Assembly: GCA_021815445.1 (NCBI GenBank)
Contig: JAKAGM010000001.1
Span: forward strand, 67,447-131,446
Length of the DNA: 64,000 nucleotides
Direction: 5' to 3'
DNA from: a bacterium
Lineage (GTDB): Bacteria; Patescibacteriota; Patescibacteriia; UBA10025
The notes under the pieces are model-generated. The model made no database searches and had not been told where the DNA came from. It saw nothing but the letters and a program-made list of their open reading frames with translations. Made by a program: the position numbers and the translations under genes. This document shows, piece by piece, positions 1 through 64,000 of this stretch. Positions within the stretch are counted from its first letter, which is position 1, and every line of letters starts with the position of its first letter.

Positions 1-75
1 TGTTCTATCGCCGGCCTCCCGTTCAGGGCCTGAGCCCTTCAGGGCCGAAGGCAGACAGTGCGCCGCGCGAGGGGA
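1..75 (+). repeat. Partial (3' portion) copy of a ~130-nt GC-rich structured intergenic repeat; full copies at 18322-18448 and 20538-20670
   Basis: 3' tail ...GGCAGACAGTGCGCCGCGCGAGGGG matches the tails ...GTTCAGACAGTGCGCCGCGAAC and ...GTTCAAACATGCGCCGCGAGGG of the two complete copies; contains its own GGGC/GCCC hairpin; truncated by window edge. Confidence 0.45.
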
Positions 76-214
76 AGATGCGTTTCTAATGTTTTTGCAT
101 GCCAGCCCTCTTCAAGACACCAAAACTAAGCCTAGCCGCAAGATCTGGTTGCAGTTCATTTTCATTAATGAGACGGTACTAGAGTTTAAGTTGAAAGAAG
201 TGAATAATCTTGCT

Positions 215-1303
215 ATGGTACCCTTGAAACCTATGGAATCCCACCGAGTTCACACTGTCGTCATGTATCCCCGGCCGCACCCCGATAACATCGTCGCGCT
301 ATGGCTTTTGCGTGAGTTTGGGGAGGAGTATTTTCCGGGCGTCAACGAGGCCAAGATCGACTTTTGGAACCAGGTGCCGGCGGGCAAGACTCCCGAACAG
401 TGGGAGTCGGAGGGATACCTGCTCATTGACCTTGGCGGCGGACGGTTTGACCATCACCACGAGGAGCATACGGACGATAAAACAACGTGCGCGACGACGC
501 TTGTCGCCCGCTATCTCGGCGTGGACCAGCGCCCGGAGCTTAAAAAACTTTTAGAATTTGTGCGTCGCGACGATCTGGAGGGGCGGGGGACCATGTCAAA
601 GGACACTATTGACCGTGCATTTGGTTTGTCTGCTGTCGTCATGAACCTGAACCGGGACTACCCGGATCACCCCGAATACGTGATTGAAGTGGTGACACGG
701 ATTGTCCTCGCGCATTATCATGAGGAGTACCGGCGAAAAGTGCTCATGCCCCAGGAGTGGAGCGAGCTTCTCCAACAGGGCAGAGCTTCACTTTTTGAAG
801 TGCAGACAGCCGCTGGAAAAGTCCGCGTGGTGCAGATGGAGACCGACTCAAAAGCCATGGTGGGCTTTGTCCGCGCGATCCGAACTATCGAAGCTGACGT
901 CGTCGTCCAGCGCCTCTCAAGCGGCCACACTAACATCGTGACCCGCCAGACTTCGCCCCGTCTGGACATGCGGCCGATAGCCGCCGCGGTGAGAAAGGCC
1001 GAAGCTGAAAAGAAACAGTACGAGACGGACGGCATATCCAAGGAACAATGGGAGAAGCCCCGCCGGCTCGAGGGGATCGACGAATGGTACTTCGATACAG
1101 CGGCTAATACCCTCCAAAACGGCGGCGCAGCGCGCACTGGGATTCCTCCCACCCAGCTAACACTAGAAGAGATAAAGGGTATCCTTATCCGCGAGCTCCC
1201 GCAATCGGTGCCGTTGCCCCGCCGTTCACCGCAGCATCTCGCCGACGAGCCGCGGACAATCCGCTTGGCCGATTTACCGCCCCGCACGAAGCGCGGCAGG
1301 TAA
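215..1303 (+). CDS. hypothetical protein, possible DHH-family phosphoesterase-like (motifs ...YPRPHPDNIVALWLL... and ...LIDLGGGRFDHHHEE...)
   Basis: ORF track 89..1303 (404 aa). The first 40 codons are AT-rich and look like leader, so the start is placed at the ATG at 215 (alternative ATGs at 89 and 233). PD/DHH-like motif spacing resembles NrnA-type DHH proteins. Confidence 0.4.
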   Translation: MVPLKPMESHRVHTVVMYPRPHPDNIVALWLLREFGEEYFPGVNEAKIDFWNQVPAGKTPEQWESEGYLLIDLGGGRFDHHHEEHTDDKTTCATTLVARYLGVDQRPELKKLLEFVRRDDLEGRGTMSKDTIDRAFGLSAVVMNLNRDYPDHPEYVIEVVTRIVLAHYHEEYRRKVLMPQEWSELLQQGRASLFEVQTAAGKVRVVQMETDSKAMVGFVRAIRTIEADVVVQRLSSGHTNIVTRQTSPRLDMRPIAAAVRKAEAEKKQYETDGISKEQWEKPRRLEGIDEWYFDTAANTLQNGGAARTGIPPTQLTLEEIKGILIRELPQSVPLPRRSPQHLADEPRTIRLADLPPRTKRGR

Positions 1304-1459
1304 GCGGTAAAGTACATACAATAATACTACCGTGTATTCGACAACGGGCGGCTTTCTGGTAATCAACCGTGCCGGAAACCTTGCCTCTTCGGAGACGTTC
1401 TGGTACTCTGATTACGCTTTAAAAAACAGAACATTCAACAACTTATAGGAGAAGAAATC

Positions 1460-1909
1460 ATGTCACTCATCAAGCTTAGTCCGATCGCAGAAACGTGCGG
1501 CGTGGAGGAGCGCCAGCTTACTCACGAGAGCTATTCTGTTGCTGCTGCTCCGACAAAGGATCATGCAAACAGTTCAGGGAAGGTCAGCGGGGGATTGCTC
1601 GCAACGCTCCTAGACGACACGATGGCCCGTTATCTGGCCCATGTTCTCGGCGTGCAGTCAATGATGACGTTGTCGCTCACCGTGCATTATCTCAGCGCGG
1701 TGCATGTAGGAAATATTCTCGCCATCTCCGTGCGCATTTCCCGCAAGGGGGACAAAATCTCCTATGCGGAGGGAACTATCGAATGCGGTGGCAATGTGGT
1801 CGCCCAAGCCATCGGCACGTTCGGCCATGCCGGTCCAAGGTTCCGGAATCTTGGGGAGCATGCGGGAGAGAAGTCCGAACAAGCGTCAGCCGTAGGCCTA
1901 AACGCTTGA
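1460..1909 (+). CDS. PaaI/4HBT-family hotdog-fold thioesterase
   Basis: 149 aa; ...SSGKVSGGLLATLLDDTMA...TLSLTVHYLSAVHVG...GNVVAQAIGTF... is typical of PaaI thioesterases; AGGAGA RBS 7 nt upstream of the ATG. Confidence 0.6.
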   Translation: MSLIKLSPIAETCGVEERQLTHESYSVAAAPTKDHANSSGKVSGGLLATLLDDTMARYLAHVLGVQSMMTLSLTVHYLSAVHVGNILAISVRISRKGDKISYAEGTIECGGNVVAQAIGTFGHAGPRFRNLGEHAGEKSEQASAVGLNA

Positions 1910-2095
1910 TTCCCATGGTTCATCTTTGCCACGGTCGGTTCATCCTTTGACTCTCATAGGATCTCTTACCGGTCGTGGTTTTTTTATTTGACCCCGTTAG
2001 AAAGTGTACAGGAACTTTTCTTAAGTATTTTAGGATTTTGAGTTCATGGAGGACTATTATTTCAATTTAAGTATTATGTACATTTTCTAACGGGG

Positions 2096-2125
2096 TTGAC
2101 ACTTGCCACCTTTTTTTGATAAAGT
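2096..2125 (+). promoter_or_regulatory. candidate sigma70-type promoter (TTGACA-N17-GATAAAG) for the 2184 gene; -35 overlaps one arm of a 12-bp inverted repeat
   Basis: TTGACA at 2096-2101, weak -10 ~2119-2125; gene start 60 nt downstream. Confidence 0.3.
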
Positions 2126-2183
2126 TTTTTAAATTGTCAAAACCTTGCGAAATAGGACGTTGTCAACCAGGAGGGAGAATACC

Positions 2184-3512
2184 ATGAAGTGGACCAGCAG
2201 GTTCGTCATGTGCGCGGCATTGTTTTGCCTCATGATCGCGCAGGTTTCGGCACAGCACGCGCCGAGCCGGGACACAACGAATGCCATGAGGTACTTCGAC
2301 AAAATCAAGCTCACCACCGGCCTGAAATGGCTGGACTATATGGTGGGAGATGTGAACCGTGGCACGTACAACGCCGAGAAATTGAACTTAGAAATCGGCA
2401 GCGAGGACTTTAATCTGTACACCTTCGACCTCAAGATGAACGGGTATCATGGAGTGGATCTCGCTGGACTCGGCGCCAACGCCAATGAACAGGCCTCGGG
2501 GTTCACCATTCCTGCGAACTCTGCACTCTCGTTTCGAGGGGTGTACAACAACTGGATTGAGTACGGTTCAAATGTGGCTACCCATGCCGGCGGAGTCTAT
2601 GCTGATTTCCAGCGGGACTCGACCTGGCAAGCCGAACTTGGTGTTGAACAGTTTTTCGCGAAGGCGCCGGAAGTCTACTTTGGGAACCTTATCCGGCGGA
2701 CAGGGGACAACTTTCCGCTCTTTGAACACGTGACGGCCGGGTATTCAGCTCGCTTTAACCAGGATGACGGGAGTGACCATCACTTTGAACACCGCTACCA
2801 GTTTGGAGGCATCATCCCGGTCGTTGACAGCGTCGCGTACATTGCCGGTTCCATAAGCGGGAGGCTGAACCCGGTATCCTGGAACAGTCACGATCGCGGA
2901 TACTATGTGGCGTTTGCACTTCCCGTGTCCTTTCAAGACACTAGCGGATGGGCGCCCAGCGCGTTCGTCAGCTTCAGGTCCAAACCAGGAAGCAAGAGCG
3001 CGATGGCGTTTGGGGGGTTCGGTGGAAAGGCCATCAACTTACCAGTGGTCAATGCTCTTCTCCAGTCCGGTTTTGAAACACAGTTGATTCCGACCCGCGT
3101 GGTGAACAATCGATCATTCAACATCGCTGTTCTCAGCGCGCATACAAGCGAGTTCGGCAGGCTCGCATGGGAGGCGGTCTGGTACAAGTTTGACATCTCG
3201 GAACATGTGTCTGCAGTCGAGTCTGAATACGGGCTGTACTACACGGTTCCAAACTGGTCCCCAGCAGGCCTTAAGAGATGCTTCGTCGGCGTGGTCGGCT
3301 CGCATGAAGACCAGATACTCTTTGACACTAAGACGTACCAGCTCAAGAGTACCGGCCACACGCAGTATATCGTCGAGCTCGGCGGGCGAGCGCGCATCGG
3401 CGTTCCTCGTGACCGTCGCAATGAAAAAGGATTCCTTCGCGTCGGCATATCAACGCTCCTCGGCAGCTCCGGCTACGAGGGCACCATGCTCGAGGCGACG
3501 GCATGGTTTTGA
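2184..3512 (+). CDS. secreted beta-barrel-like protein (possible porin / outer-membrane-type protein)
   Basis: The ORF track starts at a TTG at 2145. The real start is probably the ATG at 2184, preceded by AGGAGGGA. It has an N-terminal signal peptide (MKWTSRFVMCAALFCLMIAQVSAQ), an alternating beta-strand-like composition rich in G/Y/S/N, and a C-terminal ...EATAWF ending in Phe like OMP beta-barrels. Confidence 0.45.
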   Translation: MKWTSRFVMCAALFCLMIAQVSAQHAPSRDTTNAMRYFDKIKLTTGLKWLDYMVGDVNRGTYNAEKLNLEIGSEDFNLYTFDLKMNGYHGVDLAGLGANANEQASGFTIPANSALSFRGVYNNWIEYGSNVATHAGGVYADFQRDSTWQAELGVEQFFAKAPEVYFGNLIRRTGDNFPLFEHVTAGYSARFNQDDGSDHHFEHRYQFGGIIPVVDSVAYIAGSISGRLNPVSWNSHDRGYYVAFALPVSFQDTSGWAPSAFVSFRSKPGSKSAMAFGGFGGKAINLPVVNALLQSGFETQLIPTRVVNNRSFNIAVLSAHTSEFGRLAWEAVWYKFDISEHVSAVESEYGLYYTVPNWSPAGLKRCFVGVVGSHEDQILFDTKTYQLKSTGHTQYIVELGGRARIGVPRDRRNEKGFLRVGISTLLGSSGYEGTMLEATAWF

Positions 3513-3529
3513 ACATTACAGTTTGTTTC

Positions 3530-3559
3530 GGCATCCAACTTGTGCGGATGCCTTTTTTT
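3530..3559 (+). terminator. rho-independent terminator (GGCATCC-loop-GGATGCC + T7)
   Basis: perfect 7-bp GC stem followed by TTTTTTT, 18 nt after the stop at 3512. Confidence 0.6.
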
Positions 3560-3561
3560 AT

Positions 3562-3591
3562 TTGACACGCACTACCCTTTTTCAATAAGAT
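3562..3591 (+). promoter_or_regulatory. candidate promoter TTGACA-N18-TAAGAT for the 3647 gene
   Basis: consensus -35; AAGGAGG RBS then GTG start at 3647. Confidence 0.35.
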
Positions 3592-3646
3592 AGAGTCAAC
3601 GATAACGAAACATACATCGTCATTTCCCATCTCAAGGAGGAGTACC

Positions 3647-4420
3647 GTGTCCACAAAAAGCGTTCTGCTCGTCGCACTGGCAATCGGCCTTGTCACGCTG
3701 GTAGCTTCAACACCTACCTACTGGTTCGACTTGCTGCCGTGCTACGGGTTTATTCTGGCAGTGCTTCTCATGGTCCCGGGCGCCAGTAGCCGGTTAGGGC
3801 ATGTGGCTATTGTGCTCGTGCTTGGCTTTACTTTTTTCCTACTCTACACCTTCAAGCTCCAGATGCCGGAATATCTGCTGAGATATTTCACGAGGCCCGG
3901 TCTCGTCATCGGCCGCGGAATGGTCATCTTCGAGACAGTGGCCCTGGGCATTTTGGCTGTCCTGATGCCGAAGGATTTTAAGATTCCTTATGGCATCCGG
4001 GAAATGGACGGCAATAAGCAAGCGATGCTGATTCTCGCTATCTACTGTGCCGTCTCCATCATAGTGCGTAAGACATGCGGTGAGCAGGCATTCAACATTT
4101 TCTTTTTCCTCTTTTCCATCCCAGCGGCCTTCACAATCCTGTTTGTGGAGCTGGCAAGCCCACGCTTCATCACTGCCTGTGGTATAGCTGTAGTTGGATT
4201 ATCCATAGTCGGGATCTTTATGAAGCTGAACATGGTGCAGGCTCTATCCGCTCATCAGGTTGTACTTACCGCCATGATGGCATGTACGGTGATTTTTGCC
4301 GCGATCCTGTACCTTTTCCGCCTGCCGACGGCTGGGGAGGCATCGGCAAGAACTTCTACAAGTTTTACTGATCTCTCTCAGACAACTCCGTATGACGGAG
4401 CACCGTCACGCACTCCTTGA
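3647..4420 (+). CDS. integral membrane protein, ~7 TM, hypothetical
   Basis: GTG start with AAGGAGG 6 nt upstream; strongly hydrophobic 257-aa product. Confidence 0.5.
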   Translation: MSTKSVLLVALAIGLVTLVASTPTYWFDLLPCYGFILAVLLMVPGASSRLGHVAIVLVLGFTFFLLYTFKLQMPEYLLRYFTRPGLVIGRGMVIFETVALGILAVLMPKDFKIPYGIREMDGNKQAMLILAIYCAVSIIVRKTCGEQAFNIFFFLFSIPAAFTILFVELASPRFITACGIAVVGLSIVGIFMKLNMVQALSAHQVVLTAMMACTVIFAAILYLFRLPTAGEASARTSTSFTDLSQTTPYDGAPSRTP

Positions 4421-4520
4421 ACTTCCGTGAGTTGTCCTATTTGCGGCGTTTCCATTCTGGATCGCCGTTTTTTCATATCTAAAACAAGAGGGGTGGCCCA
4501 GTCACTCGCGAGCAGTGGGG

Positions 4521-4549
4521 TTGACATGTCCACGCGTCTGTGATAGTGT
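4521..4549 (+). promoter_or_regulatory. sigma70-like promoter TTGACA-N17-TAGTGT
   Basis: exact -35, 17-nt spacer, TAnnnT -10; same architecture and -10 hexamer as the paralogous promoter at 5068-5096. Confidence 0.45.
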
Positions 4550-4628
4550 GAAGTGCTCTTTGTACAACGAATAGGACTCAATTGCGGGCATAGGATGCCT
4601 GAACGTTCGTTGGAAAAAGGAGTCTCCA

Positions 4629-5003
4629 ATGTCAGTGCCGAGAATACCGGTGATTTTCGTTGCGGGACGAAATGATCTGGGTATCCCCAAAGACGTTTGC
4701 GAACAGATTCGCACCGTGACACCGGCATCCGTCGCCGTCACCAAATCTGTCGCGACCCTTACGCAGTTTTGTGAGGAATCAGTCGTCCCGGATCTGGTCA
4801 TCGTGACCAATCTGGAGAATACGGGGATCGACACGCCGACCGTAATCAAACGGCTCCGTGAGCTCGGTATACAGGTTGCCGTGATGGTGAGCACGCTCAC
4901 CGAATCGGCAATCAGAAGCATGGGAGTGCACATCATCCGGAAACCGGCGCGATTGGGCCCGCTCATTGAGTGCGTCATACGCGCGCTTCCGGCCAGGGCG
5001 TAG
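4629..5003 (+). CDS. single-domain pseudo-receiver (CheY-like fold, phospho-acceptor Asp replaced: ...DLVIVTNLEN...)
   Basis: 124 aa; AAGGAG RBS. Aligns to the CheY receiver fold with conserved T/S (MVSTL) and K (IRKP) but TN at the D57 position and no acidic pair. Confidence 0.55.
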   Translation: MSVPRIPVIFVAGRNDLGIPKDVCEQIRTVTPASVAVTKSVATLTQFCEESVVPDLVIVTNLENTGIDTPTVIKRLRELGIQVAVMVSTLTESAIRSMGVHIIRKPARLGPLIECVIRALPARA

Positions 5004-5024
5004 CAAGTTGTATCTGCACGCCAC

Positions 5025-5060
5025 GCCGCCACCCTACGTTCTCTTGGTGGCGGTTCTTTT
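5025..5060 (+). terminator. rho-independent terminator (GCCGCCACC ... GGTGGCGG + TTCTTTT)
   Basis: 8-9 bp GC stem plus T-run 20 nt after the stop. Confidence 0.6.
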
Positions 5061-5067
5061 GTTACAC

Positions 5068-5096
5068 TTGACGAAATGAAAAGCTTGCGTTAGTGT
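5068..5096 (+). promoter_or_regulatory. sigma70-like promoter TTGACG-N17-TAGTGT
   Basis: same -10 hexamer and spacing as the promoter at 4521-4549. Confidence 0.45.
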
Positions 5097-5166
5097 ACGT
5101 TATTCGACATCATAGGTAAGCCAAAAAAGAAACCCCAAAAAACTGCTCATTCGAAAGGAGTATGCT

Positions 5167-5547
5167 ATGCTTCCAAGTGATTTGCGGATTGTCGTAATGG
5201 GCAAGACCGAAGACATGCCCAGAACGATCACGGAGGAAATTCAGGCCATGTTGCCATCAGCGTTGGTTGAGACCTGGCCGGCAACGCGGAACATCCCTGA
5301 GGGACCGACGGGGTTCAACCTTTGTGTGCTGACGAACAGCACATTCGAGGACGGGTTGACCGCTGTCCAGATCATCGAGGCCAACCCTCGTCCCAGCTTC
5401 CTGATCTTCGTGGATGGTGATACGAGGTCCCAGTTTGAGGGCGCCGGGAGTAATGTTCACCTGGTGGACAAGCCTGCTACGGCAATGAAGCTGGTCGCCG
5501 CAATCCTCGAAGCGGTGCCGGATGAGGAGTTTGCCGCTACTGAGTAG
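5167..5547 (+). CDS. single-domain pseudo-receiver, paralog of 4629..5003 (...FNLCVLTNSTFEDGL..., ...VDKP...)
   Basis: 126 aa; AAGGAG RBS; receiver-like fold with TN replacing the phospho-acceptor Asp, Lys retained. Confidence 0.55.
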   Translation: MLPSDLRIVVMGKTEDMPRTITEEIQAMLPSALVETWPATRNIPEGPTGFNLCVLTNSTFEDGLTAVQIIEANPRPSFLIFVDGDTRSQFEGAGSNVHLVDKPATAMKLVAAILEAVPDEEFAATE

Positions 5548-5575
5548 CTCGTGCAGACTAACAGCAATGTGCTTT

Positions 5576-5606
5576 GCCTCTGTCATGGATGACGGAGGCC
5601 TTTTTT
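5576..5606 (+). terminator. probable terminator (GCCTC-14 nt loop-GAGGC + T6)
   Basis: short GC stem followed by TTTTTT; overlaps the TTG start at 5605 proposed by the ORF track for the next gene. Confidence 0.4.
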
Positions 5607-5634
5607 GTTGCACGTTAAAGGGTATTCTGTTACA

Positions 5635-6384
5635 ATGTGGAAACATTCCACATCCATTATGAACGGAGAAGTAGACAACCAGCCGCTTACAAAAAAACAA
5701 CGACGTGCACTGCGCCGAGAAGAACGCAGGCTTGAAGTGGCAAAGGGGCATCGTAAAGGCGTCATCGGCAAGATTGTTGTTGTCGCCAGCGTCGTTGTGG
5801 TTATCGGGGGGATTGGCTGGCTGATCGTGAAAGGCGGAGGCGGCGCAACAACTCCGCTCGCGCCTGACAATGACCCCTTCAAAGGGTCTGTCACGGCAAA
5901 GGTAGTTATTAATGAGTTTTCTGACCTGCAGTGTCCCGCATGCAAAGCGGCTGAGCCTGTCATTAAGCAGGTGATAGACACCTACGGGGACAAAATAAAG
6001 TTCATCTATAATAATTTCCCTATTCCGTCGCACCAAAACGGCAGAAATTCTGCCATTGCCGGCGAATGCGCCTTCGACCAGGGCAAATTCTGGGAGTTCC
6101 ATGATTTACTTTTTGACAAGCAGGATACCTGGGGTAACATTTCGAATCCGAAAGACACCTTTGTCGCTGATGCTATCTCGCTTGGGATGGACGGCACAAA
6201 ATTTGCCGCGTGCTATGACGGTTCAGACGCAAAGAAGAGGGTAGACTATGACGAGTCCGAAGGCAACGCAGCCGGAGTGAACTCCACGCCGACATTTATA
6301 ATCAACGGGCAAAAGATAGTCGGCGCCCAGCCTTTTGAAGAATTTAAGAAAGTCATTGACGCCAAACTGTCTGCTGTCCAATAA
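5635..6384 (+). CDS. membrane-anchored DsbA-family thiol:disulfide oxidoreductase (CPAC active site)
   Basis: N-terminal TM helix (IGKIVVVASVVVVIGGIGWLIV) then a thioredoxin fold with ...LQCPACKAAEP... and ...STPTFIINGQKIVGAQP...; start uncertain (ATG 5635 or 5659; the track TTG 5605 lies inside a terminator). Confidence 0.65.
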   Translation: MWKHSTSIMNGEVDNQPLTKKQRRALRREERRLEVAKGHRKGVIGKIVVVASVVVVIGGIGWLIVKGGGGATTPLAPDNDPFKGSVTAKVVINEFSDLQCPACKAAEPVIKQVIDTYGDKIKFIYNNFPIPSHQNGRNSAIAGECAFDQGKFWEFHDLLFDKQDTWGNISNPKDTFVADAISLGMDGTKFAACYDGSDAKKRVDYDESEGNAAGVNSTPTFIINGQKIVGAQPFEEFKKVIDAKLSAVQ

Positions 6385-6432
6385 TTCATTTCCCGCCGCA
6401 ATGAGCGGAGGGAGTCCTTTCGCGTACATACT

Positions 6433-6909
6433 ATGATCCAAACTCGTAAAGCTTCACTCAAAGACGGTCCCGTCATCATCGGGCTGCTTTCCGCATTTTA
6501 CAACTTTTCAGATCCCGAGGAGGCTTGGGAAGTTTTTCACCGGGAAATGTCCTTGCACTATCATTTCAGGGTAGCAGAGGAGGAAGGCGAAATACTCGGC
6601 GTCATGAGCTGGAGGATGCACGGCCTGCCCAAGCACGGCATCATGAAGCTCAAGCGGATTGCCGTCGCGCGTGAATATCCCGACAGGGAGGCGGTGCTCG
6701 AAATGCTTTTTGATTCGACAGTCGCTGATGCTGATTATTATTACCGCCAGCAGGAGTCCCAGCTGAGAAAAGTGTACATAGTCACACCTCAGCAAAATTC
6801 TTTCGTTCAAAGTTTCATGGAAGAAAAAGGGATGACGCTTGAAGCCGTCCTGCGAAGCCACTACTACCAGGGCAGGGACGAATGCATGTATTCGCTGTTC
6901 ACAGCGTAA
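6433..6909 (+). CDS. GNAT-fold acetyltransferase-like protein with degenerate acetyl-CoA motif
   Basis: 158 aa; GNAT-like secondary-structure pattern (...ILGVMSW..., ...RIAVAREYPDREAV..., ...NSFVQSFMEEKGM...YYQGRDECMYSL); the Q/RxxGxG/A motif is not conserved. Confidence 0.4.
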   Translation: MIQTRKASLKDGPVIIGLLSAFYNFSDPEEAWEVFHREMSLHYHFRVAEEEGEILGVMSWRMHGLPKHGIMKLKRIAVAREYPDREAVLEMLFDSTVADADYYYRQQESQLRKVYIVTPQQNSFVQSFMEEKGMTLEAVLRSHYYQGRDECMYSLFTA

Positions 6910-7071
6910 TACGTATTGGTGCATACGCTGCAATATGGGGTACCGTCCACCTCGTAGACTCGGAGTGGTGTGTTTTAAGTTCGTTGAGATTGACGCAATT
7001 TAATATTCGGGAATATACTTTTAACAGTCGAAAACAAGCGAACAAAGGTCGTTTCAAAACCGGAGGGAAGA

Positions 7072-7473
7072 ATGCCAAAAAATGGGAGTTTGCTGGACGT
7101 CCTGATGTGGGTGGTCGGCGCAACGCTCGGTCTTGCACAGCTATTTCTGCTTCATAGCAGGGGCGCGGCTGTTCTCATGCTGTTTGCCACGTTGTTGTTA
7201 GCGGCCATCAGCTACTATGCCACTATAGAGAGTTGCATGAACCAAAGCCACGAAGTATTTCGCAAACTGTGGTGGCACGGCGGGCTCAAGGAGATCATCA
7301 AGTTCTTGGCCGCACTGGATGCCTTGATGTTGTTTTTGGCTGTGTCTACGGCCCTCGGGAGTTACACTGTATTTTGGCCCGGGGTAATAGCCAGTATTGT
7401 GGCGCTGAATGTCGCCGCGCTCTTTAGCGGTTTGTTTGCCGCGCTGCGTACCCATCTCGACCTCGTTAACTAA
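7072..7473 (+). CDS. small integral membrane protein (3-4 TM), hypothetical
   Basis: GGAGGGAAGA RBS; hydrophobic 133-aa product. Confidence 0.45.
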   Translation: MPKNGSLLDVLMWVVGATLGLAQLFLLHSRGAAVLMLFATLLLAAISYYATIESCMNQSHEVFRKLWWHGGLKEIIKFLAALDALMLFLAVSTALGSYTVFWPGVIASIVALNVAALFSGLFAALRTHLDLVN

Positions 7474-7490
7474 TTTACAAGGATTCTACT

Positions 7491-7526
7491 GCTGGCCACG
7501 TTTGCTCGTGAGCCAGTATTTTTTTG
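7491..7526 (+). terminator. rho-independent terminator (CTGGC ... GCCAG + T7)
   Basis: stem-loop plus TATTTTTTT 20 nt after the stop. Confidence 0.5.
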
Positions 7527-7534
7527 CCGCATCT

Positions 7535-7563
7535 TTGACTTTTTCTCAAAAAAATGCTAAAAT
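7535..7563 (+). promoter_or_regulatory. sigma70-like promoter TTGACT-N17-TAAAAT
   Basis: good -35/-10 with 17-nt spacer, 22 nt upstream of the ATG at 7586. Confidence 0.5.
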
Positions 7564-7585
7564 AAACAAGTAAAAAATAAAAAAT

Positions 7586-7981
7586 ATGGCGAAAAACGCT
7601 GCAAAGGCGGCAACGAAGTACATTATTGTCGAAGTTGTTCTTGATATCGTCTATTTTCCCGTCTGGTGGTATACCAAGGGGCTGGCGAAACTCGCCCGTT
7701 TTTGTTTTGAAAGCGTTGAAAGGATGGCCGGCAACCTCTCACTCGGTATCTGGATGAAGAATATGTTTACGCCGATGTTCGGCCAGTACGACTGGCAGGG
7801 GAGACTGATCAGCTTCATGATGCGTACCGTCATGCTTGTCTACAAATTTATTGTCTTTATTATCTGGCTGGCGATAATCCTGATTCTTTTTGTCGGATGG
7901 GTTGCGGCGCCTTTGGTCGTCGTGTATTACATCTTTTATCAGTGGTTTCATATTCCTTTTCCTTCTTTTGTCACGCGTTAA
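7586..7981 (+). CDS. small integral membrane protein (2-3 TM, Trp/Tyr-rich), hypothetical; first gene of an operon with the Clp-like ATPase
   Basis: 131 aa hydrophobic; stop at 7981 is 4 nt before the start of the next gene. Confidence 0.45.
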   Translation: MAKNAAKAATKYIIVEVVLDIVYFPVWWYTKGLAKLARFCFESVERMAGNLSLGIWMKNMFTPMFGQYDWQGRLISFMMRTVMLVYKFIVFIIWLAIILILFVGWVAAPLVVVYYIFYQWFHIPFPSFVTR

Positions 7982-7984
7982 CCT

Positions 7985-10753
7985 ATGGCCCAACCAGCGC
8001 CACAATCATATGTCCTGCTGACCTGCCCTGTCTGTTCCGGGAGCGGGCGAGAGGGCGGCAGGCGCTGTACCCGCTGCCAGGGAAAAGGAGAGGTTGCATG
8101 GCTCTCGGGAGAATATGTGTATTGGGGGCACGCGATAGACAGGCTCAGCATTCTCGAGGAAAAGATGGAGCGCATAGTCAAAGGCCTGATCAACGGCCTT
8201 CTCCTTGCTTTTGGCATTGCGGGGATTGTATTCGCTTTTTTAACTCTCGCTGTTTCCTTGAAAGCCGGTCATCTTCCGTGGCAGTTTCTCGCAGAGAGGA
8301 ACGGCTATATGGCTTTTTTTGCCTTAAGCCTCTTGACGGATCTGTATGCGTATTCACGGATAGACCGCGAATCGACAATGCGCCACTCAGTCAGGCGACG
8401 ATCGTATGAACTCGACGCCACGCTCGAGGAGCCCGATGCGCTGTTTACCCGCTGGGTAGACTCGCCGAAAGAGAACTCAGCTGATGCATCCGTCGCTTAC
8501 ACTCCGCAAGCTATCGCTGCGCTTGAACAGTCCTGGATTTTTGCCCAACGGATCAGACAGCAGACAGTCCACCCTCTCCATCTTTTTGGCACGCTCCTGT
8601 CGCATACGGACGTACGCGTGCTTCTGGGCCGTCTCGGCGTGGATACGCGAATCCTGGCTGAAAAGATAGCCCGTGAAATAGAGCGCTTGGAATTCGGATC
8701 ATCCACGGATACTGATCTGTCTCCAGGCATAAAGACGATTCTCCTCGCAGCGTACCGGGAGGCGTTTATGACGCGCAGGGAACGGGTTGATATTCTCCAG
8801 ATGCTTATTGCCGTAGTCGAGGCGGGGGGAGCTCCGCAGGAGATACTCTATGACATGGAAGTCGAACTCCAGCAAATTCGCAATGTCGCTGAATGGATAC
8901 TGATGCACAGGATAAGGATGGAGCGTAAAAGGACCTGGCAACGCCGGGCGGGCCACAAACCAAAAGGACCCGTCAACCGTGCGTACACGTCACTGGCCAC
9001 TCCATTGCTTGATCGTTTCAGCCATGACCTCACCCATTTGGCAGTTACCGGCTCGCTCCCGCTCTCTGTCGGCCGCGAAAAGGAGCTCGACGAGATTTTT
9101 CGAATCATTGAAGGGGGAAAAGGCAACCCTCTCCTTGTCGGCAATCCGGGCGTGGGCAAGGAAAGCATTCTCGAAAACATCGCGTCGCTCATGGCATCAG
9201 AAGAAGTCCCGGAGATTCTCCAGGACAAGCGTCTCATCTCGCTTTCCGTCGCCTCGCTCGTCGGCAGTTCCGGCCGCCAGGGCGAGCTCGAGGGGAGACT
9301 GATCCAGCTTGTCAATGAAATTGTCCGTGCAGGCAACATCGTCCTGGTGGTGGATAACCTCCAAAATATGGTCGGGGTGTCCACCGAAGGCGCGCAAAAC
9401 CTTGATATTGCCGATATTTTTGCCCAAGCGCTCGAAAAGCAGCTTTTGATCGCACTCGGCACGACGACCCCGCAGGACTATCGCAGGTATATCGAGACTT
9501 CGGGAAGTCTCATGAGAGTTTTCCAGCGCGTGGCTGTGGAAGAACCGGATGAAAATGAAACAATAAAAATTCTTGAAAGCAAAGTCGGATTTGTCGAATA
9601 CAAAAACGGCGTTATGTTTTCTTACAAAGCTCTGGAGCAGATAGTCCGCCTCGCGGGGCGCTATCTCCATGACAGGTTTCAGCCGGAAAAATCAATAGCT
9701 ATCATGGAAGAAGTCGGAGTGCACGTTAGAAAGAGGAAGGGCAAAAACGCTTTAGTGACAGCCGATGATGTCGCCGAAGTGGTTTCCTCGCGAACAAATG
9801 TTCCCGTGACCCGCGTGACGGAAAAAGAAAGCGAGAAGCTCCTCCATCTCGAACAGCGCATCCATCAACGCGTCATCGGGCAGGACGAAGCCGTCATTGC
9901 GGTATCGACGGCGCTCCGTCGCGCTCGGGCCGAGCTCCGCGATATCAAGCGTCCTATCGCCAACCTGCTTTTCCTCGGTCCGACGGGCGTCGGGAAAACA
10001 GAATTGGCAAAAACTGTCGCCGACGTGTATTTCGGGTCTGAGAACACGATGATCCGTCTCGATATGTCCGAGTACCAGGAACAATCGAGCATTAATCGGC
10101 TCATCGGAGCTCCTCCGGGGTACCGCGGAGAAACTGAGGGCGGGTTCCTGACCGAGAGCATCCGCGCGAACCCGTTTTCCCTCCTGCTCCTTGATGAGCT
10201 TGAAAAAGCCCACCCCGACATTCTTAACGTATTTTTGCAGGTCATGGATGACGGACGGCTCACCGATGCGACGGGGAGGACGGTTGACTTTACCAACACG
10301 ATCATCATAGCCACATCTAACGCGGGATCAGTCCGGATCCAGGAGGGTATCAAGTCGGGGCTCACTATCGAGCAAATAAAAGTTTCACTGGTCAATGAAG
10401 AGCTTAACCAGTATTTCAGGCCCGAATTCCTCAACAGATTCGACAGTGTGATAGTCTTCAGGCCCCTTACTTTTGACGAGATAGTGAAGATAGTCAGCCT
10501 GATGCTTGCCCAGGTCGCCGTCCGCCTCTCAGCAAAGGGCATTGCACTCCAGGCCTCCCCGGAAGCGATACAGGAATTAGCGCGCGTCGGATTTGATCCC
10601 GTCTTTGGCGCACGGCCGCTTCGCAGGGCTATCCAAGAGCGGGTGGATAATGCCCTCGCAAGCTATCTCCTGCAAGGAAAATTAGGCAGGCGGGATGTCG
10701 CTGTTCTCGAACCGGGCGGACAGATCCGGGTCGAGCGGGCGCGGGAGTTATAA
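7985..10753 (+). CDS. membrane-anchored ClpA/B/C-family AAA+ ATPase with N-terminal DnaJ-type zinc finger; D1 module degenerate
   Basis: 922 aa. CPVCSGSG/CTRCQGKG (CxxCxGxG x2); two TM helices; two Clp_N-like repeats. D1 has Walker A GNPGVGKES (not GKT) and Walker B VLVVDNLQN (catalytic Glu replaced by Asn). D2 is canonical (GPTGVGKTELAK, LLLLDELEKAHPD, sensor-2 GARPLRR). No long M-domain. Confidence 0.75.
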   Translation: MAQPAPQSYVLLTCPVCSGSGREGGRRCTRCQGKGEVAWLSGEYVYWGHAIDRLSILEEKMERIVKGLINGLLLAFGIAGIVFAFLTLAVSLKAGHLPWQFLAERNGYMAFFALSLLTDLYAYSRIDRESTMRHSVRRRSYELDATLEEPDALFTRWVDSPKENSADASVAYTPQAIAALEQSWIFAQRIRQQTVHPLHLFGTLLSHTDVRVLLGRLGVDTRILAEKIAREIERLEFGSSTDTDLSPGIKTILLAAYREAFMTRRERVDILQMLIAVVEAGGAPQEILYDMEVELQQIRNVAEWILMHRIRMERKRTWQRRAGHKPKGPVNRAYTSLATPLLDRFSHDLTHLAVTGSLPLSVGREKELDEIFRIIEGGKGNPLLVGNPGVGKESILENIASLMASEEVPEILQDKRLISLSVASLVGSSGRQGELEGRLIQLVNEIVRAGNIVLVVDNLQNMVGVSTEGAQNLDIADIFAQALEKQLLIALGTTTPQDYRRYIETSGSLMRVFQRVAVEEPDENETIKILESKVGFVEYKNGVMFSYKALEQIVRLAGRYLHDRFQPEKSIAIMEEVGVHVRKRKGKNALVTADDVAEVVSSRTNVPVTRVTEKESEKLLHLEQRIHQRVIGQDEAVIAVSTALRRARAELRDIKRPIANLLFLGPTGVGKTELAKTVADVYFGSENTMIRLDMSEYQEQSSINRLIGAPPGYRGETEGGFLTESIRANPFSLLLLDELEKAHPDILNVFLQVMDDGRLTDATGRTVDFTNTIIIATSNAGSVRIQEGIKSGLTIEQIKVSLVNEELNQYFRPEFLNRFDSVIVFRPLTFDEIVKIVSLMLAQVAVRLSAKGIALQASPEAIQELARVGFDPVFGARPLRRAIQERVDNALASYLLQGKLGRRDVAVLEPGGQIRVERAREL

Positions 10754-10820
10754 CTTTCACATAACACAAAAACCCCGCAAGGAGGATAAGGGTGTGTTTT
10801 GGGGTGGAGCCGAGGGAACC

Positions 10821-11207
10821 CTAAAGCGTGCTGGTGATTCCCGAGTAGACAAAGACGACAATAGCCCATGAAAGCAGCACAACCATAAGGCCGACCACCG
10901 CCCATTTGATGATCTCTTTTCCCTTTGTCACGCGCTGTTCATTGCCTGAGGAGGTCATCCACATAAAACCGCCCATGATGATCATCGCGACGGCGACAAG
11001 ACCGAGGAATCCGAGTGCGTATTGGATGATATTAATGGCAAGACTCCGGGCGTCGGTACTGGGTAAATTAAGGGTTTTTTGGTAATTGCTGCCGGGGTCG
11101 AACTCAATGGCCTCACTTGGCGCCAGCATGGCAAAAGTGAGGACAAAAAGGATGGCAAGACTCAACGCGATACTGATAATGTGAAAGTGTTTTTCCGGCC
11201 GTGGCAT
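10821..11207 (-). CDS. small secreted/membrane protein resembling TrbC/VirB2-type (T4SS pilin-like) proteins common in Patescibacteria
   Basis: signal-peptide-like N-terminus then two hydrophobic helices (...NIIQYALGFLGLVAVAMIIMGGFMWMTSSGNEQRVTKGKEIIKWAVVGLMVVLLSWAIVVF...); start ATG 11207 or TTG 11243. Confidence 0.5.
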   Translation of the reverse strand: MPRPEKHFHIISIALSLAILFVLTFAMLAPSEAIEFDPGSNYQKTLNLPSTDARSLAINIIQYALGFLGLVAVAMIIMGGFMWMTSSGNEQRVTKGKEIIKWAVVGLMVVLLSWAIVVFVYSGITSTL

Positions 11208-11345
11208 AGCTCTAGTATAAAGAAGGAAGCCGCCAATGGTCAATAGGTTCAGAAAGACAGGTTATATGCTGTTACGCGGCTTGACATTATGGCCGAGAAG
11301 GTATACGTTCCCGTGAAGACAGTACATTTCTGCCTGGAGGGAAAT

Positions 11346-11525
11346 ATGCGCATTGTCATCATATCTCTCGTGCCTGTATGTTCGGTCGTAGCTCTTCTTG
11401 CGCCTTATCACGAGACATTTGTGGCTTTCGCGATCGTTATTTTCATATTCGCTGGTATGGCCAATACCAAGCCACGAAATAGTGCTTTTTTCAGTTCGCT
11501 GTTCCGATCCATTTTCAGTCGATAG
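11346..11525 (+). CDS. possible small membrane protein (59 aa, 2 TM)
   Basis: GGAGGG RBS 5 nt before the ATG at 11346; TTGACA promoter-like at ~11271; terminator at 11614-11640 downstream; hydrophobic product. Confidence 0.3.
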   Translation: MRIVIISLVPVCSVVALLAPYHETFVAFAIVIFIFAGMANTKPRNSAFFSSLFRSIFSR

Positions 11526-11613
11526 GGGTGCATTCGACGAAACTGATGAATGCTGCCACTCAGCCTCCTTAGTCCACTCGCCGATGCAACTTCGGTTCGG
11601 GCCCGCACAAAAA

Positions 11614-11640
11614 TCCCCAACGTATGTTGGGATTTTTTAT
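11614..11640 (+). terminator. rho-independent terminator (TCCCCAAC-gtat-GTTGGGA + T6)
   Basis: stem-loop followed by TTTTTTAT. Confidence 0.5.
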
Positions 11641-11653
11641 ATTGTGGAAATAT

Positions 11654-11675
11654 CAGTGTGTTAACACATTGGTAC
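11654..11675 (+). repeat. copy 1 of palindromic motif CAGTGTGTTAACACATTGGTAC (core TGTGTTAACACA)
   Basis: 12-bp perfect palindrome core; 20/22 identical to the site at 13680-13701; intergenic, ~60 bp upstream of the putative promoter of the 11774 gene. Confidence 0.5.
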
Positions 11676-11773
11676 ATATTATTTCCTATTCATTCCCAGT
11701 TGACGCCCCTGAGACCGGGTGCTAGGATTCCCTGAAGTTGTTCTTTCCACAATGCAAACAAAGGGAGCATACC

Positions 11774-12985
11774 ATGCATAAACGTATCGGCGGTGGCACG
11801 ATCGAAACTATCACTATCTCAGTCGATGGGAGACTTCAGCAGGTACCCGCGCGCGTCGGCCTTTTTGGGACCGGGATCTGCGTCATCCATGACGGTCCCC
11901 GAAACCTTGGTGTCCCATATTGGGAAAACCAGCTCGTCCATGAACTTCGTGAGGGAGGTGAAGAGGATCTCGCAGTTTTGTATACGCCTGACAACCTGGT
12001 CTATCAACGGATTCAATCGGTCTTTTCCGGGGTACGCCAGGCGCTGCGCATACTCGACGGCAACTACGGAGTTTCATTTGCTGCGGGGATGAAAGGGAGG
12101 CTGGTCGGGGCTGTCGCCACATTGAGAATGATCAATAGCGCGGCGACAGGACTGTGGACGACGACTATCGAAACTCAGATCGAAGGATTTCACAAACTGG
12201 TCGAAAGGCTCATCGGGCAGATCGGCACCCGGCCGACTGACTACCGGAAGCGGGAGGTATTAAAGATCGCCGAGGCGATCTCAGACGGGAAAGACAGCAC
12301 CGGCAGAGTCAACCAGACTGTCGTCATGGCCAAGTCTGTCGCCGGAATGAACCGCGTCGAATCAGTCATTGACGGCATCCTCAGTATCGAGCCAGTCATA
12401 GTCGCGCGGCAGCGTGCGTTCATCAACATGCTTCATCTTGCGGAGGGCGTCACGATTGGTGCAAGGGAATTTCTCGAAAAGCTCTTTGCGATGGAGAATG
12501 CTGCCATCTCGTCTGCCAAGCCCCAGATCGATTCAGCGCTTGGTTTCTACATTCAGGAGTTCACCGAGATGGACTTCTCGCCATATTTCCGGACTTTCTA
12601 CATGTGCGCCCGCGAATTCGGTGATGCGCAGAAGCACCTTCGGGAGGATCGCGTTGATGAAGCGCTTGCTGTGCTTCGCCAAAGCCTCGAGTCGCTCAAA
12701 ATCAGGGTTGTGCGAACCGATGTCGAACGCCTCCTCCTGGTGATCGAGCTTCACAGGATCAATCCTCGGGAACATAAGGTGGATATCCGCCATATTCACA
12801 GTACGCTTGGCGACGCGGTGAAGACACTGAGTGCCGTGAATGAAAGCGGTTTTGCCCTTCCGGTTACCGAAGAAGCGGTCAGGTCCCTTTCGTACGCACG
12901 AGAGCTTATAGCTACGGCGAACTCAGTGAGTTCGCTCAACGCGGAATTCGATCATACGGTTCGCGAGGGCATCAAACTTCTCTAA
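11774..12985 (+). CDS. hypothetical protein (403 aa, soluble, no recognised domain)
   Basis: ATG with AAGGGAG RBS; the ORF-track TTG start at 11738 is less likely; terminator follows. Confidence 0.55.
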   Translation: MHKRIGGGTIETITISVDGRLQQVPARVGLFGTGICVIHDGPRNLGVPYWENQLVHELREGGEEDLAVLYTPDNLVYQRIQSVFSGVRQALRILDGNYGVSFAAGMKGRLVGAVATLRMINSAATGLWTTTIETQIEGFHKLVERLIGQIGTRPTDYRKREVLKIAEAISDGKDSTGRVNQTVVMAKSVAGMNRVESVIDGILSIEPVIVARQRAFINMLHLAEGVTIGAREFLEKLFAMENAAISSAKPQIDSALGFYIQEFTEMDFSPYFRTFYMCAREFGDAQKHLREDRVDEALAVLRQSLESLKIRVVRTDVERLLLVIELHRINPREHKVDIRHIHSTLGDAVKTLSAVNESGFALPVTEEAVRSLSYARELIATANSVSSLNAEFDHTVREGIKLL

Positions 12986-13001
12986 TGTACATTCAAGTAG
13001 T

Positions 13002-13025
13002 AACTCCCTTCGGGGAGTTTTTTTA
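13002..13025 (+). terminator. rho-independent terminator (AACTCCC-ttcg-GGGAGTT + T8)
   Basis: perfect stem with GNRA-like loop and T-run 17 nt after the stop. Confidence 0.65.
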
Positions 13026-13101
13026 TTCATGATGTATGAATTGATGAGAACACCAAAACATTTTTTTCCTCATCTTGACACTTATAATAAGGAGAAATAA
13101 G

Positions 13102-13176
13102 ATGCTATTAATGCAGTTCTTTTCTATTTCGATCTCTATGTCAGCTGATTCCATTCAATCTTCGATAACCCTTTGA
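13102..13176 (+). CDS. possible 24-aa leader peptide/uORF (MLLMQFFSISISMSADSIQSSITL)
   Basis: strong AAGGAG RBS 8 nt upstream, TATAAT box at 13084-13089, located in the 5' region of the 13207 membrane-protein gene; speculative. Confidence 0.2.
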   Translation: MLLMQFFSISISMSADSIQSSITL

Positions 13177-13206
13177 TGGTACTGTCATGAAAAGGAGGAT
13201 CCGTGT

Positions 13207-13578
13207 ATGGATAGAGTAAGAAAGTCATTACTGGTGTCGGCAGTGGGCTTAATTGTGCTTGTCGGTGCGCTTGTGATCAAGAACCAGCCCGCGCCTCGCG
13301 CACTTGTGTGGGCGGGGACCATCTATCCGGTGATCACCGGGCTTATCACCCTGCTCTTTGCCAGGTATGAGCGCATGAGGGCAATGGCTTTCGTGGTGCT
13401 AGCTGGCGGCGCAGTGATGATGATCTGTGCGGCTACCCGAATGCAGGGTGAGTGGCAGTACTCAACCCTTGCGGTCGAAATTGTCGTTATGTCAATCGTG
13501 ACGTGGGCGATTCCGACTCAGGTCGTCGTACCCCGGTGGTCTGAGAATCTGCCGGATAGTCTCGACCATTGCTTCTAG
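13207..13578 (+). CDS. integral membrane protein (4 TM), hypothetical
   Basis: GGAGGA RBS; 123 aa hydrophobic. Confidence 0.5.
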   Translation: MDRVRKSLLVSAVGLIVLVGALVIKNQPAPRALVWAGTIYPVITGLITLLFARYERMRAMAFVVLAGGAVMMICAATRMQGEWQYSTLAVEIVVMSIVTWAIPTQVVVPRWSENLPDSLDHCF

Positions 13579-13592
13579 CCCCCGTGATCAAC

Positions 13593-13619
13593 AATCGGAT
13601 CTTTCTCCCGATTTTTTCT
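13593..13619 (+). terminator. rho-independent terminator (AATCGG-9 nt-CCGATT + T6)
   Basis: stem-loop plus TTTTTTCTT after the stop at 13578. Confidence 0.5.
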
Positions 13620-13675
13620 TCAGGCGCAGCTTGAATGAAGGTTGGGAGTTTTTTTAATTTGTAGAGTACCAATGT

Positions 13676-13701
13676 GTTAACACACTGGTACGTCTCATTT
13701 T
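13676..13701 (+). repeat. copy 2 of palindromic motif: GTACCAATGTGTTAACACACTGGTAC (26-bp near-perfect palindrome) followed by a T8 run
   Basis: same TGTGTTAACACA core as 11654-11675 with GTACCA/TGGTAC arms; intergenic. Confidence 0.55.
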
Positions 13702-13852
13702 TTTTACGGCATCGGCTGTTTATAGTCCACCGTACCCAAGTAGTATTGACATAACAACTTTCATATAATAAGGTTGGTGAACAAAATATCGCACATCGTC
13801 AATTTACGTACGACAAGATAACCAGTTGAATGTACAGGAAGGAGTATAAAGG

Positions 13853-14323
13853 ATGCAGAATCCGGAAATTGTTGTTGATGAGAAGGTAAGCAAGATTACC
13901 ATCCACCGTGTAGCTGACCGTCTCGGAATCGCCGCGGAGCTGTTCGGACGTCTGGGCGAGGAGGGACTGTGCGTCGGCATTATGACAGTCGGTGACATAA
14001 TCGATAGTCACACGGACATATCGATTATCGTGGCCGCGGATATCGCCGACAGTACGATGAAGGCGCTGGAAAGCATGCGTGAGGAGCTTGGAGCTTCCAC
14101 GGTCACTCGCAGCAACGACGCTGTGGCTATAAGCGTGCTTACCAAAAGCATGCATCAACCCGGTTTTGCGGGCCGTGTTTTTCGCGCGCTTACTGCCGCA
14201 AACGTCAGAATCGACATGATCACGGCGATGAAAGAAGGCATGACCTGCGTCATTGACGAACGATTTCAGGATACAGCTCTTGAGGCGCTCAGATTGGAGT
14301 TCCCGGAGGCAAAAGAATCCTGA
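13853..14323 (+). CDS. tandem ACT-domain protein (aspartate-kinase regulatory-domain-like)
   Basis: 156 aa; two ACT-like repeats (...ITIHRVADRLGIAAELFGRLGEEGL...; ...ISVLTKSMHQPGFAGRVFRALTAANVRIDMI...); AAGGAG RBS. Confidence 0.55.
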   Translation: MQNPEIVVDEKVSKITIHRVADRLGIAAELFGRLGEEGLCVGIMTVGDIIDSHTDISIIVAADIADSTMKALESMREELGASTVTRSNDAVAISVLTKSMHQPGFAGRVFRALTAANVRIDMITAMKEGMTCVIDERFQDTALEALRLEFPEAKES

Positions 14324-14357
14324 TTGCGCCAGATCTCGACGGTGTTAAAATCGTTCT

Positions 14358-14390
14358 CCGCCCCCTCATTATGAGTGCGGGCTTTTTTTT
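14358..14390 (+). terminator. rho-independent terminator (GC-rich stem + T8)
   Basis: CCGCCCCCTCATTATGAGTGCGGGC followed by TTTTTTTT. Confidence 0.55.
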
Positions 14391-14443
14391 GTGTAAGTGC
14401 GTTTGTAAGGATTAGCAAAAATCAGTATACTAAATGCATTCAT

Positions 14444-15838
14444 ATGCCAGAAACCACTATCATGGACAAGTTAATTTCCCTCTGCAAACGGAGAGGTTTC
14501 ATTTTCCCATCAGGTGAAATGTACGGCGGATTGCAGGGGTTCTGGGACTTCGGCCCTTTGGGGGTAGAGTTAAAAAACAACATCAAGCGCTCATGGTGGA
14601 AACGGTTTGTGCAGGAACGTGGAGACATAGTCGGCCAGGACGCGGCGATTATTACAAACCCAAAAGTATGGGAAAAGAGTGGTCATGTCGCAGGATTTCA
14701 TGACGCGTTAGTTGAATGTAAGAAATGTCATAAAAGATTTCGTAAGGAAGATTTTGATTCTATAAGTCAGTTCGATCATTACAAGAATGATATAAAAAGT
14801 AGGAAAAGTTTTTTATCGCAAATGAAATGTCCCTATTGTTTGGCTGAAGTACAAATAGGGAAAATTTTTACAGAACCTAAGAGCTTTAATCTAATGTTCA
14901 AGACGTTCGTTGGTCCGACAGAGGATACTGCCAGCGAGACGTATTTGCGCCCTGAAACGGCCCAGAATATTTTCGTTAACTTTGATACGGTGCGCCAGTC
15001 CATGCGGTTAAAGGTTCCTTTCGGAATTGGACAGATAGGTAAAGCATTCCGGAATGAAATAACCCCCGGCAATTTTATCTTCCGCTCGCGCGAATTCGAG
15101 CAAATGGAGATTGAATACTTTGTAAATCCGAAGGATGACGAAAAGTGGTTCAAAACGTGGGTTGATGCGAGCTACCAGTGGTTTACCGATTTAGGGCTCA
15201 AGAAAGAAAATCTGAGATTTTTTGAGCAGCCGAAAAAGGAGCTTGCCCACTATTCAAAAGCGACGACCGATATTGAATACAAGTTCCCGTTTGACAAAGG
15301 TTGGGCAGAGCTGATGGGTATTGCAAACAGGACTGATTACGATTTGAAAGCACATGGCCTGACGTACCGTGATGAAGTCTCCAAAGATGAGTTTGTGCCG
15401 TACGTCATTGAGCCGTCTGCGGGAGTAGACCGCGCGGCGCTGGCATTCCTACTGGATGCATACCATGAGGTTGAGGGCGGGCGGTCAACAACGACTGAAA
15501 GCAATAAGGAACAGGAAACCGTTCTCCGTCTGCACAAGGATTTGTCACCCGTAAAAGTTGCCGTTCTGCCGCTCTCGAAAAAGCAACAACTATCATCGGT
15601 GGCCCAGGGACTAGCCGAACAGCTTCGCAAAAAATTCACGACAGCGTATGACGAGGTGTCGTCCATCGGGCGCAGGTATCGCCGGCAGGATGAGATAGGC
15701 ACGCCGTATTGCGTTACAGTGGATTTTGACTCTTTGGAAGATAAAAAGGTCACGGTTCGTGATAGAGATACGATGAAACAGGATAGGGTTGCTACAGGGG
15801 AGCTAGTCGAATATCTAAGTGAAAAGTTGAACATATGA
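14444..15838 (+). CDS. glyQS: glycine--tRNA ligase, alpha2 (class II, eukaryote/archaea-like) type
   Basis: ...LCKRRGFIFPSGEMYGGLQGFWDFGPLG...; the ORF-track GTG start at 14375 lies in the upstream terminator, so the ATG at 14444 (or 14462) is chosen. Confidence 0.85.
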   Translation: MPETTIMDKLISLCKRRGFIFPSGEMYGGLQGFWDFGPLGVELKNNIKRSWWKRFVQERGDIVGQDAAIITNPKVWEKSGHVAGFHDALVECKKCHKRFRKEDFDSISQFDHYKNDIKSRKSFLSQMKCPYCLAEVQIGKIFTEPKSFNLMFKTFVGPTEDTASETYLRPETAQNIFVNFDTVRQSMRLKVPFGIGQIGKAFRNEITPGNFIFRSREFEQMEIEYFVNPKDDEKWFKTWVDASYQWFTDLGLKKENLRFFEQPKKELAHYSKATTDIEYKFPFDKGWAELMGIANRTDYDLKAHGLTYRDEVSKDEFVPYVIEPSAGVDRAALAFLLDAYHEVEGGRSTTTESNKEQETVLRLHKDLSPVKVAVLPLSKKQQLSSVAQGLAEQLRKKFTTAYDEVSSIGRRYRRQDEIGTPYCVTVDFDSLEDKKVTVRDRDTMKQDRVATGELVEYLSEKLNI

Positions 15839-17106
15839 TTGTCAAAAGAACGAAGTTATCCAATGGGATGAAGGTGCTTTTTGTGCCCCTGCATGACACC
15901 GAGGCGGCGACGGCGTTGCTGCTGGTGAAAGTCGGATCGAGATATGAAACCAGGAAACTCAATGGCGTCTCTCATTTTATTGAACATCTGATGTTTAAAG
16001 GTACGGTGAAACGTCCGACGACGCTGGAAATCTCTCGGGAACTGGACGGCGTCGGCGCTGAGTATAACGCGTTCACGTCCAAAGACCATACCGGTTACTA
16101 CATCAAGCTCAGCTCAGAAAAGCTTGAGCTCGCACTCGACATTCTCTCCGACATGGTATTCCAGTCGACGTTTGATCCCAAGGAAATCGAACGAGAGCGG
16201 GGAGTGATTGTCGAGGAGATCAATATGTACGAGGACAACCCGATGATGTATACCGAAGACCTATTCGAGGAGACGGTCTTTGGCGACACGCCTCTCGGAT
16301 GGAAAATAGCCGGTCCGAGGGAAAATATCCGCTCTACAACCCGCGACGATATTCTGACTCTCCGCGACGCCTACCATGTGCCGTCGAATATGATCCTGGT
16401 GATTGCCGGTCGGTTGCCTGCAAATATCGCTTCTATGTCAAAAAAATATTTCAGCGTGCCAAAGATGAAAAAGCGCGGCAAACCGTTTGTACGGTACGGT
16501 CTCAGTCAGCATGCACCCCGTGCCGCTGTTCATTACAAGGACACTCATCAGGTGCAGATTGCGCTGGGGGTTCCGGCGTACTCGTATTATGATCCTCGAG
16601 TATATGCGCTCACTCTTCTTAGCGTCATCCTCGGCGGCAACATGAGTTCGCGGTTATTTATCTCAATCCGCGAACGGCAAGGGTTGTGTTACTTTATTCG
16701 CTCGACGGCGAACACGTATGAGGACGCGGGGACGTTTATGATCCAGGCGGGGATAGAGCGAAAGCGGATTAAGCATGCGATTACAGCGATTATTCAAGAA
16801 CTGTCGCTTATGAAGAAAAAAGGCGTAACTTCTGACGAGCTTGCGAAAGCAAAAGAGTTTTTGCGCGGAAAACTTATTTTGAGCCTTGAAGATTCGGAAA
16901 ATATCGCTTCGTGGGTCGGCAAACAACTGCTTTTCCGCAACACGGTCCTGAGCCCCGAACAGCAGCTCAAAAAAATCCAGCGCGTAACGGCAAAGCAAGT
17001 GCAAGTAGTTGCCCGGCAGCTTTTTACCGGCACTCGTCTGAACCTCGCCCTCATAGGCCCGTACCGGAAACCGGCCGAGTTCCGAAGACTTTTACGAATG
17101 TCCTAG
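15835..17106 (+). CDS. M16-family (pitrilysin/insulinase-like) zinc peptidase
   Basis: inverted zinc motif HFIEHLMFKGT (HxxEH); start overlaps the glyQS stop (ATGA). Confidence 0.8.
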   Translation: MIVKRTKLSNGMKVLFVPLHDTEAATALLLVKVGSRYETRKLNGVSHFIEHLMFKGTVKRPTTLEISRELDGVGAEYNAFTSKDHTGYYIKLSSEKLELALDILSDMVFQSTFDPKEIERERGVIVEEINMYEDNPMMYTEDLFEETVFGDTPLGWKIAGPRENIRSTTRDDILTLRDAYHVPSNMILVIAGRLPANIASMSKKYFSVPKMKKRGKPFVRYGLSQHAPRAAVHYKDTHQVQIALGVPAYSYYDPRVYALTLLSVILGGNMSSRLFISIRERQGLCYFIRSTANTYEDAGTFMIQAGIERKRIKHAITAIIQELSLMKKKGVTSDELAKAKEFLRGKLILSLEDSENIASWVGKQLLFRNTVLSPEQQLKKIQRVTAKQVQVVARQLFTGTRLNLALIGPYRKPAEFRRLLRMS

Positions 17107-17124
17107 CCGGTATATACTAGCTCT

Positions 17125-18192
17125 ATGGAAAAGAAAGACACTGCCATCAACGTAAACATCTCGTCGCTGACCATAGTCAAAATTCTGATTATCGGAATGC
17201 TTATATGGTTTCTCTACCTCGTGAGGGACGTGGTGCTGATTTTGCTCGTCGCTATCATTCTCGCTTCCGCGTTTAATCCGTGGGTCAATTGGCTCCAAGC
17301 CCGCAAGATACCCCGGGTACTCGGTGTTTTTATTATTTATCTCGCCGTGTTCGGTGTCATAAGTTTGTCCATCGGGCTGCTGATTCCTCCTCTCGCGGAA
17401 CAAATCCAGCAAATTTCACACAATTTCCCTCAATATTACCAGCGCATTACCACGGACTTTCAGAACTTCAAGGATTTTTCAATTTCCGGCGGTCTTCTCG
17501 GTAACATCAACAAGACGCTTGAATCGTTCCAGGTCAATATCGCCAACACGACTTCGGGATTTTTCTCTTCAGTTATCAGCGTCTTCGGCGGGTTCTTCGC
17601 GTTCATCGGCGTTGTAGTAATTACGTTCTATATGCTCGTCGAGGAGAATGCGATAAAGAGGTTTGTGCGCGCCATAGCTCCGGAGAATTACCAGCCGTAC
17701 CTTATCCTGTTATCCAATAAAATCCAGGATAAAATAAGCGAATGGCTCAAGGGGCAGCTCATCCTTCTCCTGATCATCGGGGCCATGTCGTATGTCGGAC
17801 TGCTCATTTTGGGCGTTGACTACGCTCTTGTTCTTGCCTTATGGGCGGGGCTTACGGAGTTTATCCCGTTCCTCGGGCCGTTTCTCGGCGCAATCCCCGC
17901 GGTATTTATCGCCTTTACCATCAGCCCGTTAAAAGCGTTGCTCGTCATCGGGCTGTACATCCTTATCCAACAGCTTGAAAATCATTTCATCGTGCCGCGG
18001 GTGATGTCCAAGGCTGTCGGCTTAAATCCGTTAATTATTATTATCATCATGCTTGTCGGGGCGAAACTCGCGGGTATCATCGGAATTATTTTGGCTGTCC
18101 CTGTGGCGCTCATGGTAGAGGTCTTTGTGAGGGATTTTTTCCAAAAGCGAGGGGCGGACCTGCCGCGCCAGATTGCCAAAGACATACAATAA
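17125..18192 (+). CDS. AI-2E family transporter (PerM/YdiK-like permease)
   Basis: 355 aa, 8 TM, characteristic ...ILLVAIILASAFNPWVNWL... and C-terminal ...QQLENHFIVPRVMSKAVGLNPL... Confidence 0.75.
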   Translation: MEKKDTAINVNISSLTIVKILIIGMLIWFLYLVRDVVLILLVAIILASAFNPWVNWLQARKIPRVLGVFIIYLAVFGVISLSIGLLIPPLAEQIQQISHNFPQYYQRITTDFQNFKDFSISGGLLGNINKTLESFQVNIANTTSGFFSSVISVFGGFFAFIGVVVITFYMLVEENAIKRFVRAIAPENYQPYLILLSNKIQDKISEWLKGQLILLLIIGAMSYVGLLILGVDYALVLALWAGLTEFIPFLGPFLGAIPAVFIAFTISPLKALLVIGLYILIQQLENHFIVPRVMSKAVGLNPLIIIIIMLVGAKLAGIIGIILAVPVALMVEVFVRDFFQKRGADLPRQIAKDIQ

Positions 18193-18321
18193 CGAGCAAG
18201 TAAAGGACCGTGTGGTTGACTCGGCGAAATGTTTTTGATACCTGTAAAAATAAGTTTGAGTTGGTGTATTTTTCGCTTACCTGAGCTTACGAATATCGCA
18301 ATATGTTCAAAAGAAAATAAC

Positions 18322-18448
18322 TGCCCCTCCGGGCGGGCTCCACTTTTCTTTGCTCGTCCAAAGAAAAGTGGAGAGAAAAGAAAAGACGTCGCGGCGCAAA
18401 CTCACCCCACCCCATCGGATGGCGTGGGGTTCAGACAGTGCGCCGCGA
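18322..18448 (+). repeat. copy A of ~130-nt structured intergenic repeat: three hairpins including CCACTTTTCTTTG-ctcgtc-CAAAGAAAAGTGG
   Basis: ~85% identical to 20538-20670; differences in hairpin 3 are compensatory; the overlapping ORFs are in different frames in the two copies. Confidence 0.6.
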
Positions 18449-18602
18449 ACAAGATACTATTTTACGGGGTTTTTGGGAATAGGCCAATGTAAGTTGTTAT
18501 GACAGAAATCACCATTGGGAACCTCTGGTAGCCCATTTTTTGGTATAAAGAAAAGGGCGGGAGATGCTCATGATCCCCATCCCCCGAAGTGCGATTTTGC
18601 TC

Positions 18603-18836
18603 CTACCATTTGATTTTCGATCTCTTTCGGCGTTTATGACCCCTTTTACGATCACGCCTTTCCCGAGCGATACGGGTGATTTCGGCGATGTGCCTTCGCC
18701 TCCCAGGAGAGCTGAATTCTTGGTGCAACTTCAGCTCCTTCATGACACCTGACTTTTCGACGGTTTTTTGAAAACGTTTCATCGCTCTCTCAAAACTCTC
18801 GTCGCCTCTCACCCTCACCCCAACTCCTCCGTGCAT
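18603..18836 (-). CDS. rpsU: 30S ribosomal protein S21
   Basis: ...VRVRGDESFERAMKRFQKTVEKSGVMKELKLHQEF... is S21-like with a basic C-terminal tail; AGGAGG RBS before the ATG at 18836 (alternative GTG 18 nt downstream); the ORF-track upstream extension is rejected. Confidence 0.75.
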   Translation of the reverse strand: MHGGVGVRVRGDESFERAMKRFQKTVEKSGVMKELKLHQEFSSPGRRRHIAEITRIARERRDRKRGHKRRKRSKIKW

Positions 18837-18935
18837 GCCTCCTCCTTGATAGGCCAGGTGAACGTTGGTATTTATCACAGTGTAGTGAGAGGGCGTTTTA
18901 CTGTCAAGCATGGAGTGAGGTACACTATAGGCACT

Positions 18936-19616
18936 ATGGGAACACTCTCAGTTATCGCCACGCCAATAGGAAATCTCGAGGATATCACGCTTCGCGCCTT
19001 GCGGATATTGAAAGAGTGCGACGCGGTCCTTTGCGAGGATACCCGCCAGACCCAGAAACTGTTGGGGCATTTTGACATTCACAAACGCGTCATCAGCTAC
19101 CACCAGCATTCGAGCGAGGAGCGGACCCAGGAGATTCTCGACCTCCTTCGAGCGGGTAGAAAGCTGGCTTTAGTGAGTGACAGCGGTACCCCGGCAGTGT
19201 CCGACCCTGGAGGAAGGCTTGTCAGACGGGTTCGCGACGAGTTTAGAAGCGATGTTATTATTAACCCCATTCCCGGCCCTTCGGCGGTGACAGCTGCAGC
19301 GTCGGTGGCAGGAGTCCCCACCGACGAATTTCTTTTTCTCGGATTTCTGCCTCACAAAAAAGGCAGACAGACGCTGGTTAAGGAGATCGCCGACTGTAAA
19401 CGGACTCTCATCTTTTACGAATCCCCGCACCGTATCCACAAGGCGATGGAGCAGCTCAAAGAAGTGCTTGACCCGGAACGCATGATAGTTGTTTGCCGCG
19501 AACTGACAAAGAAATTTGAAACTATAGTTAGCGGACCCTTTGAGGAAGTTTCAACCAAAATACTTTCCGAGGAACCGAGAGGGGAGTACGTCGTAGTAGT
19601 TGCGGGAAAGTCATAG
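18936..19616 (+). CDS. rsmI: 16S rRNA (cytidine1402-2'-O)-methyltransferase RsmI
   Basis: MGTLSVIATPIGNLEDITLRALRILKECDAVLCEDTR... is the canonical RsmI N-terminus (tetrapyrrole-methylase fold); the ORF-track upstream extension is rejected. Confidence 0.8.
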   Translation: MGTLSVIATPIGNLEDITLRALRILKECDAVLCEDTRQTQKLLGHFDIHKRVISYHQHSSEERTQEILDLLRAGRKLALVSDSGTPAVSDPGGRLVRRVRDEFRSDVIINPIPGPSAVTAAASVAGVPTDEFLFLGFLPHKKGRQTLVKEIADCKRTLIFYESPHRIHKAMEQLKEVLDPERMIVVCRELTKKFETIVSGPFEEVSTKILSEEPRGEYVVVVAGKS

Positions 19617-19636
19617 AGATTGAAAAAAATACTACC

Positions 19637-20482
19637 GTGGATAAAGAAATAGACATTTTTTTTGACGTTGATTACACCGTGCTCGATTTTGAGCCGGCTC
19701 ATCGTCGAGCTATAGCTTTGCTTGGAGAGAAGTATGGACAGGCATTCGCCAAGGAGTTCAAGAATATTTTTGATATTGTTCTTGAGGGCAAACGGGTCAA
19801 AGATGATGTATGGACTGCCGTACCTGGCGGCCGGCACGCTTATGAACAAACGGTGAGTCAGCTTCAAGCCCTCACACAACATCAAAAGCCTTTTATCTGG
19901 AGTCGTGAACTGCACGCTGCGTTAGCCGGTAAGCGGGTTCAAAGAACTCTTTCACCGGAACAATCGGTGGAAGCCGCAGAAATATACTGGACTGGCATTC
20001 GCAACTATGGCAGGCCATTTTCTGACACGCAGGCATTGATCAATCACCTGGACAGCCAGTCGATTGGATACCATCTCTTCTCAAGTTCCGATTTTCGTTT
20101 GAAGTCGCATTCAGGGACGTGGCAGTATGATCCTGAATATTCTGCAAGCCGGAAAATGGAACGAATGACGGAGTTGCGGCATTTTGGAATAAAACCAGAA
20201 AGTATTACTATCGGCGATCCGGTTGATAAACCGGAGCCGGCTTTTTATGCAAAGATGCTACGCATCGCCTCAGAGGCAGTGAAAAAAACCATTGAACCGC
20301 AACAGTCGATAATTGTTGGGGACTCATATGTGGTCGATGTTCAGGTTCCGGTACAACAGTTACATTTTCTCAGGGGATATTGGTTACGACGGGGAGAGAA
20401 ATCAGCACAACTGAGCGAAAATATTTTTTCGATCAGTTCTCTGGAAGAGATCATCCAACATATTAATGCTCTGTCATCCTGA
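19637..20482 (+). CDS. HAD-superfamily hydrolase-like protein
   Basis: GTG start; motif I FFDVDYTVLD near the N-terminus, motif IV ...IIVGDSYVVDV... Confidence 0.5.
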   Translation: MDKEIDIFFDVDYTVLDFEPAHRRAIALLGEKYGQAFAKEFKNIFDIVLEGKRVKDDVWTAVPGGRHAYEQTVSQLQALTQHQKPFIWSRELHAALAGKRVQRTLSPEQSVEAAEIYWTGIRNYGRPFSDTQALINHLDSQSIGYHLFSSSDFRLKSHSGTWQYDPEYSASRKMERMTELRHFGIKPESITIGDPVDKPEPAFYAKMLRIASEAVKKTIEPQQSIIVGDSYVVDVQVPVQQLHFLRGYWLRRGEKSAQLSENIFSISSLEEIIQHINALSS

Positions 20483-20537
20483 CCTCGTCGAATGATGGGG
20501 GAAGGATCCCGATGTTCTGCGCATGGGATTTTTTTAG

Positions 20538-20670
20538 TTCTCCTCCGGAGGGGCTCCACTTTTCTTTGCTCGTCCAAAGAAAAGTGGAGAGAAAAGAAAG
20601 GACGTCGCGGCGCAAACTCACCCCGCACCATTTGATGGTGCAGGGTTCAAACATGCGCCGCGAGGGATGC
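20538..20670 (+). repeat. copy B of ~130-nt structured intergenic repeat
   Basis: see 18322-18448; contains the same 13-bp stem hairpin and a covarying distal hairpin (CCCCGCACCAT-ttg-ATGGTGCAGGG). Confidence 0.6.
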
Positions 20671-20770
20671 GGGGTTTTCTCCAGGCTTTTATTCCGAAAC
20701 GATTTTTTGACAATATCTCGTCATTTGTTAGGCTGGGGGTAGTGACACTGGCCCTTTTTCGGAGGTGAAC

Positions 20771-20971
20771 ATGGGAAAGCGAGGGAACACCCAATCTCAA
20801 AAGCGTCCTTTGGCACCTGTGGTAAAACGACTGACCTCCACGCAGATATGCGATGCATGCAGTCCGGGTGCTCAGACGCGATGTTTTCACTGTCCAGAGT
20901 GTCCGGTGGGCGCTGACCCCGGAAACGGTTTCGTTTCCCGCACACCGTTCGAGGTCCTTCCACCCCTGTGA
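20771..20971 (+). CDS. possible small Cys-rich (zinc-ribbon-like) protein, 66 aa
   Basis: GGAGG RBS 5 nt upstream of the ATG; CxxC-x9-CxxCxxC; GC stem + T7 terminator-like sequence right after the stop. Confidence 0.35.
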   Translation: MGKRGNTQSQKRPLAPVVKRLTSTQICDACSPGAQTRCFHCPECPVGADPGNGFVSRTPFEVLPPL

Positions 20972-21037
20972 TGGCGAAGCCACCGGGGGCTTTTTTTATT
21001 GGGCCAGAATCGTTAGTATGATATACTTACATACGGT

Positions 21038-22477
21038 ATGAAGAAGAAGTTCTACATTACAACCCCGATTTACTATGTAAATGATAAGCCGCACATCGGC
21101 CACGCGTATACAACCATTGCCGCTGATGTACTGGCGCGGTGGCATCGTGCCCAGGGTCATGACGTTTTTTTTCTCACCGGTACTGACGAGCATGGGGACA
21201 AGGTGGCTGAGAGCGCGAAGAAACAGGGGATGGGCGTCGAAGAGTTTGTAGAAAAAAATGCCGCTGAGTTCGAAAAGACGTTTACGAACCTCAACATCCG
21301 GTTCGACGTTTTTATGCGCACCACGTTTCCTGAGCATAATGAATCGGTGCAAATATTCATGCGGAAATTGAAAGACGCCGGAGCGCTCTACGAGGGTGTC
21401 TACCAGGGGCTCTATTGCAAAGGGTGTGAGGATTTTTACATGGAAAAGGATTTGATCGACGGGAAGTGTCCTATCCACAATATCCCGCCCGAGATAGTGA
21501 AAGAGAAGAACTGGTTTTTCAAGCTTGAATCATACTTGCCCCGAGTTCGTGAACTTATCGAGTCGGGAGAAATAGCTGTAGAGCCCGAAGCGCGTAAAAA
21601 CGAGGTGCTCGGACTTTTCAAGCAGGAATTGAAGGACTTCTCAGTAACTCGTGAGCGCGTAAGGTGGGGGTTGGATTTCCTCGGCACCGGCCAGAAAATA
21701 TATGTCTGGGTCGAAGCGCTGCAAAATTACATCTCAGCCGTCGGATACGGCCGTGACGAAAAGCAGTTCAAGAAGTGGTGGCCGGCCGATGTTCACTTGA
21801 TGGCGAAGGACATTATCAAGTTCCATGCTATTTACTGGCCGGCCATGCTGATCGCTGCAGGCGTTGAGACGCCGAAAAAAATATACGCCCATGGTTTTTT
21901 CAGTCTCGACGGCAAAAAAATGTCTAAATCGCTGGGGAACGTGATCGATCCGAATGACCTCGTCAAAAAGTTCGGCGCTGACGCGACAAGGTTTCTTCTG
22001 CTGTTACAGTTTCCTTTTGGGCAGGACGGCGACATCAAAGAATCAAAGTTTGTGGAACAGTACAACGCTTTTCTTGCTAATTCGATCGGCAATCTCGTCA
22101 GCAGAGTCGCAACCCTCGTCGAGCAAAGCGGTAGTACATTACCGTCACGACAGGATCTTGACGAGAAAAAAATTCTTATAAAAAGGTTTTTAAAAGATTT
22201 ACCTCAAGAAATTGAACGAATGGATTTTAACGCCGCGTTAAGCACGATTTTCACTGCGTTAAAAAACCTTAACGAGGATATAGCTAGAGATAAACCATGG
22301 GAAATGGAAGTAGGAGATGAAGGGCGACTCAGTTTGTTACGAGGTTATGTGGATGGGATTCTCGAAGTTGCTCGGGCGCTCGAACCCTTTATGCCCGAAA
22401 CAAGCAAAGCGGTCATTCACCAGTTTACAGCAAAGAAAATAACTAAAGGTAGACCGCTTTTTCCCCGCATGTCATAA
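21038..22477 (+). CDS. metG: methionine--tRNA ligase (short form lacking the C-terminal tRNA-binding domain)
   Basis: HIGH motif (PHIGHAYTTI) and KMSKS present; 479 aa. Confidence 0.9.
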   Translation: MKKKFYITTPIYYVNDKPHIGHAYTTIAADVLARWHRAQGHDVFFLTGTDEHGDKVAESAKKQGMGVEEFVEKNAAEFEKTFTNLNIRFDVFMRTTFPEHNESVQIFMRKLKDAGALYEGVYQGLYCKGCEDFYMEKDLIDGKCPIHNIPPEIVKEKNWFFKLESYLPRVRELIESGEIAVEPEARKNEVLGLFKQELKDFSVTRERVRWGLDFLGTGQKIYVWVEALQNYISAVGYGRDEKQFKKWWPADVHLMAKDIIKFHAIYWPAMLIAAGVETPKKIYAHGFFSLDGKKMSKSLGNVIDPNDLVKKFGADATRFLLLLQFPFGQDGDIKESKFVEQYNAFLANSIGNLVSRVATLVEQSGSTLPSRQDLDEKKILIKRFLKDLPQEIERMDFNAALSTIFTALKNLNEDIARDKPWEMEVGDEGRLSLLRGYVDGILEVARALEPFMPETSKAVIHQFTAKKITKGRPLFPRMS

Positions 22478-22497
22478 TATCCACAGGAGAATACCTT

Positions 22498-23007
22498 ATG
22501 CCCACATTTGACCTGGTCCTCATCATACTTTTTCTCTATTTCGTGTTTAGCGGGTTTTGGTTCGGGCTCATCCACACGGTAGGCGTTATACTCGGCGTCG
22601 TTGTCGGCGTACTTGCGGCGGGGAATTTTTACGAATCAGTTGCCACATTCTTGCAGTTTTTGTTTTTCAAAGCGGGTGTGGCCCACGTCGTGGCGTTCAT
22701 CCTCATTTTCGTCGTCGTCAACCAGCTGGTGGGGTTTATTTTCCAGAGGATAGACAAAGGGTTCAAGCTGGTAAGCATTATCCCGTTTTTGGGACCCATC
22801 AACAGGCTTGCCGGCGCCGTTCTCGGCATCGTCGCAGGGTTCCTTATTCTCGGCACAATCCTCACCGTCGCGAAGGCGTATCCGTTCTCGGATTCTTTTT
22901 CGCACAGCCTCGAGACATCGCAGATAGCCCATCTGCTCATCGGAGGCGCGGCGATACTTACCGCCCTTCTTCCCGAGCACCTGAAAAGCATCATCCGCGC
23001 TGCGTAG
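22498..23007 (+). CDS. cvpA: CvpA-family membrane protein (colicin V production protein-like)
   Basis: 169 aa, 4 TM, N-terminus MPTFDLVLIILFLYFVFSGFWFGLIHTV... typical of CvpA; AGGAGA RBS. Confidence 0.65.
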   Translation: MPTFDLVLIILFLYFVFSGFWFGLIHTVGVILGVVVGVLAAGNFYESVATFLQFLFFKAGVAHVVAFILIFVVVNQLVGFIFQRIDKGFKLVSIIPFLGPINRLAGAVLGIVAGFLILGTILTVAKAYPFSDSFSHSLETSQIAHLLIGGAAILTALLPEHLKSIIRAA

Positions 23008-23025
23008 CGGAGGCGGCATCCTGCC

Positions 23026-23868
23026 ATGGAGCTCATCGATACCCACTGTCATCTCAATTTTAACGCCTACAAGGACGACATAGACCAGGTCGTGAAACGC
23101 ACCCTCGATGCGGGGATGCGCGTGATTAACGTCGGCTCGCAGAGCACGACGAGCCAGCGCGCTATCGACATGGCGGCCCAGTACCCGGGCAAGATGTTCG
23201 CCGCAGTCGCGCTTCATCCCATCCATCTCCACACGATGCACGTAGACGAGGTGGAGATTCCTTTCACGACCCGCGAGGAAGAGTTCGACGAGAAGCTGTA
23301 CGACAAGCTCGCCCAGAAACCGGGCGTTGTCGCAATCGGAGAGTGCGGGCTTGATTATTTCCGCATCCCCGGCGACATTGACGAAGCTGAGTATATCAAA
23401 AAACAGAAGGATGTCTTTCTCAAACATGTTGAGCTGGCGCAAAGGCGGTCACTCCCGCTTATTTTGCATTGCAGATCAATGAAAGACGACCCCGAACGCG
23501 CATACCTCGAAATGCTCGAGGTACTACAGCACGCGAACTATTCCCGCGGCGTTGTCCACTGTTACGGCTCGACGCTCAACGTGGCAAAGAAATTTCTCGA
23601 CGTCGGTTTCATGATTTCGTTCACCGGCATCATAACCTTTCCGAATGCGAAAGAGCTTGTCGAGGTAGTGAAGTTCGTCCCGCTGGACCGGATGATGGTG
23701 GAGACCGACGCGCCATACCTTGCTCCTCAACAGTTCAGGGGCAAACGTAACGAGCCGCTCTACGTGAAGTATGTTGCAGAAAAGGTGGCCGAAACCAAGA
23801 GCGTTCAGCTCGAAGACGTCGCACGCCAGACGACGGAGAATGCTGAAAAGTTTTTTGGGTTACAGTAA
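23026..23868 (+). CDS. tatD: TatD-family metal-dependent hydrolase/DNase
   Basis: MELIDTHCHLNFNAY... with conserved His/Asp/Glu ligand pattern. Confidence 0.85.
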   Translation: MELIDTHCHLNFNAYKDDIDQVVKRTLDAGMRVINVGSQSTTSQRAIDMAAQYPGKMFAAVALHPIHLHTMHVDEVEIPFTTREEEFDEKLYDKLAQKPGVVAIGECGLDYFRIPGDIDEAEYIKKQKDVFLKHVELAQRRSLPLILHCRSMKDDPERAYLEMLEVLQHANYSRGVVHCYGSTLNVAKKFLDVGFMISFTGIITFPNAKELVEVVKFVPLDRMMVETDAPYLAPQQFRGKRNEPLYVKYVAEKVAETKSVQLEDVARQTTENAEKFFGLQ

Positions 23869-23882
23869 GCGGTTTCATGGAA

Positions 23883-23916
23883 TAAAAAGACCCCGTCCAA
23901 GACGATATGGACGGGG
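23883..23916 (-). terminator. stem-loop CCCCGTCCA-8 nt-TGGACGGGG with T-run on the minus strand (bidirectional terminator between tatD and the small minus-strand ORF)
   Basis: 9-bp perfect stem; TCTTTTTATT follows on the minus strand. Confidence 0.5.
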
Positions 23917-23943
23917 TGTAAAGCTGAGAAAGATCGGCTGTCA

Positions 23944-24138
23944 TCAGTCGTCGTCACCCTCGGGGATTGGCCCGCCGACCTTATGGCCGCTGCCGGTAGT
24001 CCAGCTGCAGCCGTCTGGCTGGAAAGCGGTGAGCGTGTGTCGCGGCAACTCTCCATCCGACGGATCTTCTGGGACCTGCGACTGCGCTTGTTGCGAAACT
24101 CCGTTTCCGGATTCCCTCGAACTTTTTTGATTCCTCAT
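23944..24138 (-). CDS. possible small acidic protein (64 aa, low complexity, C-terminal ...EGDDD)
   Basis: GAGGGGG RBS 5 nt upstream of the ATG, terminator downstream; no homology recognised; could be spurious. Confidence 0.3.
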   Translation of the reverse strand: MRNQKSSRESGNGVSQQAQSQVPEDPSDGELPRHTLTAFQPDGCSWTTGSGHKVGGPIPEGDDD

Positions 24139-24401
24139 GCCGCCCCCTCTGCTTGTTTGTTGCCGTTGGGTGAAAGAGCTTTGTTAAAGTTACCGGAGAT
24201 AGTAGCATATTTTTGGAGCTTGTCAAGGCGGTGTACAGTTAATACCTTGAAGTGACAGTTGGTACGCTGGGCTAGTTTGACGAACGTTCATATTTACAAT
24301 ACAATTCGTTTACATTCACCCGTCGCTTTATCGAGCGGCAGGTTTGTATTTCTTTCACCCTAGTTTGTCATCCCGAACTCGATTCGGGATCTTTATAAAG
24401 T

Positions 24402-24719
24402 ATGGAGAGAACCTATTACGTTTATATCATCACAAATACATATAATACCGTATTCTATATTGGTGTCACTAATGATATTATTAGGAGAACAATCGAACAT
24501 AGGACAGGTATTATTGTGGGATTTAGTAAGCGATACAAGCTGCATAAGCTCGTTTTTTATGAAGTAACTGGTGACATTAGCTACGCCCTCGCGCGCGAAA
24601 AACAATTGAAGAATTGGCGTAGGAAATGGAAGCTCGATTTAATACGTACTATTAATCCTTCACTGAAAGATCTCATTGATGACCTATTTGATAAAGATGC
24701 CGAATCAAGTTCAGCATGA
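24402..24719 (+). CDS. GIY-YIG nuclease-family small protein
   Basis: YYVYIITNTYNTVFYIGVTNDIIRRTIEH... = GIY-YIG motif; gene and 5' flank are strongly AT-rich relative to surroundings. Confidence 0.7.
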   Translation: MERTYYVYIITNTYNTVFYIGVTNDIIRRTIEHRTGIIVGFSKRYKLHKLVFYEVTGDISYALAREKQLKNWRRKWKLDLIRTINPSLKDLIDDLFDKDAESSSA

Positions 24720-24764
24720 CAAGCTTGTGTTGTTTTTAGCTTATAAATCCGCTACACTATCTCT

Positions 24765-25838
24765 ATGAATATTGCAGTCACCATCCTCGCAGTTCTCATT
24801 CTCATCGGCATCGTCGTGGTCGTTTTTATGCTGAGAAAGAAAGGCGGAGAAGGGGACACTGCTGTCCAAAAAGAGTTCCAGGAAAAGATGGTGCGGCTTG
24901 AGGAACGTATCGGCCAACTCAATGAGAAAGCCACCGAACAGACCCGCGTCCTCGACCAGAAGCTCGGCGAGTCAACACGCGCCATCCAAGAGCAGTTTAG
25001 CCACTCGACGAAGATTGTTCGCGACGTGACCGAGAAACTCACCAAGCTCGATGAAACCAACAAACAGGTGTTGAATTTCTCGGACCAATTGCGCAACCTC
25101 CAAGATATCCTGCAGAACCCGAAACAGCGCGGGATACTGGGCGAATACTTTTTGGACACGCTTCTTAAGAACGTACTGCCGCCCGGTTCGTACCAGATGC
25201 AGTACAAATTCAAAGACGGTGAAATCGTTGACGCCGTGGTGAAAATCAAGGACAAGCTGGTGCCAATAGATTCCAAGTTCAGCCTGGAAAATTACAACAG
25301 GTTATCTGAAACGCACGACGAGGCAGAACGGAAAGTCCTCGAAAAAGCTTTCGTCAACGATTTGAAAATGCGCATCCAGGAAACGGCCAAGTACATCCGC
25401 CCCAGCGAAGACACGCTCGATTTCGCTTTTATGTTCATCCCGTCAGAGGCGATTTACTACGACCTGCTCGTCAATAAAGTCGGCGCTATTACGGAGGACA
25501 CCGAGAACTTAATCCAGCGTGCCGCGAACAAGTATCATGTCATTATCGTTTCTCCGACCTCGTTCCTCGCCTACTTGCAGACGGTACTCGAAGGCCTCCG
25601 TGCAATGCAGATAGAGGAATCCGCCAAAGAAATCCGCAAGAATGTCGAACAGCTCGCAAAGCACCTGATAACTTATGACACCTACATGCAAAAGATGGGC
25701 CAACACCTTGGCACGACGGTGAACACGTACAATTCAGCATATAAAGAATTCAAGAAGGTTGATAAGGATGTATTGAAAATTGCAGATGTTGGTGGTAATG
25801 TGGAGCCGCTGGAATTAGAAAAGCCGAAGGAAGAATAG
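24765..25838 (+). CDS. rmuC: DNA recombination protein RmuC
   Basis: N-terminal TM helix, long coiled coil, C-terminal RmuC domain (...DFAFMFIPSEAIYYDLL...). Confidence 0.7.
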   Translation: MNIAVTILAVLILIGIVVVVFMLRKKGGEGDTAVQKEFQEKMVRLEERIGQLNEKATEQTRVLDQKLGESTRAIQEQFSHSTKIVRDVTEKLTKLDETNKQVLNFSDQLRNLQDILQNPKQRGILGEYFLDTLLKNVLPPGSYQMQYKFKDGEIVDAVVKIKDKLVPIDSKFSLENYNRLSETHDEAERKVLEKAFVNDLKMRIQETAKYIRPSEDTLDFAFMFIPSEAIYYDLLVNKVGAITEDTENLIQRAANKYHVIIVSPTSFLAYLQTVLEGLRAMQIEESAKEIRKNVEQLAKHLITYDTYMQKMGQHLGTTVNTYNSAYKEFKKVDKDVLKIADVGGNVEPLELEKPKEE

Positions 25839-25871
25839 TTTAACATTTATTAACTCGCAACATCGCTAGAT

Positions 25872-26342
25872 ATGGACTCACAAAGCACAGTATTTGCAAA
25901 ATCAGTTCTTCAGGAAAAACACAAGTACAAAGTTTTACTTAACATTCTGGTGGGGCTGATTCTTGCTAGGTTGATTATTTTTTTCTTTTTAGCAATTCCC
26001 TCCCTTATCAATGCAAAAAATACTGTTGGCCTCATTCTTGGTGTTTTTTTCGTTCTTATATATGCAGCTGTCGCAATAGTTTGGATATTCCTGTTACGCA
26101 AACCTTATAAATGGGCGTACATTGTTTTTATTATCCTCTCGACATATTCGTTGCTTTCCTCAATGCAGGTAAATGCAAAAGGTTTCAGAGAAGCTTTGGG
26201 TATCGGTGGCGGTATTTTGATATCACTATTTGCTCTTATCTGCGCGTACGTAATCTATCGGGGAATTTTTCCAAAAAAGGAAAAGGCAATTGTTCAATCA
26301 GTGGATGGGCAACAAGTGTTAGGAAAGCCGAAAGAGGAGTAG
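25872..26342 (+). CDS. integral membrane protein (4 TM), hypothetical
   Basis: hydrophobic 156-aa product. Confidence 0.45.
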   Translation: MDSQSTVFAKSVLQEKHKYKVLLNILVGLILARLIIFFFLAIPSLINAKNTVGLILGVFFVLIYAAVAIVWIFLLRKPYKWAYIVFIILSTYSLLSSMQVNAKGFREALGIGGGILISLFALICAYVIYRGIFPKKEKAIVQSVDGQQVLGKPKEE

Positions 26343-26354
26343 CTGGTACGTTGT

Positions 26355-27149
26355 ATGATCAAGGTTAAAAACTTAACAAAAGTATTCAACGGCTTAACTG
26401 CCGTGAAGGATGTTTCGTTCGAGACCAGGGCGGGCGAGATTTTTGGTTTGCTCGGCCCTAACGGCGCCGGAAAGACGACGACTATTCGAGTCATTGCGAC
26501 TGTTCTTCAGCCGACATCAGGCACCGCAGAGGTTGCCGGCTTTGACATAATAAAACAGCCTGAGGACGTTCGCCGCAACATCGGTGTGCTGACCGCCGAG
26601 ATAGGGCTGTACGACAGGTTTACCGCGCGCGAGAACATGAGGTATTTCGGCCATCTTTACCGGATGGAAGGCGAGGCGCTTGAAAAACGGATCGAGTATC
26701 TTATCGAAGCTCTCGACATGGGGAGGTTTGCCGACAGGCGCGCCGGGCAGTTCTCCACAGGCATGAAGCAAAAGGTAGCCATCGCGCGATCGATCATCCA
26801 CGATCCCAAGGTGATTATTTTCGACGAACCGACTGCCGGTCTCGACGTGCTGGCTTCCCAGACAGTGATTGCGTTCATGCGAAAAGCCCGCGAGCAGGGG
26901 AATCTTGTTGTCCTCTCCACGCACGACATGGCCCACGCGCAAAAACTCTGCGACCGGGTTGCCATCATGCACAGGTCCCGCCTTGTCGCCTTAGACACCC
27001 AAGAACGCTTACTGCAGCAGACCAACACGCGGAACCTCGAGGATGCGTTCTTACAAATAGTCGGCGAGGATGCCGCAAAGCTTGTCGAGCACGAGCGCGA
27101 GGAACAGCATCTTGCCGGTATTAAAAAGAAAAGGAGATTCGGACTATGA
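26355..27149 (+). CDS. ABC transporter ATP-binding protein
   Basis: Walker A GLLGPNGAGKTT, signature FSTGMKQKVAIARS, Walker B IIFDEPTAGLD. Confidence 0.85.
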   Translation: MIKVKNLTKVFNGLTAVKDVSFETRAGEIFGLLGPNGAGKTTTIRVIATVLQPTSGTAEVAGFDIIKQPEDVRRNIGVLTAEIGLYDRFTARENMRYFGHLYRMEGEALEKRIEYLIEALDMGRFADRRAGQFSTGMKQKVAIARSIIHDPKVIIFDEPTAGLDVLASQTVIAFMRKAREQGNLVVLSTHDMAHAQKLCDRVAIMHRSRLVALDTQERLLQQTNTRNLEDAFLQIVGEDAAKLVEHEREEQHLAGIKKKRRFGL

Positions 27150-28342
27150 AAGAATCACTCATTGTTTTTGCCAAAGAAATAAAGGACAGCCTCCGCGACC
27201 GCCGCACCCTAGTTACAGCCGTCCTTATGCCTATTTTCCTGATGCCGGTCATCATGATAGGGACATTTAAGATGCAGGAAGTCCAGATGAAGAAAAGCGA
27301 GGCACAAATCCCGAAGATCGCTTTTAATATCCAAGCCGATGCCCCGATGCTTGTCAATTTCTTGAAGAATGATAAAAAGTACGTAGTTGTTGCCGACCAA
27401 ACCTCTGACTCAGCAAAGGCGATGATGGAGAAAGGAGACCTGAATGTGTATCTTGAAGTGGCACCTACCTTTGAAAAGATGGTTAGCCAGGGCAATCCCG
27501 CAGAAGTGAAGGTATACCATAAGAGCTCCATCACTGATTCTGTCACCGCTTTTCAAAAAGTTACCATAGCGCTCCAAGAATTCAACCAACGCACAGCTGT
27601 CGCCCGTCTCGCGCAAAAAAATGTTCCGCCGGCTATACTTACTGCAATTCTTCCAACGCCGGTTGATTTCGCGACGGCGCAAGAGCGGGGCGGGTACTTC
27701 ATCGGTTTTCTCCTCCCAATGTTCATTGTTCTCTTCGCCATCGTCGGAGGGATGTACATAGCGATTGACGTCTCAGCCGGTGAAAAGGAACGAAAGACCC
27801 TTGAAGCGCTTCTCCTTACCCCGGCTTCCCGATTCACCATTGTAACGGGAAAGTTCCTTGCTGTTGCCGCGACAGCGAGCACGACGATAATTCTCTCGTT
27901 GTTTTCTCTCTACGCAGCTTTTAAGTTTTTCCCTCCTAATTTCGGTACCGGAGGCGAGTTTATCATCAGCCTGACGCCAAAGGCCATTAGTATCATGCTC
28001 GGTGTCGGCGTTATTATGGCGATCATGTTCTCGGGACTGCTTCTGTCGGTTGCCATATTTGCAAAAAGCTATAAAGAAGCACAAAATTATATTACGCCGT
28101 TTTATCTCCTCGCTATTCTGCCAGTATCTATTGTGAGTTCGATTCCGGGTTTCAAACCCACCCTTCCTTTTTTCATGATTCCGGGCGTCAACGGCGTTTT
28201 TGTCGTGAAGGAAGTCCTTCTGAGCCAGTATGATACAACGCATATTTTAGTCACCCTCGGGTCTTTGCTTGTTTTCGCGGTTATTGCCATCTTTATCGCC
28301 ACAAAGATTTACTCACGCGAAGGGGTGCTATTTCGCGATTAG
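27146..28342 (+). CDS. ABC-2 family transporter permease
   Basis: overlaps the ATPase stop (ATGA); AAGGAG RBS; N-terminal TM, large extracytoplasmic loop, 5 C-terminal TM helices. Confidence 0.65.
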   Translation: MKESLIVFAKEIKDSLRDRRTLVTAVLMPIFLMPVIMIGTFKMQEVQMKKSEAQIPKIAFNIQADAPMLVNFLKNDKKYVVVADQTSDSAKAMMEKGDLNVYLEVAPTFEKMVSQGNPAEVKVYHKSSITDSVTAFQKVTIALQEFNQRTAVARLAQKNVPPAILTAILPTPVDFATAQERGGYFIGFLLPMFIVLFAIVGGMYIAIDVSAGEKERKTLEALLLTPASRFTIVTGKFLAVAATASTTIILSLFSLYAAFKFFPPNFGTGGEFIISLTPKAISIMLGVGVIMAIMFSGLLLSVAIFAKSYKEAQNYITPFYLLAILPVSIVSSIPGFKPTLPFFMIPGVNGVFVVKEVLLSQYDTTHILVTLGSLLVFAVIAIFIATKIYSREGVLFRD

Positions 28343-28819
28343 TTTTCCCACACCTTCATCTATTGCTCCCTGCGGTGGTTGTTTTTTGGCTAACCTTAGG
28401 CAAGCCGCTCAAAGCCCAGTTTCAGGAAGTCGGGGGCTTGATTATTTTCCAATTTTCCTTTAGAATAGAGCCGAATTGTGGATAGTGCGGACTCCCACGC
28501 CAGCACTATTTTCGGCCTTTTGAGCACTTGTGGATATTTTTCGAAATATACAGCACAATGGATAAGCAAAGCGGCGAACCCAAACAGTGGTGGCAGCCGG
28601 CGGTCAATCTTTTTGGCCAAGTTACGGGGCTTATCGTTATCCCTATTGTCGCCGCTCTGTACGGCGGGAGGGCGCTCGACAGGAAATTCCAATCTGAACC
28701 GGTTTTTTTCCTCGGTCTCACCGTTCTCGCGATACTCATTTCAACCGTTGCTATCGTCAGAATATCCTCCCGGTATATGAGAGACATAGAGCGCGAAGCG
28801 CGGAAAAAGAATCAACCTT

Positions 28820-29984
<1,165 letters not shown>

Positions 29985-29996
29985 TTGCCTTTCAGG

Positions 29997-30026
29997 CAGG
30001 GTGGCCTTTTCAGAATAGCCACCCTG
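29997..30026 (+). promoter_or_regulatory. intercistronic stem-loop between atpE and atpF (CAGGGTGGC-12 nt-GCCACCCTG)
   Basis: 9-bp perfect GC-rich stem 13 nt after the atpE stop, extendable with TTCAG/CTGAA; no T-run. Confidence 0.5.
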
Positions 30027-30050
30027 AAGAAAGATAATTTACCCCAACAT

Positions 30051-30548
30051 ATGAATGATTTCATCAACACATTTCATGTCGACTGGAAACTGCTGATAGC
30101 GCAGCTGGTCAATTTTGGCATTGTGCTATTTGTCGTATGGCGGTTTGCGCTGAAGCCGCTTCTCAAGAACATGACGCAACGGACGAAAGAGATAGAAAAA
30201 AGCCTCGAGGATGCCAAGAAGATTGAGCGCGAGCTTAGCGATACCGAGCGAATAAAAGCTGAACGTCTGCTGGAGGCGAAGAAAGATGCCCAGGTAATCA
30301 TTGAACAGGCGAGCGCACAGGCGGAAAAGATCCGAACCGAGAAGGTACAGCAGACCAAGGCTGAAGTGCAGGAGATCGTCGACAAGACCAAAGTCCAGAT
30401 TGCCGCTGAAAAGGAAAAAATGATTGCTGACGCGCGAAAAGAGCTTGGGAGCTTAGTCATTGCAGCAACTGAAAAAGTTATCGCCAAAAAACTGGATTCC
30501 AGCGCTGACCGCGAGCTTATCGATCATACGGTACACTCAGTGAAATAA
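30051..30548 (+). CDS. atpF: F0F1 ATP synthase subunit b
   Basis: single N-terminal TM then charged coiled coil (...KEIEKSLEDAKKIERELSDTERIKAE...); ATG at 30051. Confidence 0.8.
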   Translation: MNDFINTFHVDWKLLIAQLVNFGIVLFVVWRFALKPLLKNMTQRTKEIEKSLEDAKKIERELSDTERIKAERLLEAKKDAQVIIEQASAQAEKIRTEKVQQTKAEVQEIVDKTKVQIAAEKEKMIADARKELGSLVIAATEKVIAKKLDSSADRELIDHTVHSVK

Positions 30549-30550
30549 CT

Positions 30551-30946
30551 ATGAGAAAACTTTCTCCAAAACAATACGCGCAGGCATTCTTCGACGCTTA
30601 TAAAGAAACTCCGCAGGAGCACGCAGCTGCGCTTATCGAGCAGTTTATTCTCATGCTGAAGAAAAAAAGGGACATGAAAAAAGCGCCCAGAATACTCAAT
30701 GCGCTTCACCAGCTGATTAATGATCGAGATGGAAAGATGGATGTCTCTGCTGTATCGGCGCACAAGATGGCTCCCGAGCTCCATTCGTCCCTTGCTGCTG
30801 ATCTTAGCGCTGCGCTTAAAAAAGACGTCATACTTGCGGCGTCGGAAAATCCGCAGGTTATCGGCGGGGTGCGCATCCAAATCGGTGATACACTTATTGA
30901 CGGCACTGTCCGCACGCAGCTCGAGAAGTTGCAAAGCACTTTTTAA
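30551..30946 (+). CDS. atpH: F0F1 ATP synthase subunit delta (short, 131 aa)
   Basis: C-terminal ...VIGGVRIQIGDTLIDGTVRTQLEKL... is OSCP/delta-like. Confidence 0.7.
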   Translation: MRKLSPKQYAQAFFDAYKETPQEHAAALIEQFILMLKKKRDMKKAPRILNALHQLINDRDGKMDVSAVSAHKMAPELHSSLAADLSAALKKDVILAASENPQVIGGVRIQIGDTLIDGTVRTQLEKLQSTF

Positions 30947-30985
30947 TACATTTCATTCACATTTAGCACCAAATAACATATCCGT

Positions 30986-32494
30986 ATGCCCACAATAAAA
31001 GATTCCATAGTTGAAAATCTAAAAAAGCAGATTCAGCAGTTCCAAGCCGGAGCGACGGTCGAAAAAGTCGGTACCGTCACTGAGGTCGGCGATGGCATCG
31101 CGCGCATCTCCGGTCTCTCGGATGCGATGGCGTCTGAAATGTTGCTTTTCCCTCATGATGTCTACGGGGTCGCGTTGAACCTGGAAGAAGATACCGTCGG
31201 CGCCATGATTCTGGGAGATTATACCGAGATTAAGGAAGGGGACACGGTCAAAAGCACCGGTCGCATCCTCGAAGTTCCGGTTGGCGAGGCGCTGATTGGG
31301 CGCGTCGTCAATCCGCTCGGTCAGCCCATCGACGGTAAGGGCGACATCAAAAGCTCGTCATTTTATCCCGTAGAAAAAATAGCGCCCCGCGTCATTACCC
31401 GCCAGAAAGTCAACCAGCCTGTGCAGACGGGCATTAAGGCGATAGATTCCATGATTCCCGTCGGGCGCGGACAGCGCGAGCTGATCATCGGCGACAGGCA
31501 GACGGGCAAGACAGCCGTGGCTATCGACGCTATTATCAATCAAAAAGGCGAGAACATGATCTGCATTTACGTCGCCATCGGACAAAAGGAGTCAAAGGTG
31601 GCCAAAATTGTCGCCGAGCTCGAGAAGCACGGAGCGATGCAGCACACGATTATAGTTTTGGCTTCAGCCTCTGATCCCGCGTCGCTTTCCTTTACTGCTC
31701 CGTATGCCGGCTGTGCCATGGGTGAATATTTTATGGACCAGGGAAAAGATGTGCTTATCGTCTATGATGACTTATCGAAGCATGCGTGGGCATACCGCCA
31801 GATCTCCCTTTTACTCCGCAGACCTCCCGGCCGCGAAGCGTATCCCGGCGACATTTTTTATCTCCATTCGCGTCTTCTTGAACGTGCGGCAAAGCTCAAT
31901 AAAGACTTCGGCGGAGGAAGCCTGACAGCGCTACCGATTATTGAAACCCAGGCAGGAGATATCTCGGCCTACATCCCAACCAACGTCATTTCTATCACCG
32001 ACGGCCAAATCTACCTTGAGGCGGACCTTTTTTATCAGGGCATACGCCCGGCGCTCAACGTCGGTCTGTCTGTTTCGCGTGTCGGCTCTACGGCGCAGAT
32101 CAAGGCAATGAAAAAAGTTGCCGGCAAGCTCCGTCTCGATGCGGCGCAGTATCGCGAACTTGCCAGCTTCGCACAATTCGGCTCTGACCTCGACGAAGCG
32201 ACCCGCAAACAGCTGGAACGTGGAAAGCGCGTCCAAGAAATACTCAAGCAGGGGCAGTACGTGCCGATGCCCGTTGATAAGCAGGTCGCCATCATTTATG
32301 CCGTCGTAAACGGGATGCTTGACGACGTCCCGGTGGAGAGCATCAGAACTTTTGAGGAGAAATTTCTTGAGTACATGGGCACAACCGGTAAAAGCGTACT
32401 CGACGCCATTACCAAGGAAAAAGACCTCACTCCGGAGATTGAAAAAGCGCTTTCCTCCGCAATCGAGGATTATAAAAAAATCTTTACTTCATAA
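30986..32494 (+). CDS. atpA: F0F1 ATP synthase subunit alpha
   Basis: P-loop [18 protein letters not shown] and full-length alpha homology. Confidence 0.95.
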
Positions 32495-32506
32495 ACTCCA
32501 GTTTGT

Positions 32507-33412
32507 ATGCCGGCAGTCACGCGAGAAATCAAGCGGAGGATACGCTCAGTCGCCAATACGAAAAAGATAACCAAGGCGATGGAGCTTGTCGCTGCGACCA
32601 AAATGCGCAGAGCCGTGAAACGGGTGCTTGAGACGAGGTCCTATGCAAGTCTCGCGTGGGAAGTGATCCGCGACCTGTCGCAAACCACTGATCCGCGGTA
32701 TCACCCGCTGCTCCACAAGCGCGACAGGGTCAAGCGCATTGCCGTGGTTGTCATGGCATCCAACAGGGGATTATGCGGCGGATTCAACAGAGAAATAGTC
32801 GAGGGCGCTGTCGACTATGTCAAGAAAACTTCGGCGGCAACCCCTGATGTGAGTATCGATTTCATCCTCCTCGGGAAAAAGACTATTGAACTTTCCACAA
32901 AATACGGGTACCAGGTGATCGCCGAATTTCCCAAACCCGATGTCGCGACCGGTATCAATGATATTTCGGCAGTGGCGAAGATGGTCGTCGACGATTTTAT
33001 CGCACTGAAGTACGACCTCGTTACCCTGATGTATACCGATTACTACTCTGCGCTCCGCCAGGAAGCCCGGGTGCGCCAACTGCTTCCCATAGAACCAAAA
33101 GACGGCCAGCTCGGCAACGTGAAAGGTGCGGAAACGTCAGCGCCCGCCGAGTCATACGAGTACCTTTTCGAACCAAGTCCTGACGCAGTCCTTGAGCAGA
33201 TGCTCTATAAGCTTCTCGAAATGCAGATGTACCAGGCCCTCCTGGAGTCGAATGCCTCAGAGCACTCGGCGCGAATGATGTCAATGCGCAATGCGTCTGA
33301 TGCGGCGAGCGACATGATCGAGGACTTGACCCTCACCTTCAACCGCGCGCGCCAGGCAAGCATTACAGCCGAAATAGCTGACATAGCCGGGGGCAAAGCA
33401 GCTGTTGAATAA
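32507..33412 (+). CDS. atpG: F0F1 ATP synthase subunit gamma
   Basis: N-terminal ...IKRRIRSVANTKKITKAMELVAATKMRRA... and C-terminal ...ITAEIADIAGGKAAVE. Confidence 0.9.
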   Translation: MPAVTREIKRRIRSVANTKKITKAMELVAATKMRRAVKRVLETRSYASLAWEVIRDLSQTTDPRYHPLLHKRDRVKRIAVVVMASNRGLCGGFNREIVEGAVDYVKKTSAATPDVSIDFILLGKKTIELSTKYGYQVIAEFPKPDVATGINDISAVAKMVVDDFIALKYDLVTLMYTDYYSALRQEARVRQLLPIEPKDGQLGNVKGAETSAPAESYEYLFEPSPDAVLEQMLYKLLEMQMYQALLESNASEHSARMMSMRNASDAASDMIEDLTLTFNRARQASITAEIADIAGGKAAVE

Positions 33413-33440
33413 CTACTTTTTACCAATTGACTACAACTAA

Positions 33441-34823
<1,383 letters not shown>

Positions 34824-34837
34824 TATTACTTCTTTCC

Positions 34838-35272
34838 ATGGACAAGCTTCATCTTGAAATTACCACGCCCGAGCGCGTCATCTACAAAGATGACGTCGAT
34901 GAGCTTGTGTTGCCGACGCCGAACGGTGAGATCGGCATTCTTCCCCATCACGTCCCGCTGATTTCACTTTTAGCTCCGGGAGAAATCCGTATCACCAAAA
35001 GCGGCGCGAGTACGCTGATGGCTGTCTCGGGCGGATTCATAGAAATCCAGCCGACAAAGGTTGTCGTTCTCGCCGATACCGCCGAGCAGGCAGAGGAGAT
35101 AGATGAACAGCGTGCAGAAGAGGCGAAAAAGCGTGCACAGAACCTCCTCAAGGAAAAACGTGTCGACCAGGAACAGTTCGCTGCGCTCTCCGCCAAGATA
35201 GAAAAAGAGCTCGCGCGGCTCAAGGTGGTGCGGAAAAGACGGCGCGGGCCGAAGTCGGGTTTGCCACAGTAG
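34838..35272 (+). CDS. atpC: F0F1 ATP synthase subunit epsilon
   Basis: MDKLHLEITTPERVIYKDDVDELVLPTPNGEIGILPHHVPLIS... Confidence 0.85.
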   Translation: MDKLHLEITTPERVIYKDDVDELVLPTPNGEIGILPHHVPLISLLAPGEIRITKSGASTLMAVSGGFIEIQPTKVVVLADTAEQAEEIDEQRAEEAKKRAQNLLKEKRVDQEQFAALSAKIEKELARLKVVRKRRRGPKSGLPQ

Positions 35273-35284
35273 AACAGAGAGTAG

Positions 35285-35337
35285 ATAAGACAAGTACCGA
35301 GACCCCGATCCCAGAAATCGGGGGGTCTTGACTTATC
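35285..35337 (+). terminator. compound stem-loop at the 3' end of the atp operon (GATAAGACAAG...GACCCCGAT-loop-ATCGGGGGGTC...CTTGACTTATC)
   Basis: nested inverted repeats starting 13 nt after the atpC stop; no T-run, so it may be an mRNA stabiliser or a factor-dependent terminator. Confidence 0.4.
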
Positions 35338-35415
35338 CAGCCGGTTCTGTATACTCATTGAAAATACAAATTGTTCTTAACATGTTCACGCAGTAGAAAA
35401 TATGGGGGGTTTTGA

Positions 35416-35967
35416 ATGGCCGAGCGAATTGACATCACGGACATTGAGTTGATTACCTTACTCAAGAAAGTTGGAGTTTTGGTCCCGATTGTGCCGGGAA
35501 GCACCGTCAACCGGGTTGACGTCTCCATCAGCGCATTGTGCAACTCAGGGTTCCAGTTTGGAAACCGGCACGAATTCCTGCGGCAACATGTTGCTCAGGT
35601 TCCGCACTATGTGCCGAAGCACGGCGGCATCATGCGGCTTTCTCAGCAGGATGATTTGTACAGCCAAGCGTTTGAGGACGATCTCCGCGAGGCAGCCAAT
35701 CTGCTCTCGGGCAATTTCCAGCGGTTTACCGGTGGTGGCCACTATCCATGCGTATGGGGAGGGCACAAGGGACTCGATTTTCTTCATACCCTAATCCAGT
35801 CCTACCACGGCTTTCAGAGGCTTCGGGAGATTTTTCTCGGGGTAACTGGAGTAGATTTTCTCTTTTTCTTTCACATCGACTATTCGACCTGGGAAGGGGA
35901 TAAGAAAAATCCTATGGAGATGTTCCTCGTCAACCCGGAATTGCTCAAGAGCCTCTACCGCCCCTGA
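35416..35967 (+). CDS. hypothetical protein (183 aa)
   Basis: G-rich RBS; no recognised domain. Confidence 0.5.
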   Translation: MAERIDITDIELITLLKKVGVLVPIVPGSTVNRVDVSISALCNSGFQFGNRHEFLRQHVAQVPHYVPKHGGIMRLSQQDDLYSQAFEDDLREAANLLSGNFQRFTGGGHYPCVWGGHKGLDFLHTLIQSYHGFQRLREIFLGVTGVDFLFFFHIDYSTWEGDKKNPMEMFLVNPELLKSLYRP

Positions 35968-36068
35968 ATGAAATTGAACGATGCTCGTCTCTATCAAGTC
36001 CGGCAAATGCTGGGCTTTTTCTATTCCCCCTTTTTACTTTCCATGCTATACTCACGCGCAAAGCGCAT

Positions 36069-37118
36069 ATGAAAACATCAAATTCAATCCAGAAATTTCT
36101 CCTTCAACGAAACAAAGAGCAAAGCGAAGCATACTGCAGTCCGGACGCAACCCTCTGGAGGCTTCAGTACCGCGCCAGGCACGCCACGGAAATTGCCGCG
36201 TTGAAGTGTATGGACGGCCGTCTCAACCTTTCCGTCTTGACTGAAACCCCTCCGGGAATCATCCAGCCGTTTCGCAATATCGGCGGCCAGTTCGACCTCG
36301 GCTGGCCGTACTTTGGCATACTCCTCAATGACTGGGTGAAGTATTCGATCAATCGCGGCCGTGATTGCCTTATTCTCGTAACGTACCACTGGTCAAAAGG
36401 GGACGAGAAACGCGGGTGCAGGGGTTTCGACCATGATGTCGAGGCTGCGCGTACGTATACCCGGAAGCTTAAAGAACAAATTGAATTCGTTTTTGGGTCC
36501 ATGCACTATGTGGTGTATCCTATTCAGGTGGGGATTGAAACTGACGAGGACGCCCTCGTCCTTCACGGCGCTGACGGATCGGTGCTGGACCTCGGGTCCG
36601 AACCCAAAAACGCTGAAGGAGACTTAACTTCACAAATAAAGAAACTGTACCCCGACATGCGCGAAAGGATGGTCAATGATTTATTGCCGCTTCTTGTAGG
36701 TAACCTAGCGCACATCAAAAAGATCCGCTTATCACATAGACCAATTGAGGACACGGAGCATAAGGAGCAAATACTTGCGATCGGGCGAGGATTTGACTGG
36801 CTTCACTTGCCGAATAAAGCGTTAATCATCGGACCCTACAGTTACAACTTAGGCGATCCGGTCGCTACTGCAGCGCGCATACTCCTGAGCAACCTCAACG
36901 AAGGCCGTATTCCAAAAGCGACAGGGGGGGTACTGATGACGTCAGCCGCGTTTCGGGAAGAGGTCGGAGCCGAACGGACCATTGCTGCCGAAAAAGCGAA
37001 ATCTCTCGCTGAGTTTGCGATGGGAACTATCACAGAACATGTTCCTGAGCTTTTGCCCTATCTCACGTCTTTGACCGGAGTATTGAACATGGAGACGAGG
37101 CTCTTTACCCCGTTGTAG
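36069..37118 (+). CDS. hypothetical protein with beta-carbonic-anhydrase-like zinc-site motifs (CxDxR...FRNIGG...H-x9-C)
   Basis: KCMDGRLN (CxDxR), FRNIGGQ ~20 aa later (cf. beta-CA RNAGN) and H107/C117 resemble the beta/epsilon-CA (CsoSCA-type) ligand pattern; motif-level inference only. Confidence 0.4.
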   Translation: MKTSNSIQKFLLQRNKEQSEAYCSPDATLWRLQYRARHATEIAALKCMDGRLNLSVLTETPPGIIQPFRNIGGQFDLGWPYFGILLNDWVKYSINRGRDCLILVTYHWSKGDEKRGCRGFDHDVEAARTYTRKLKEQIEFVFGSMHYVVYPIQVGIETDEDALVLHGADGSVLDLGSEPKNAEGDLTSQIKKLYPDMRERMVNDLLPLLVGNLAHIKKIRLSHRPIEDTEHKEQILAIGRGFDWLHLPNKALIIGPYSYNLGDPVATAARILLSNLNEGRIPKATGGVLMTSAAFREEVGAERTIAAEKAKSLAEFAMGTITEHVPELLPYLTSLTGVLNMETRLFTPL

Positions 37119-37284
37119 TTTTTTTGTAGAGAAATAACAAACGCATCCAGCTCTCCATTGCCCACCCGACCCGTTTGAGTGTATGCTCATGGCAGTATGC
37201 ATGCTTTTTTCATCATGTAGGTATTCTACGAACTTTGTTATAAGAAAAACTAACAGGTAGTTCACCAGTTGCGGAGGACGGACC

Positions 37285-37467
37285 ATGCCTGTCGTACAAT
37301 GTGCGGATTGCGAGCGCCACTTTGAGGTTTCCAGTTTGGAGGCTCCGGTGCCCGGCGAGCCCAACCACGAGAACTGTCCCGGCGCGGGAAAACGCGGGAC
37401 ACCGAGGCAGGACATTGAATTTGAACTTGATGAGACAGCGCTCGTCATCAAGAACAATGGCGGGTAA
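37285..37467 (+). CDS. possible small zinc-ribbon protein (60 aa; CADCERH...NCPG)
   Basis: GGAGGA RBS 8 nt upstream; stop overlaps the start region of the helicase gene. Confidence 0.35.
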   Translation: MPVVQCADCERHFEVSSLEAPVPGEPNHENCPGAGKRGTPRQDIEFELDETALVIKNNGG

Positions 37468-37517
37468 TGCCCGCCGTATGCACCTCGTCTCTTCTGCAAG
37501 TGACGGGTTTTTTCAAA

Positions 37518-40508
37518 ATGGGCCGGTTATGGTACAATTTGCTGGTGAATATCTTCGAAAATCTTAATCCTGAGCAGAAAAAAGCCATCACCTTCGGTGA
37601 AGGCCCCTTGTTAATCGTGGCGGGCGCTGGTACGGGAAAAACCACCGTCATCACCCAGCGGGTCGCCTGGCTTATCCAGCAAAAGAAAGCCCGCCCGGAT
37701 GAAATTCTCGCCATCACGTTTACTGACAAAGCTGCCGGCGAACTCGAGGAGCGGATCGACCAGCTCCTGCCCTACGGGTATGTCGACCTATGGGTATCGA
37801 CGTTCCATGCGCTTGGGGAGCGGATATTGAAAGACCAGGGGCTCGAGATCGGGCTGGACACGAATTTTGAACTTTTGGACAAAGTCGGTCAGTGGCAATT
37901 TATCCGCAAACACCTTTTCGATTTCGACCTGGACTATTGGCGGCCCCTGGGAAGCCCGACGAGGTTTATCTACGCGCTCGCAACTCATTTCTCGCGCCTC
38001 AAGGACGAGAATATCTCGCCGGAAGAATATCTTGCGTATGCCGAGAAAATAGGCGGAGCAAAAAAAGGTACTGGTACGGAGGAGACGGAAAAAGTTGCCG
38101 AGCTTGCCCGGGCGTACGCCCAATACGAGAAACTGAAGGCCGACGAAGGTTTTCTCGACTTCGGTGATCTCATCACCCTGCCCATTAAGCTTTTTACCAA
38201 ACGGCAGAAAATCCTCGACTCGTATCGGGAAAAGTTCAAATACATTTTGGTTGACGAATTCCAAGACACCAACTGGGCGCAGTACGTGCTGATTAAAATG
38301 CTTTCAGCGCCGCGGAATAATCTCACAGTCGTCGGGGATGACGACCAGTCTATTTACAAGTTCCGGGGGGCGGCGATCTCGAACATCCTCGAATTCAAAA
38401 AAGATTTTCCCGACGCGGCTGAAGTCGTTATGACGGAAAATTACCGATCGAAACAGAATATCCTGGACCTTTCCTACCGCTTTATCCAGCTCAATAACCC
38501 GAACAGGCTTGAAGCCCATCTCGGTTCGCCAAAGGGTTCAACCGGCGTAAAGATATCAAAAAAGCTCACGTCGACAACAGCCGGCAAGGGGATTATCGAA
38601 CACCTCCACACTGCGTCAGTCGAGGATGAAGTCATCGCCGTCATAAAAAAGATAGCCGAGCTCAAGAAAAAGAAAAAGAAAACGTCATGGAATGACTTTG
38701 CCATTCTCGTCCGCGCCAACGACGCTGCGACACCGTTTATCAACGCGCTGTCGTACCATGATATGCCGTACCAGTATGTCGCCTCGCGGGGGCTTTTTTC
38801 CAAGCCGGAGGTCATGGACCTCATTTCCTACCTCAAACTGCTCGATAACTACCACGAATCCAGCGCGCTTTTTCGCGTGCTCTCGATGCCGGTCTATCAC
38901 CTAAGACTGCTCGATATCATGCGGCTGATGGAATTTGCCCGGAAAAAAAGCATTTCGCTTTTTGAAGCGCTGACCAAAATCAGGTCGATCCCGAATCTTG
39001 ACCCCAAGACTGTTGAAAGTGTTGTCATATTTATCGATACCATGAGGAAGCATGCCGAAGCGGCGAAGACTCTCAGTGTCGCCCAGGTGCTCTACCAATT
39101 CGTCAACGACTCGGGCCTGATGAGACAGTACACGCAGGATGTCAACCGCCAAAAAGCGGAGCAGATACTGAATATCAGGGAGTTTTTTAACTATGTCGCC
39201 GACTTTGAGCGGCGCGAGCACCACGCGTCGGTCCAAAAGTTCGTCGAACAGATCGGCCTGGCCATCGAGTCAGGAGAAGAGGGGAGTCTCGCGGGTCTCT
39301 CGGAAGAAGGCCCTGACGCGATTAAAATAATGACCGTCCACGCCGCGAAAGGCCTCGAATTCAAATACGTATTCCTCGTGAATCTGGTCGATAAGCGTTT
39401 CCCGACTGTTGAACGCAAGGATCCCATTGAAATTCCCGACGGGCTTATTAAAGAAACGGTGACCGGGGGCGATATCCATCTCGAGGAGGAGCGGCGGCTT
39501 TTCTATGTCGGCATGACTCGCGCGAAGGAGGGGATTTTCTTCACCTCGGCGGAGGACTACGGCGGCGCGAGGAAAAAGAAACCCTCACAGTTCCTCTACG
39601 AAATAGGGCTCAGTAAAACGAAAGCGGCAAAGCCCGTGCCGAAGCAGACATCTCTTCTTGACGAACGCTTCCAGGACCCGCTCGGCGCGAAACTCCGGAA
39701 AGAAGTCCCGTCGTTCGAAGAGATCCTTCCCCAAAAGTTCAGTTTCACCCAGCTCAAGGCGTTCGAAACCTGCCCGTACCAGTACCGTTTCGCCCATATT
39801 CTCAAGGTTCCAGTCCGAGGCAAAGGTGTTTTCAGCTTCGGTAAATCTATTCACCAGACCCTGAAAGATTTTTATCAGCTCGTCCAGACCCGCATGAAGC
39901 CCGATCTTTTTACCGTCAAAGAGCGCGTGTCAGCGAAACCGGTGGTTTCCCTTGATGAACTCATGGACATGTACGAGCGGAATTGGATTGACGAGTGGTA
40001 TGATTCAGCCGTCCATATGCGGGAGCGTAAGGCGCAAGGGACAAAATTCATGAAAGAGTTTTACGCAAAACACCAGCATGCGCTGAATGCCCCTAAGTTT
40101 CTCGAACAGCCTTTTAACATCAAGATAGGTAAGTATACGCTCAAAGGGGTTATCGACCGCGTCGATGTCATCGCCAAGAAAAAAGGCCACGACGATGTGC
40201 ACATTATTGATTATAAAACCGGCCGCGTCCCAAAGAACAAGCGCGACGCCGATCTCGAACAGCTTCTCCTGTACGCCATAGCTTCACGCGAAGTATTCGG
40301 CGACGACCCGAAACAGTTGACCTACTACTTCCTTGATGATAACCAGGAATTTACGTACGAACCTGACGAAAAAGAAATTACCCAAGTGAAAGAGCGCGTG
40401 ACAAAGACCATCGGTGACATCACCACGAGCGACTTTCGCGCCACCCCTTCGCCGTATGTGTGCAAAAACTGCGACTTTAAAGATATCTGCGAATTTCGCG
40501 TCCTCTAA
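37518..40508 (+). CDS. UvrD/PcrA-family superfamily-1 helicase fused to a C-terminal Cas4/AddB-like PD-(D/E)xK nuclease domain with an Fe-S cluster
   Basis: helicase motif I AGAGTGKTTVITQR; C-terminal domain with ...ETCPYQY... plus C-x2-C-x5-C (CKNCDFKDIC) and ...HIIDYKTGR...; alternative start ATG 37467. Confidence 0.8.
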   Translation: MGRLWYNLLVNIFENLNPEQKKAITFGEGPLLIVAGAGTGKTTVITQRVAWLIQQKKARPDEILAITFTDKAAGELEERIDQLLPYGYVDLWVSTFHALGERILKDQGLEIGLDTNFELLDKVGQWQFIRKHLFDFDLDYWRPLGSPTRFIYALATHFSRLKDENISPEEYLAYAEKIGGAKKGTGTEETEKVAELARAYAQYEKLKADEGFLDFGDLITLPIKLFTKRQKILDSYREKFKYILVDEFQDTNWAQYVLIKMLSAPRNNLTVVGDDDQSIYKFRGAAISNILEFKKDFPDAAEVVMTENYRSKQNILDLSYRFIQLNNPNRLEAHLGSPKGSTGVKISKKLTSTTAGKGIIEHLHTASVEDEVIAVIKKIAELKKKKKKTSWNDFAILVRANDAATPFINALSYHDMPYQYVASRGLFSKPEVMDLISYLKLLDNYHESSALFRVLSMPVYHLRLLDIMRLMEFARKKSISLFEALTKIRSIPNLDPKTVESVVIFIDTMRKHAEAAKTLSVAQVLYQFVNDSGLMRQYTQDVNRQKAEQILNIREFFNYVADFERREHHASVQKFVEQIGLAIESGEEGSLAGLSEEGPDAIKIMTVHAAKGLEFKYVFLVNLVDKRFPTVERKDPIEIPDGLIKETVTGGDIHLEEERRLFYVGMTRAKEGIFFTSAEDYGGARKKKPSQFLYEIGLSKTKAAKPVPKQTSLLDERFQDPLGAKLRKEVPSFEEILPQKFSFTQLKAFETCPYQYRFAHILKVPVRGKGVFSFGKSIHQTLKDFYQLVQTRMKPDLFTVKERVSAKPVVSLDELMDMYERNWIDEWYDSAVHMRERKAQGTKFMKEFYAKHQHALNAPKFLEQPFNIKIGKYTLKGVIDRVDVIAKKKGHDDVHIIDYKTGRVPKNKRDADLEQLLLYAIASREVFGDDPKQLTYYFLDDNQEFTYEPDEKEITQVKERVTKTIGDITTSDFRATPSPYVCKNCDFKDICEFRVL

Positions 40509-40513
40509 AGCTT

Positions 40514-40810
40514 ATGGCATTCTCCTCACTCGGCGATACACTCCGAAAAAGCATCAGGGCAGCGGGCATAGAGCCCCAGGTGCTTGGCGCGCAAACTATC
40601 GAGCATTTCGGAAAAGTTTCAGAAGAAATCCTCGGCAAGGCAGTCGCCGCAAAAGTGAGCGCGCTCTATGTCAAGAATAAGACGTTGACTGTCGGCGTAT
40701 CGAGCGCAGTCGTCGGTCAGGAGCTCAAACTGCATGAGCGGGAGATACTCCAGAAATTGAACACCGACCCGGCTCATCCGCATATCGAACGCCTGAGGTT
40801 TTTGGTGTAG
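40514..40810 (+). CDS. DUF721/DciA-like protein
   Basis: 98 aa; ...LGKAVAAKVSALYVKNKTLTVGVSSAVVGQELKLHEREILQKLN... matches the DUF721 pattern. Confidence 0.5.
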   Translation: MAFSSLGDTLRKSIRAAGIEPQVLGAQTIEHFGKVSEEILGKAVAAKVSALYVKNKTLTVGVSSAVVGQELKLHEREILQKLNTDPAHPHIERLRFLV

Positions 40811-40869
40811 TGTTCAAAATCCCTCTCGGGGCATAAAGAAAACCCTCAGTCGAGATGAACTGAGGGTGC

Positions 40870-41361
40870 TTAGGGCCAACGATAGAAGCCGATAAGCATG
40901 TCTTTGCACTTCACACCTTCTGCGGCGGATACGAGGATGACGTCGGAAAGCTGGGCGATGATATAGGCGCCCCGACCGCCTTCGTTAAGCGACGGCGGGA
41001 GATCGTTGAAGCGCATTGATGCAATCCCGTCGGCGCCCGCGTGGTCGAGAATGATGACGTAAAACCACGCCGACGGTTCGTAAATGAGTTTTACGTGTAT
41101 GCGCCTCCATGTGACTTTTTTCTCGACGGTTCGAGCTGAATTCTCGAATGCTTCGGAGATGCCGATGATTGACGACCCGTCGGGTTCGCCGAAATGCATT
41201 GTCGCCATAAGATCCTCGATCTGCTGGACGACAACCTGTCTCTCGGTGAAAGAGTCGAAGGATAGATCCATGACGCAAATGCCTGACGGATCGACAACCG
41301 GGTATGGTTTGCCCGGCGGCCAGTCGTCTTTGACTACCAGGACGGAACTTTTCGTGCGCAT
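40870..41361 (-). CDS. GHKL-type ATPase, anti-sigma regulatory factor (RsbW/SpoIIAB-like Ser/Thr kinase)
   Basis: N box ...GISEAFENS..., G1 ...ILDHAGADGI..., G2 ...NEGGRGAYIIAQLSD... align with SpoIIAB; start at the ATG with AAGAGG RBS (the ORF-track GTG at 41400 is rejected). Confidence 0.5.
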   Translation of the reverse strand: MRTKSSVLVVKDDWPPGKPYPVVDPSGICVMDLSFDSFTERQVVVQQIEDLMATMHFGEPDGSSIIGISEAFENSARTVEKKVTWRRIHVKLIYEPSAWFYVIILDHAGADGIASMRFNDLPPSLNEGGRGAYIIAQLSDVILVSAAEGVKCKDMLIGFYRWP

Positions 41362-41569
41362 CGTATGCCTCTTTTTGAAAGGAACCCCTTTGATGTTCAC
41401 CCAAACGTATCAAGTTCTGTATTATCGGTCAAGAGCAGTCGTTCAGATGAACGAAAAACGGCTTATCTTAGCATTTTTTTGATCATTAGAAATCTTTGCA
41501 AAAAGAGTGAAAATATGCTATGGTTGAAGCAGGTTTGACTCCTATTTTTTCATACACCAGGCAGTATCC

Positions 41570-41953
41570 ATGTCGTTAAAATACTATTTAACATTGATGT
41601 CGGCCGCGACGCTGTTTTGCTGGGCCGCGTGGGCAATGGTGGTCCATTTTATCAATCCGCAGGAAGCCGGGAGTATCGGTTTTTTGATTTTTTACCTCAG
41701 TCTTCTTTTCGCGCTTATCGGCACCTTCTCGCTGTTTGAATTTTTTCTGAGGGTGTGGTTTTCGCATGAGCAGGTGATATTCAGGCATTTAGGAGTGTCT
41801 TTCCGGCAGGCGATTTTATTCGCACTTTTGCTTGTTATCGCACTCATCCTGCAGGGGGAGCGTTTCCTCACCTGGTGGAACATGCTCTTGCTTGTGCTCT
41901 TTCTCAGCATGCTTGAATACATTTTTTTATCCAGAAGTAAACCGCAAACGTAA
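41570..41953 (+). CDS. small integral membrane protein (4 TM), hypothetical
   Basis: 127 aa hydrophobic. Confidence 0.45.
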   Translation: MSLKYYLTLMSAATLFCWAAWAMVVHFINPQEAGSIGFLIFYLSLLFALIGTFSLFEFFLRVWFSHEQVIFRHLGVSFRQAILFALLLVIALILQGERFLTWWNMLLLVLFLSMLEYIFLSRSKPQT

Positions 41954-41961
41954 TCCGGCCA

Positions 41962-43002
41962 ATGCTTGAACAGCTTGAACAATTCAAAACGCAAGCCGAC
42001 AAGGCCATAACTTCCGCAAATACCCTGCAGGAGCTGCGGGATGTTGAAGTCCATTTCCTCGGCAGGCGCGGCAAGCTAGCGTTGCTTTTGCAACAGTTGA
42101 GGGACTTGCCGCAAGAGGAGCGTCCTGCAGCCGGCGCGCGGGCGAACGAGCTCAAGAAAGACCTTATTGCCGCGTTGGCCCATCGGGCTGAATCGCTCAA
42201 AGGCGGTACTCCCGCGTCTACTTCGCACGTTCTCGATATTACATGGCCGGGCGAACGCATGCCTTACGGGCACATCCATCCGCTGACCCGTTTTCTCCGT
42301 CTGGTGACGTCAATTTTCTCCTCGATGGGATTCGAGATTATTGAGGGCCCCGAAGTCGAGAGCACGAAGTATAATTTCGACCTCCTCAACATCCCAAAAG
42401 ATCATCCCGCGCGGGACGTGTGGGATACTTTTTTTGTCCGATCGCCAGAGGGGGTGAAGTCGGCGGAAGGGGATTTGGTCCTGCGCACGCACACAAGTCC
42501 GATGCAGGTGCGCGCGATGGAAACCCGCACGCCGCCTGTGCGCTTCATCGTTCCCGGCCGCGTTTACCGCCACGAAGCGACCGATGCTTCACATGAAGCG
42601 ATGTTTTACCAGTGCGAGGGGTTGGTTATCGACAGGGGGATCCGCGTCACCGACCTTCTCGGCACGCTCAAAATTTTCCTGCAGACACTTTTTGAAAAGA
42701 AAGTTAAAATCCGCGTGAGGCCGGAATTCTATCCTTTTGTCGAGCCGGGTCTTGATATCGACATGTCCTGCCTCCTCTGCGACGGCAAAGGGTGTCCTGC
42801 ATGCAAGCAGTCGGGCTGGATGGAAATGATGGGTTCAGGAATGGTGCACCCGAAAGTGCTGACGAATATGGGCGTTGATCCGAAGGTATACTCAGGGTTC
42901 GCCTTCGGCCTCGGCATTGATCGTCTCATGATGCTGTATTTCGGCATTGACGATGTGCGTCTTTCGTACCAGAGCGACATGAGATTTCTTGAACAGTTTT
43001 AG
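41962..43002 (+). CDS. pheS: phenylalanine--tRNA ligase alpha subunit
   Basis: ...FNFDLLNIPKDHPARD..., class II motifs. Confidence 0.95.
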   Translation: MLEQLEQFKTQADKAITSANTLQELRDVEVHFLGRRGKLALLLQQLRDLPQEERPAAGARANELKKDLIAALAHRAESLKGGTPASTSHVLDITWPGERMPYGHIHPLTRFLRLVTSIFSSMGFEIIEGPEVESTKYNFDLLNIPKDHPARDVWDTFFVRSPEGVKSAEGDLVLRTHTSPMQVRAMETRTPPVRFIVPGRVYRHEATDASHEAMFYQCEGLVIDRGIRVTDLLGTLKIFLQTLFEKKVKIRVRPEFYPFVEPGLDIDMSCLLCDGKGCPACKQSGWMEMMGSGMVHPKVLTNMGVDPKVYSGFAFGLGIDRLMMLYFGIDDVRLSYQSDMRFLEQF

Positions 43003-43059
43003 ATTGTGTCAAAGTGTATGAAAAGCGAAGTCACAAGTTTCCCAAACATTTAGGACTTT

Positions 43060-47497
<4,438 letters not shown>

Positions 47498-47543
47498 GGG
47501 TTTTCGCATCCCACTTGACGTGTAAAGGGGCGCATGATACAGT

Positions 47544-47563
47544 GTTCATGTACCCCCTGCGAG
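47544..47563 (+). terminator. rho-independent terminator (CCCCCT-gcg-AGGGGG + T5)
   Basis: GC hairpin plus T-run 47 nt after the gyrB stop. Confidence 0.55.
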
Positions 47564-47607
47564 GGGGTTTTTGAGACCGAGATTTTCAGGCCGCACAGCG
47601 GACTTCT

Positions 47608-47802
47608 ATGGCAAACAAACTTATCAGCTATATCAGGGAATCCCGCGATGAACTGCGGAAGGTGATCTGGCCGTCCCGGCAGGAGACGATACGCCACACC
47701 CTTCTTGTCGTTGGCGTTTCAGTCACCGTTGCCATTGTTTTGGGGATAGCGGACTATGTCTTCACGATCGGTTTCGAGAAGCTTCTTCTTAAAGTCACCT
47801 AA
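47608..47802 (+). CDS. secE: preprotein translocase subunit SecE
   Basis: 64 aa, single TM, ...RESRDELRKVIWPSRQET... Confidence 0.8.
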   Translation: MANKLISYIRESRDELRKVIWPSRQETIRHTLLVVGVSVTVAIVLGIADYVFTIGFEKLLLKVT

Positions 47803-47820
47803 GGCGGCCTTTTTGCCTCT

Positions 47821-48366
47821 ATGCCAAAGCAGACATTGAAACAGGGCAGGAAATGGTACGTACTCCACACGTATTCGGGGTACGAAGAGAACGTCGCGCG
47901 GAACCTGCGCCAGCGTATCGAGTCGATGGATATGCAGGACAAGATTTACAGCGTCCTCATCCCGACTGAAAATAAGATCCGCATCAGGAACGGCAAACGC
48001 AGGATTGTCACTGAAAAGATATTTCCCGGCTACGTGCTTGTCGAAATGATGGTGACTGACGATTCATGGTACGTCGTGCGCAACACGCCGAACGTGACCG
48101 GCTTCGTCGGATCAGGGACCACCCCGACGCCTATCTCAGACGACGAAGTCAAAGAAATCCAAAAACGCATGGGCATCACCGAGCCCAAGTATAAGATCGA
48201 CGTCGGCGTCGGTTCGCCGGTCAAGATCACCGACGGCCCGTTCAAAGAGTACGAAGGCAAGGTGTCAGAAGTCGACGAGGCCCGCGGCAAGGTCAAAGTG
48301 CTCGTATCCATGTTCGGCCGCGAAACGCCTATCGAGCTCGACTTCCTCCAGGTGAAGAAGATTTAA
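47821..48366 (+). CDS. nusG: transcription termination/antitermination factor NusG
   Basis: ...[15 protein letters not shown]...; KOW domain ...[15 protein letters not shown]... Confidence 0.9.
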
Positions 48367-48385
48367 CTTTCCCAATTTTTTCTTT

Positions 48386-48808
48386 ATGGAAAAAAAAATA
48401 AAGACAGTGCTCAAACTCCAGCTCCCCGCGGGCAAAGCGACCCCGGCTCCGCCCGTAGGACCGGCGCTCGGCCAACACGGCCTCAACTTGCAGGAGTTCT
48501 GCACGAAATTCAACGCGGCGACCAAAGACAAAGCCGGCGATATCATCCCGGTCGAGATTACCGTCTTTGAAGACCGCACGTATTCGTTTGTCACCAAGAC
48601 TCCTCCCGCCGCCTCTTTGCTCAAAAAAGCCGCAGGCATCGAAAAAGGTTCCGGAAGCCCGCTGGCCACGAAGGTCGGCAAAGTGACAAAGAAGCAGATC
48701 GAAGATATCGCGAAGCTCAAGATGCCCGATCTGAACGCGAAAGACCTGGCCGGAGCCATGAAGATTATCGAGGGTACTGCCCGAAACATGGGCATTACCG
48801 TCGAGTAA
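48386..48808 (+). CDS. rplK: 50S ribosomal protein L11
   Basis: ...[29 protein letters not shown]... Confidence 0.95.
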
Positions 48809-48822
48809 CTTTTTTTTCTCCC

Positions 48823-49827
48823 ATGGATCAGCCGTTTACAATGTTTCTCGCTTATTTAATACCTTTTGGCGGACTCGCGATAGTGATTTTCGCTATCGCC
48901 GCCATTTTAGAAGGGAAAACACATATGAGCAAAGGTTCAATAGTGCGCAGCCTGTATTTTTACCTCATGTCGATAGTCACACTGGCGATTGTCGCCGGCT
49001 CGCTCATCTTCCTCGTGAACCTCGGCCTCAAGTCGTGGGTCTTTACCAAAGCCGACCAGCTCAGCAGCAGGCTCGGTCCGCCGCCTGTGCTCTATCTCGA
49101 TTCTACGACGCCAAGCGAAGCCACCAAAGCAGCGGCGCCGGCAGCACCCGGTGCGACGGTACTGACGTGCAAGGACGCATGCCAGCTTACCGATGCCCAA
49201 AAAAGCAACATTGATTCATGGAAGGCGAGTTACGCGAGCTGGCAGGAGGCGAGTGCGCATCCTGAATCGCAGAGGACGCGCGACGCTGTTGCCGCGCTGT
49301 CATTTCTCATAGTTGCGCTGCCGTTCTTCATCATCCACTTCCGCATCGTCCAGAAAGACGCCAAACAGTCAGTCGACGAAGAGCACGGCGTGATACGCCC
49401 AACATACTTCTACTTTATTTCACTGGCCTCATTGCTGATGGTCGTGATCGCCGGCGGATTCCTGATCAATATCGCACTGAAGACCTGGGTATTCCCGAGC
49501 GCACAGCAGGCCGACAAGCTCGCGTCAAACATTTATCCTGTCCAACAGGTCAGCAGCGAAAGGGACTCCGTGAAGAGCATATCCGCCTGCGGAGAGAAAT
49601 GCGGGATAGACAAAGAAACAGTTGCGCTGGCCAATTCATGGATTACCGACTACGATGCATGGCAAAAAGAGGTATCAACTCCCCAAAACTCCACCCAACG
49701 GCAAGCCGCTTCCTCGATTCCGTTTGTCCTCGTGGGCATTCCGCTGTTCTGGTACCACTGGAGCATCGTCCGGAAGCAATCAAAGGATAAAAAAGATTTG
49801 AACACTCCGTCCAAAACAACGAGCTAA
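48823..49827 (+). CDS. integral membrane protein with internal tandem duplication, inserted between rplK and rplA
   Basis: 334 aa; two similar halves each with 2 TM plus a soluble segment (...DSWKASYASWQEASAHPESQRTRDAVAALSFLIV... and ...SWITDYDAWQKEVSTPQNSTQRQAASSIPFVLV...). Confidence 0.55.
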   Translation: MDQPFTMFLAYLIPFGGLAIVIFAIAAILEGKTHMSKGSIVRSLYFYLMSIVTLAIVAGSLIFLVNLGLKSWVFTKADQLSSRLGPPPVLYLDSTTPSEATKAAAPAAPGATVLTCKDACQLTDAQKSNIDSWKASYASWQEASAHPESQRTRDAVAALSFLIVALPFFIIHFRIVQKDAKQSVDEEHGVIRPTYFYFISLASLLMVVIAGGFLINIALKTWVFPSAQQADKLASNIYPVQQVSSERDSVKSISACGEKCGIDKETVALANSWITDYDAWQKEVSTPQNSTQRQAASSIPFVLVGIPLFWYHWSIVRKQSKDKKDLNTPSKTTS

Positions 49828-49887
49828 TTATTTTTTGTGGGACCTCGCGCAGGACGCGGGGGTTCGCACCACGAAAGGATTTCACCA
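49828..49887 (+). promoter_or_regulatory. possible L1-binding mRNA leader (autoregulatory element) upstream of rplA
   Basis: GC hairpin CCTCGCG-cagga-CGCGGGG directly upstream of the rplA RBS; position analogous to L1 translational operators; not verified. Confidence 0.25.
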
Positions 49888-50571
49888 ATGCCACAACATT
49901 CTAAGCGGTATCGGGAAGCGCAGAAGCTTATCGACAGGTCAAAGAAGTATACGGCCGAAGAAGCCGTCAAACTTCTCCAGCAGGTATCGAAGGTCAAATT
50001 CGACGCCGGTGTTGAGATCCACTTGAATCTCGGCATCGATCCGAAGAAAGCCGACCAGATAGTCAGGGGAACTGTCTCCCTTCCTCACGGGACGGGCAAA
50101 AAAAAACGGGTAGCCGTCTTTGCCGAGGGGAAAGACGCCGACGCGGCAAGGAAAGCCGGCGCCGACATCGCAGGCGGCGAGGAACTGATTAAAGAAATCA
50201 AGCAGAAGGGCGCCGTTGATTTTGAAGTCGCCATTGCGCATCCTTCGATGATGCGACACCTCGGCCAAATCGCGAAGATTTTGGGTCCCAAAGGCCTCAT
50301 GCCCAACCCCAAGAATGAAACCGTCACGCCCGACGTGGCGGGAGCCGTCCGGGACGTCCAGGGCGGGAAAGTCAGCTTCCGCAATGACGACTCGGGAAAT
50401 ATCCACCAGCTGGTAGGCCGCATTTCGTACGAGGCGCCCAAGCTTGTCGAAAATCTCGCGGCGTATCTCGAAGCCGTCAAACGCGCCCGCCCTGCCGCGG
50501 CGAAAGGCACCTACATCGTTTCCGCCACGCTTTCATCATCAATGAGCCCGGGCATACCTATCGTCGTATGA
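49888..50571 (+). CDS. rplA: 50S ribosomal protein L1
   Basis: MPQHSKRYREAQKLIDRSKKYTAEEAVKLLQQVSKVKFDAGVEIHLNLGIDPKKADQIVRGTVSLPHGTGK...; the ORF-track upstream extension is rejected. Confidence 0.9.
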   Translation: MPQHSKRYREAQKLIDRSKKYTAEEAVKLLQQVSKVKFDAGVEIHLNLGIDPKKADQIVRGTVSLPHGTGKKKRVAVFAEGKDADAARKAGADIAGGEELIKEIKQKGAVDFEVAIAHPSMMRHLGQIAKILGPKGLMPNPKNETVTPDVAGAVRDVQGGKVSFRNDDSGNIHQLVGRISYEAPKLVENLAAYLEAVKRARPAAAKGTYIVSATLSSSMSPGIPIVV

Positions 50572-51068
50572 CAGGCCCGATGAACAATGCAAAAAAGCGC
50601 GAAGGGTATCTCTCATGGGACGAATGTTTCATGCAGATGGCGCATCTGATCGCCCAGCGGTCCAAGGATCCAAGCACGCAGGCGGGCTCGGTCATCGTGA
50701 ACAAAGATAACATCATCGTGGGTCTGGGATACAACGGCTTTCCCCGCGGGATAGACGACGATGAACTTCCCTGGTCGCGGAAAGGCGGTTTTCTCGATAC
50801 CAAATACGCGTACGTCGTTCATGCCGAGGAAAACGCTGTGTACAACTCGAACAGCAACACGCACGGGTGCAAGATATACACGACGCTTTTTCCCTGTAAC
50901 GAGTGCGCCAAGACCATCATCCAAAACGGCATCACCGAAATTATCTACGCCAGCGACAAATACCACGACGAGGACATCTGGAAAGCCTCGCGCAAACTCC
51001 TTGATGCTGCGAATGTGAAGTGCCGGGAATATGCCCCGGAATATACTCTCGAGCTTAACAAAAAGTAA
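50568..51068 (+). CDS. deoxycytidylate (dCMP) deaminase
   Basis: zinc motifs HAEENAV and PCNECAKTI; start overlaps the rplA stop (ATGA). Confidence 0.8.
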   Translation: MTGPMNNAKKREGYLSWDECFMQMAHLIAQRSKDPSTQAGSVIVNKDNIIVGLGYNGFPRGIDDDELPWSRKGGFLDTKYAYVVHAEENAVYNSNSNTHGCKIYTTLFPCNECAKTIIQNGITEIIYASDKYHDEDIWKASRKLLDAANVKCREYAPEYTLELNKK

Positions 51069-51098
51069 TACCGGCGGCGCTACAGCCGCTTTTTGCTT

Positions 51099-51644
51099 AT
51101 GATTATAGGTTTAGTCGGATCACTCGCCGCAGGAAAAGGGACCGTTACCCGTTATCTTATCGATACCTACGGCGCGAAGTCCGTACGGTTCTCCGACCCT
51201 CTCCGGGATATCATCCATCGCCTGTACCACACGGAGACCCGCGAATACATGTCGCATCTCGCGACGTTCCTCCGGTCCGAGTTCGGCGATGATATCCTCG
51301 TCAGGGTGCTTTTGCATGACGTCGACGCGACGCCCGGCAAGCTTTTCGTCTTAGACGGATTACGGTACAAAGACGAATACGCCGTATTATCCCGGCGCGA
51401 CGATTTCCAGCTCTGGGCTGTCGATACGGCTCTCGAGACGAGGTACCAGCGGATTATCAAACGTGGGGAGAACGCGGCCGAGACCGAGCTCACCCTCGAG
51501 CAGTTTACCGCACAACACAAACTCCCCACCGAGCTTTTTACTCCCGAGCTCATGAAAAAAGCCGACTCGACCATAGACAACAACGGCGATCTCAAAGCGC
51601 TGTATGCGCAGGTCGATTCGCTCGCGCGGAAGCTTAATCTATGA
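51099..51644 (+). CDS. P-loop nucleotide kinase (dephospho-CoA-kinase/dNMP-kinase-like)
   Basis: MIIGLVGSLAAGKGTV (Walker A at N-terminus), ...ADSTIDNNGDLKAL... resembles the CoaE-type kinase fold; the ORF-track TTG at 51093 is replaced by the ATG at 51099. Confidence 0.5.
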   Translation: MIIGLVGSLAAGKGTVTRYLIDTYGAKSVRFSDPLRDIIHRLYHTETREYMSHLATFLRSEFGDDILVRVLLHDVDATPGKLFVLDGLRYKDEYAVLSRRDDFQLWAVDTALETRYQRIIKRGENAAETELTLEQFTAQHKLPTELFTPELMKKADSTIDNNGDLKALYAQVDSLARKLNL

Positions 51645-52060
51645 GATTTCGCATCAAAAAGCTCTCGCCCGATGTCACGCTGCCGTCCTACGCCCATGAG
51701 GACGACGCCGCCATGGACGTGTGCGCGAACGAAGACTATGAATTGAAACCCGGGGAACGGCACCATTTCGGGCTCGGATTCTCGGCGGAGTTTAGCGCAG
51801 GGTACGTCTGTCACGTGTGGGACAGGGGAGGTCTAGCTTCGAAACAGGGCCTGACCACGTTAGGAGGAGTAATCGACGCGGGGTACCGGGGTGAATACGC
51901 TGTCGTCTTACTCAATACCGCAGATAAGCCCGTGCAGATAAAAAAAGGTGACAGAATAGCACAGATGGTTATCCAAAAAGTAGAGCATGTCGATATCGAG
52001 GAAACTGACACATTGAACGACTCATCCCGCGGAAAAGGGTGGGGGAGTTCGGGAAGGTAG
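51641..52060 (+). CDS. dut: dUTP diphosphatase
   Basis: ...AAMDVCA..., ...GVIDAGYRGE..., C-terminal ...RGKGWGSSG...; start overlaps the upstream stop (ATGA). Confidence 0.9.
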   Translation: MRFRIKKLSPDVTLPSYAHEDDAAMDVCANEDYELKPGERHHFGLGFSAEFSAGYVCHVWDRGGLASKQGLTTLGGVIDAGYRGEYAVVLLNTADKPVQIKKGDRIAQMVIQKVEHVDIEETDTLNDSSRGKGWGSSGR

Positions 52061-52086
52061 GGAAGGATATTCGATGACGGGACATC

Positions 52087-52635
52087 ATGGACACCCTGTA
52101 TGACAAAGTAAAAAAATGGCTCGCGGCGAATTCAAAGCCGCGCCACATGGCCCACTTCGAGCGGACCGCCTATTGGGTCGGGCAGCTTAAGCCCGGCGCT
52201 GACGAAGCCATGTTCATTGCTGCCCTCGCCCATGACGCCGAGCGTGTCTTTCGTGACAAGGCGACAAAACACGCGGGCGCATACATCCGGGAGCCCGAGT
52301 ATTTACATGCGCACCAGGAGGGAGGGGCAAAAATGGCGGGGGAGTTCCTGGGACGCAGCGGCGCGGATGAGGCGCTCATCGAGCGGGTAAAAATGTTAAT
52401 CTCGAAACACGAAGAAGGCGGAACACAGGACCAAAATGTCATCATGGACGCCGACAGCATCAGCTTTTTCGAAAACAATGTCGACCATTTTGCCAATGAT
52501 CTGATGAAGATCTACGGCAAAGATAAGACCGTAGAAAAGTTCAAATGGATGTACAGCCGCATGTCATCCGCACGTGCACAGGAGATCGCCAAAGACTGGT
52601 ACGACCGCGCTTTGCGCCTGGTCGGCGAAAAATAA
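52087..52635 (+). CDS. HD-domain phosphohydrolase-like protein
   Basis: H...HD pattern (...HMAHFERT...AALAHDAER...). Confidence 0.5.
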   Translation: MDTLYDKVKKWLAANSKPRHMAHFERTAYWVGQLKPGADEAMFIAALAHDAERVFRDKATKHAGAYIREPEYLHAHQEGGAKMAGEFLGRSGADEALIERVKMLISKHEEGGTQDQNVIMDADSISFFENNVDHFANDLMKIYGKDKTVEKFKWMYSRMSSARAQEIAKDWYDRALRLVGEK

Positions 52636-52781
52636 ATTATCCTATCTGCCGAGATTTCTCGCAGGCGCTCAAATGAGACAAGCGCAATTTTTGCGCTCAG
52701 TCTTGACAATGTTCTGTCATATGCTAGCATGTGAGGAAAATAAGCCGCTCATTCATTCACCCGCACTTGAAAGGAGTTCCC

Positions 52782-53024
52782 ATGGGGGTAATACTGTGCA
52801 ATAGTCTATCGATCAAGAGAGCTGATGGCAGGGAAGATGTCGTCGCAGACTCAATCACCAAGGATGGACCTCCAAAACTGAACGACGGACCCTCGACATT
52901 GAATCTGCTCAAGATTGACTCCCGAGCCGCCGTAGTCGGCAAGGACGGACCCGTGAGTACTGTCGATATCCGTCCGCGCAGAATGTCAGCCGTGGAACTT
53001 CTCCTGAGCATTCGTCTCAGTTAA
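52782..53024 (+). CDS. possible small protein (80 aa)
   Basis: AAAGGAG RBS 6 nt before the ATG at 52782; TTGACA at 52703 with palindrome CATGCTAGCATG over the -10 region; AAGCCC/GGGCTT + T8 terminator after the stop. Confidence 0.3.
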   Translation: MGVILCNSLSIKRADGREDVVADSITKDGPPKLNDGPSTLNLLKIDSRAAVVGKDGPVSTVDIRPRRMSAVELLLSIRLS

Positions 53025-53069
53025 GCCCTTGTACGCGATACATCGGGCTTTTTTTTCATCTATAACTTT

Positions 53070-53432
53070 TTGTGCGGGGTTGTACCGTCTCCGGCACAAC
53101 GTGGCGCGCGCACCTTAGAGAAGGTGCGCTTTGGGGGTAAAAAAACGTTATCATTCCCCGATCGCACGCTCTCCAGCGTGCGATCGCCCTGTCATATACC
53201 CCCCACCATCTCCGACCTCATGCAATCCATTAAAGGCAATTTTTCACGTAAATTGCACATGGGCAATATTTGGCAACGCCGGTTTTACGTAGAAATTGTC
53301 GACACCGATCGGTATTTCCGTACCGTCATCGAATACATCCAACACAACCCCGTCGAAGCGGACTTGCCACCCAAATACAATAAAATGCCGTATCAATTTA
53401 TTGATTATTTAAAGGTTGGGGAATTGCTGTAA
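53070..53432 (+). pseudogene. remnant of an IS200/IS605-family (RAYT-like) Y1 transposase gene, C-terminal half only (HuH motif region missing)
   Basis: ...GNIWQRRFYVEIVDTDRYFRTVIEYIQHNPVEADL... matches the C-terminal conserved block of IS200 TnpA/REP-associated tyrosine transposases; N-terminal 60 aa unrelated and overlaid by hairpins. Confidence 0.55.
53159..53186 (+). repeat. REP-like perfect hairpin CGATCGCACGCT-ctcc-AGCGTGCGATCG (with a second hairpin GCGCACC...GGTGCGC at 53105-53130)
   Basis: 12-bp perfect inverted repeat with 4-nt loop inside the transposase remnant; resembles subterminal/REP hairpins recognised by IS200/RAYT transposases. Confidence 0.5.
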
Positions 53433-53496
53433 TAAAGAAAAACGGCGCTCACGGTTGATTGCGCGTGAGAGCCGTTGTCGAATGTTTGAACGATGC

Positions 53497-54213
53497 CTAC
53501 TTCTTCCGTCCCATGATGCTGAGGATGCGGACGAACAGATTGACCACATCCAGGAAGATAGCCACCGAACAGTCGACTGCGTTATCCAGCGTGCGGGGAA
53601 GTCGGAGCGCCCTGTTCCAGTCGAAGATGATGTAGATGCAGAACAAGACAGCGACGAAGTAGTCGAACCCGAGCCACAGATAGTGCCACATGGTGCTGTA
53701 CATGTCCGCGTCCGGCGCGAGCGGCCCTGCCGAAGCGGGGAAAAACAGTCTCGCGATACTCACCAGCACGACTGCGGTCAGTATCCCGAAAAGGTACCCG
53801 CCCCAATGTTCGAGCGACTGCGGGATAATGATCCCGACGATGGACATCGCGACTGACACGCCGCACGTGGCAAGCAGTGCGTTTATAACGACACCCGACT
53901 CGTACAGGTTTACCGTCGGTCCGCAAATAGCGCCGATGCCCCCCACGACGAGGAAGTACCCGAAGAGCGATACTCCCCACTGGTCGCACATGAAGGCGAT
54001 GAAGATGCCCAGTATAGGCATTGCCAGGCCGATGGTGATGACCTCGAAAAGCAAAGGATGCCAGTGCAGGGTCATGTATGCGATGAACGACGCCACAAGC
54101 ATCCCCAGTACCGTAAACCCGCTGACGGCGAATATGTACGCACGCTGAGACAGGATGTCATCTGCATCCCACCCGCGCCGTTCCCAAATTGATTCTCCCA
54201 AGCTTAGACTCAT
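53497..54213 (-). CDS. Bax inhibitor-1/YccA-family membrane protein
   Basis: 7 TM; C-terminal ...DWNRALR...DNAVDCSVAIFLDVVNLFVRILSIMG typical of the BI-1 family; start at the ATG with strong GGAGGAGGGAGA RBS (ORF-track upstream extension rejected). Confidence 0.7.
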   Translation of the reverse strand: MSLSLGESIWERRGWDADDILSQRAYIFAVSGFTVLGMLVASFIAYMTLHWHPLLFEVITIGLAMPILGIFIAFMCDQWGVSLFGYFLVVGGIGAICGPTVNLYESGVVINALLATCGVSVAMSIVGIIIPQSLEHWGGYLFGILTAVVLVSIARLFFPASAGPLAPDADMYSTMWHYLWLGFDYFVAVLFCIYIIFDWNRALRLPRTLDNAVDCSVAIFLDVVNLFVRILSIMGRKK

Positions 54214-54314
54214 TCTCCCTCCTCCGGGAAGTAGAACTGCTGATTGACGATGATCGATTTTGATAGGGGATTGTAGCAAAAGAAAAAGGCGCTGTCAATG
54301 CTGCGGGCGGCTTG

Positions 54315-54347
54315 TTTTTCGGGGAAAATTGGGGTAAGGTTGAGGTA
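54315..54347 (+). repeat. direct repeat copy 1 (TTTTTCGGGGAAAATTGGGGTAAGGTTGAGGTA)
   Basis: 28/33 identical to 54803-54835; the pair flanks the SRPBCC gene. Confidence 0.5.
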
Positions 54348-54793
54348 TGAAAAAAATTGAACTCAAAGGCAGCTGGGTCATACAAGCTCCAAAAGAAAAA
54401 ATATATAGCATCGTCAGCGATTTCGAGAAGATGCCTGAGCGTTTTCCGAAAGTTGCTCATTCTCTCACCATCACCAAGCGGGAAGGGGATACTTTGTATA
54501 TCGATGCCAAAGCAAAGTCATTTGGCATGGTGATCCCCGTAAAAATGAAAACACGGCTGCTCCCCGGCAGGGGGTACATCTCAGACAATCAAAATGACAA
54601 GCTGGGTCACACCGGACATGAAGAATTTTTGTTAGAGGATATTCCGGAAGGAACGAAAATTACGTATGTGTATCAGCTGCAGATACGGAATAAGTTTTTC
54701 GCGTTAATTGCCAAACCGCTCTATGACTGGTATGCGCTCAAAATGTGGGAAAAAGCTTTTATAGATAGGTTACGAGAATTAGTAAAGTCCTAG
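54347..54793 (+). CDS. SRPBCC-superfamily protein (polyketide-cyclase/START-like)
   Basis: 148 aa; ...GSWVIQAPKEKIYSIVSDFEKMPERFPKVAHSLTIT... and C-terminal ...PLYDWYALKMWEKAFIDRL... Confidence 0.55.
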   Translation: MKKIELKGSWVIQAPKEKIYSIVSDFEKMPERFPKVAHSLTITKREGDTLYIDAKAKSFGMVIPVKMKTRLLPGRGYISDNQNDKLGHTGHEEFLLEDIPEGTKITYVYQLQIRNKFFALIAKPLYDWYALKMWEKAFIDRLRELVKS

Positions 54794-54802
54794 AGATGAG
54801 TT

Positions 54803-54835
54803 GATTTTCGGGGAAAATTGGGGTAGGATGGGGCT
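54803..54835 (+). repeat. direct repeat copy 2 (GATTTTCGGGGAAAATTGGGGTAGGATGGGGCT)
   Basis: see 54315-54347; marks the left edge of the low-GC island. Confidence 0.5.
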
Positions 54836-54874
54836 AGGCTATTTAGGTAATAGCCAGTCTTTTACTATTCCTTT

Positions 54875-54909
54875 TTGGAATATTACATAACGGAATATAT
54901 AATGTACCT
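54875..54909 (+). promoter_or_regulatory. promoter TTGGAA-N17-TATAAT ending 6 nt before the C-protein ATG (leaderless-type transcript) with inverted repeat TACAT-N13-ATGTA (candidate C-box)
   Basis: consensus -10 TATAAT at 54898-54903, ATG at 54910; leaderless transcripts and operator palindromes over the promoter are typical of C-protein genes. Confidence 0.4.
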
Positions 54910-55131
54910 ATGACTAATACTATTTACACAAAAGATCATAAGGATGTTGTCGAACGGTTGAAAAAAGCCCGACAAGAAATAGGTTTAGATCAGATAGAAG
55001 TAGCCAAGTTGCTTCGAAAAACCCAGTCACATGTCTCAAAAATTGAATCCGGACAAAGACGGGTAGATGTCATTTCATTGAAGGAGCTTGCACGAATTTA
55101 TAAAAAGCCGATTAGATATTTTATTGACTAA
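54910..55131 (+). CDS. XRE-family HTH regulator, probable restriction-modification controller (C) protein
   Basis: 73 aa, ...LKKARQEIGLDQIEVAKLLRKTQSHVSKIESGQRRVDVISLKELARIYKKPIRYF...; immediately upstream of and co-directional with the orphan 347-aa gene. Confidence 0.7.
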   Translation: MTNTIYTKDHKDVVERLKKARQEIGLDQIEVAKLLRKTQSHVSKIESGQRRVDVISLKELARIYKKPIRYFID

Positions 55132-55134
55132 GCT

Positions 55135-56178
55135 ATGCTTATACAAGACCCTGTTGAAAGTGGGAGGATTGATTATGCTGAAATTATCAAGCAGTATGCT
55201 TGGGCTATAGAAAAAAATCGGTTGTGTGTTTTAAGTCCGGACAGCGATGGTTTCATTTGTGGGCTTTTAGTTACTAATTTTCTCAATTGGAGGGTTGTTG
55301 GATTTTATGATGGAAAAGTACTAATAACACAAAGTGGCGTAAATATTAATGATTGTAGTTTTCTTGATATTGAGATTAATAGAGCCGGTGTAGGGAGTAT
55401 AGGCAACCATCTTGTCGAGTATAACCGCTCGATTCCTATTAATAATTTTAACTTTCAAGGTTGCATCCAGCCAAACATACTTAGAAAATTTGACGGGAAA
55501 AACGCATTTCAAAGGAAATACCCATTTGGAACAATTCATCTATTACTAGGTATTCTACAATATGGCGAGATTATTGATATCCTCCCAGATAGTGCCATAA
55601 GTCCACTACTTTTTGTAGACGGTGTTGGGAATAACCTTTTCGGATATCCCGAGAACTGTCTTGATTGGATAGACTACTTAAAAATCAATCAGGATAGCCA
55701 TATTCTCCACAAGTTTTTTTGCGAAAACGATCTTAACTTCTATGAAGTGATGGGGTATCTAAAAGAATTCTTCAAAGTCCGGGACGAGTTTAATGCAACA
55801 GGATACTTTGATGGCACAGAATTAATACGGGGTGGTAATAATAAGAGAACTGGGCACAAGATAAAAATTTCCAATTCTCGCGGAGAGCCGATAAATCTAG
55901 TAAAAAAAGGGGTCAGTTTTGATTTACATCCGATTGAGGCGAATCGTGTGCAGGGCTTTATTACGCATATAGCCACTATGATGGGCTGGAGGTACTTGGC
56001 GGAGAATTGGAACTGGGCTAATTTTAATTTGCAAGTTTTTAAAAAGGGAATGCTGTCGAGTGATTCAGAAAATCCAGACTTCCGCCTAAACAATAAAACG
56101 ATTACGGCGCTTTTTGAAAAAAATCCGCTCTCACTTGCAATGACAGCGACCAATAGAATTGAATATTCAATTGAGTAA
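55135..56178 (+). CDS. hypothetical protein, candidate Type II restriction endonuclease
   Basis: 347 aa, low GC, no recognised motif. The call rests on context (C gene directly upstream, convergent DNA methyltransferase downstream). ...SPDSDGF...FLDIEIN... could be a degenerate PD-(D/E)xK. Confidence 0.4.
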   Translation: MLIQDPVESGRIDYAEIIKQYAWAIEKNRLCVLSPDSDGFICGLLVTNFLNWRVVGFYDGKVLITQSGVNINDCSFLDIEINRAGVGSIGNHLVEYNRSIPINNFNFQGCIQPNILRKFDGKNAFQRKYPFGTIHLLLGILQYGEIIDILPDSAISPLLFVDGVGNNLFGYPENCLDWIDYLKINQDSHILHKFFCENDLNFYEVMGYLKEFFKVRDEFNATGYFDGTELIRGGNNKRTGHKIKISNSRGEPINLVKKGVSFDLHPIEANRVQGFITHIATMMGWRYLAENWNWANFNLQVFKKGMLSSDSENPDFRLNNKTITALFEKNPLSLAMTATNRIEYSIE

Positions 56179-56188
56179 GTTTTGGAAT

Positions 56189-57649
56189 CTACTCAAATAA
56201 GGAGTCACCTACTGACCTAATTCGGTCTTCGGCGAGTTTACAATATTCTTGCGATATATCTATCCCAATATACTTACGTCCCAATCGCTTTGCTGCAACT
56301 GCAGTAGACCCGCTCCCAATAAATGGATCAAGGACGATTCCTTTGGGAGGGCAGAAACACTGAATAAAATCTGTCGGAATTTTATCAGGAAATGTTGCCG
56401 GGTGCCTCCGCTTGAGCGGATTTTTGTCACCAGCGTTAAGATAATCCCAAACCGTCCCGCGGCACTTCATAGTGTTAATCTCCCTAGTTACAGTATTTGT
56501 GGTTGTACCATCAGTTCGTCGATTACCACTTCCAGTCATAATTTTCCCCGCATGCTTTGAAGGAATTTTTAGCGGCTCTTTGTTAAAATATATCGGCCGC
56601 TCTCCCTTTAAAAAAATTGGCATATACTCGTGATCTACTCGAAATCGATACTTCCACCATGCTCCCTCAGTCCCATATTTCCTGTAGATCACGTTTTCAA
56701 ACAACTTAAATCCCGCATTATCGCACCAATCAATTATGGTCCTAAAAGAGGTAAGAGTCTTACCAAAGTTACGAGTTGCATCCTGGATGACCATAGCTAC
56801 AATGCCACCTTCTTTCAGGACGCGATAAAGTTCTATTCCGACTGCAGGCAAATTTAATGAAAAACCATTGTACGCTCGGATATCATCATAAGGTGGTGAG
56901 GTAACAGCCAGGTCAATCGAATTGGAAGGGATTTTTCTTAAAACTTCGACTGCATCCCCACAAATTATTTTATTCAAGGGTAAATCTTCGCACCTTTCCC
57001 TTGTCTTATCAGTTGGCTGGTAGGTCTTCTGTGTTGCACCTTTCTTAATCACATCAAGCACTACTCCTTGCACTGAGACAGAGTTTTTATTTTGGAAAAC
57101 CAGGGACTGCATTCTTTTGTTAGCCGGTTTTAAGCGTATCGACCCTCGTTCTTTATAAAATTTCTTTAATGTCGCTTCGTGGTTATCTATTAGAGCAACA
57201 ACTTTTTGACCGTTTTCTGCAGTAAATTGATGTTTCACTAATACGATATCGCCGTCGTTAATATTCTCATCGGTCATACTGTTACCAACAACCCGAAGAG
57301 CATAGAATTTTCCCTGCCCCGGTAACCTTCCTTTTGGGATAGCGATTGATTCTTTTTGTGATATTGCCTCGATGGGTTGACCGGCTGCGATCATTCCCTC
57401 CAAGGGGATACTGACCATACTCTCACTACTCCGTAACTCAATACCCCTCGCGGCATGATCGTTTCTTGAAAGGTAACCCTTTGAGGATAAGGTATCAATA
57501 TGCTGGTGAATCGTAGACAGAGCTGATAGACGAAAATGCTTGCGAATCTCCTCAAAAGTGGGTGAGTAGCCATTCTCGTCAATAAAGCCCTGGATATAGT
57601 CGAGAATTTGTTTTTGTCTCTTCGTCAGAGTAGCCATAAGTATTGACAA
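56189..57649 (-). CDS. fusion protein: full LexA repressor (wHTH + S24 autopeptidase) fused to a beta-class N4-cytosine/N6-adenine DNA methyltransferase
   Basis: One ORF with no internal stop. N-terminal 200 aa = LexA (...QKQILDYIQGFIDENGYSPTFEEI...; cleavage-site-like IAAGQP; Ser nucleophile VVGNSM; Lys in ATLKKF). C-terminal 280 aa = MTase (motif IV DLAVTSPPY before motif I VLDPFIGSGSTAVAA, beta order). Confidence 0.75.
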   Translation of the reverse strand: MSILMATLTKRQKQILDYIQGFIDENGYSPTFEEIRKHFRLSALSTIHQHIDTLSSKGYLSRNDHAARGIELRSSESMVSIPLEGMIAAGQPIEAISQKESIAIPKGRLPGQGKFYALRVVGNSMTDENINDGDIVLVKHQFTAENGQKVVALIDNHEATLKKFYKERGSIRLKPANKRMQSLVFQNKNSVSVQGVVLDVIKKGATQKTYQPTDKTRERCEDLPLNKIICGDAVEVLRKIPSNSIDLAVTSPPYDDIRAYNGFSLNLPAVGIELYRVLKEGGIVAMVIQDATRNFGKTLTSFRTIIDWCDNAGFKLFENVIYRKYGTEGAWWKYRFRVDHEYMPIFLKGERPIYFNKEPLKIPSKHAGKIMTGSGNRRTDGTTTNTVTREINTMKCRGTVWDYLNAGDKNPLKRRHPATFPDKIPTDFIQCFCPPKGIVLDPFIGSGSTAVAAKRLGRKYIGIDISQEYCKLAEDRIRSVGDSLFE

Positions 57650-57687
57650 GCCCTAATATTTTTTTACATTTACAGTATACCGAAAAT

Positions 57688-57703
57688 CTACCGAAGTAGG
57701 TAG
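57688..57703 (-). promoter_or_regulatory. palindrome CTACCGAAGTAGGTAG (CTACC-N6-GGTAG) ~40 bp upstream of the lexA-MTase start; candidate operator
   Basis: perfect 5-6-5 inverted repeat in the promoter region; no E. coli-type (CTGT-N8-ACAG) or Bacillus-type (GAAC-N4-GTTC) SOS box found. Confidence 0.3.
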
Positions 57704-57829
57704 TGGCGTTATCCACACAAAATTAATTATTGAAAGGAGGTGAAATACATGAATAAAACGCCGGGCTTTAAAAATATCCTAATTTTATTCTCTTGTCCCC
57801 CGATCTAAACTAGGAGTACAATTAATAGC

Positions 57830-59524
57830 GTGAAGATAAGATTTTTCCCCCTGATTGCCTGCGAATCTATGCTCTTCATCCCTCATTCACCAAAGCAACT
57901 TATTAGTACACTCGCTATCGCGGGTGTGCTTGGAATCGGAATACTGGCATATTTTACATGGTTTACTGTGGGGGTCGGGGATGTACCAAGCAACGGTAAC
58001 GCCGCGATCACCAACCAGCCGGCTGTCAATGTGGCGCTAAGCGCTCAAGAGGAATGCGCGCGGAGAGGACCCTCGTTCACCTGGTGTGAGCAGAAGCAAA
58101 AATGCATCGACCCATCCCGTCAAAATTGCAAGGATGTTTCTCTTGATTCGTATTTGACCAATTCAAGCACCCTCACCGTTCTTTCCGGCTCGATGCTCTA
58201 TATCCAAGACGGCGATGTGTGGAAGTCGGATATCAACGGCCGTACGCCGGTCAAGCTCGTAGACCGTGACGCGGTGACGAAAGCTATCCCTTCGCCTGAC
58301 GGGTCCATGATCGCCTATGCTATCGTCTATCCGTCTACCGAGACCGTGAAAAATGCCGATGGTACGGAAGAGTCCGTCGAATTGTCAGGATCTTGGGGGG
58401 CCAAACAAACGCTGTACGTCGCTAACGGCGTGGGTGCCGACAGTCGCCAGGTGCAGAAACAGGTGGGACGCTGGGGGTGGATACCAAATACCAAACTGCT
58501 GTGGTATGAGACCAGCTCTTTACAGCAGTATTTCAGTTGGGGGTACATCGGCGACAACAATATGTGGGTGTATGATCCTGCCGCACGCACATCAAAAGAA
58601 ATACGAAAGGCCGGTGACGTAGCCTGGAGCGACCCGCTCCTTGGTCCCAGGTGGTCTCCTGACGGAAAGAATGTACTGCTTGTTACGTATGAGAAAATTG
58701 ACGATACCAACGGCTCACTGGCTTTGCATGTGGTCAATCGGTCGACCGCGAAAGAGCGAAACCTGCTGTACATCCCGTGGGTTGGGGGAGACCGGGGTGG
58801 TCCGCCGCCTATTCCATCATTTTTTTGGAGCGGGGACAGCTCGACAATTTACACGGGTTTCACCCCGGTAATCGAGGCCTCAAATAACACTGCCAATAAG
58901 ATACATTACCTTGACATCCTGCGATCAAACTACATCTCCGTGTTAGCCATACCGGTGAACGGCGGGCAGGTAAAAGAAGTATTTCCGTCAGAGCCGTCAA
59001 TCGTCTTTGCCGACGAGAGTCCCATCCACGTGAACTTCTCCGAAGATCGCAGTAAGGTGCTCTACTTCGCCGTCAAATCGGATAAAGTCACACCCGATAG
59101 TCCCTCGGACTGGGTAAAATACGGTGATGCTGATGCGCAGATGGTAGTACGGGATATACACAAGGGCACTTCCTACACCATCAGCGACACGTTCAACGGC
59201 AATCACACACTTTTCCACGTTAGTGATGACTCGCTCTCGACGCATATCACTGATGATGGGGTATACTGGTTTGATACCGAGACGAGGGACTCTATCCACT
59301 GGCTGAATGTCTATTATTACGACTTTACCACATCCCAAAAGACGACAGTGGCCACTATGCCCGCGCCAATTGATGATGACAGGGGGCTTTTACTGAGTGA
59401 TATTTCCTACCTACCTTCTGCGCATGCAGTACTATTCCGTGCCGGGAGCACCCTCTACAAAGTACAAAATGACAAGATAGCTGCAATCGTGGAGAAAGTG
59501 GATGAGGTGGCGTATTACGAGTGA
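57830..59524 (+). CDS. membrane-anchored extracytoplasmic beta-propeller-like protein (TolB/WD40-like repeats)
   Basis: GTG start; N-terminal TM; recurring ...SPDGS.../...WSPDGKNVLLV... propeller-blade motifs; 564 aa. Confidence 0.5.
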   Translation: MKIRFFPLIACESMLFIPHSPKQLISTLAIAGVLGIGILAYFTWFTVGVGDVPSNGNAAITNQPAVNVALSAQEECARRGPSFTWCEQKQKCIDPSRQNCKDVSLDSYLTNSSTLTVLSGSMLYIQDGDVWKSDINGRTPVKLVDRDAVTKAIPSPDGSMIAYAIVYPSTETVKNADGTEESVELSGSWGAKQTLYVANGVGADSRQVQKQVGRWGWIPNTKLLWYETSSLQQYFSWGYIGDNNMWVYDPAARTSKEIRKAGDVAWSDPLLGPRWSPDGKNVLLVTYEKIDDTNGSLALHVVNRSTAKERNLLYIPWVGGDRGGPPPIPSFFWSGDSSTIYTGFTPVIEASNNTANKIHYLDILRSNYISVLAIPVNGGQVKEVFPSEPSIVFADESPIHVNFSEDRSKVLYFAVKSDKVTPDSPSDWVKYGDADAQMVVRDIHKGTSYTISDTFNGNHTLFHVSDDSLSTHITDDGVYWFDTETRDSIHWLNVYYYDFTTSQKTTVATMPAPIDDDRGLLLSDISYLPSAHAVLFRAGSTLYKVQNDKIAAIVEKVDEVAYYE

Positions 59525-59582
59525 ATAGGGGATTTTGAGATGGGACTTAGGATACCGGTAGGCCCGGCTACCTCAAAAGAAA

Positions 59583-59604
59583 AACAGCCTCTCGGGAGGC
59601 TGTT
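59583..59604 (+). terminator. stem-loop AACAGCCTC-tcgg-GAGGCTGTT downstream of the 57830 gene
   Basis: 9-bp perfect stem with tetraloop; no T-run on +. Confidence 0.35.
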
Positions 59605-59636
59605 GCGTGCATGATACGTAGGTCGGGAGGCGCCAC

Positions 59637-59664
59637 TTGACAAAGCCGGGGTTTTTGCTATACT
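59637..59664 (+). promoter_or_regulatory. sigma70-like promoter TTGACA-N16-TATACT
   Basis: near-consensus hexamers ~70 nt upstream of the lipoprotein gene. Confidence 0.5.
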
Positions 59665-59734
59665 TCGACGTTAAAAGTATGTGTAAAAGAAATACTGAAC
59701 CCTCTATCGCAGAAGGCGCAGAAGGAGTATCACG

Positions 59735-60205
59735 ATGCGGAGAATCATCCCGTTGCTGTCGATCGCGGTGTTTTGCACGTTCTGTGCAGGCTGTATCAGA
59801 GAAGTCAACGAGCGGTCAAACCTCCTGACGGAGACTGTGAAAGCGCGGGACCTTGTTTACACGCCTGCAGTCCACGGATCCGGCATGGGGCCCACGATGC
59901 GTATGACCAAGGGCGGCGGTATCGGTCTCGGACTCGCCATCACATCAGTCAACACCGAGGAGGTCTACTCGATCGTCTTCGAGTGCCAGCACGGCGGATT
60001 CGTCATCCAGCGAGAGGAGTTATGGAAGAAGCTCCATAAGGACTCCACGTACCATTGCAGGTATGTCGAGCTGTATCGGACCGTCTATGATGGAAAACCC
60101 GACACGCTCGTCTCACGGACGCTCGTGGGCTACGATTTCCTGGGTCTCGAGGAGTTCCCCGATCTCATGGAAAAGCCTGACGAGATGTACCACCCTGTCA
60201 AATGA
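59735..60205 (+). CDS. putative lipoprotein
   Basis: signal peptide with lipobox (LLSIAVFCTFCAGC); GAAGGAG RBS; 156 aa. Confidence 0.55.
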   Translation: MRRIIPLLSIAVFCTFCAGCIREVNERSNLLTETVKARDLVYTPAVHGSGMGPTMRMTKGGGIGLGLAITSVNTEEVYSIVFECQHGGFVIQREELWKKLHKDSTYHCRYVELYRTVYDGKPDTLVSRTLVGYDFLGLEEFPDLMEKPDEMYHPVK

Positions 60206-60230
60206 CCCCCGCGTTTGCACCAATGCGAAT

Positions 60231-60273
60231 AAGCCCGGCCACAGTACCAACTGTCGCGCCGGGCTTCTTTTTT
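60231..60273 (+). terminator. rho-independent terminator (AAGCCCGGC ... GCCGGGCTT + T6)
   Basis: 9-bp GC stem followed by CTTTTTT. Confidence 0.7.
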
Positions 60274-60388
60274 GCCGGGCTAACAGTAATTGAGCGTTTT
60301 TTGGTATACTTATCTTATATCCCTCCTTTCCACAAAAGACATTCACCTTAGCCGTCTAAGTTAGCAGATCTTTTATTATGCAAGCGGT

Positions 60389-61318
60389 GTGATATCCTAT
60401 ATAAGCATGAACAATGTCAATATTCCTCAAGCAAAAGTAAAAAATGATAAGTATATTTGGCTTGGGTTGTTTGTTTGCCTATTCATTCTCCTATGTCTTT
60501 TTTTGTACTTCATTGTACTCTGGCCTCAGGCCCTCTTGAGAGAGTTTCCATACTCATCATTTGTTGCGCGGCGTACGGGATATTCCGAAAGTATTGATAC
60601 CAGTATTAAGGTGCTCCAGGTAATTAGTCCTCTACAAGGCGGATTCATTGTCACGAGAAGTATCAATCAGGACAGGGAAGTTACTTCAGGGTGGAGGACG
60701 TTTCCTGACGGAGGGATAAATTTTCTTATCTCTATGAAAAAGGACATTTCGATGGTCAAGGATAGCGGTGAGATCGTGTGGAGGAAAACCTACGCCGAGT
60801 ATCCTGTCAATCAGTATAATAGCCGTCAGCTTCCAACGGAAAGCGATTCAAAAAATTCAGTCTTATACCCCAAAGTACTCGATGGAGGGGCAAACGTAAT
60901 TCGCAGTTGCCCGGACGGTAAAGTACAACTGGCGTATCTTCAGGAAAATTGGGTATCTACTGGTCCGGGGTCAAGTTCGCTGCATGGTTACGGCGATTTT
61001 GTCGGTCCTGGAGTAGAAATCAATTTAAATAGCGGGGAGATGACTCAGTTCACCGACGCAGGGAGGCTATGTACTAAAGAAATTCGGGATCTTTATAGGC
61101 CCCAGACGGATACGATTTATGCCTGTGGGGATAAAATTCCTTTCGTACGGAAAATGGGAGACAGAAGCCATCCGTCCACCGGACCAATCGCCGTACTTAA
61201 AGAGTATTATCAATTTCCCTGTAACTATTCGTCATCAGGGTATCAAAATTTGAAGGCGGATCCGACGAAAGCCACCATCCCGCCGGGACCAAGTGACATA
61301 TTAGATATCCCGCTGTAG
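60389..61318 (+). CDS. membrane-anchored hypothetical protein (309 aa, N-terminal TM)
   Basis: lower GC than core genes; no recognised domain. Confidence 0.45.
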   Translation: MISYISMNNVNIPQAKVKNDKYIWLGLFVCLFILLCLFLYFIVLWPQALLREFPYSSFVARRTGYSESIDTSIKVLQVISPLQGGFIVTRSINQDREVTSGWRTFPDGGINFLISMKKDISMVKDSGEIVWRKTYAEYPVNQYNSRQLPTESDSKNSVLYPKVLDGGANVIRSCPDGKVQLAYLQENWVSTGPGSSSLHGYGDFVGPGVEINLNSGEMTQFTDAGRLCTKEIRDLYRPQTDTIYACGDKIPFVRKMGDRSHPSTGPIAVLKEYYQFPCNYSSSGYQNLKADPTKATIPPGPSDILDIPL

Positions 61319-61367
61319 ATTCATTACAAGGAGCCGGTCGGCTGTCTTTGCTATACTTAAACTACAC

Positions 61368-62090
61368 ATGCCCCTCCTCTCCACAACAACATTTACACTC
61401 GCAACCTACGCCAAAGGCGACGAGAACGCCGAGAAGCTCGCACTTGTGTTACCCGGTCGGTTGGATACGAAAGACTATCTGCACATGCGCAGCCACGTGG
61501 ACTTTTTGGCAACGAAAGGATACTTCGCGCTTTCATTCGACCCGCCGGGTACGTGGGAGAGTCCGGGAGGTATCGGACTGTACACGATGACGAACTATTT
61601 GAAAGCTATCAACGAACTGATTGAGCATTTTGGCAATCGACCTACGTTACTCATGGGGCACAGTCGGGGCGGCAGCATTGGCATGCTTGTCGGTAGCACT
61701 AATCCGCACGTCACGGGGTTCATCTCTGTCTTTTCACACGCCTCCCCGAGCAAACCTGAGGGTCCCGCGTCATCGTTGAGAGACATCCCCGGGCACCCGG
61801 GACAAAAGAGGCAATTTAATTTGCCGAATAGTTTTTTTATCGACTCAGCGAGCCATGACATTATGGGTCCGCTCAAGACCTGCACGAAGCCGAAACTGTT
61901 TTTTCTCGGCACTCAAGATATTATGGTCCCGCCTGAAAAAGTACAGAAGGCATATGATGACGCCGCAGAGCCGAAACAGCTTGAGACGCTCGACTCCGGC
62001 CATGACTATAGGAATAGGCCGGAGATTATCGAAGAGGTGAATAGGAAAGTCGGGGAGTGGATGGAGAAGACAAAAAAGCATCCCACATAA
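61368..62090 (+). CDS. alpha/beta-hydrolase fold esterase/lipase-like protein
   Basis: nucleophile elbow LLMGHSRGGSIG (GxSxG), Asp in ...GTQDIMV..., His in ...DSGHDY... Confidence 0.7.
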   Translation: MPLLSTTTFTLATYAKGDENAEKLALVLPGRLDTKDYLHMRSHVDFLATKGYFALSFDPPGTWESPGGIGLYTMTNYLKAINELIEHFGNRPTLLMGHSRGGSIGMLVGSTNPHVTGFISVFSHASPSKPEGPASSLRDIPGHPGQKRQFNLPNSFFIDSASHDIMGPLKTCTKPKLFFLGTQDIMVPPEKVQKAYDDAAEPKQLETLDSGHDYRNRPEIIEEVNRKVGEWMEKTKKHPT

Positions 62091-62155
62091 AACAGCGGGA
62101 CTCCGGATCCATCTTGTCATTCAACCCTATCTGTCGGCGGGAATGAGACAAATAT

Positions 62156-62431
62156 TTGTGCTATAATTACTCCATGAAGCAGAACATGCAGAAAATTGTC
62201 ATATACAAAGATGCCCGGGGGGATGTGAAGCTTAAAGCCGATGTTCGCGCCGAGACTCTTTGGGCTACCCAAGCGCAGATTGCCCAGCTTTTTGGGGTAG
62301 ATAGAACAGTGGCGACAAAGCACATCCGCAACATATTTTCTGATGGCGAGGTCAACAAAAAAAGCAATGTGCAAAAAATGCACATTCCTCACTCGGATAA
62401 GCCGATCACAGTGGCTTACTGTCTATCGTAA
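62156..62431 (+). pseudogene. truncated RhuM-family (virulence protein RhuM-like) gene, N-terminal ~90 aa only
   Basis: ...KIVIYKDARGDVKLKADVRAETLWATQAQIAQLFGVDRTVATKHIRNIFSDGEV... matches the RhuM N-terminus; the reading frame ends at ...KPITVAYCLS* where full-length homologs continue for >200 aa. Confidence 0.5.
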
Positions 62432-62648
62432 ATCCACGGGATCCTTCCCCGCCTGCGCTTTCAGCTTCGGCAGGTTCAGGATGGTGGTATTTCGCAACGG
62501 GATTCCGGATCCCTCCAGAGGCGGGCAGGCAAGTCCGGAGTGGTAATGAGCTTTGTGTTATGGGCAGTTGACAGTTCGGGAGGAGTGCGGTATAAAGGAC
62601 GAAATTGCATAAAAAGTACTTTTCACCCCACAACCGGCGGAGGGTTTC

Positions 62649-63335
62649 ATGAACGGAACGGTCTACTTCCTGATGTATAGCGATAGGGTCAGGGCGCAAA
62701 TGATCGATGCGCTCAGCCTCATGAGCTATGGAATGTATGTGGTGTCGCTTACCTTTATCTTACACCCAGAACAGTTCGTGACATGTTTTTCGGTCATACT
62801 GGTCGGAACCGTGCTGCTTACACGCCTGATGAGTGTATTCGCATGCCATCTTCATCGCGAACTGCGCGTGATGGCGGCAGTAGGCTCACCGTTGTATCTC
62901 GGAGCGTGCATCTTGTCTCTTTTCCTCATCTACCCACTCGGACCGACGGTAAAATTCCCCATTGGGCACCCGGAGTCGGCAGTTGAAGTTCGAAGCATTG
63001 CCCTGTTTTTCTCATGGCGGGAGGAAGTCCGGGTGTACTCCACTTCAGCGCACCATTCCTATCGGCACGGCGGGAAGGTTTTGCTGTTCGATACCAAATA
63101 TGACGGGGCGATACTCGACTTCCACCGCCGATTTGGGAGCTCGCAGGCGTTTGCCGACTCTTCGGGAGCCGAAGTGATCCGATTTGCTGAAAGCTATTTC
63201 ACGGGCAATCCGAATGCCACGATGGTCGGCCTGGCCCTGCAGCTGCAGCAGGGCCTTCCGGGCCTGAGCATCAGCAATGTTGTCCTGGGGACTGTCCCCG
63301 AGGAGAGCTCTTTGACCCCCGTTGCGATCAAGTAA
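62649..63335 (+). CDS. hypothetical membrane-associated protein (228 aa)
   Basis: 2-3 hydrophobic helices at the N-terminus; no recognised domain. Confidence 0.45.
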   Translation: MNGTVYFLMYSDRVRAQMIDALSLMSYGMYVVSLTFILHPEQFVTCFSVILVGTVLLTRLMSVFACHLHRELRVMAAVGSPLYLGACILSLFLIYPLGPTVKFPIGHPESAVEVRSIALFFSWREEVRVYSTSAHHSYRHGGKVLLFDTKYDGAILDFHRRFGSSQAFADSSGAEVIRFAESYFTGNPNATMVGLALQLQQGLPGLSISNVVLGTVPEESSLTPVAIK

Positions 63336-63457
63336 CGGGTTTTTTCTTTTTGAAGATGAGGTACGATGTACATTGACGTTGACCGTGTGTATGAGTAGAA
63401 TGACGACGGAGGAAAAGGAGTGACAAAACCGTTCTCTTCATCTGAAAGGAGTCCACA

Positions 63458-64000
63458 ATGCGCAGTTTGTGGAGAAAGCTCGAACGGAATACTCGACAGT
63501 TGGCTGCCTTCGGGCTGGTGACTGCGGTTACCGTCTTGGTGGTGTGGGGTTCTATTGCGTCACCCGACTCAGTTCTTGGCGAGTATACGTCGGCGGCGTT
63601 GTTGTCGACTGGCATATGCCTGTTGGCCATCATGGGTGGGGTCTTTACAGCTATGTACGTGGCGCATCGGAATTCTCCAGTGACCATGAGGCTGATTCAA
63701 TCGTTGACACTAGCCTGTGCGGTCGGGTTAGTTACCATGTTCTGCACCGTTTCCCGCTTCGATGGAAATACGGTCCTCATCAGCCGAACTACCGGTGAAA
63801 TACGCGTGCCGTCCGGATTCGCTATTTACAATCCTCTCGAATTTCGACCGTCTGTATACATGCGCACGATTACCGTCACCGACACCGAAGTCGGATATAT
63901 GGTAAGGGTTAGTCCACGGATGACGGTGAAAGAGCTTCAAACCAAGTTCGGGTCTCCGGTGGCGTGCAGGCAGGTATACACTACGATCATTCATAACGCA
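63458..64000 (+). CDS. hypothetical membrane protein, 3'-truncated by window end
   Basis: AAAGGAG RBS 7 nt before the ATG at 63458; TTGACG-N17-TAGAAT promoter at ~63378; open to the window edge (not in the ORF track because it has no stop). Confidence 0.45.
   Translation, partial: MRSLWRKLERNTRQLAAFGLVTAVTVLVVWGSIASPDSVLGEYTSAALLSTGICLLAIMGGVFTAMYVAHRNSPVTMRLIQSLTLACAVGLVTMFCTVSRFDGNTVLISRTTGEIRVPSGFAIYNPLEFRPSVYMRTITVTDTEVGYMVRVSPRMTVKELQTKFGSPVACRQVYTTIIHNA

Follow-up and report, generated by a model that had tools for sequence, protein, structure and literature searches.

Two Adjacent Genes of a Parcubacteria Genome Probably Encode Stand-Alone Aspartate-Less Pseudo-Receivers of One Small Family

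Introduction

Pseudo-receivers are common, and the mechanisms by which they act in bacteria are largely unknown (PMC12632262, from which the definitions of pseudo-receiver and aspartate-less receiver, ALR, are also taken here). In ALRs, asparagine is the second commonest substitute for the phospho-acceptor aspartate (16%; PMC4395418). The Streptococcus protein RitR carries Asn53 together with Lys10 and Asp81 (PMC4395418), and the D13K Y106W form of CheY resists phosphorylation yet takes the active conformation (PMC4838244).

Here we describe two adjacent genes within a 64-kb stretch of DNA, referred to below as the window. The host is a Parcubacteria (CPR) genome of 881 kb (roughly 0.9 Mb), and two-component systems are very few in such Patescibacteria (PMC7137472). 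A first-pass annotation of the window had proposed tandem paralogous pseudo-receiver genes of 124 and 126 amino acids. Both open reading frames are present on the forward strand, gene A at 4629..5003 (124 aa, clade 1 in the analysis below) and gene B at 5167..5547 (126 aa, clade 2), and the motifs quoted for them (IVTNLEN, VLTNSTF, RKP, and DKP) are all found in the translations. A and B are probably separately transcribed, single-domain receiver-fold proteins that belong to one small family of aspartate-less pseudo-receivers. The family was previously unclassified, but it is of a known kind. As a minimal, stand-alone and strongly conserved pseudo-receiver of the Asn type, it would offer a simple system for what the receiver fold does without phosphorylation. 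The practical value is modest: roughly a dozen clusters of hypothetical proteins gain an improved annotation, and a conserved dsbA/clpB-like block gains a candidate regulator.

Gene Reality and Transcription Signals

Both genes appear to be real. The order A-B-dsbA was seen again on nine independently assembled contigs and is therefore no assembly artifact. Orthologs of gene A show purifying selection (dN/dS 0.19-0.29), with synonymous sites of the coding sequence near saturation (pS 0.55-0.65), and the coding evidence for gene B consists of distant homologs and a confident model.

Upstream of gene A, a terminator-like hairpin with a U-run (4443..4474, forward strand; −14.8 kcal/mol, z −2.96) closes a gene for a 257-aa membrane protein with transmembrane (TM) character and separates gene A from it. 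The promoter-like site of gene A, TTGACA-N17-TAGTGT (4521..4549, forward strand), has a TG two bases 5′ of the −10 hexamer (extended −10). At orthologous loci the TTGACA, the TG and the TAnnnT frame are kept, while the −10 hexamer itself varies (TAGGTT, TATCGT, TAGATT, and TAGCAT). Gene A is followed by a terminator-like hairpin (5025..5064, forward strand; −16.7 kcal/mol, z −2.90) with a 9-bp GC-rich stem and a 12-nt loop, then UUCUUUUGUU. Gene B has its own promoter-like site, TTGACG-N17-TAGTGT (5068..5096, forward strand), a 5′ leader (5097..5166, forward strand) with the Shine-Dalgarno sequence AAAGGAG that is not alignable with the leader of gene A, and a terminator-like hairpin (5576..5609, forward strand; −16.7 kcal/mol, z −4.38) followed by CUUUUUUGUU. 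The z-scores of hairpin stability (−2.9 to −4.4) were taken against shuffled sequences. In agreement with the first-pass annotation, each gene has a terminator of its own, with a hairpin and U-tract after A and after B.

The two promoters had also been called near-identical. This is correct for the TTGAC(A/G)-N17-TAGTGT pattern, but the upstream regions cannot be aligned beyond the two hexamers, and the likeness of the promoters is limited to these consensus hexamers. TTGAC-N16-20-TAGTGT has two matches in 64 kb, the A and B sites, against 0.05 expected, and the looser TTGAC-N18-TAnnnT is a general promoter-like pattern here (13 sites against 1.4 expected).

The 5′ leader of gene A (4550..4628, forward strand) is conserved, with long invariant runs across orthologous loci despite the near saturation of synonymous sites in the coding sequence. 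Besides its Shine-Dalgarno sequence, AAAGGAG, it contains a GTGCTCTTT box complementary to that sequence, GAATAGGACTC, and a short hairpin (GGCA-TAGGA-TGCC). Neither RNAalifold (−5.1 kcal/mol, one compensatory pair) nor the single-sequence fold (z −0.98) gave significant support for a structure of this leader. The window shows no enrichment of the GTGCTCTTT box, whose sole other exact copy there sits within a coding region. No Rfam family was found in the window at the gathering threshold, positions 4400-5700 giving chance-level matches alone, and a search of the window and related loci for a CsrA or Hfq homolog found none.

Receiver Fold and Homology

Models of both proteins built with AF2 show the topology expected of receivers. 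The model of A has (βα)5 topology (pLDDT 75.2, pTM 0.73), and that of B has (βα)5 topology minus α2, with a loop in place of this helix (pLDDT 81.7, pTM 0.73); the models are of medium confidence and come from shallow alignments of 5 and 14 sequences. Foldseek matches in the PDB were almost all receiver domains (TM 0.65-0.77, E down to 5e-5), including Spo0F, CheY, DivK, MtrA, DesR, FrzS, and the N-domain of CpaE. Models and structural matches together predict a receiver-like fold, as the first-pass annotation had proposed.

Standard domain software did not recognize this relationship, which was reached by fold search or profile-profile comparison. Neither A nor B had a relevant Pfam or NCBIfam match at E ≤ 10, nor a match to PF00072 (Response_reg) at that threshold, and PF00072 matched one of the 14 family members at E 0.064. 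The six minor pseudo-receiver families (PF06490, PF21155, PF21194, PF21695, PF21714, and PF22368) matched neither A and B (E ≤ 10) nor the 14 members (E ≤ 1). Because these models miss the family, censuses built on them would miss it too; those based on PF00072 miss it entirely. PADLOC likewise found nothing. At the sequence level, a profile of five A orthologs gave chance-level matches alone against PDB sequences, and a wider 14-member profile reached receivers, weakly. With an E-value of 3e-5, an exhaustive profile search picked up P0013, a protein with two genuine receivers, and hhalign of the family against this protein gave a probability of 92.8% and an E-value of 4e-7 over 112 columns, with 'iTN' placed on 'ITD'. 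In profile alignments to PDB receivers, the N falls on the D of 'LTDINMPG' and 'ISDVIMPG', and K-P on K-P.

A very improbable alternative is that A and B form a flavodoxin-like (βα)5 family without kinship to receivers, its likeness to them being convergent, or that they are functionless relics of lost two-component systems. The missing Pfam and NCBIfam matches, the lack of anything significant among PDB sequences with the A-only profile, and the small number of two-component systems in Patescibacteria (PMC7137472) would be in line with such an origin. Convergence is nevertheless at odds with the sequence-level links to true receivers, in which the Lys-Pro signature is in register, and with top structural matches that are almost exclusively receivers. 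The purifying selection on A orthologs and the invariant residues that hold across two clades only 17-28% identical argue against decay.

A Remodeled Phosphorylation Site

In three independent alignments to true receivers, the acceptor position is occupied by an invariant Asn (N61 of A, N57 of B) instead of Asp, and an invariant Thr precedes it throughout the family (T60 and T56). The first-pass annotation had described a replacement of the acceptor Asp by Thr-Asn. The loss of the Asp stands, but the change is from Asp to Asn, the Thr being the residue at D-1. The Mg2+-binding acidic pair after β1, which had been described as degenerate, is indeed absent, its positions being occupied by Gly13-Arg14 in A and Gly12-Lys13 in B. 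This Gly is invariant and is followed by a basic residue in 9 of the 14 family members, which makes the basic residue common, not universal. At the end of β5 the Lys is invariant in the family and has a Pro next to it in A and B, and K105-P106 of A and K102-P103 of B align with the K-P of receivers. At the position of the conserved Thr/Ser (T), a HMMER alignment to PDB 6tne places Ser88 of A and Asp83 of B; the hhalign placement is offset by 2-3 residues, as the sequence and profile alignments from which all residue equivalences are taken differ by 2-3 positions around β4. An invariant Thr (T91 in A, T86 in B) lies three residues beyond the T position. The earlier view that both genes retain the conserved Thr/Ser and Lys is correct for the Lys in both proteins and, by the HMMER alignment, for the Ser in A, but B has Asp83 at T in that alignment. 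Three of the five residues considered in the pseudo-receiver criterion of PMC12632262 (D and both DD) are lost in A and B, and by the HMMER alignment B loses T as well.

By the chemistry of receivers, the loss of the acceptor Asp and the acidic pair would leave these proteins without a catalytic metal and without a phosphoryl group on Asp, and A and B would therefore act without two-component phosphotransfer. The gene content of the window agrees with this: among the 47 window ORFs scanned (at least 133 aa, nearly all at least 150), none had a histidine-kinase or receiver Pfam domain. GyrB gave the sole significant HATPase_c match, and neither a HisKA nor a HATPase_c kinase was found among the scanned ORFs of the 64-kb window, in keeping with the earlier remark that no histidine kinase lies nearby. 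An 'RsbW-like kinase' at 40870-41361, named there as the neighboring signaling protein, did not hold up. This ORF is 36 kb distant from A and B, its match to HATPase_c_2 stays below threshold (17.9 bits where the cut-off is 27.4; E 0.003), and a relative among PDB sequences was not found. A link between A/B and RsbW has no support.

Phosphorylation could in principle take place elsewhere, either with the invariant Thr before the Asn as the acceptor or after deamidation of the Asn to Asp. In the D57N form of CheY, Ser56 accepts the phosphoryl group, which offers a parallel, and the Thr-Asn pair is invariant in the family. Reversion of Asn to Asp in a receiver has been reported (PMC4395418). We nevertheless regard such phosphorylation as very improbable, given that the Mg2+-binding acidic pair needed for receiver-catalyzed phosphotransfer is replaced by Gly-Arg/Lys and that no histidine kinase was found among the scanned window ORFs. 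The residue after the invariant Asn is Leu, Tyr, Phe, Glu or Ser in the family and never Gly, so fast deamidation is not favored.

The invariant residues of the family are G13, L56, T60, N61, T91, and K105 (A numbering), and five of the six are located at the C-terminal ends of β1, β3, β4, and β5, the face of the former active site. This distribution suggests that the remodeled pocket is still in use. The pocket may either fix the protein in one conformation or act as a binding surface. If the conformation is fixed, the basic residue at the second acidic position (DD2) would mimic phosphorylation-independent activation of the CheY D13K type. A and B would most likely be small protein-binding regulators with activity set by their abundance and not by a kinase, and this abundance would be governed by their own promoters and, for A, by the conserved 5′ leader.

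The same residues could alternatively form a sensor for a small ligand, in which Gly-Arg/Lys, Thr-Asn, Ser/Asp, Thr, and Lys bind an anionic molecule (phosphate or a nucleotide second messenger) as a switch that replaces the phosphoryl group. All but one of the six invariant residues line the site that once bound the phosphoryl group, and in receivers the Lys and the hydroxyl residue normally touch phosphoryl oxygens (PMC12632262). ShkA has a pseudo-receiver domain that is reported to bind c-di-GMP (PMC7010744). We consider a ligand sensor quite unlikely, however, as no ligand-binding motif was recognized, the basic residue is not invariant, and the pocket residues are equally explicable by fold stability or protein contact.

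Family Distribution and Evolution

The family comprises 11 clusters among 1.84 billion representatives, and every member is stand-alone. All named members come from Parcubacteria metagenome assemblies, the remainder from other metagenome contigs. Searches starting from the individual genes returned little: a word-index homolog search with B found B itself alone, B had no close relative in a metagenome scan, and a scan of a genome collection with the A profile found one species only.

A neighbor-joining tree separates clade 1 from clade 2, and the two clades are 17-28% identical to each other. The closer kin of A are P0002-P0010, whereas B is nearer to P0012 and P0014 of other organisms. With B left out of the clade-2 HMM, its score against this model is 56.5 bits, compared with 26.8 bits against the clade-1 HMM, and by tblastn, clade-2 proteins match B and not A, whereas clade-1 proteins match A and not B. 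These scores, the identity of about 21% between A and B, and the depth of the two clades indicate that A and B are ancient paralogs. The description of the pair as tandem paralogous genes therefore needs qualification; they are adjacent and of the same family, but they belong to different clades and are not each other's closest relatives. We reject a recent tandem duplication with the promoter carried along, since the upstream regions are unalignable and the proteins fall in different clades.

One gene of each clade together was seen in this genome only. The L008 genome has a clade-2 gene alone and is no more distant from the window than the genomes with A only, with identities of 71% for ClpB (against 67-70%) and 61% for DsbA (against 57-63%). 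The reading of the pair that best fits these comparisons is an ancestral tandem, which would have been kept here and cut to one gene elsewhere. Horizontal gain of B was also considered from composition and is unsupported, its GC content (0.52-0.58) being like that of the adjoining genes.

A Conserved dsbA-clpB-Like Block Downstream

The pair is followed by a conserved block on the forward strand that begins with a dsbA-like thioredoxin-fold gene with an N-terminal TM segment (5659..6384). This ORF has an alternative TTG start at 5605. The second gene encodes a conserved, weakly GNAT-like protein of 158 aa (6433..6909). The next position is held by an ORF for a 133-aa membrane protein (7072..7473), where related loci have a gene of about 126-136 aa; since no tblastn match to this ORF was found in related loci, it is conserved by position only. 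The last gene of the block is a clpB-like AAA+ gene (7985..10753), the product of which carries an N-terminal double CxxCxGxG zinc-finger motif and hydrophobic segments. In seven lineages, one family member, of either clade, is located directly upstream of this dsbA-like/GNAT-like/TM/clpB-like block; a member lies directly 5′ of the dsbA-like gene in the window and at loci L001/L014, L004, L006/L007, L008/L009, and L016. The more distant members P0008, P0009, P0014, and P0015 have other gene contexts. The adjacency makes A and B candidate regulators for the conserved block, and it may also be merely the shared ancestry of related genomes.

A more specific version of our best explanation holds that the pseudo-receiver is an adaptor or regulator that binds and tunes the membrane-anchored ClpB-like AAA+ protein or the DsbA-like protein. 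Among known proteins, RssB, which delivers RpoS, and CpdR, a single-domain receiver that primes ClpXP, offer parallels, and the position directly upstream of the block recurs in the seven lineages, in which ClpB is only 67-71% identical to that of the window. Against an adaptor stand the separate transcription units with terminators in between, the three genes that intervene between the pseudo-receiver and clpB, and the more distant family members, which do not adjoin the dsbA/clpB block. On balance we consider this version unlikely.

A still broader proposal would combine these elements into a lineage-specific CPR signaling device. Its pocket, rebuilt around Gly-Arg/Lys, Thr-Asn, Ser/Asp, Thr, and Lys, would bind a ligand or partner, and the paralogs, for example as a heterodimer, would control the adjoining membrane-anchored ClpB-like and DsbA-like envelope-proteostasis genes. 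Expression of A would be gated by its leader RNA, with two AUAGGA motifs and a 5′ anti-Shine-Dalgarno box, acting as a CsrA-like or anti-Shine-Dalgarno translational switch. Such a device in its entirety seems to us improbable.

Comparison With Known Receivers and Pseudo-Receivers

The single-domain response regulators CheY, DivK, Spo0F, CpdR, and SdrG resemble A and B in size (about 120-130 aa), in fold and in having no output domain, and proteins of this type are among the best structural matches of A and B. In contrast to A and B, these regulators are all under the control of phosphorylation, and none of the Asp, Asp-Asp, Thr, and Lys set is missing from them. At the former active site, A and B resemble altered CheY proteins. 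As in A and B, the second acidic position is basic in the D13K form, and Asn takes the place of the acceptor in the D57N form. Both changes make CheY unphosphorylatable, and D13K also makes it active in signaling. The natural combination of a basic DD2 and Asn at D thus resembles classic CheY mutations. These CheY forms were made in the laboratory from a protein whose partner, FliM, is known, and A and B differ further in having no aromatic switch residue, with Ile102 (A) and Leu99 (B) at K-3.

Among natural proteins, the substitutions in the pocket of B are paralleled by RitR of Streptococcus (PDB 5u8m and related), in which Lys10, Asn53, and Asp81 correspond to Lys13, Asn57, and Asp83 of B at DD2, D, and T. 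RitR ranks 17th among the structural matches of B. RitR, described as a redox sensor, has an output domain that binds DNA, whereas A and B have no output domain. The shared pocket substitutions are probably convergent, because the sequences of A and B were not found to be related to RitR more closely than to receivers in general. The N-terminal pseudo-receivers of FrzS and CpaE/TadZ (PDB 2gkg/2nt4, 4dn6, and 4dad) match A with TM of about 0.61-0.73; in contrast to A and B they are domains of larger proteins, and no sequence similarity to A or B was detected.

With ALRs and pseudo-receivers in general, A and B share the receiver fold and homology, the loss of the acceptor Asp and the acidic pair, and the retained Lys-Pro. 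They differ from Pfam-detected pseudo-receivers in escaping PF00072 and the six minor families, and from ALRs in being stand-alone proteins without an output domain that have an invariant set of their own (G, T-N, T at T+3, and K). Known pseudo-receivers offer an analogy that makes it plausible for A and B to serve as phosphorylation-independent protein-interaction modules.

Gene Organization and Transcription Signals

Two neighbouring small genes, gene A (4629-5003, +, 124 aa) and gene B (5167-5547, +, 126 aa), each carry an AAAGGAG Shine-Dalgarno sequence 7-8 nt 5' of the ATG. The host is a Parcubacteria (CPR) genome; among named sequences, gene A comes nearest to proteins from MAGs labelled 'Parcubacteria group bacterium'. 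As the first-pass annotation had described, each gene has its own promoter-like site and terminator: a pattern search placed TTGAC(A/G)-N17-TAGTGT sites at 4521-4549 (+) for A and at 5068-5096 (+) for B, the only two in 64 kb against 0.05 expected, and stable hairpins followed by U-tracts lie 3' of A (5025-5064, +), 3' of B (5576-5609, +) and at the close of the gene upstream of A (4443-4474, +). The promoters were, however, not near-identical as claimed, since the upstream regions of A and B do not align outside the hexamers. The -10 hexamer is variable among A orthologues, and TTGAC-N18-TAnnnT is itself common across the window (13 sites vs 1.4 expected). The base composition of B is that of neighbouring genes. 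These gene signals, together with the independent assembly of the A-B-dsbA arrangement on nine contigs, confirm the tandem observation.

A scan of 47 selected window ORFs (at least 133 aa, nearly all at least 150 aa) turned up neither a histidine kinase nor a receiver domain, in agreement with the earlier statement that no histidine kinase lies near the pair. The "RsbW-like kinase" named as a neighbouring signalling protein was overstated: this ORF (40870-41400, -) is 36 kb away, is sub-threshold for HATPase_c_2 (E 0.003, 17.9 bits against a Pfam cut-off of 27.4), and no relative of it was found among PDB sequences.

Predicted Receiver Fold and Homology

Neither A nor B had a Pfam or NCBIfam match at E <= 10, and PF00072 was touched by one of 14 family members, at E 0.064. 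AlphaFold2 nevertheless predicted a β-α-β-α-β-α-β-α-β-α topology for A (5 orthologues; pLDDT 75, pTM 0.73) and the same topology for B (14 family members; pLDDT 82, pTM 0.73), but with helix α2 as a loop. Foldseek searches of the PDB with both models returned almost only receiver domains (TM 0.65-0.77, best E ~5e-5), including Spo0F, CheY, DivK, MtrA, NarL, DesR, FrzS, the CpaE N-domain and RitR, so that the proposed receiver-like fold is upheld.

When a profile combining A's family and B was searched exhaustively with HMMER against 1.84 billion cluster representatives, only 11 clusters came up at E <= 1e-3, among them P0013 (E 3e-5), a genuine double-receiver protein. The 14-member family aligned with P0013 over 112 columns (hhalign probability 92.8%, E 4e-7), and PDB receivers aligned weakly to the family profile. 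In all three alignments the invariant family Asn falls on the phospho-acceptor Asp ('iTN' vs 'ITD', 'LTD', 'ISD') and the family Lys-Pro on the receiver Lys-Pro; better alignment thus put no Asp at the acceptor position. All relatives of A and B are stand-alone proteins of 120-143 aa, and A orthologues (57-67% identity) are under purifying selection (dN/dS 0.19-0.29). Convergence on the receiver fold, or decay of A and B, is unlikely given these receiver alignments, the P0013 match and the purifying selection.

A Remodelled Active-Site Pocket

Six columns are invariant across 14 sequences (G13, L56, T60, N61, T91 and K105, A numbering), and five of these residues are predicted by the models to gather on the face that forms the active site of classical receivers, immediately after β1, β3, β4 and β5. 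The acidic pair is degenerate as reported, being Gly13-Arg14 in A and Gly12-Lys13 in B. The acceptor Asp had been described as replaced by Thr-Asn; Asn does occupy the acceptor position (Asn61 in A, Asn57 in B), whereas the Thr (Thr60, Thr56) is the preceding residue and not a replacement. Retention of the Ser/Thr and Lys was also only partly supported: Lys-Pro is present in both proteins (Lys105-Pro106, Lys102-Pro103), but the Ser/Thr position would hold Ser88 in A and Asp83 in B by HMMER alignment to 6tne, a tentative assignment, with hhalign offset here. Three residues further on is an invariant Thr (Thr91, Thr86), and the aromatic switch position, K-3, is occupied by Ile or Leu.

A receiver that lacks both the acidic pair and the Asp can neither bind catalytic Mg2+ nor be phosphorylated at Asp (PMC12632262), and by this chemistry A and B, having lost both, should do neither. 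The missing metal site and the lack of an Asn-Gly speak against phosphorylation of the invariant Thr, and against an acceptor restored by deamidation of the Asn. A less likely reading has the pocket binding a ligand.

Two Ancient Clades at One Locus

A and B share only 21% identity, yet can be aligned over their full length (hhalign E 7.5e-4; MAFFT). A neighbour-joining tree divides the family into clade 1 (A, P0002-P0005, P0007, P0008-P0010) and clade 2 (B, P0011, P0012, P0014, P0015); the later finds P0016 and P0017 were put into clade 1 for the cross-HMM test. B scored 56.5 bits with a clade-2 HMM built without it and 26.8 bits with the clade-1 HMM, and in tblastn clade-2 genes matched B, not A, and clade-1 genes A, not B. 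The tree, cross-HMM scores and tblastn together rule out a recent tandem duplication. No close relative of B was found anywhere by word-index homologue search or metagenome scan.

In homologous loci L001/L014, L004, L006/L007 and L016 the gene immediately 5' of the dsbA-like gene is A-type, and 3' of dsbA come a conserved GNAT-like gene (158-175 aa), a TM gene (~130 aa) and a clpB-like gene. In L008/L009 the clade-2 gene P0012 occupies the exact position upstream of dsbA. By protein identity, the distance of the L008 genome from the window does not exceed that of the A-only genomes (ClpB 71% vs 67-70%; DsbA 61% vs 57-63%; GNAT-like protein 58% vs 57-65%). The simplest reading of these sequences is an ancestral A-B tandem, retained in the window genome and cut to one gene elsewhere, with the B type evolving far more quickly. 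More distant family members have other contexts, adjoining a PEBP-family gene or rpmF. The conserved adjacency alone hints that A and B could act as adaptors of the ClpB-like or DsbA-like proteins encoded next to them.

Other Genes in the Window

The clpB-like AAA+ gene (7985-10753, +; also L008 8307-11075) opens with a pair of CxxCxGxG zinc-finger motifs (CPVCSGSG...CTRCQGKG), separated from the Clp_N/AAA domains by hydrophobic, probably membrane-spanning segments; this unusual, probably membrane-anchored disaggregase architecture is kept in related genomes. Just 3' of clpB, on the opposite strand, relatives carry a T4SS_pilin (PF18895) gene (L006 8580-8996, L008 11468-11971), and tblastn detected a 63% identical stretch at the equivalent place in the window (~10830-11231, -). 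Between the dsbA-like and clpB-like genes, a weakly GNAT-like 158-aa ORF (6433-6909, +) lacks the usual acetyl-CoA motif, and each of the related genomes examined carries a homologue of it (57-65% identity); a 133-aa membrane ORF (7072-7473, +) has no sequence match in related loci, where a gene of similar size recurs at this position. A 455-aa protein (2145-3512, +; homologues in L001 at 52% and L004 at 33%) has no Pfam match, an N-terminal signal-peptide-like segment and an ...EATAWF end. Outer-membrane β-barrels typically end in an aromatic residue, a feature odd for a CPR bacterium. A 486-aa ORF (56189-57649, -) fuses LexA DNA-binding, S24 self-cleaving peptidase and N6/N4 DNA methyltransferase domains (Pfam E 3e-19, 8e-27, 4e-37).

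A Conserved Leader Upstream of Gene A

Gene A's 5' leader, 79 nt long (4550-4628, +; counterparts L001 5951-6036, L004 5922-6000, L005 5914-6000, L006 2852-2932) is far better conserved across the five closest lineages than synonymous sites of the coding sequence (pS 0.55-0.65). It contains the Shine-Dalgarno sequence AAAGGAG and a GTGCTCTTT box complementary to it, an invariant GAATAGGA, and a short hairpin whose loop holds AUAGGA and which shows one compensatory pair (in L001). These features resemble CsrA-type or anti-SD translational control, with weak structural statistics; no CsrA gene was found in the window or related loci, the leader had no Rfam match, and neither the more distant L016 nor B carries its motifs.

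Proposed Action and Known Counterparts

From the receiver fold and homology, the lost Asp and metal site, the conserved remodelled pocket, purifying selection, the genes' own transcription signals and the absence of a kinase among scanned window ORFs, we infer that A and B are phosphorylation-independent modules. The pocket network might lock them in one conformation, or the pocket face could be a binding surface, and they would probably be regulated via abundance. What most merits follow-up is the pocket, rebuilt yet conserved, along with the presence of two old paralogues at a single locus and the conservation of the leader.

The tandem pseudo-receivers are real and the essentials of the first-pass reading were correct. 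By the definitions of PMC12632262, A and B belong to the aspartate-less (ALR) subset of pseudo-receivers; their family is new, very small and invisible to Pfam, and the kind, stand-alone aspartate-less pseudo-receivers, is already well known and common. Among ALR substitutions Asn ranks second in frequency (16%), and RitR has a Lys/Asn/Asp trio (PMC4395418) identical to that of protein B as read from the 6tne alignment. In A and B the second residue of the acidic pair is replaced by a basic one, recalling CheY D13K, which is phosphorylation-resistant yet takes the active state (PMC4838244).

What the first reader, a model, noticed from the sequence alone, without database searches (positions are those of the whole stretch)
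11654..13701. Two copies of a 22-26 bp palindromic motif (core TGTGTTAACACA) ~2 kb apart
CAGTGTGTTAACACATTGGTAC (11654-11675) and GTACCAATGTGTTAACACACTGGTAC (13676-13701) share 20/22 positions. The second is a 26-bp near-perfect palindrome followed by T8. Both lie in intergenic regions between a terminator and the next promoter. Together they bracket two hypothetical genes (11774-12985 and 13207-13578). They could be operators for a dimeric regulator that co-regulates the two downstream transcription units. They could be bidirectional terminator hairpins. They could also be inverted termini of a small mobile or invertible segment.
Basis: seen in the sequence. Interest (0 to 1): 0.55.

Follow-up and report, generated by a model that had tools for sequence, protein, structure and literature searches.

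The report
Operator sites of a TrpR-like regulator
The two palindromes are most likely binding sites for a small TrpR/YerC-type DNA-binding regulator that is widespread in the tiny-genome "candidate phyla radiation" bacteria; this is an ordinary kind of gene switch, but not one described before for this group.

Summary
The 12-mer core occurs twice in 64 kb (0.03 expected). A weight-matrix scan gives 41 and 38 bits for the two sites and -4 for the next best.

The window is a Patescibacteria (CPR) chromosome. The same 26-bp palindrome, GTAYCARTGTGTTAACACAYTGRTAC, recurs in unrelated CPR genomes with 29-53% GC.

In all nine CPR loci fetched around a YerC/YecD-type TrpR-family gene (PF01371), a copy sits in that gene's own promoter. 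In six of them the -10 hexamer is site positions 5-10, with a TTGAC(A/G) -35 element 19 bp upstream. That is classical autorepression. The motif changes with the regulator clade and shares 7-bp arms (GTACCAG against GTACTAG) with the E. coli trp operator.

The terminator and mobile or invertible-segment readings are not.

Open points:
- The regulator gene is not in the window and could not be located in the source genome.
- The window sites lie 24 and 54 bp upstream of the predicted -35 elements, not over the promoters.
- In other genomes some sites lie between convergent genes.

This is a new lineage-specific operator of a known regulator family. Interest is moderate.

The parts
11650..11675 (.). 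The left outer arm is degenerate (ATAT instead of GTAC).
   Evidence: Weight-matrix score 38.5 bits.
13666..13691 (.). Site 2: GTACCAATGTGTTAACACACTGGTAC, a 26-bp palindrome with one A.C mismatch (positions 7 and 20).
   Evidence: I22. Weight-matrix score 41.3 bits.
11616..11638 (+). Intrinsic-terminator-like hairpin plus T6 that ends the upstream unit, 12 nt before site 1.
   Evidence: Folds at -11.1 kcal/mol.
11700..11728 (+). Promoter-like TTGACG-17-TAGGAT (TG-extended). Its -35 element starts 24 nt after site 1.
11774..12985 (+). 403-aa protein of a CPR-restricted uncharacterised family. It is the first gene downstream of site 1.
   Evidence: No Pfam or NCBIfam hit. 91 cluster representatives. 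AF2 model pLDDT 93 with no PDB fold match.
13207..13578 (+). 123-aa predicted membrane protein with its own promoter (13075-13103) and terminator. No site lies in front of it.
   Evidence: Weak homologue in L050.
13605..13656 (+). Terminator hairpin plus T7 that ends the 123-aa gene, 9 nt before site 2.
   Evidence: Folds at -22.3 kcal/mol, z = -4.0.
13698..13705 (+). T8 run 6 nt after site 2.
13746..13774 (+). Promoter-like TTGACA-17-TAAGGT. Its -35 element starts 54 nt after site 2.
13853..14323 (+). 156-aa double-ACT-domain protein (like the regulatory domain of aspartate kinase). It is the first gene downstream of site 2.
14462..15838 (+). Glycine-tRNA ligase. It has its own promoter-like TTGTAA-17-TATACT (14403-14431), also conserved in L045 and L050, so control by site 2 is doubtful.
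   Evidence: NF003211, 625 bits. Promoter.

Best explanation
Each palindrome is a double-stranded DNA binding site (operator) for a roughly 100-aa helix-turn-helix regulator of the TrpR family, YerC/YecD (HisR-like) branch. This regulator is widespread in Patescibacteria.

Shown here:
- The motif is a conserved CPR element.
- In every regulator locus examined, a copy is built into the regulator's own promoter over the -10 hexamer and transcription start. That is the layout of autorepression.
- Motif variants follow regulator clades.

Inferred:
- The 26-bp site reads as four GTRTYAA arms (positions 1-7 and 9-15, plus their mirror images). That makes two overlapping 18-bp TrpR-type operators (7-bp arm, 4-bp centre, 7-bp arm) offset by 8 bp, so it may bind two dimers.
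- In this genome the regulator, encoded outside the window, binds both sites. It modulates the promoters 24 and 54 bp downstream, which drive the 403-aa gene and the ACT-domain gene. By family analogy this would respond to an amino-acid-like ligand.
- Because the sites lie upstream of the -35 element (centre near -72.5 for site 1), simple promoter occlusion is unlikely. Activation, cooperative binding or looping, or blocking of read-through from the upstream unit are the options. Which one applies is not known.
For: Independent recurrence:
- A genome-collection scan with the 18-mer gave 22 hits. Seven were in Patescibacteria MAGs, including 3 and 2 contigs of single MAGs. All seven carry a 26-bp match to GTATCAATGTGTTAACACATTGATAC, perfect in six (L011 ends in T).
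- A metagenome scan with the 26-mer gave 8 more contigs, two of which (L026, L032) are contigs already found.

Link to the regulator:
- In L005, L014 and L017 the site lies beside a 98-103-aa PF01371/TIGR02531 gene.
- Six further loci were fetched by protein only (L033, L034, L037, L038, L041, L043). Every one has a motif copy ending 2-48 bp before that gene's start codon, and no copy elsewhere in the +/-10 kb apart from 1-2 extra copies within 1.8 kb.

Fixed register in the promoter:
- In L005, L014, L017, L034, L037 and L043 a TTGAC(A/G) -35 element starts 19 bp before the site, and the -10 hexamer is site positions 5-10.
- In L033 and L038 the site begins inside the -10 hexamer and covers the transcription start.

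Co-variation between regulator and motif:
- Recognition helix STTTVARVAHWL goes with ...ATGTGTTAACACAT...
- P0134 (STSTVARVAHWL) goes with GTACCAACGTATTACTACGTTGGTAC.
- P0085 (STATITRVAHWL, heading a his operon) goes with TGTTTTA-N6-TAAAACA, the published HisR type.

Family resemblance: the published TrpR consensus is TGTAcTnGTnnACnAgTACA and HisR operators are 20-bp palindromes (PMC9413887). The window arm GTACCAG matches the trp arm GTACTAG at 6 of 7 positions.

It is a DNA site, not an RNA structure:
- Mismatches show no strand-consistent G.U pattern (by eye on the sites).
- Flank complementarity barely exceeds a cross-site control, 3.9 against 3.4 of 8.
- There is no Rfam match.

A syntenic relative (L045-L049) keeps one site in the same neighbourhood, again exactly 24 bp before a TTGACA.
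Against: - No PF01371 gene lies in the 64-kb window. None from the source genome's 877-881-kb contig appeared in the 120 hits listed by each of two family searches. The regulator's presence in this genome is therefore unverified.
- The window sites do not overlap the predicted core promoters.
- In other CPR contigs, perfect copies fill short spacers between convergent genes (GatB/MiaA, MiaA/EEP, a 254-aa ORF/UppS, an ORF/SIMPL). No promoter is expected there.
- Two of three relatives carrying the 403-aa-family gene have no site at all (L050, L051).
- No binding experiment exists.
Confidence: 0.72

Rival explanations
1. The palindromes are bidirectional transcription terminators, or 3'-end RNA hairpins. 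They might also be protein-assisted roadblocks acting at the ends of genes.
For: - As RNA they fold at -13 to -19 kcal/mol, with z of -2.8 to -5.3 on the better strand.
- Site 2 is followed by T8. The consensus scan lists site 1 as terminator-like.
- In other CPR contigs, copies lie just after stop codons and between convergent genes.
Against: - Both window sites come 9-12 nt after a separate, stronger terminator.
- Site 1 has no T-run. The T8 of site 2 starts 6 nt after the stem.
- The sequence itself is invariant across genomes of 29-53% GC, with no compensatory drift.
- Copies in regulator promoters sit upstream of coding starts in a fixed register with the -35 and -10 elements.
Confidence: 0.12
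2. The two copies are inverted termini or recombination sites (dif/IMEX-like or invertase sites) of a 2-kb mobile or invertible segment carrying the two hypothetical genes.
For: - The copies form an exact 22-bp inverted repeat 2 kb apart.
- A layout of 10-11-bp arms around GTTAAC resembles tyrosine-recombinase core sites.
- One site in L022 lies 33 bp after a XerC/D-like integrase gene.
- Sites come and go among relatives.
Against: - No integrase or transposase lies in or near the segment.
- No target-site duplication is visible in the flanks as read.
- The segment's GC content matches its surroundings.
- The 403-aa-family gene and a membrane-protein gene occupy the same syntenic slot (T4SS pilin ... 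GlyRS) in L045 (one site) and L050 (no site). They are resident genes, not a cassette.
- All places returned for the 403-aa protein (9 contigs read) have the same arrangement.
- Elsewhere the motif occurs singly and inside promoters.
Confidence: 0.03
3. The sites are bound by a different conserved protein, for example a parS/Noc-like or nucleoid-organising factor. Their adjacency to the YerC-like gene would then be incidental.
For: - The 26-bp sequence is conserved across CPR classes to a degree that recalls parS.
- Some sites lie away from promoters.
- The regulator is unverified in the source genome.
Against: - 9 of 9 regulator promoters carry the motif, 8 of them in a defined register with the -35 and -10 elements.
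- Motif variants track regulator clades.
- The arm architecture matches TrpR-family operators.
Confidence: 0.08

Closest known systems
HisR (YerC) histidine repressor regulons of Firmicutes and other phyla (TrpR family; Ashniev et al. 2022, PMC9413887)
   Same: - Same protein family and branch: TIGR02531, 86 bits. E about 1e-19 to the solved YerC/HisR-like structures 3FRW, 3G1C and 3KOR.
- Palindromic operator, frequent autoregulation, small regulon.
- One homologue fetched here (P0085, L039) heads a his operon and carries the published HisR-type site.
   Different: - The CPR operator is 26-28 bp (tGTAYCARTGTGTTAACACAYTGRTACa). It is not the 20-bp cacTTTAnnnnnnTAAAgtg.
- The recognition helix differs: STTTVA against STATIS.
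- No his genes lie at the CPR sites. Neighbours are glyA, LOG-like genes, DUF8173-glmM-murI, a tRNA-His gene, and here a 403-aa unknown and an ACT protein.
- The effector is unknown.
- CPR genomes were not covered in that study.
E. coli TrpR and the trp operator (consensus TGTAcTnGTnnACnAgTACA, as quoted in PMC9413887)
   Same: - GTAC ends and a GTnnAC centre.
- The 7-bp arm GTACTAG against the window's GTACCAG (6 of 7).
- Layout of 7-bp arm, 4-bp centre, 7-bp arm.
- The CPR site's four arms are offset by 8 bp. From memory, this is the spacing at which TrpR dimers bind in tandem (a lead, not tested here).
   Different: - The site is 8 bp longer overall.
- It reads as two overlapping sub-operators rather than one.
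- The protein scores below the TrpR equivalog cut-off (31 against 67 bits).
- The window sites are not over the promoter.
Palindromic intergenic elements at gene 3' ends (intrinsic bidirectional terminators, REP elements)
   Same: Intergenic, palindromic, and often found just after stop codons or between convergent genes in other CPR contigs.
   Different: - Very low copy number: 2 in 64 kb, with nothing else above -4 bits.
- The sequence is conserved across classes.
- There is no GTAG head and no adjacent U-tract.
- Copies are embedded in promoters of a specific regulator gene.

Membership tests
TrpR-family (PF01371, YerC/YecD/HisR branch) repressor-operator system | Operator is a dyad-symmetric DNA site of about 18-20 bp with two 7-bp arms | tested here: met
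   The site is a 26-bp palindrome. It decomposes into two overlapping sub-sites, each with a 7-bp arm, a 4-bp centre and a 7-bp arm (arms GTRTYAA at 1-7 and 9-15, plus mirror images). This is read directly from the sequences.
TrpR-family (PF01371, YerC/YecD/HisR branch) repressor-operator system | A cognate PF01371 regulator is encoded in the same genome | not testable with these tools
   The gene is absent from the 64-kb window. The rest of the 877-881-kb source contig could not be read. None of the 120 hits listed by either family search came from it.
TrpR-family (PF01371, YerC/YecD/HisR branch) repressor-operator system | An operator copy lies in the regulator's own promoter (autoregulation) | tested here: met
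   Met in 9 of 9 CPR regulator loci from other genomes. In 6 the -10 hexamer is site positions 5-10, and in 2 the site covers the transcription start. Not testable for the source genome.
TrpR-family (PF01371, YerC/YecD/HisR branch) repressor-operator system | The operator overlaps the core promoter of target genes | tested here: not met
   The window sites end 24 and 54 nt upstream of the predicted -35 hexamers. No TTGACA lies 19 bp from either site on either strand (and direct reading).
TrpR-family (PF01371, YerC/YecD/HisR branch) repressor-operator system | Sequence matches a published family consensus (HisR cacTTTAnnnnnnTAAAgtg, or TrpR TGTAcTnGTnnACnAgTACA) | tested here: not met
   There is no TTTA-N6-TAAA. 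The site shares the TGTAC ends and GTnnAC centre with TrpR, but the half-sites are 4 bp longer on each side. This is a new lineage-specific consensus.
TrpR-family (PF01371, YerC/YecD/HisR branch) repressor-operator system | Binding depends on an amino-acid co-repressor | not testable with these tools
   No experiment was possible. Gene contexts (glyA, a tRNA-His gene, a shikimate cluster, an ACT protein) are only hints.
Intrinsic (Rho-independent) terminator | A G+C-rich stem-loop followed immediately by a U-tract | tested here: inconclusive
   The scan lists site 1 (10 pairs, 3 of them GC, tail CATATTATTT) but not site 2. The T8 of site 2 starts 6 nt after the stem. Separate canonical terminators lie just upstream of both sites.
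Mobile or invertible DNA segment bounded by inverted repeats | A recombinase or transposase gene, target-site duplication, and variable presence or orientation of the segment | tested here: not met
   No such gene was found. The flanks show no duplication. The genes are syntenic in relatives with one site or none. All assemblies seen have the same orientation.
REP/RAYT-type repetitive extragenic palindromes | Many copies per genome, species-specific sequence, GTAG head | tested here: not met
   There are two copies in 64 kb and no weaker relatives. The sequence is identical across CPR classes.

The most novel reading that the evidence does not exclude
The YerC-like protein and its 26-bp palindrome are more than a promoter switch. 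In the compact CPR genomes they would serve as a protein-dependent, orientation-independent transcription stop or insulator placed at gene ends.

This would explain three things:
- Perfect copies fill roughly 60-bp spacers between convergent genes such as GatB and MiaA.
- Copies flank the regulator gene on both sides.
- Both window copies sit between a terminator and the next promoter.
Probability: 0.12. Interest if true: 0.7.

Novelty: new member of a known kind. Interest (0 to 1): 0.4.

Why it matters
Very little is known about gene regulation in Patescibacteria. These bacteria have few transcription factors and are mostly uncultured. This work pairs a regulator family with a highly conserved 26-bp operator and a reproducible autoregulatory promoter design.

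That pairing gives a directly testable regulon for CPR genomes, through motif scans, DAP-seq or EMSA with a 100-aa protein. It also extends the TrpR/HisR family to a new operator geometry that may bind two dimers.

For this window, it assigns a likely regulatory input to a CPR-specific 403-aa protein of unknown fold and to a stand-alone ACT-domain protein.

Tried and rejected
- **Chance.** Rejected by shuffles and the weight-matrix scan.
- **Known RNA family.** No Rfam hit at gathering threshold in the window or in 7 related loci, and none on the sites in an E <= 1 scan of 11400-14000.
- **Hairpin covariation in the flanks.** Long perfect palindromes (up to 38 bp in L029) suggested structure. 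A cross-site control showed that the flanks simply share a weak consensus, ttcTT|site|AAgaa (3.9 against 3.4 complementary pairs of 8). Core mismatches show no strand-consistent G.U bias.
- **Regulator inside the window.** tblastn and an HMM built from 120 homologues found nothing.
- **Regulator in the source genome.** Two family searches list only their best 120 hits, and none came from the 877/881-kb contig. P0134, from an 851-kb contig, proved to be a different organism.
- **Glycine regulon idea.** The regulator lies beside glyA in 5 genomes, and GlyRS lies downstream of site 2. The idea is weakened because GlyRS has its own promoter, TTGTAA-17-TATA(C/A)T, conserved in the window, L045 and L050. 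A tRNA-His gene (L041), a his operon (L039) and a shikimate cluster (L043) point to other ligands.
- **Literature.** The core sequence appears only in unrelated primers. No paper links Patescibacteria with TrpR or YerC regulation.
Full report
**Observation.**
Copy 1 (CAGTGTGTTAACACATTGGTAC) is at 11654-11675 as reported. Copy 2 (GTACCAATGTGTTAACACACTGGTAC) lies at 13666-13691, 10 nt left of the reported position. A T8 run follows at 13698-13705.

Bases 13666-13687 are the exact reverse complement of copy 1 (22/22), and the direct match is 20/22. The 12-mer core with up to 1 mismatch occurs twice against 0.03 expected. The 18-mer with up to 3 mismatches finds only these two. A 26-nt weight matrix built later scores them at 41.3 and 38.5 bits, with the next best position in 64 kb at -4.1.

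Each copy lies 9-12 nt after a terminator hairpin plus T-run: 11616-11638, and 13605-13656 at -22.3 kcal/mol. Each is upstream of a promoter-like element: TTGACG-17-TAGGAT at 11700 and TTGACA-17-TAAGGT at 13746.

**Where the window comes from.**
The 403-aa protein maps to an 877-kb metagenome contig, and to 881 kb in another assembly. Gene content includes a PF18895 T4SS pilin, ClpC, GlyRS, MetRS and an F-type ATPase, with many ORFs lacking a Pfam match.

Homologues of the 403-aa protein come from the Parcubacteria group and Kerfeldbacteria. A syntenic locus occurs in Parcubacteria GW2011_GWC2_49_9. Together these place the window in Patescibacteria (CPR), near Kerfeldbacteria.

**The motif is a conserved CPR element.**
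One scan of species-representative genomes with CARTGTGTTAACACAYTG gave 22 hits, of the order of the rough chance expectation of about 35 that I estimated for an 18-mer of this degeneracy in 596 Gb (not a tool result). Seven were in Patescibacteria MAGs, including three contigs of one MAG and two of another. All seven carry a 26-bp match to GTATCAATGTGTTAACACATTGATAC, perfect in six; L011 ends in T. A metagenome scan with the 26-mer GTAYCARTGTGTTAACACAYTGRTAC gave 8 more contigs with 33-53% GC, two of which (L026, L032) are contigs already found.

**Link to a regulator.**
In L005, L014 and L017 the perfect site lies 24-43 bp after the stop codon of a 98-103-aa gene. That gene matches Pfam Trp_repressor (E = 3e-23) and NCBIfam TIGR02531 YerC/YecD (86 bits against a cut-off of 42).

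The family is common in CPR, with 1332 hits. Its closest solved structures are the YerC/HisR-like proteins 3FRW, 3G1C and 3KOR.

I then fetched six loci by protein alone: L033, L034, L037, L038, L041 and L043. Every one has a motif copy ending 2-48 bp before the regulator's start codon. Re-scanning showed the same for L005, L014 and L017. Within the +/-10 kb of these loci the only other copies lie within 1.8 kb of the regulator gene.

The register is fixed:
- In six loci a TTGAC(A/G) hexamer starts 19 bp before the site, and the -10 hexamer (TAATGT, TAGTGT, TAACGT or TAGCGT) is site positions 5-10.
- In L033 and L038 the site begins inside the -10 hexamer and covers the transcription start.

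This is the standard anatomy of autorepression.

**Co-variation.**
Regulators with the helix STTTVARVAHWL go with ...ATGTGTTAACACAT... cores. P0134 (STSTVARVAHWL) goes with GTACCAACGTATTACTACGTTGGTAC, present three times in L043. P0085 (STATITRVAHWL) heads a hisZ/S-hisGDCBHAFIE operon and has TGTTTTA-N6-TAAAACA 1 bp before its ATG. That is the HisR type published for Firmicutes, cacTTTAnnnnnnTAAAgtg (PMC9413887).

The same paper gives the TrpR consensus as TGTAcTnGTnnACnAgTACA. The CPR site shares the TGTAC ends and the GTnnAC centre but is 8 bp longer.

Read directly, the 26-mer contains four GTRTYAA arms at 1-7 and 9-15, plus their mirror images at 12-18 and 20-26. That makes two overlapping sub-operators, each with a 7-bp arm, a 4-bp centre and a 7-bp arm, offset by 8 bp. 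The window arm GTACCAG matches the trp operator arm GTACTAG at 6 of 7 positions. I infer that two dimers may bind each site. Tandem TrpR binding at an 8-bp offset is recalled from memory and was not tested.

**DNA site or RNA hairpin?**
Long perfect palindromes, up to 38 bp in L029, first suggested structural covariation. The flanks in fact share a weak consensus (ttcTT|site|AAgaa). Pairing the left flank of one site with the right flank of another gives almost the same complementarity, 3.4 against 3.9 of 8.

Core mismatches are G.T on one strand at some sites and on the other strand at others. Rfam finds nothing. As RNA the window sites fold at -13 to -19 kcal/mol, but each follows a separate and stronger terminator.

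**Relatives of the window locus.**
The gene order ClpC, T4SS pilin (-), 403-aa family, membrane protein, GlyRS, M16 peptidase, AI-2E transporter, S21 (-), TP-methylase is conserved in L045-L049 and in L050.

- L045 has one site, TTATTAAAGTGTTAACACATTAATAC (31 bits). It lies between the small ORFs and the membrane-protein gene, exactly 24 nt before a TTGACA-17-TAACGT promoter. That is the same gap as for site 1 in the window.
- L050 and L051 have none.

So the bracketed genes are resident genes, not a cassette, and the sites turn over among distant relatives (31-40% protein identity). The ACT gene is present only in the window lineage. GlyRS has its own conserved promoter-like element in all three genomes, so it is probably not controlled by site 2.

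**What remains unexplained.**
- In other CPR contigs, perfect copies occupy short spacers between convergent genes: GatB/MiaA in L029, MiaA/EEP in L027, a 254-aa ORF/UppS in L032 and an ORF/SIMPL in L028. No promoter is expected there.
- The window sites are upstream of their promoters, not over them. Site 1 is centred near -72.5.

**Verdict.**
The two palindromes are best explained as operators of a CPR-wide YerC/YecD-type TrpR-family regulator (confidence about 0.7).

The kind of system is well known. The 26-bp operator, its promoter design and its CPR distribution do not appear in the searchable literature. This is therefore a new member of a known kind, of moderate interest.

Noticed in passing
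window 18320-18445 and 20536-20661: Two direct copies of about 125 nt (about 90% identical) lie 2.2 kb apart and bracket the TP-methylase and HAD-hydrolase genes. Each folds into three hairpins, including the 36-nt palindrome CTCCACTTTTCTTTGCTCGTCCAAAGAAAAGTGGAG. Folding z-scores are -5.3 to -9.0 on either strand. The differences between copies in hairpins 1 and 3 look compensatory. There is no Rfam match, and the element is absent from all related loci held. It may be an unknown small RNA or a regulatory module.
   Followed up: partly
L005 6132, L014 2014, L017 6594, L034 9904, L037 9908, L033 9922, L038 9920, L043 9893: A perfect DnaA-box consensus TTATCCACA lies 9 nt upstream of the -35 element of the YerC-like gene's promoter in five genomes. 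It is inverted in two more and has one mismatch in an eighth. Seven of the 17 perfect boxes in 414 kb of fetched DNA are at this one position, and an eighth lies 19 bp before the site in L011. This suggests DnaA also controls this regulator.
   Followed up: partly
window 11774-12985: The 403-aa protein belongs to a family seen only in Patescibacteria, with 91 cluster representatives of about 400 aa. Its AlphaFold model is confident (pLDDT 93, pTM 0.89): a small N-terminal beta domain plus long helical bundles. Foldseek finds no significant match in the PDB.
   Followed up: partly
L041 7970-8112: In a CPR contig where the YerC-like gene lies between nrdD and nrdG, a second motif copy ends 5 bp before the -35 element (TTTACA-17-TAAAAT) of a tRNA-His gene. 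This is the only hint that ties the CPR branch to histidine, as in HisR.
   Followed up: partly
L003 1580-1650, L010 3795-3865, L020 865-935: Three Desulfobacterales/Deltaproteobacteria MAGs share a conserved element of about 65 nt. It has a hairpin, GAGGGTGATTC-N4-GAATCACCCTC, followed by CAGTGTGTTAACACACTG. It appears unrelated to the CPR system and has no Rfam match.
   Followed up: no
window 11700-11728, 13075-13103, 13746-13774: Three neighbouring promoters share the form TTGAC(A/G)-17-TA(A/G)G(A/G)T. Two also contain TATAATAAGG in a position too close to the -35 element to serve as a -10 hexamer. This may be a lineage-specific promoter feature.
   Followed up: no
L045 9820-9900: Upstream of the 410-aa orthologue, where the window has site 1, the relative instead has a run of TACGAAT/CGAATGT repeats and a palindrome, ATACGTATAAAGCGCGTATTCGTAT. 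This may be another regulator's binding array.
   Followed up: no
window 1991-2010 and 2077-2096: A 20-nt inverted repeat (95% complementary, ACCCCGTTAGAAAGTGTACA / TGTACATTTTCTAACGGGGT) with 66 nt between the arms lies just upstream of the ORF that starts at 2145.
   Followed up: no
window 13853-14323: A stand-alone double-ACT-domain gene, resembling the regulatory domain of aspartate kinase, lies between the membrane-protein gene and GlyRS only in this lineage. It has a single homologue (53% identity) in 5.8 billion proteins.
   Followed up: partly
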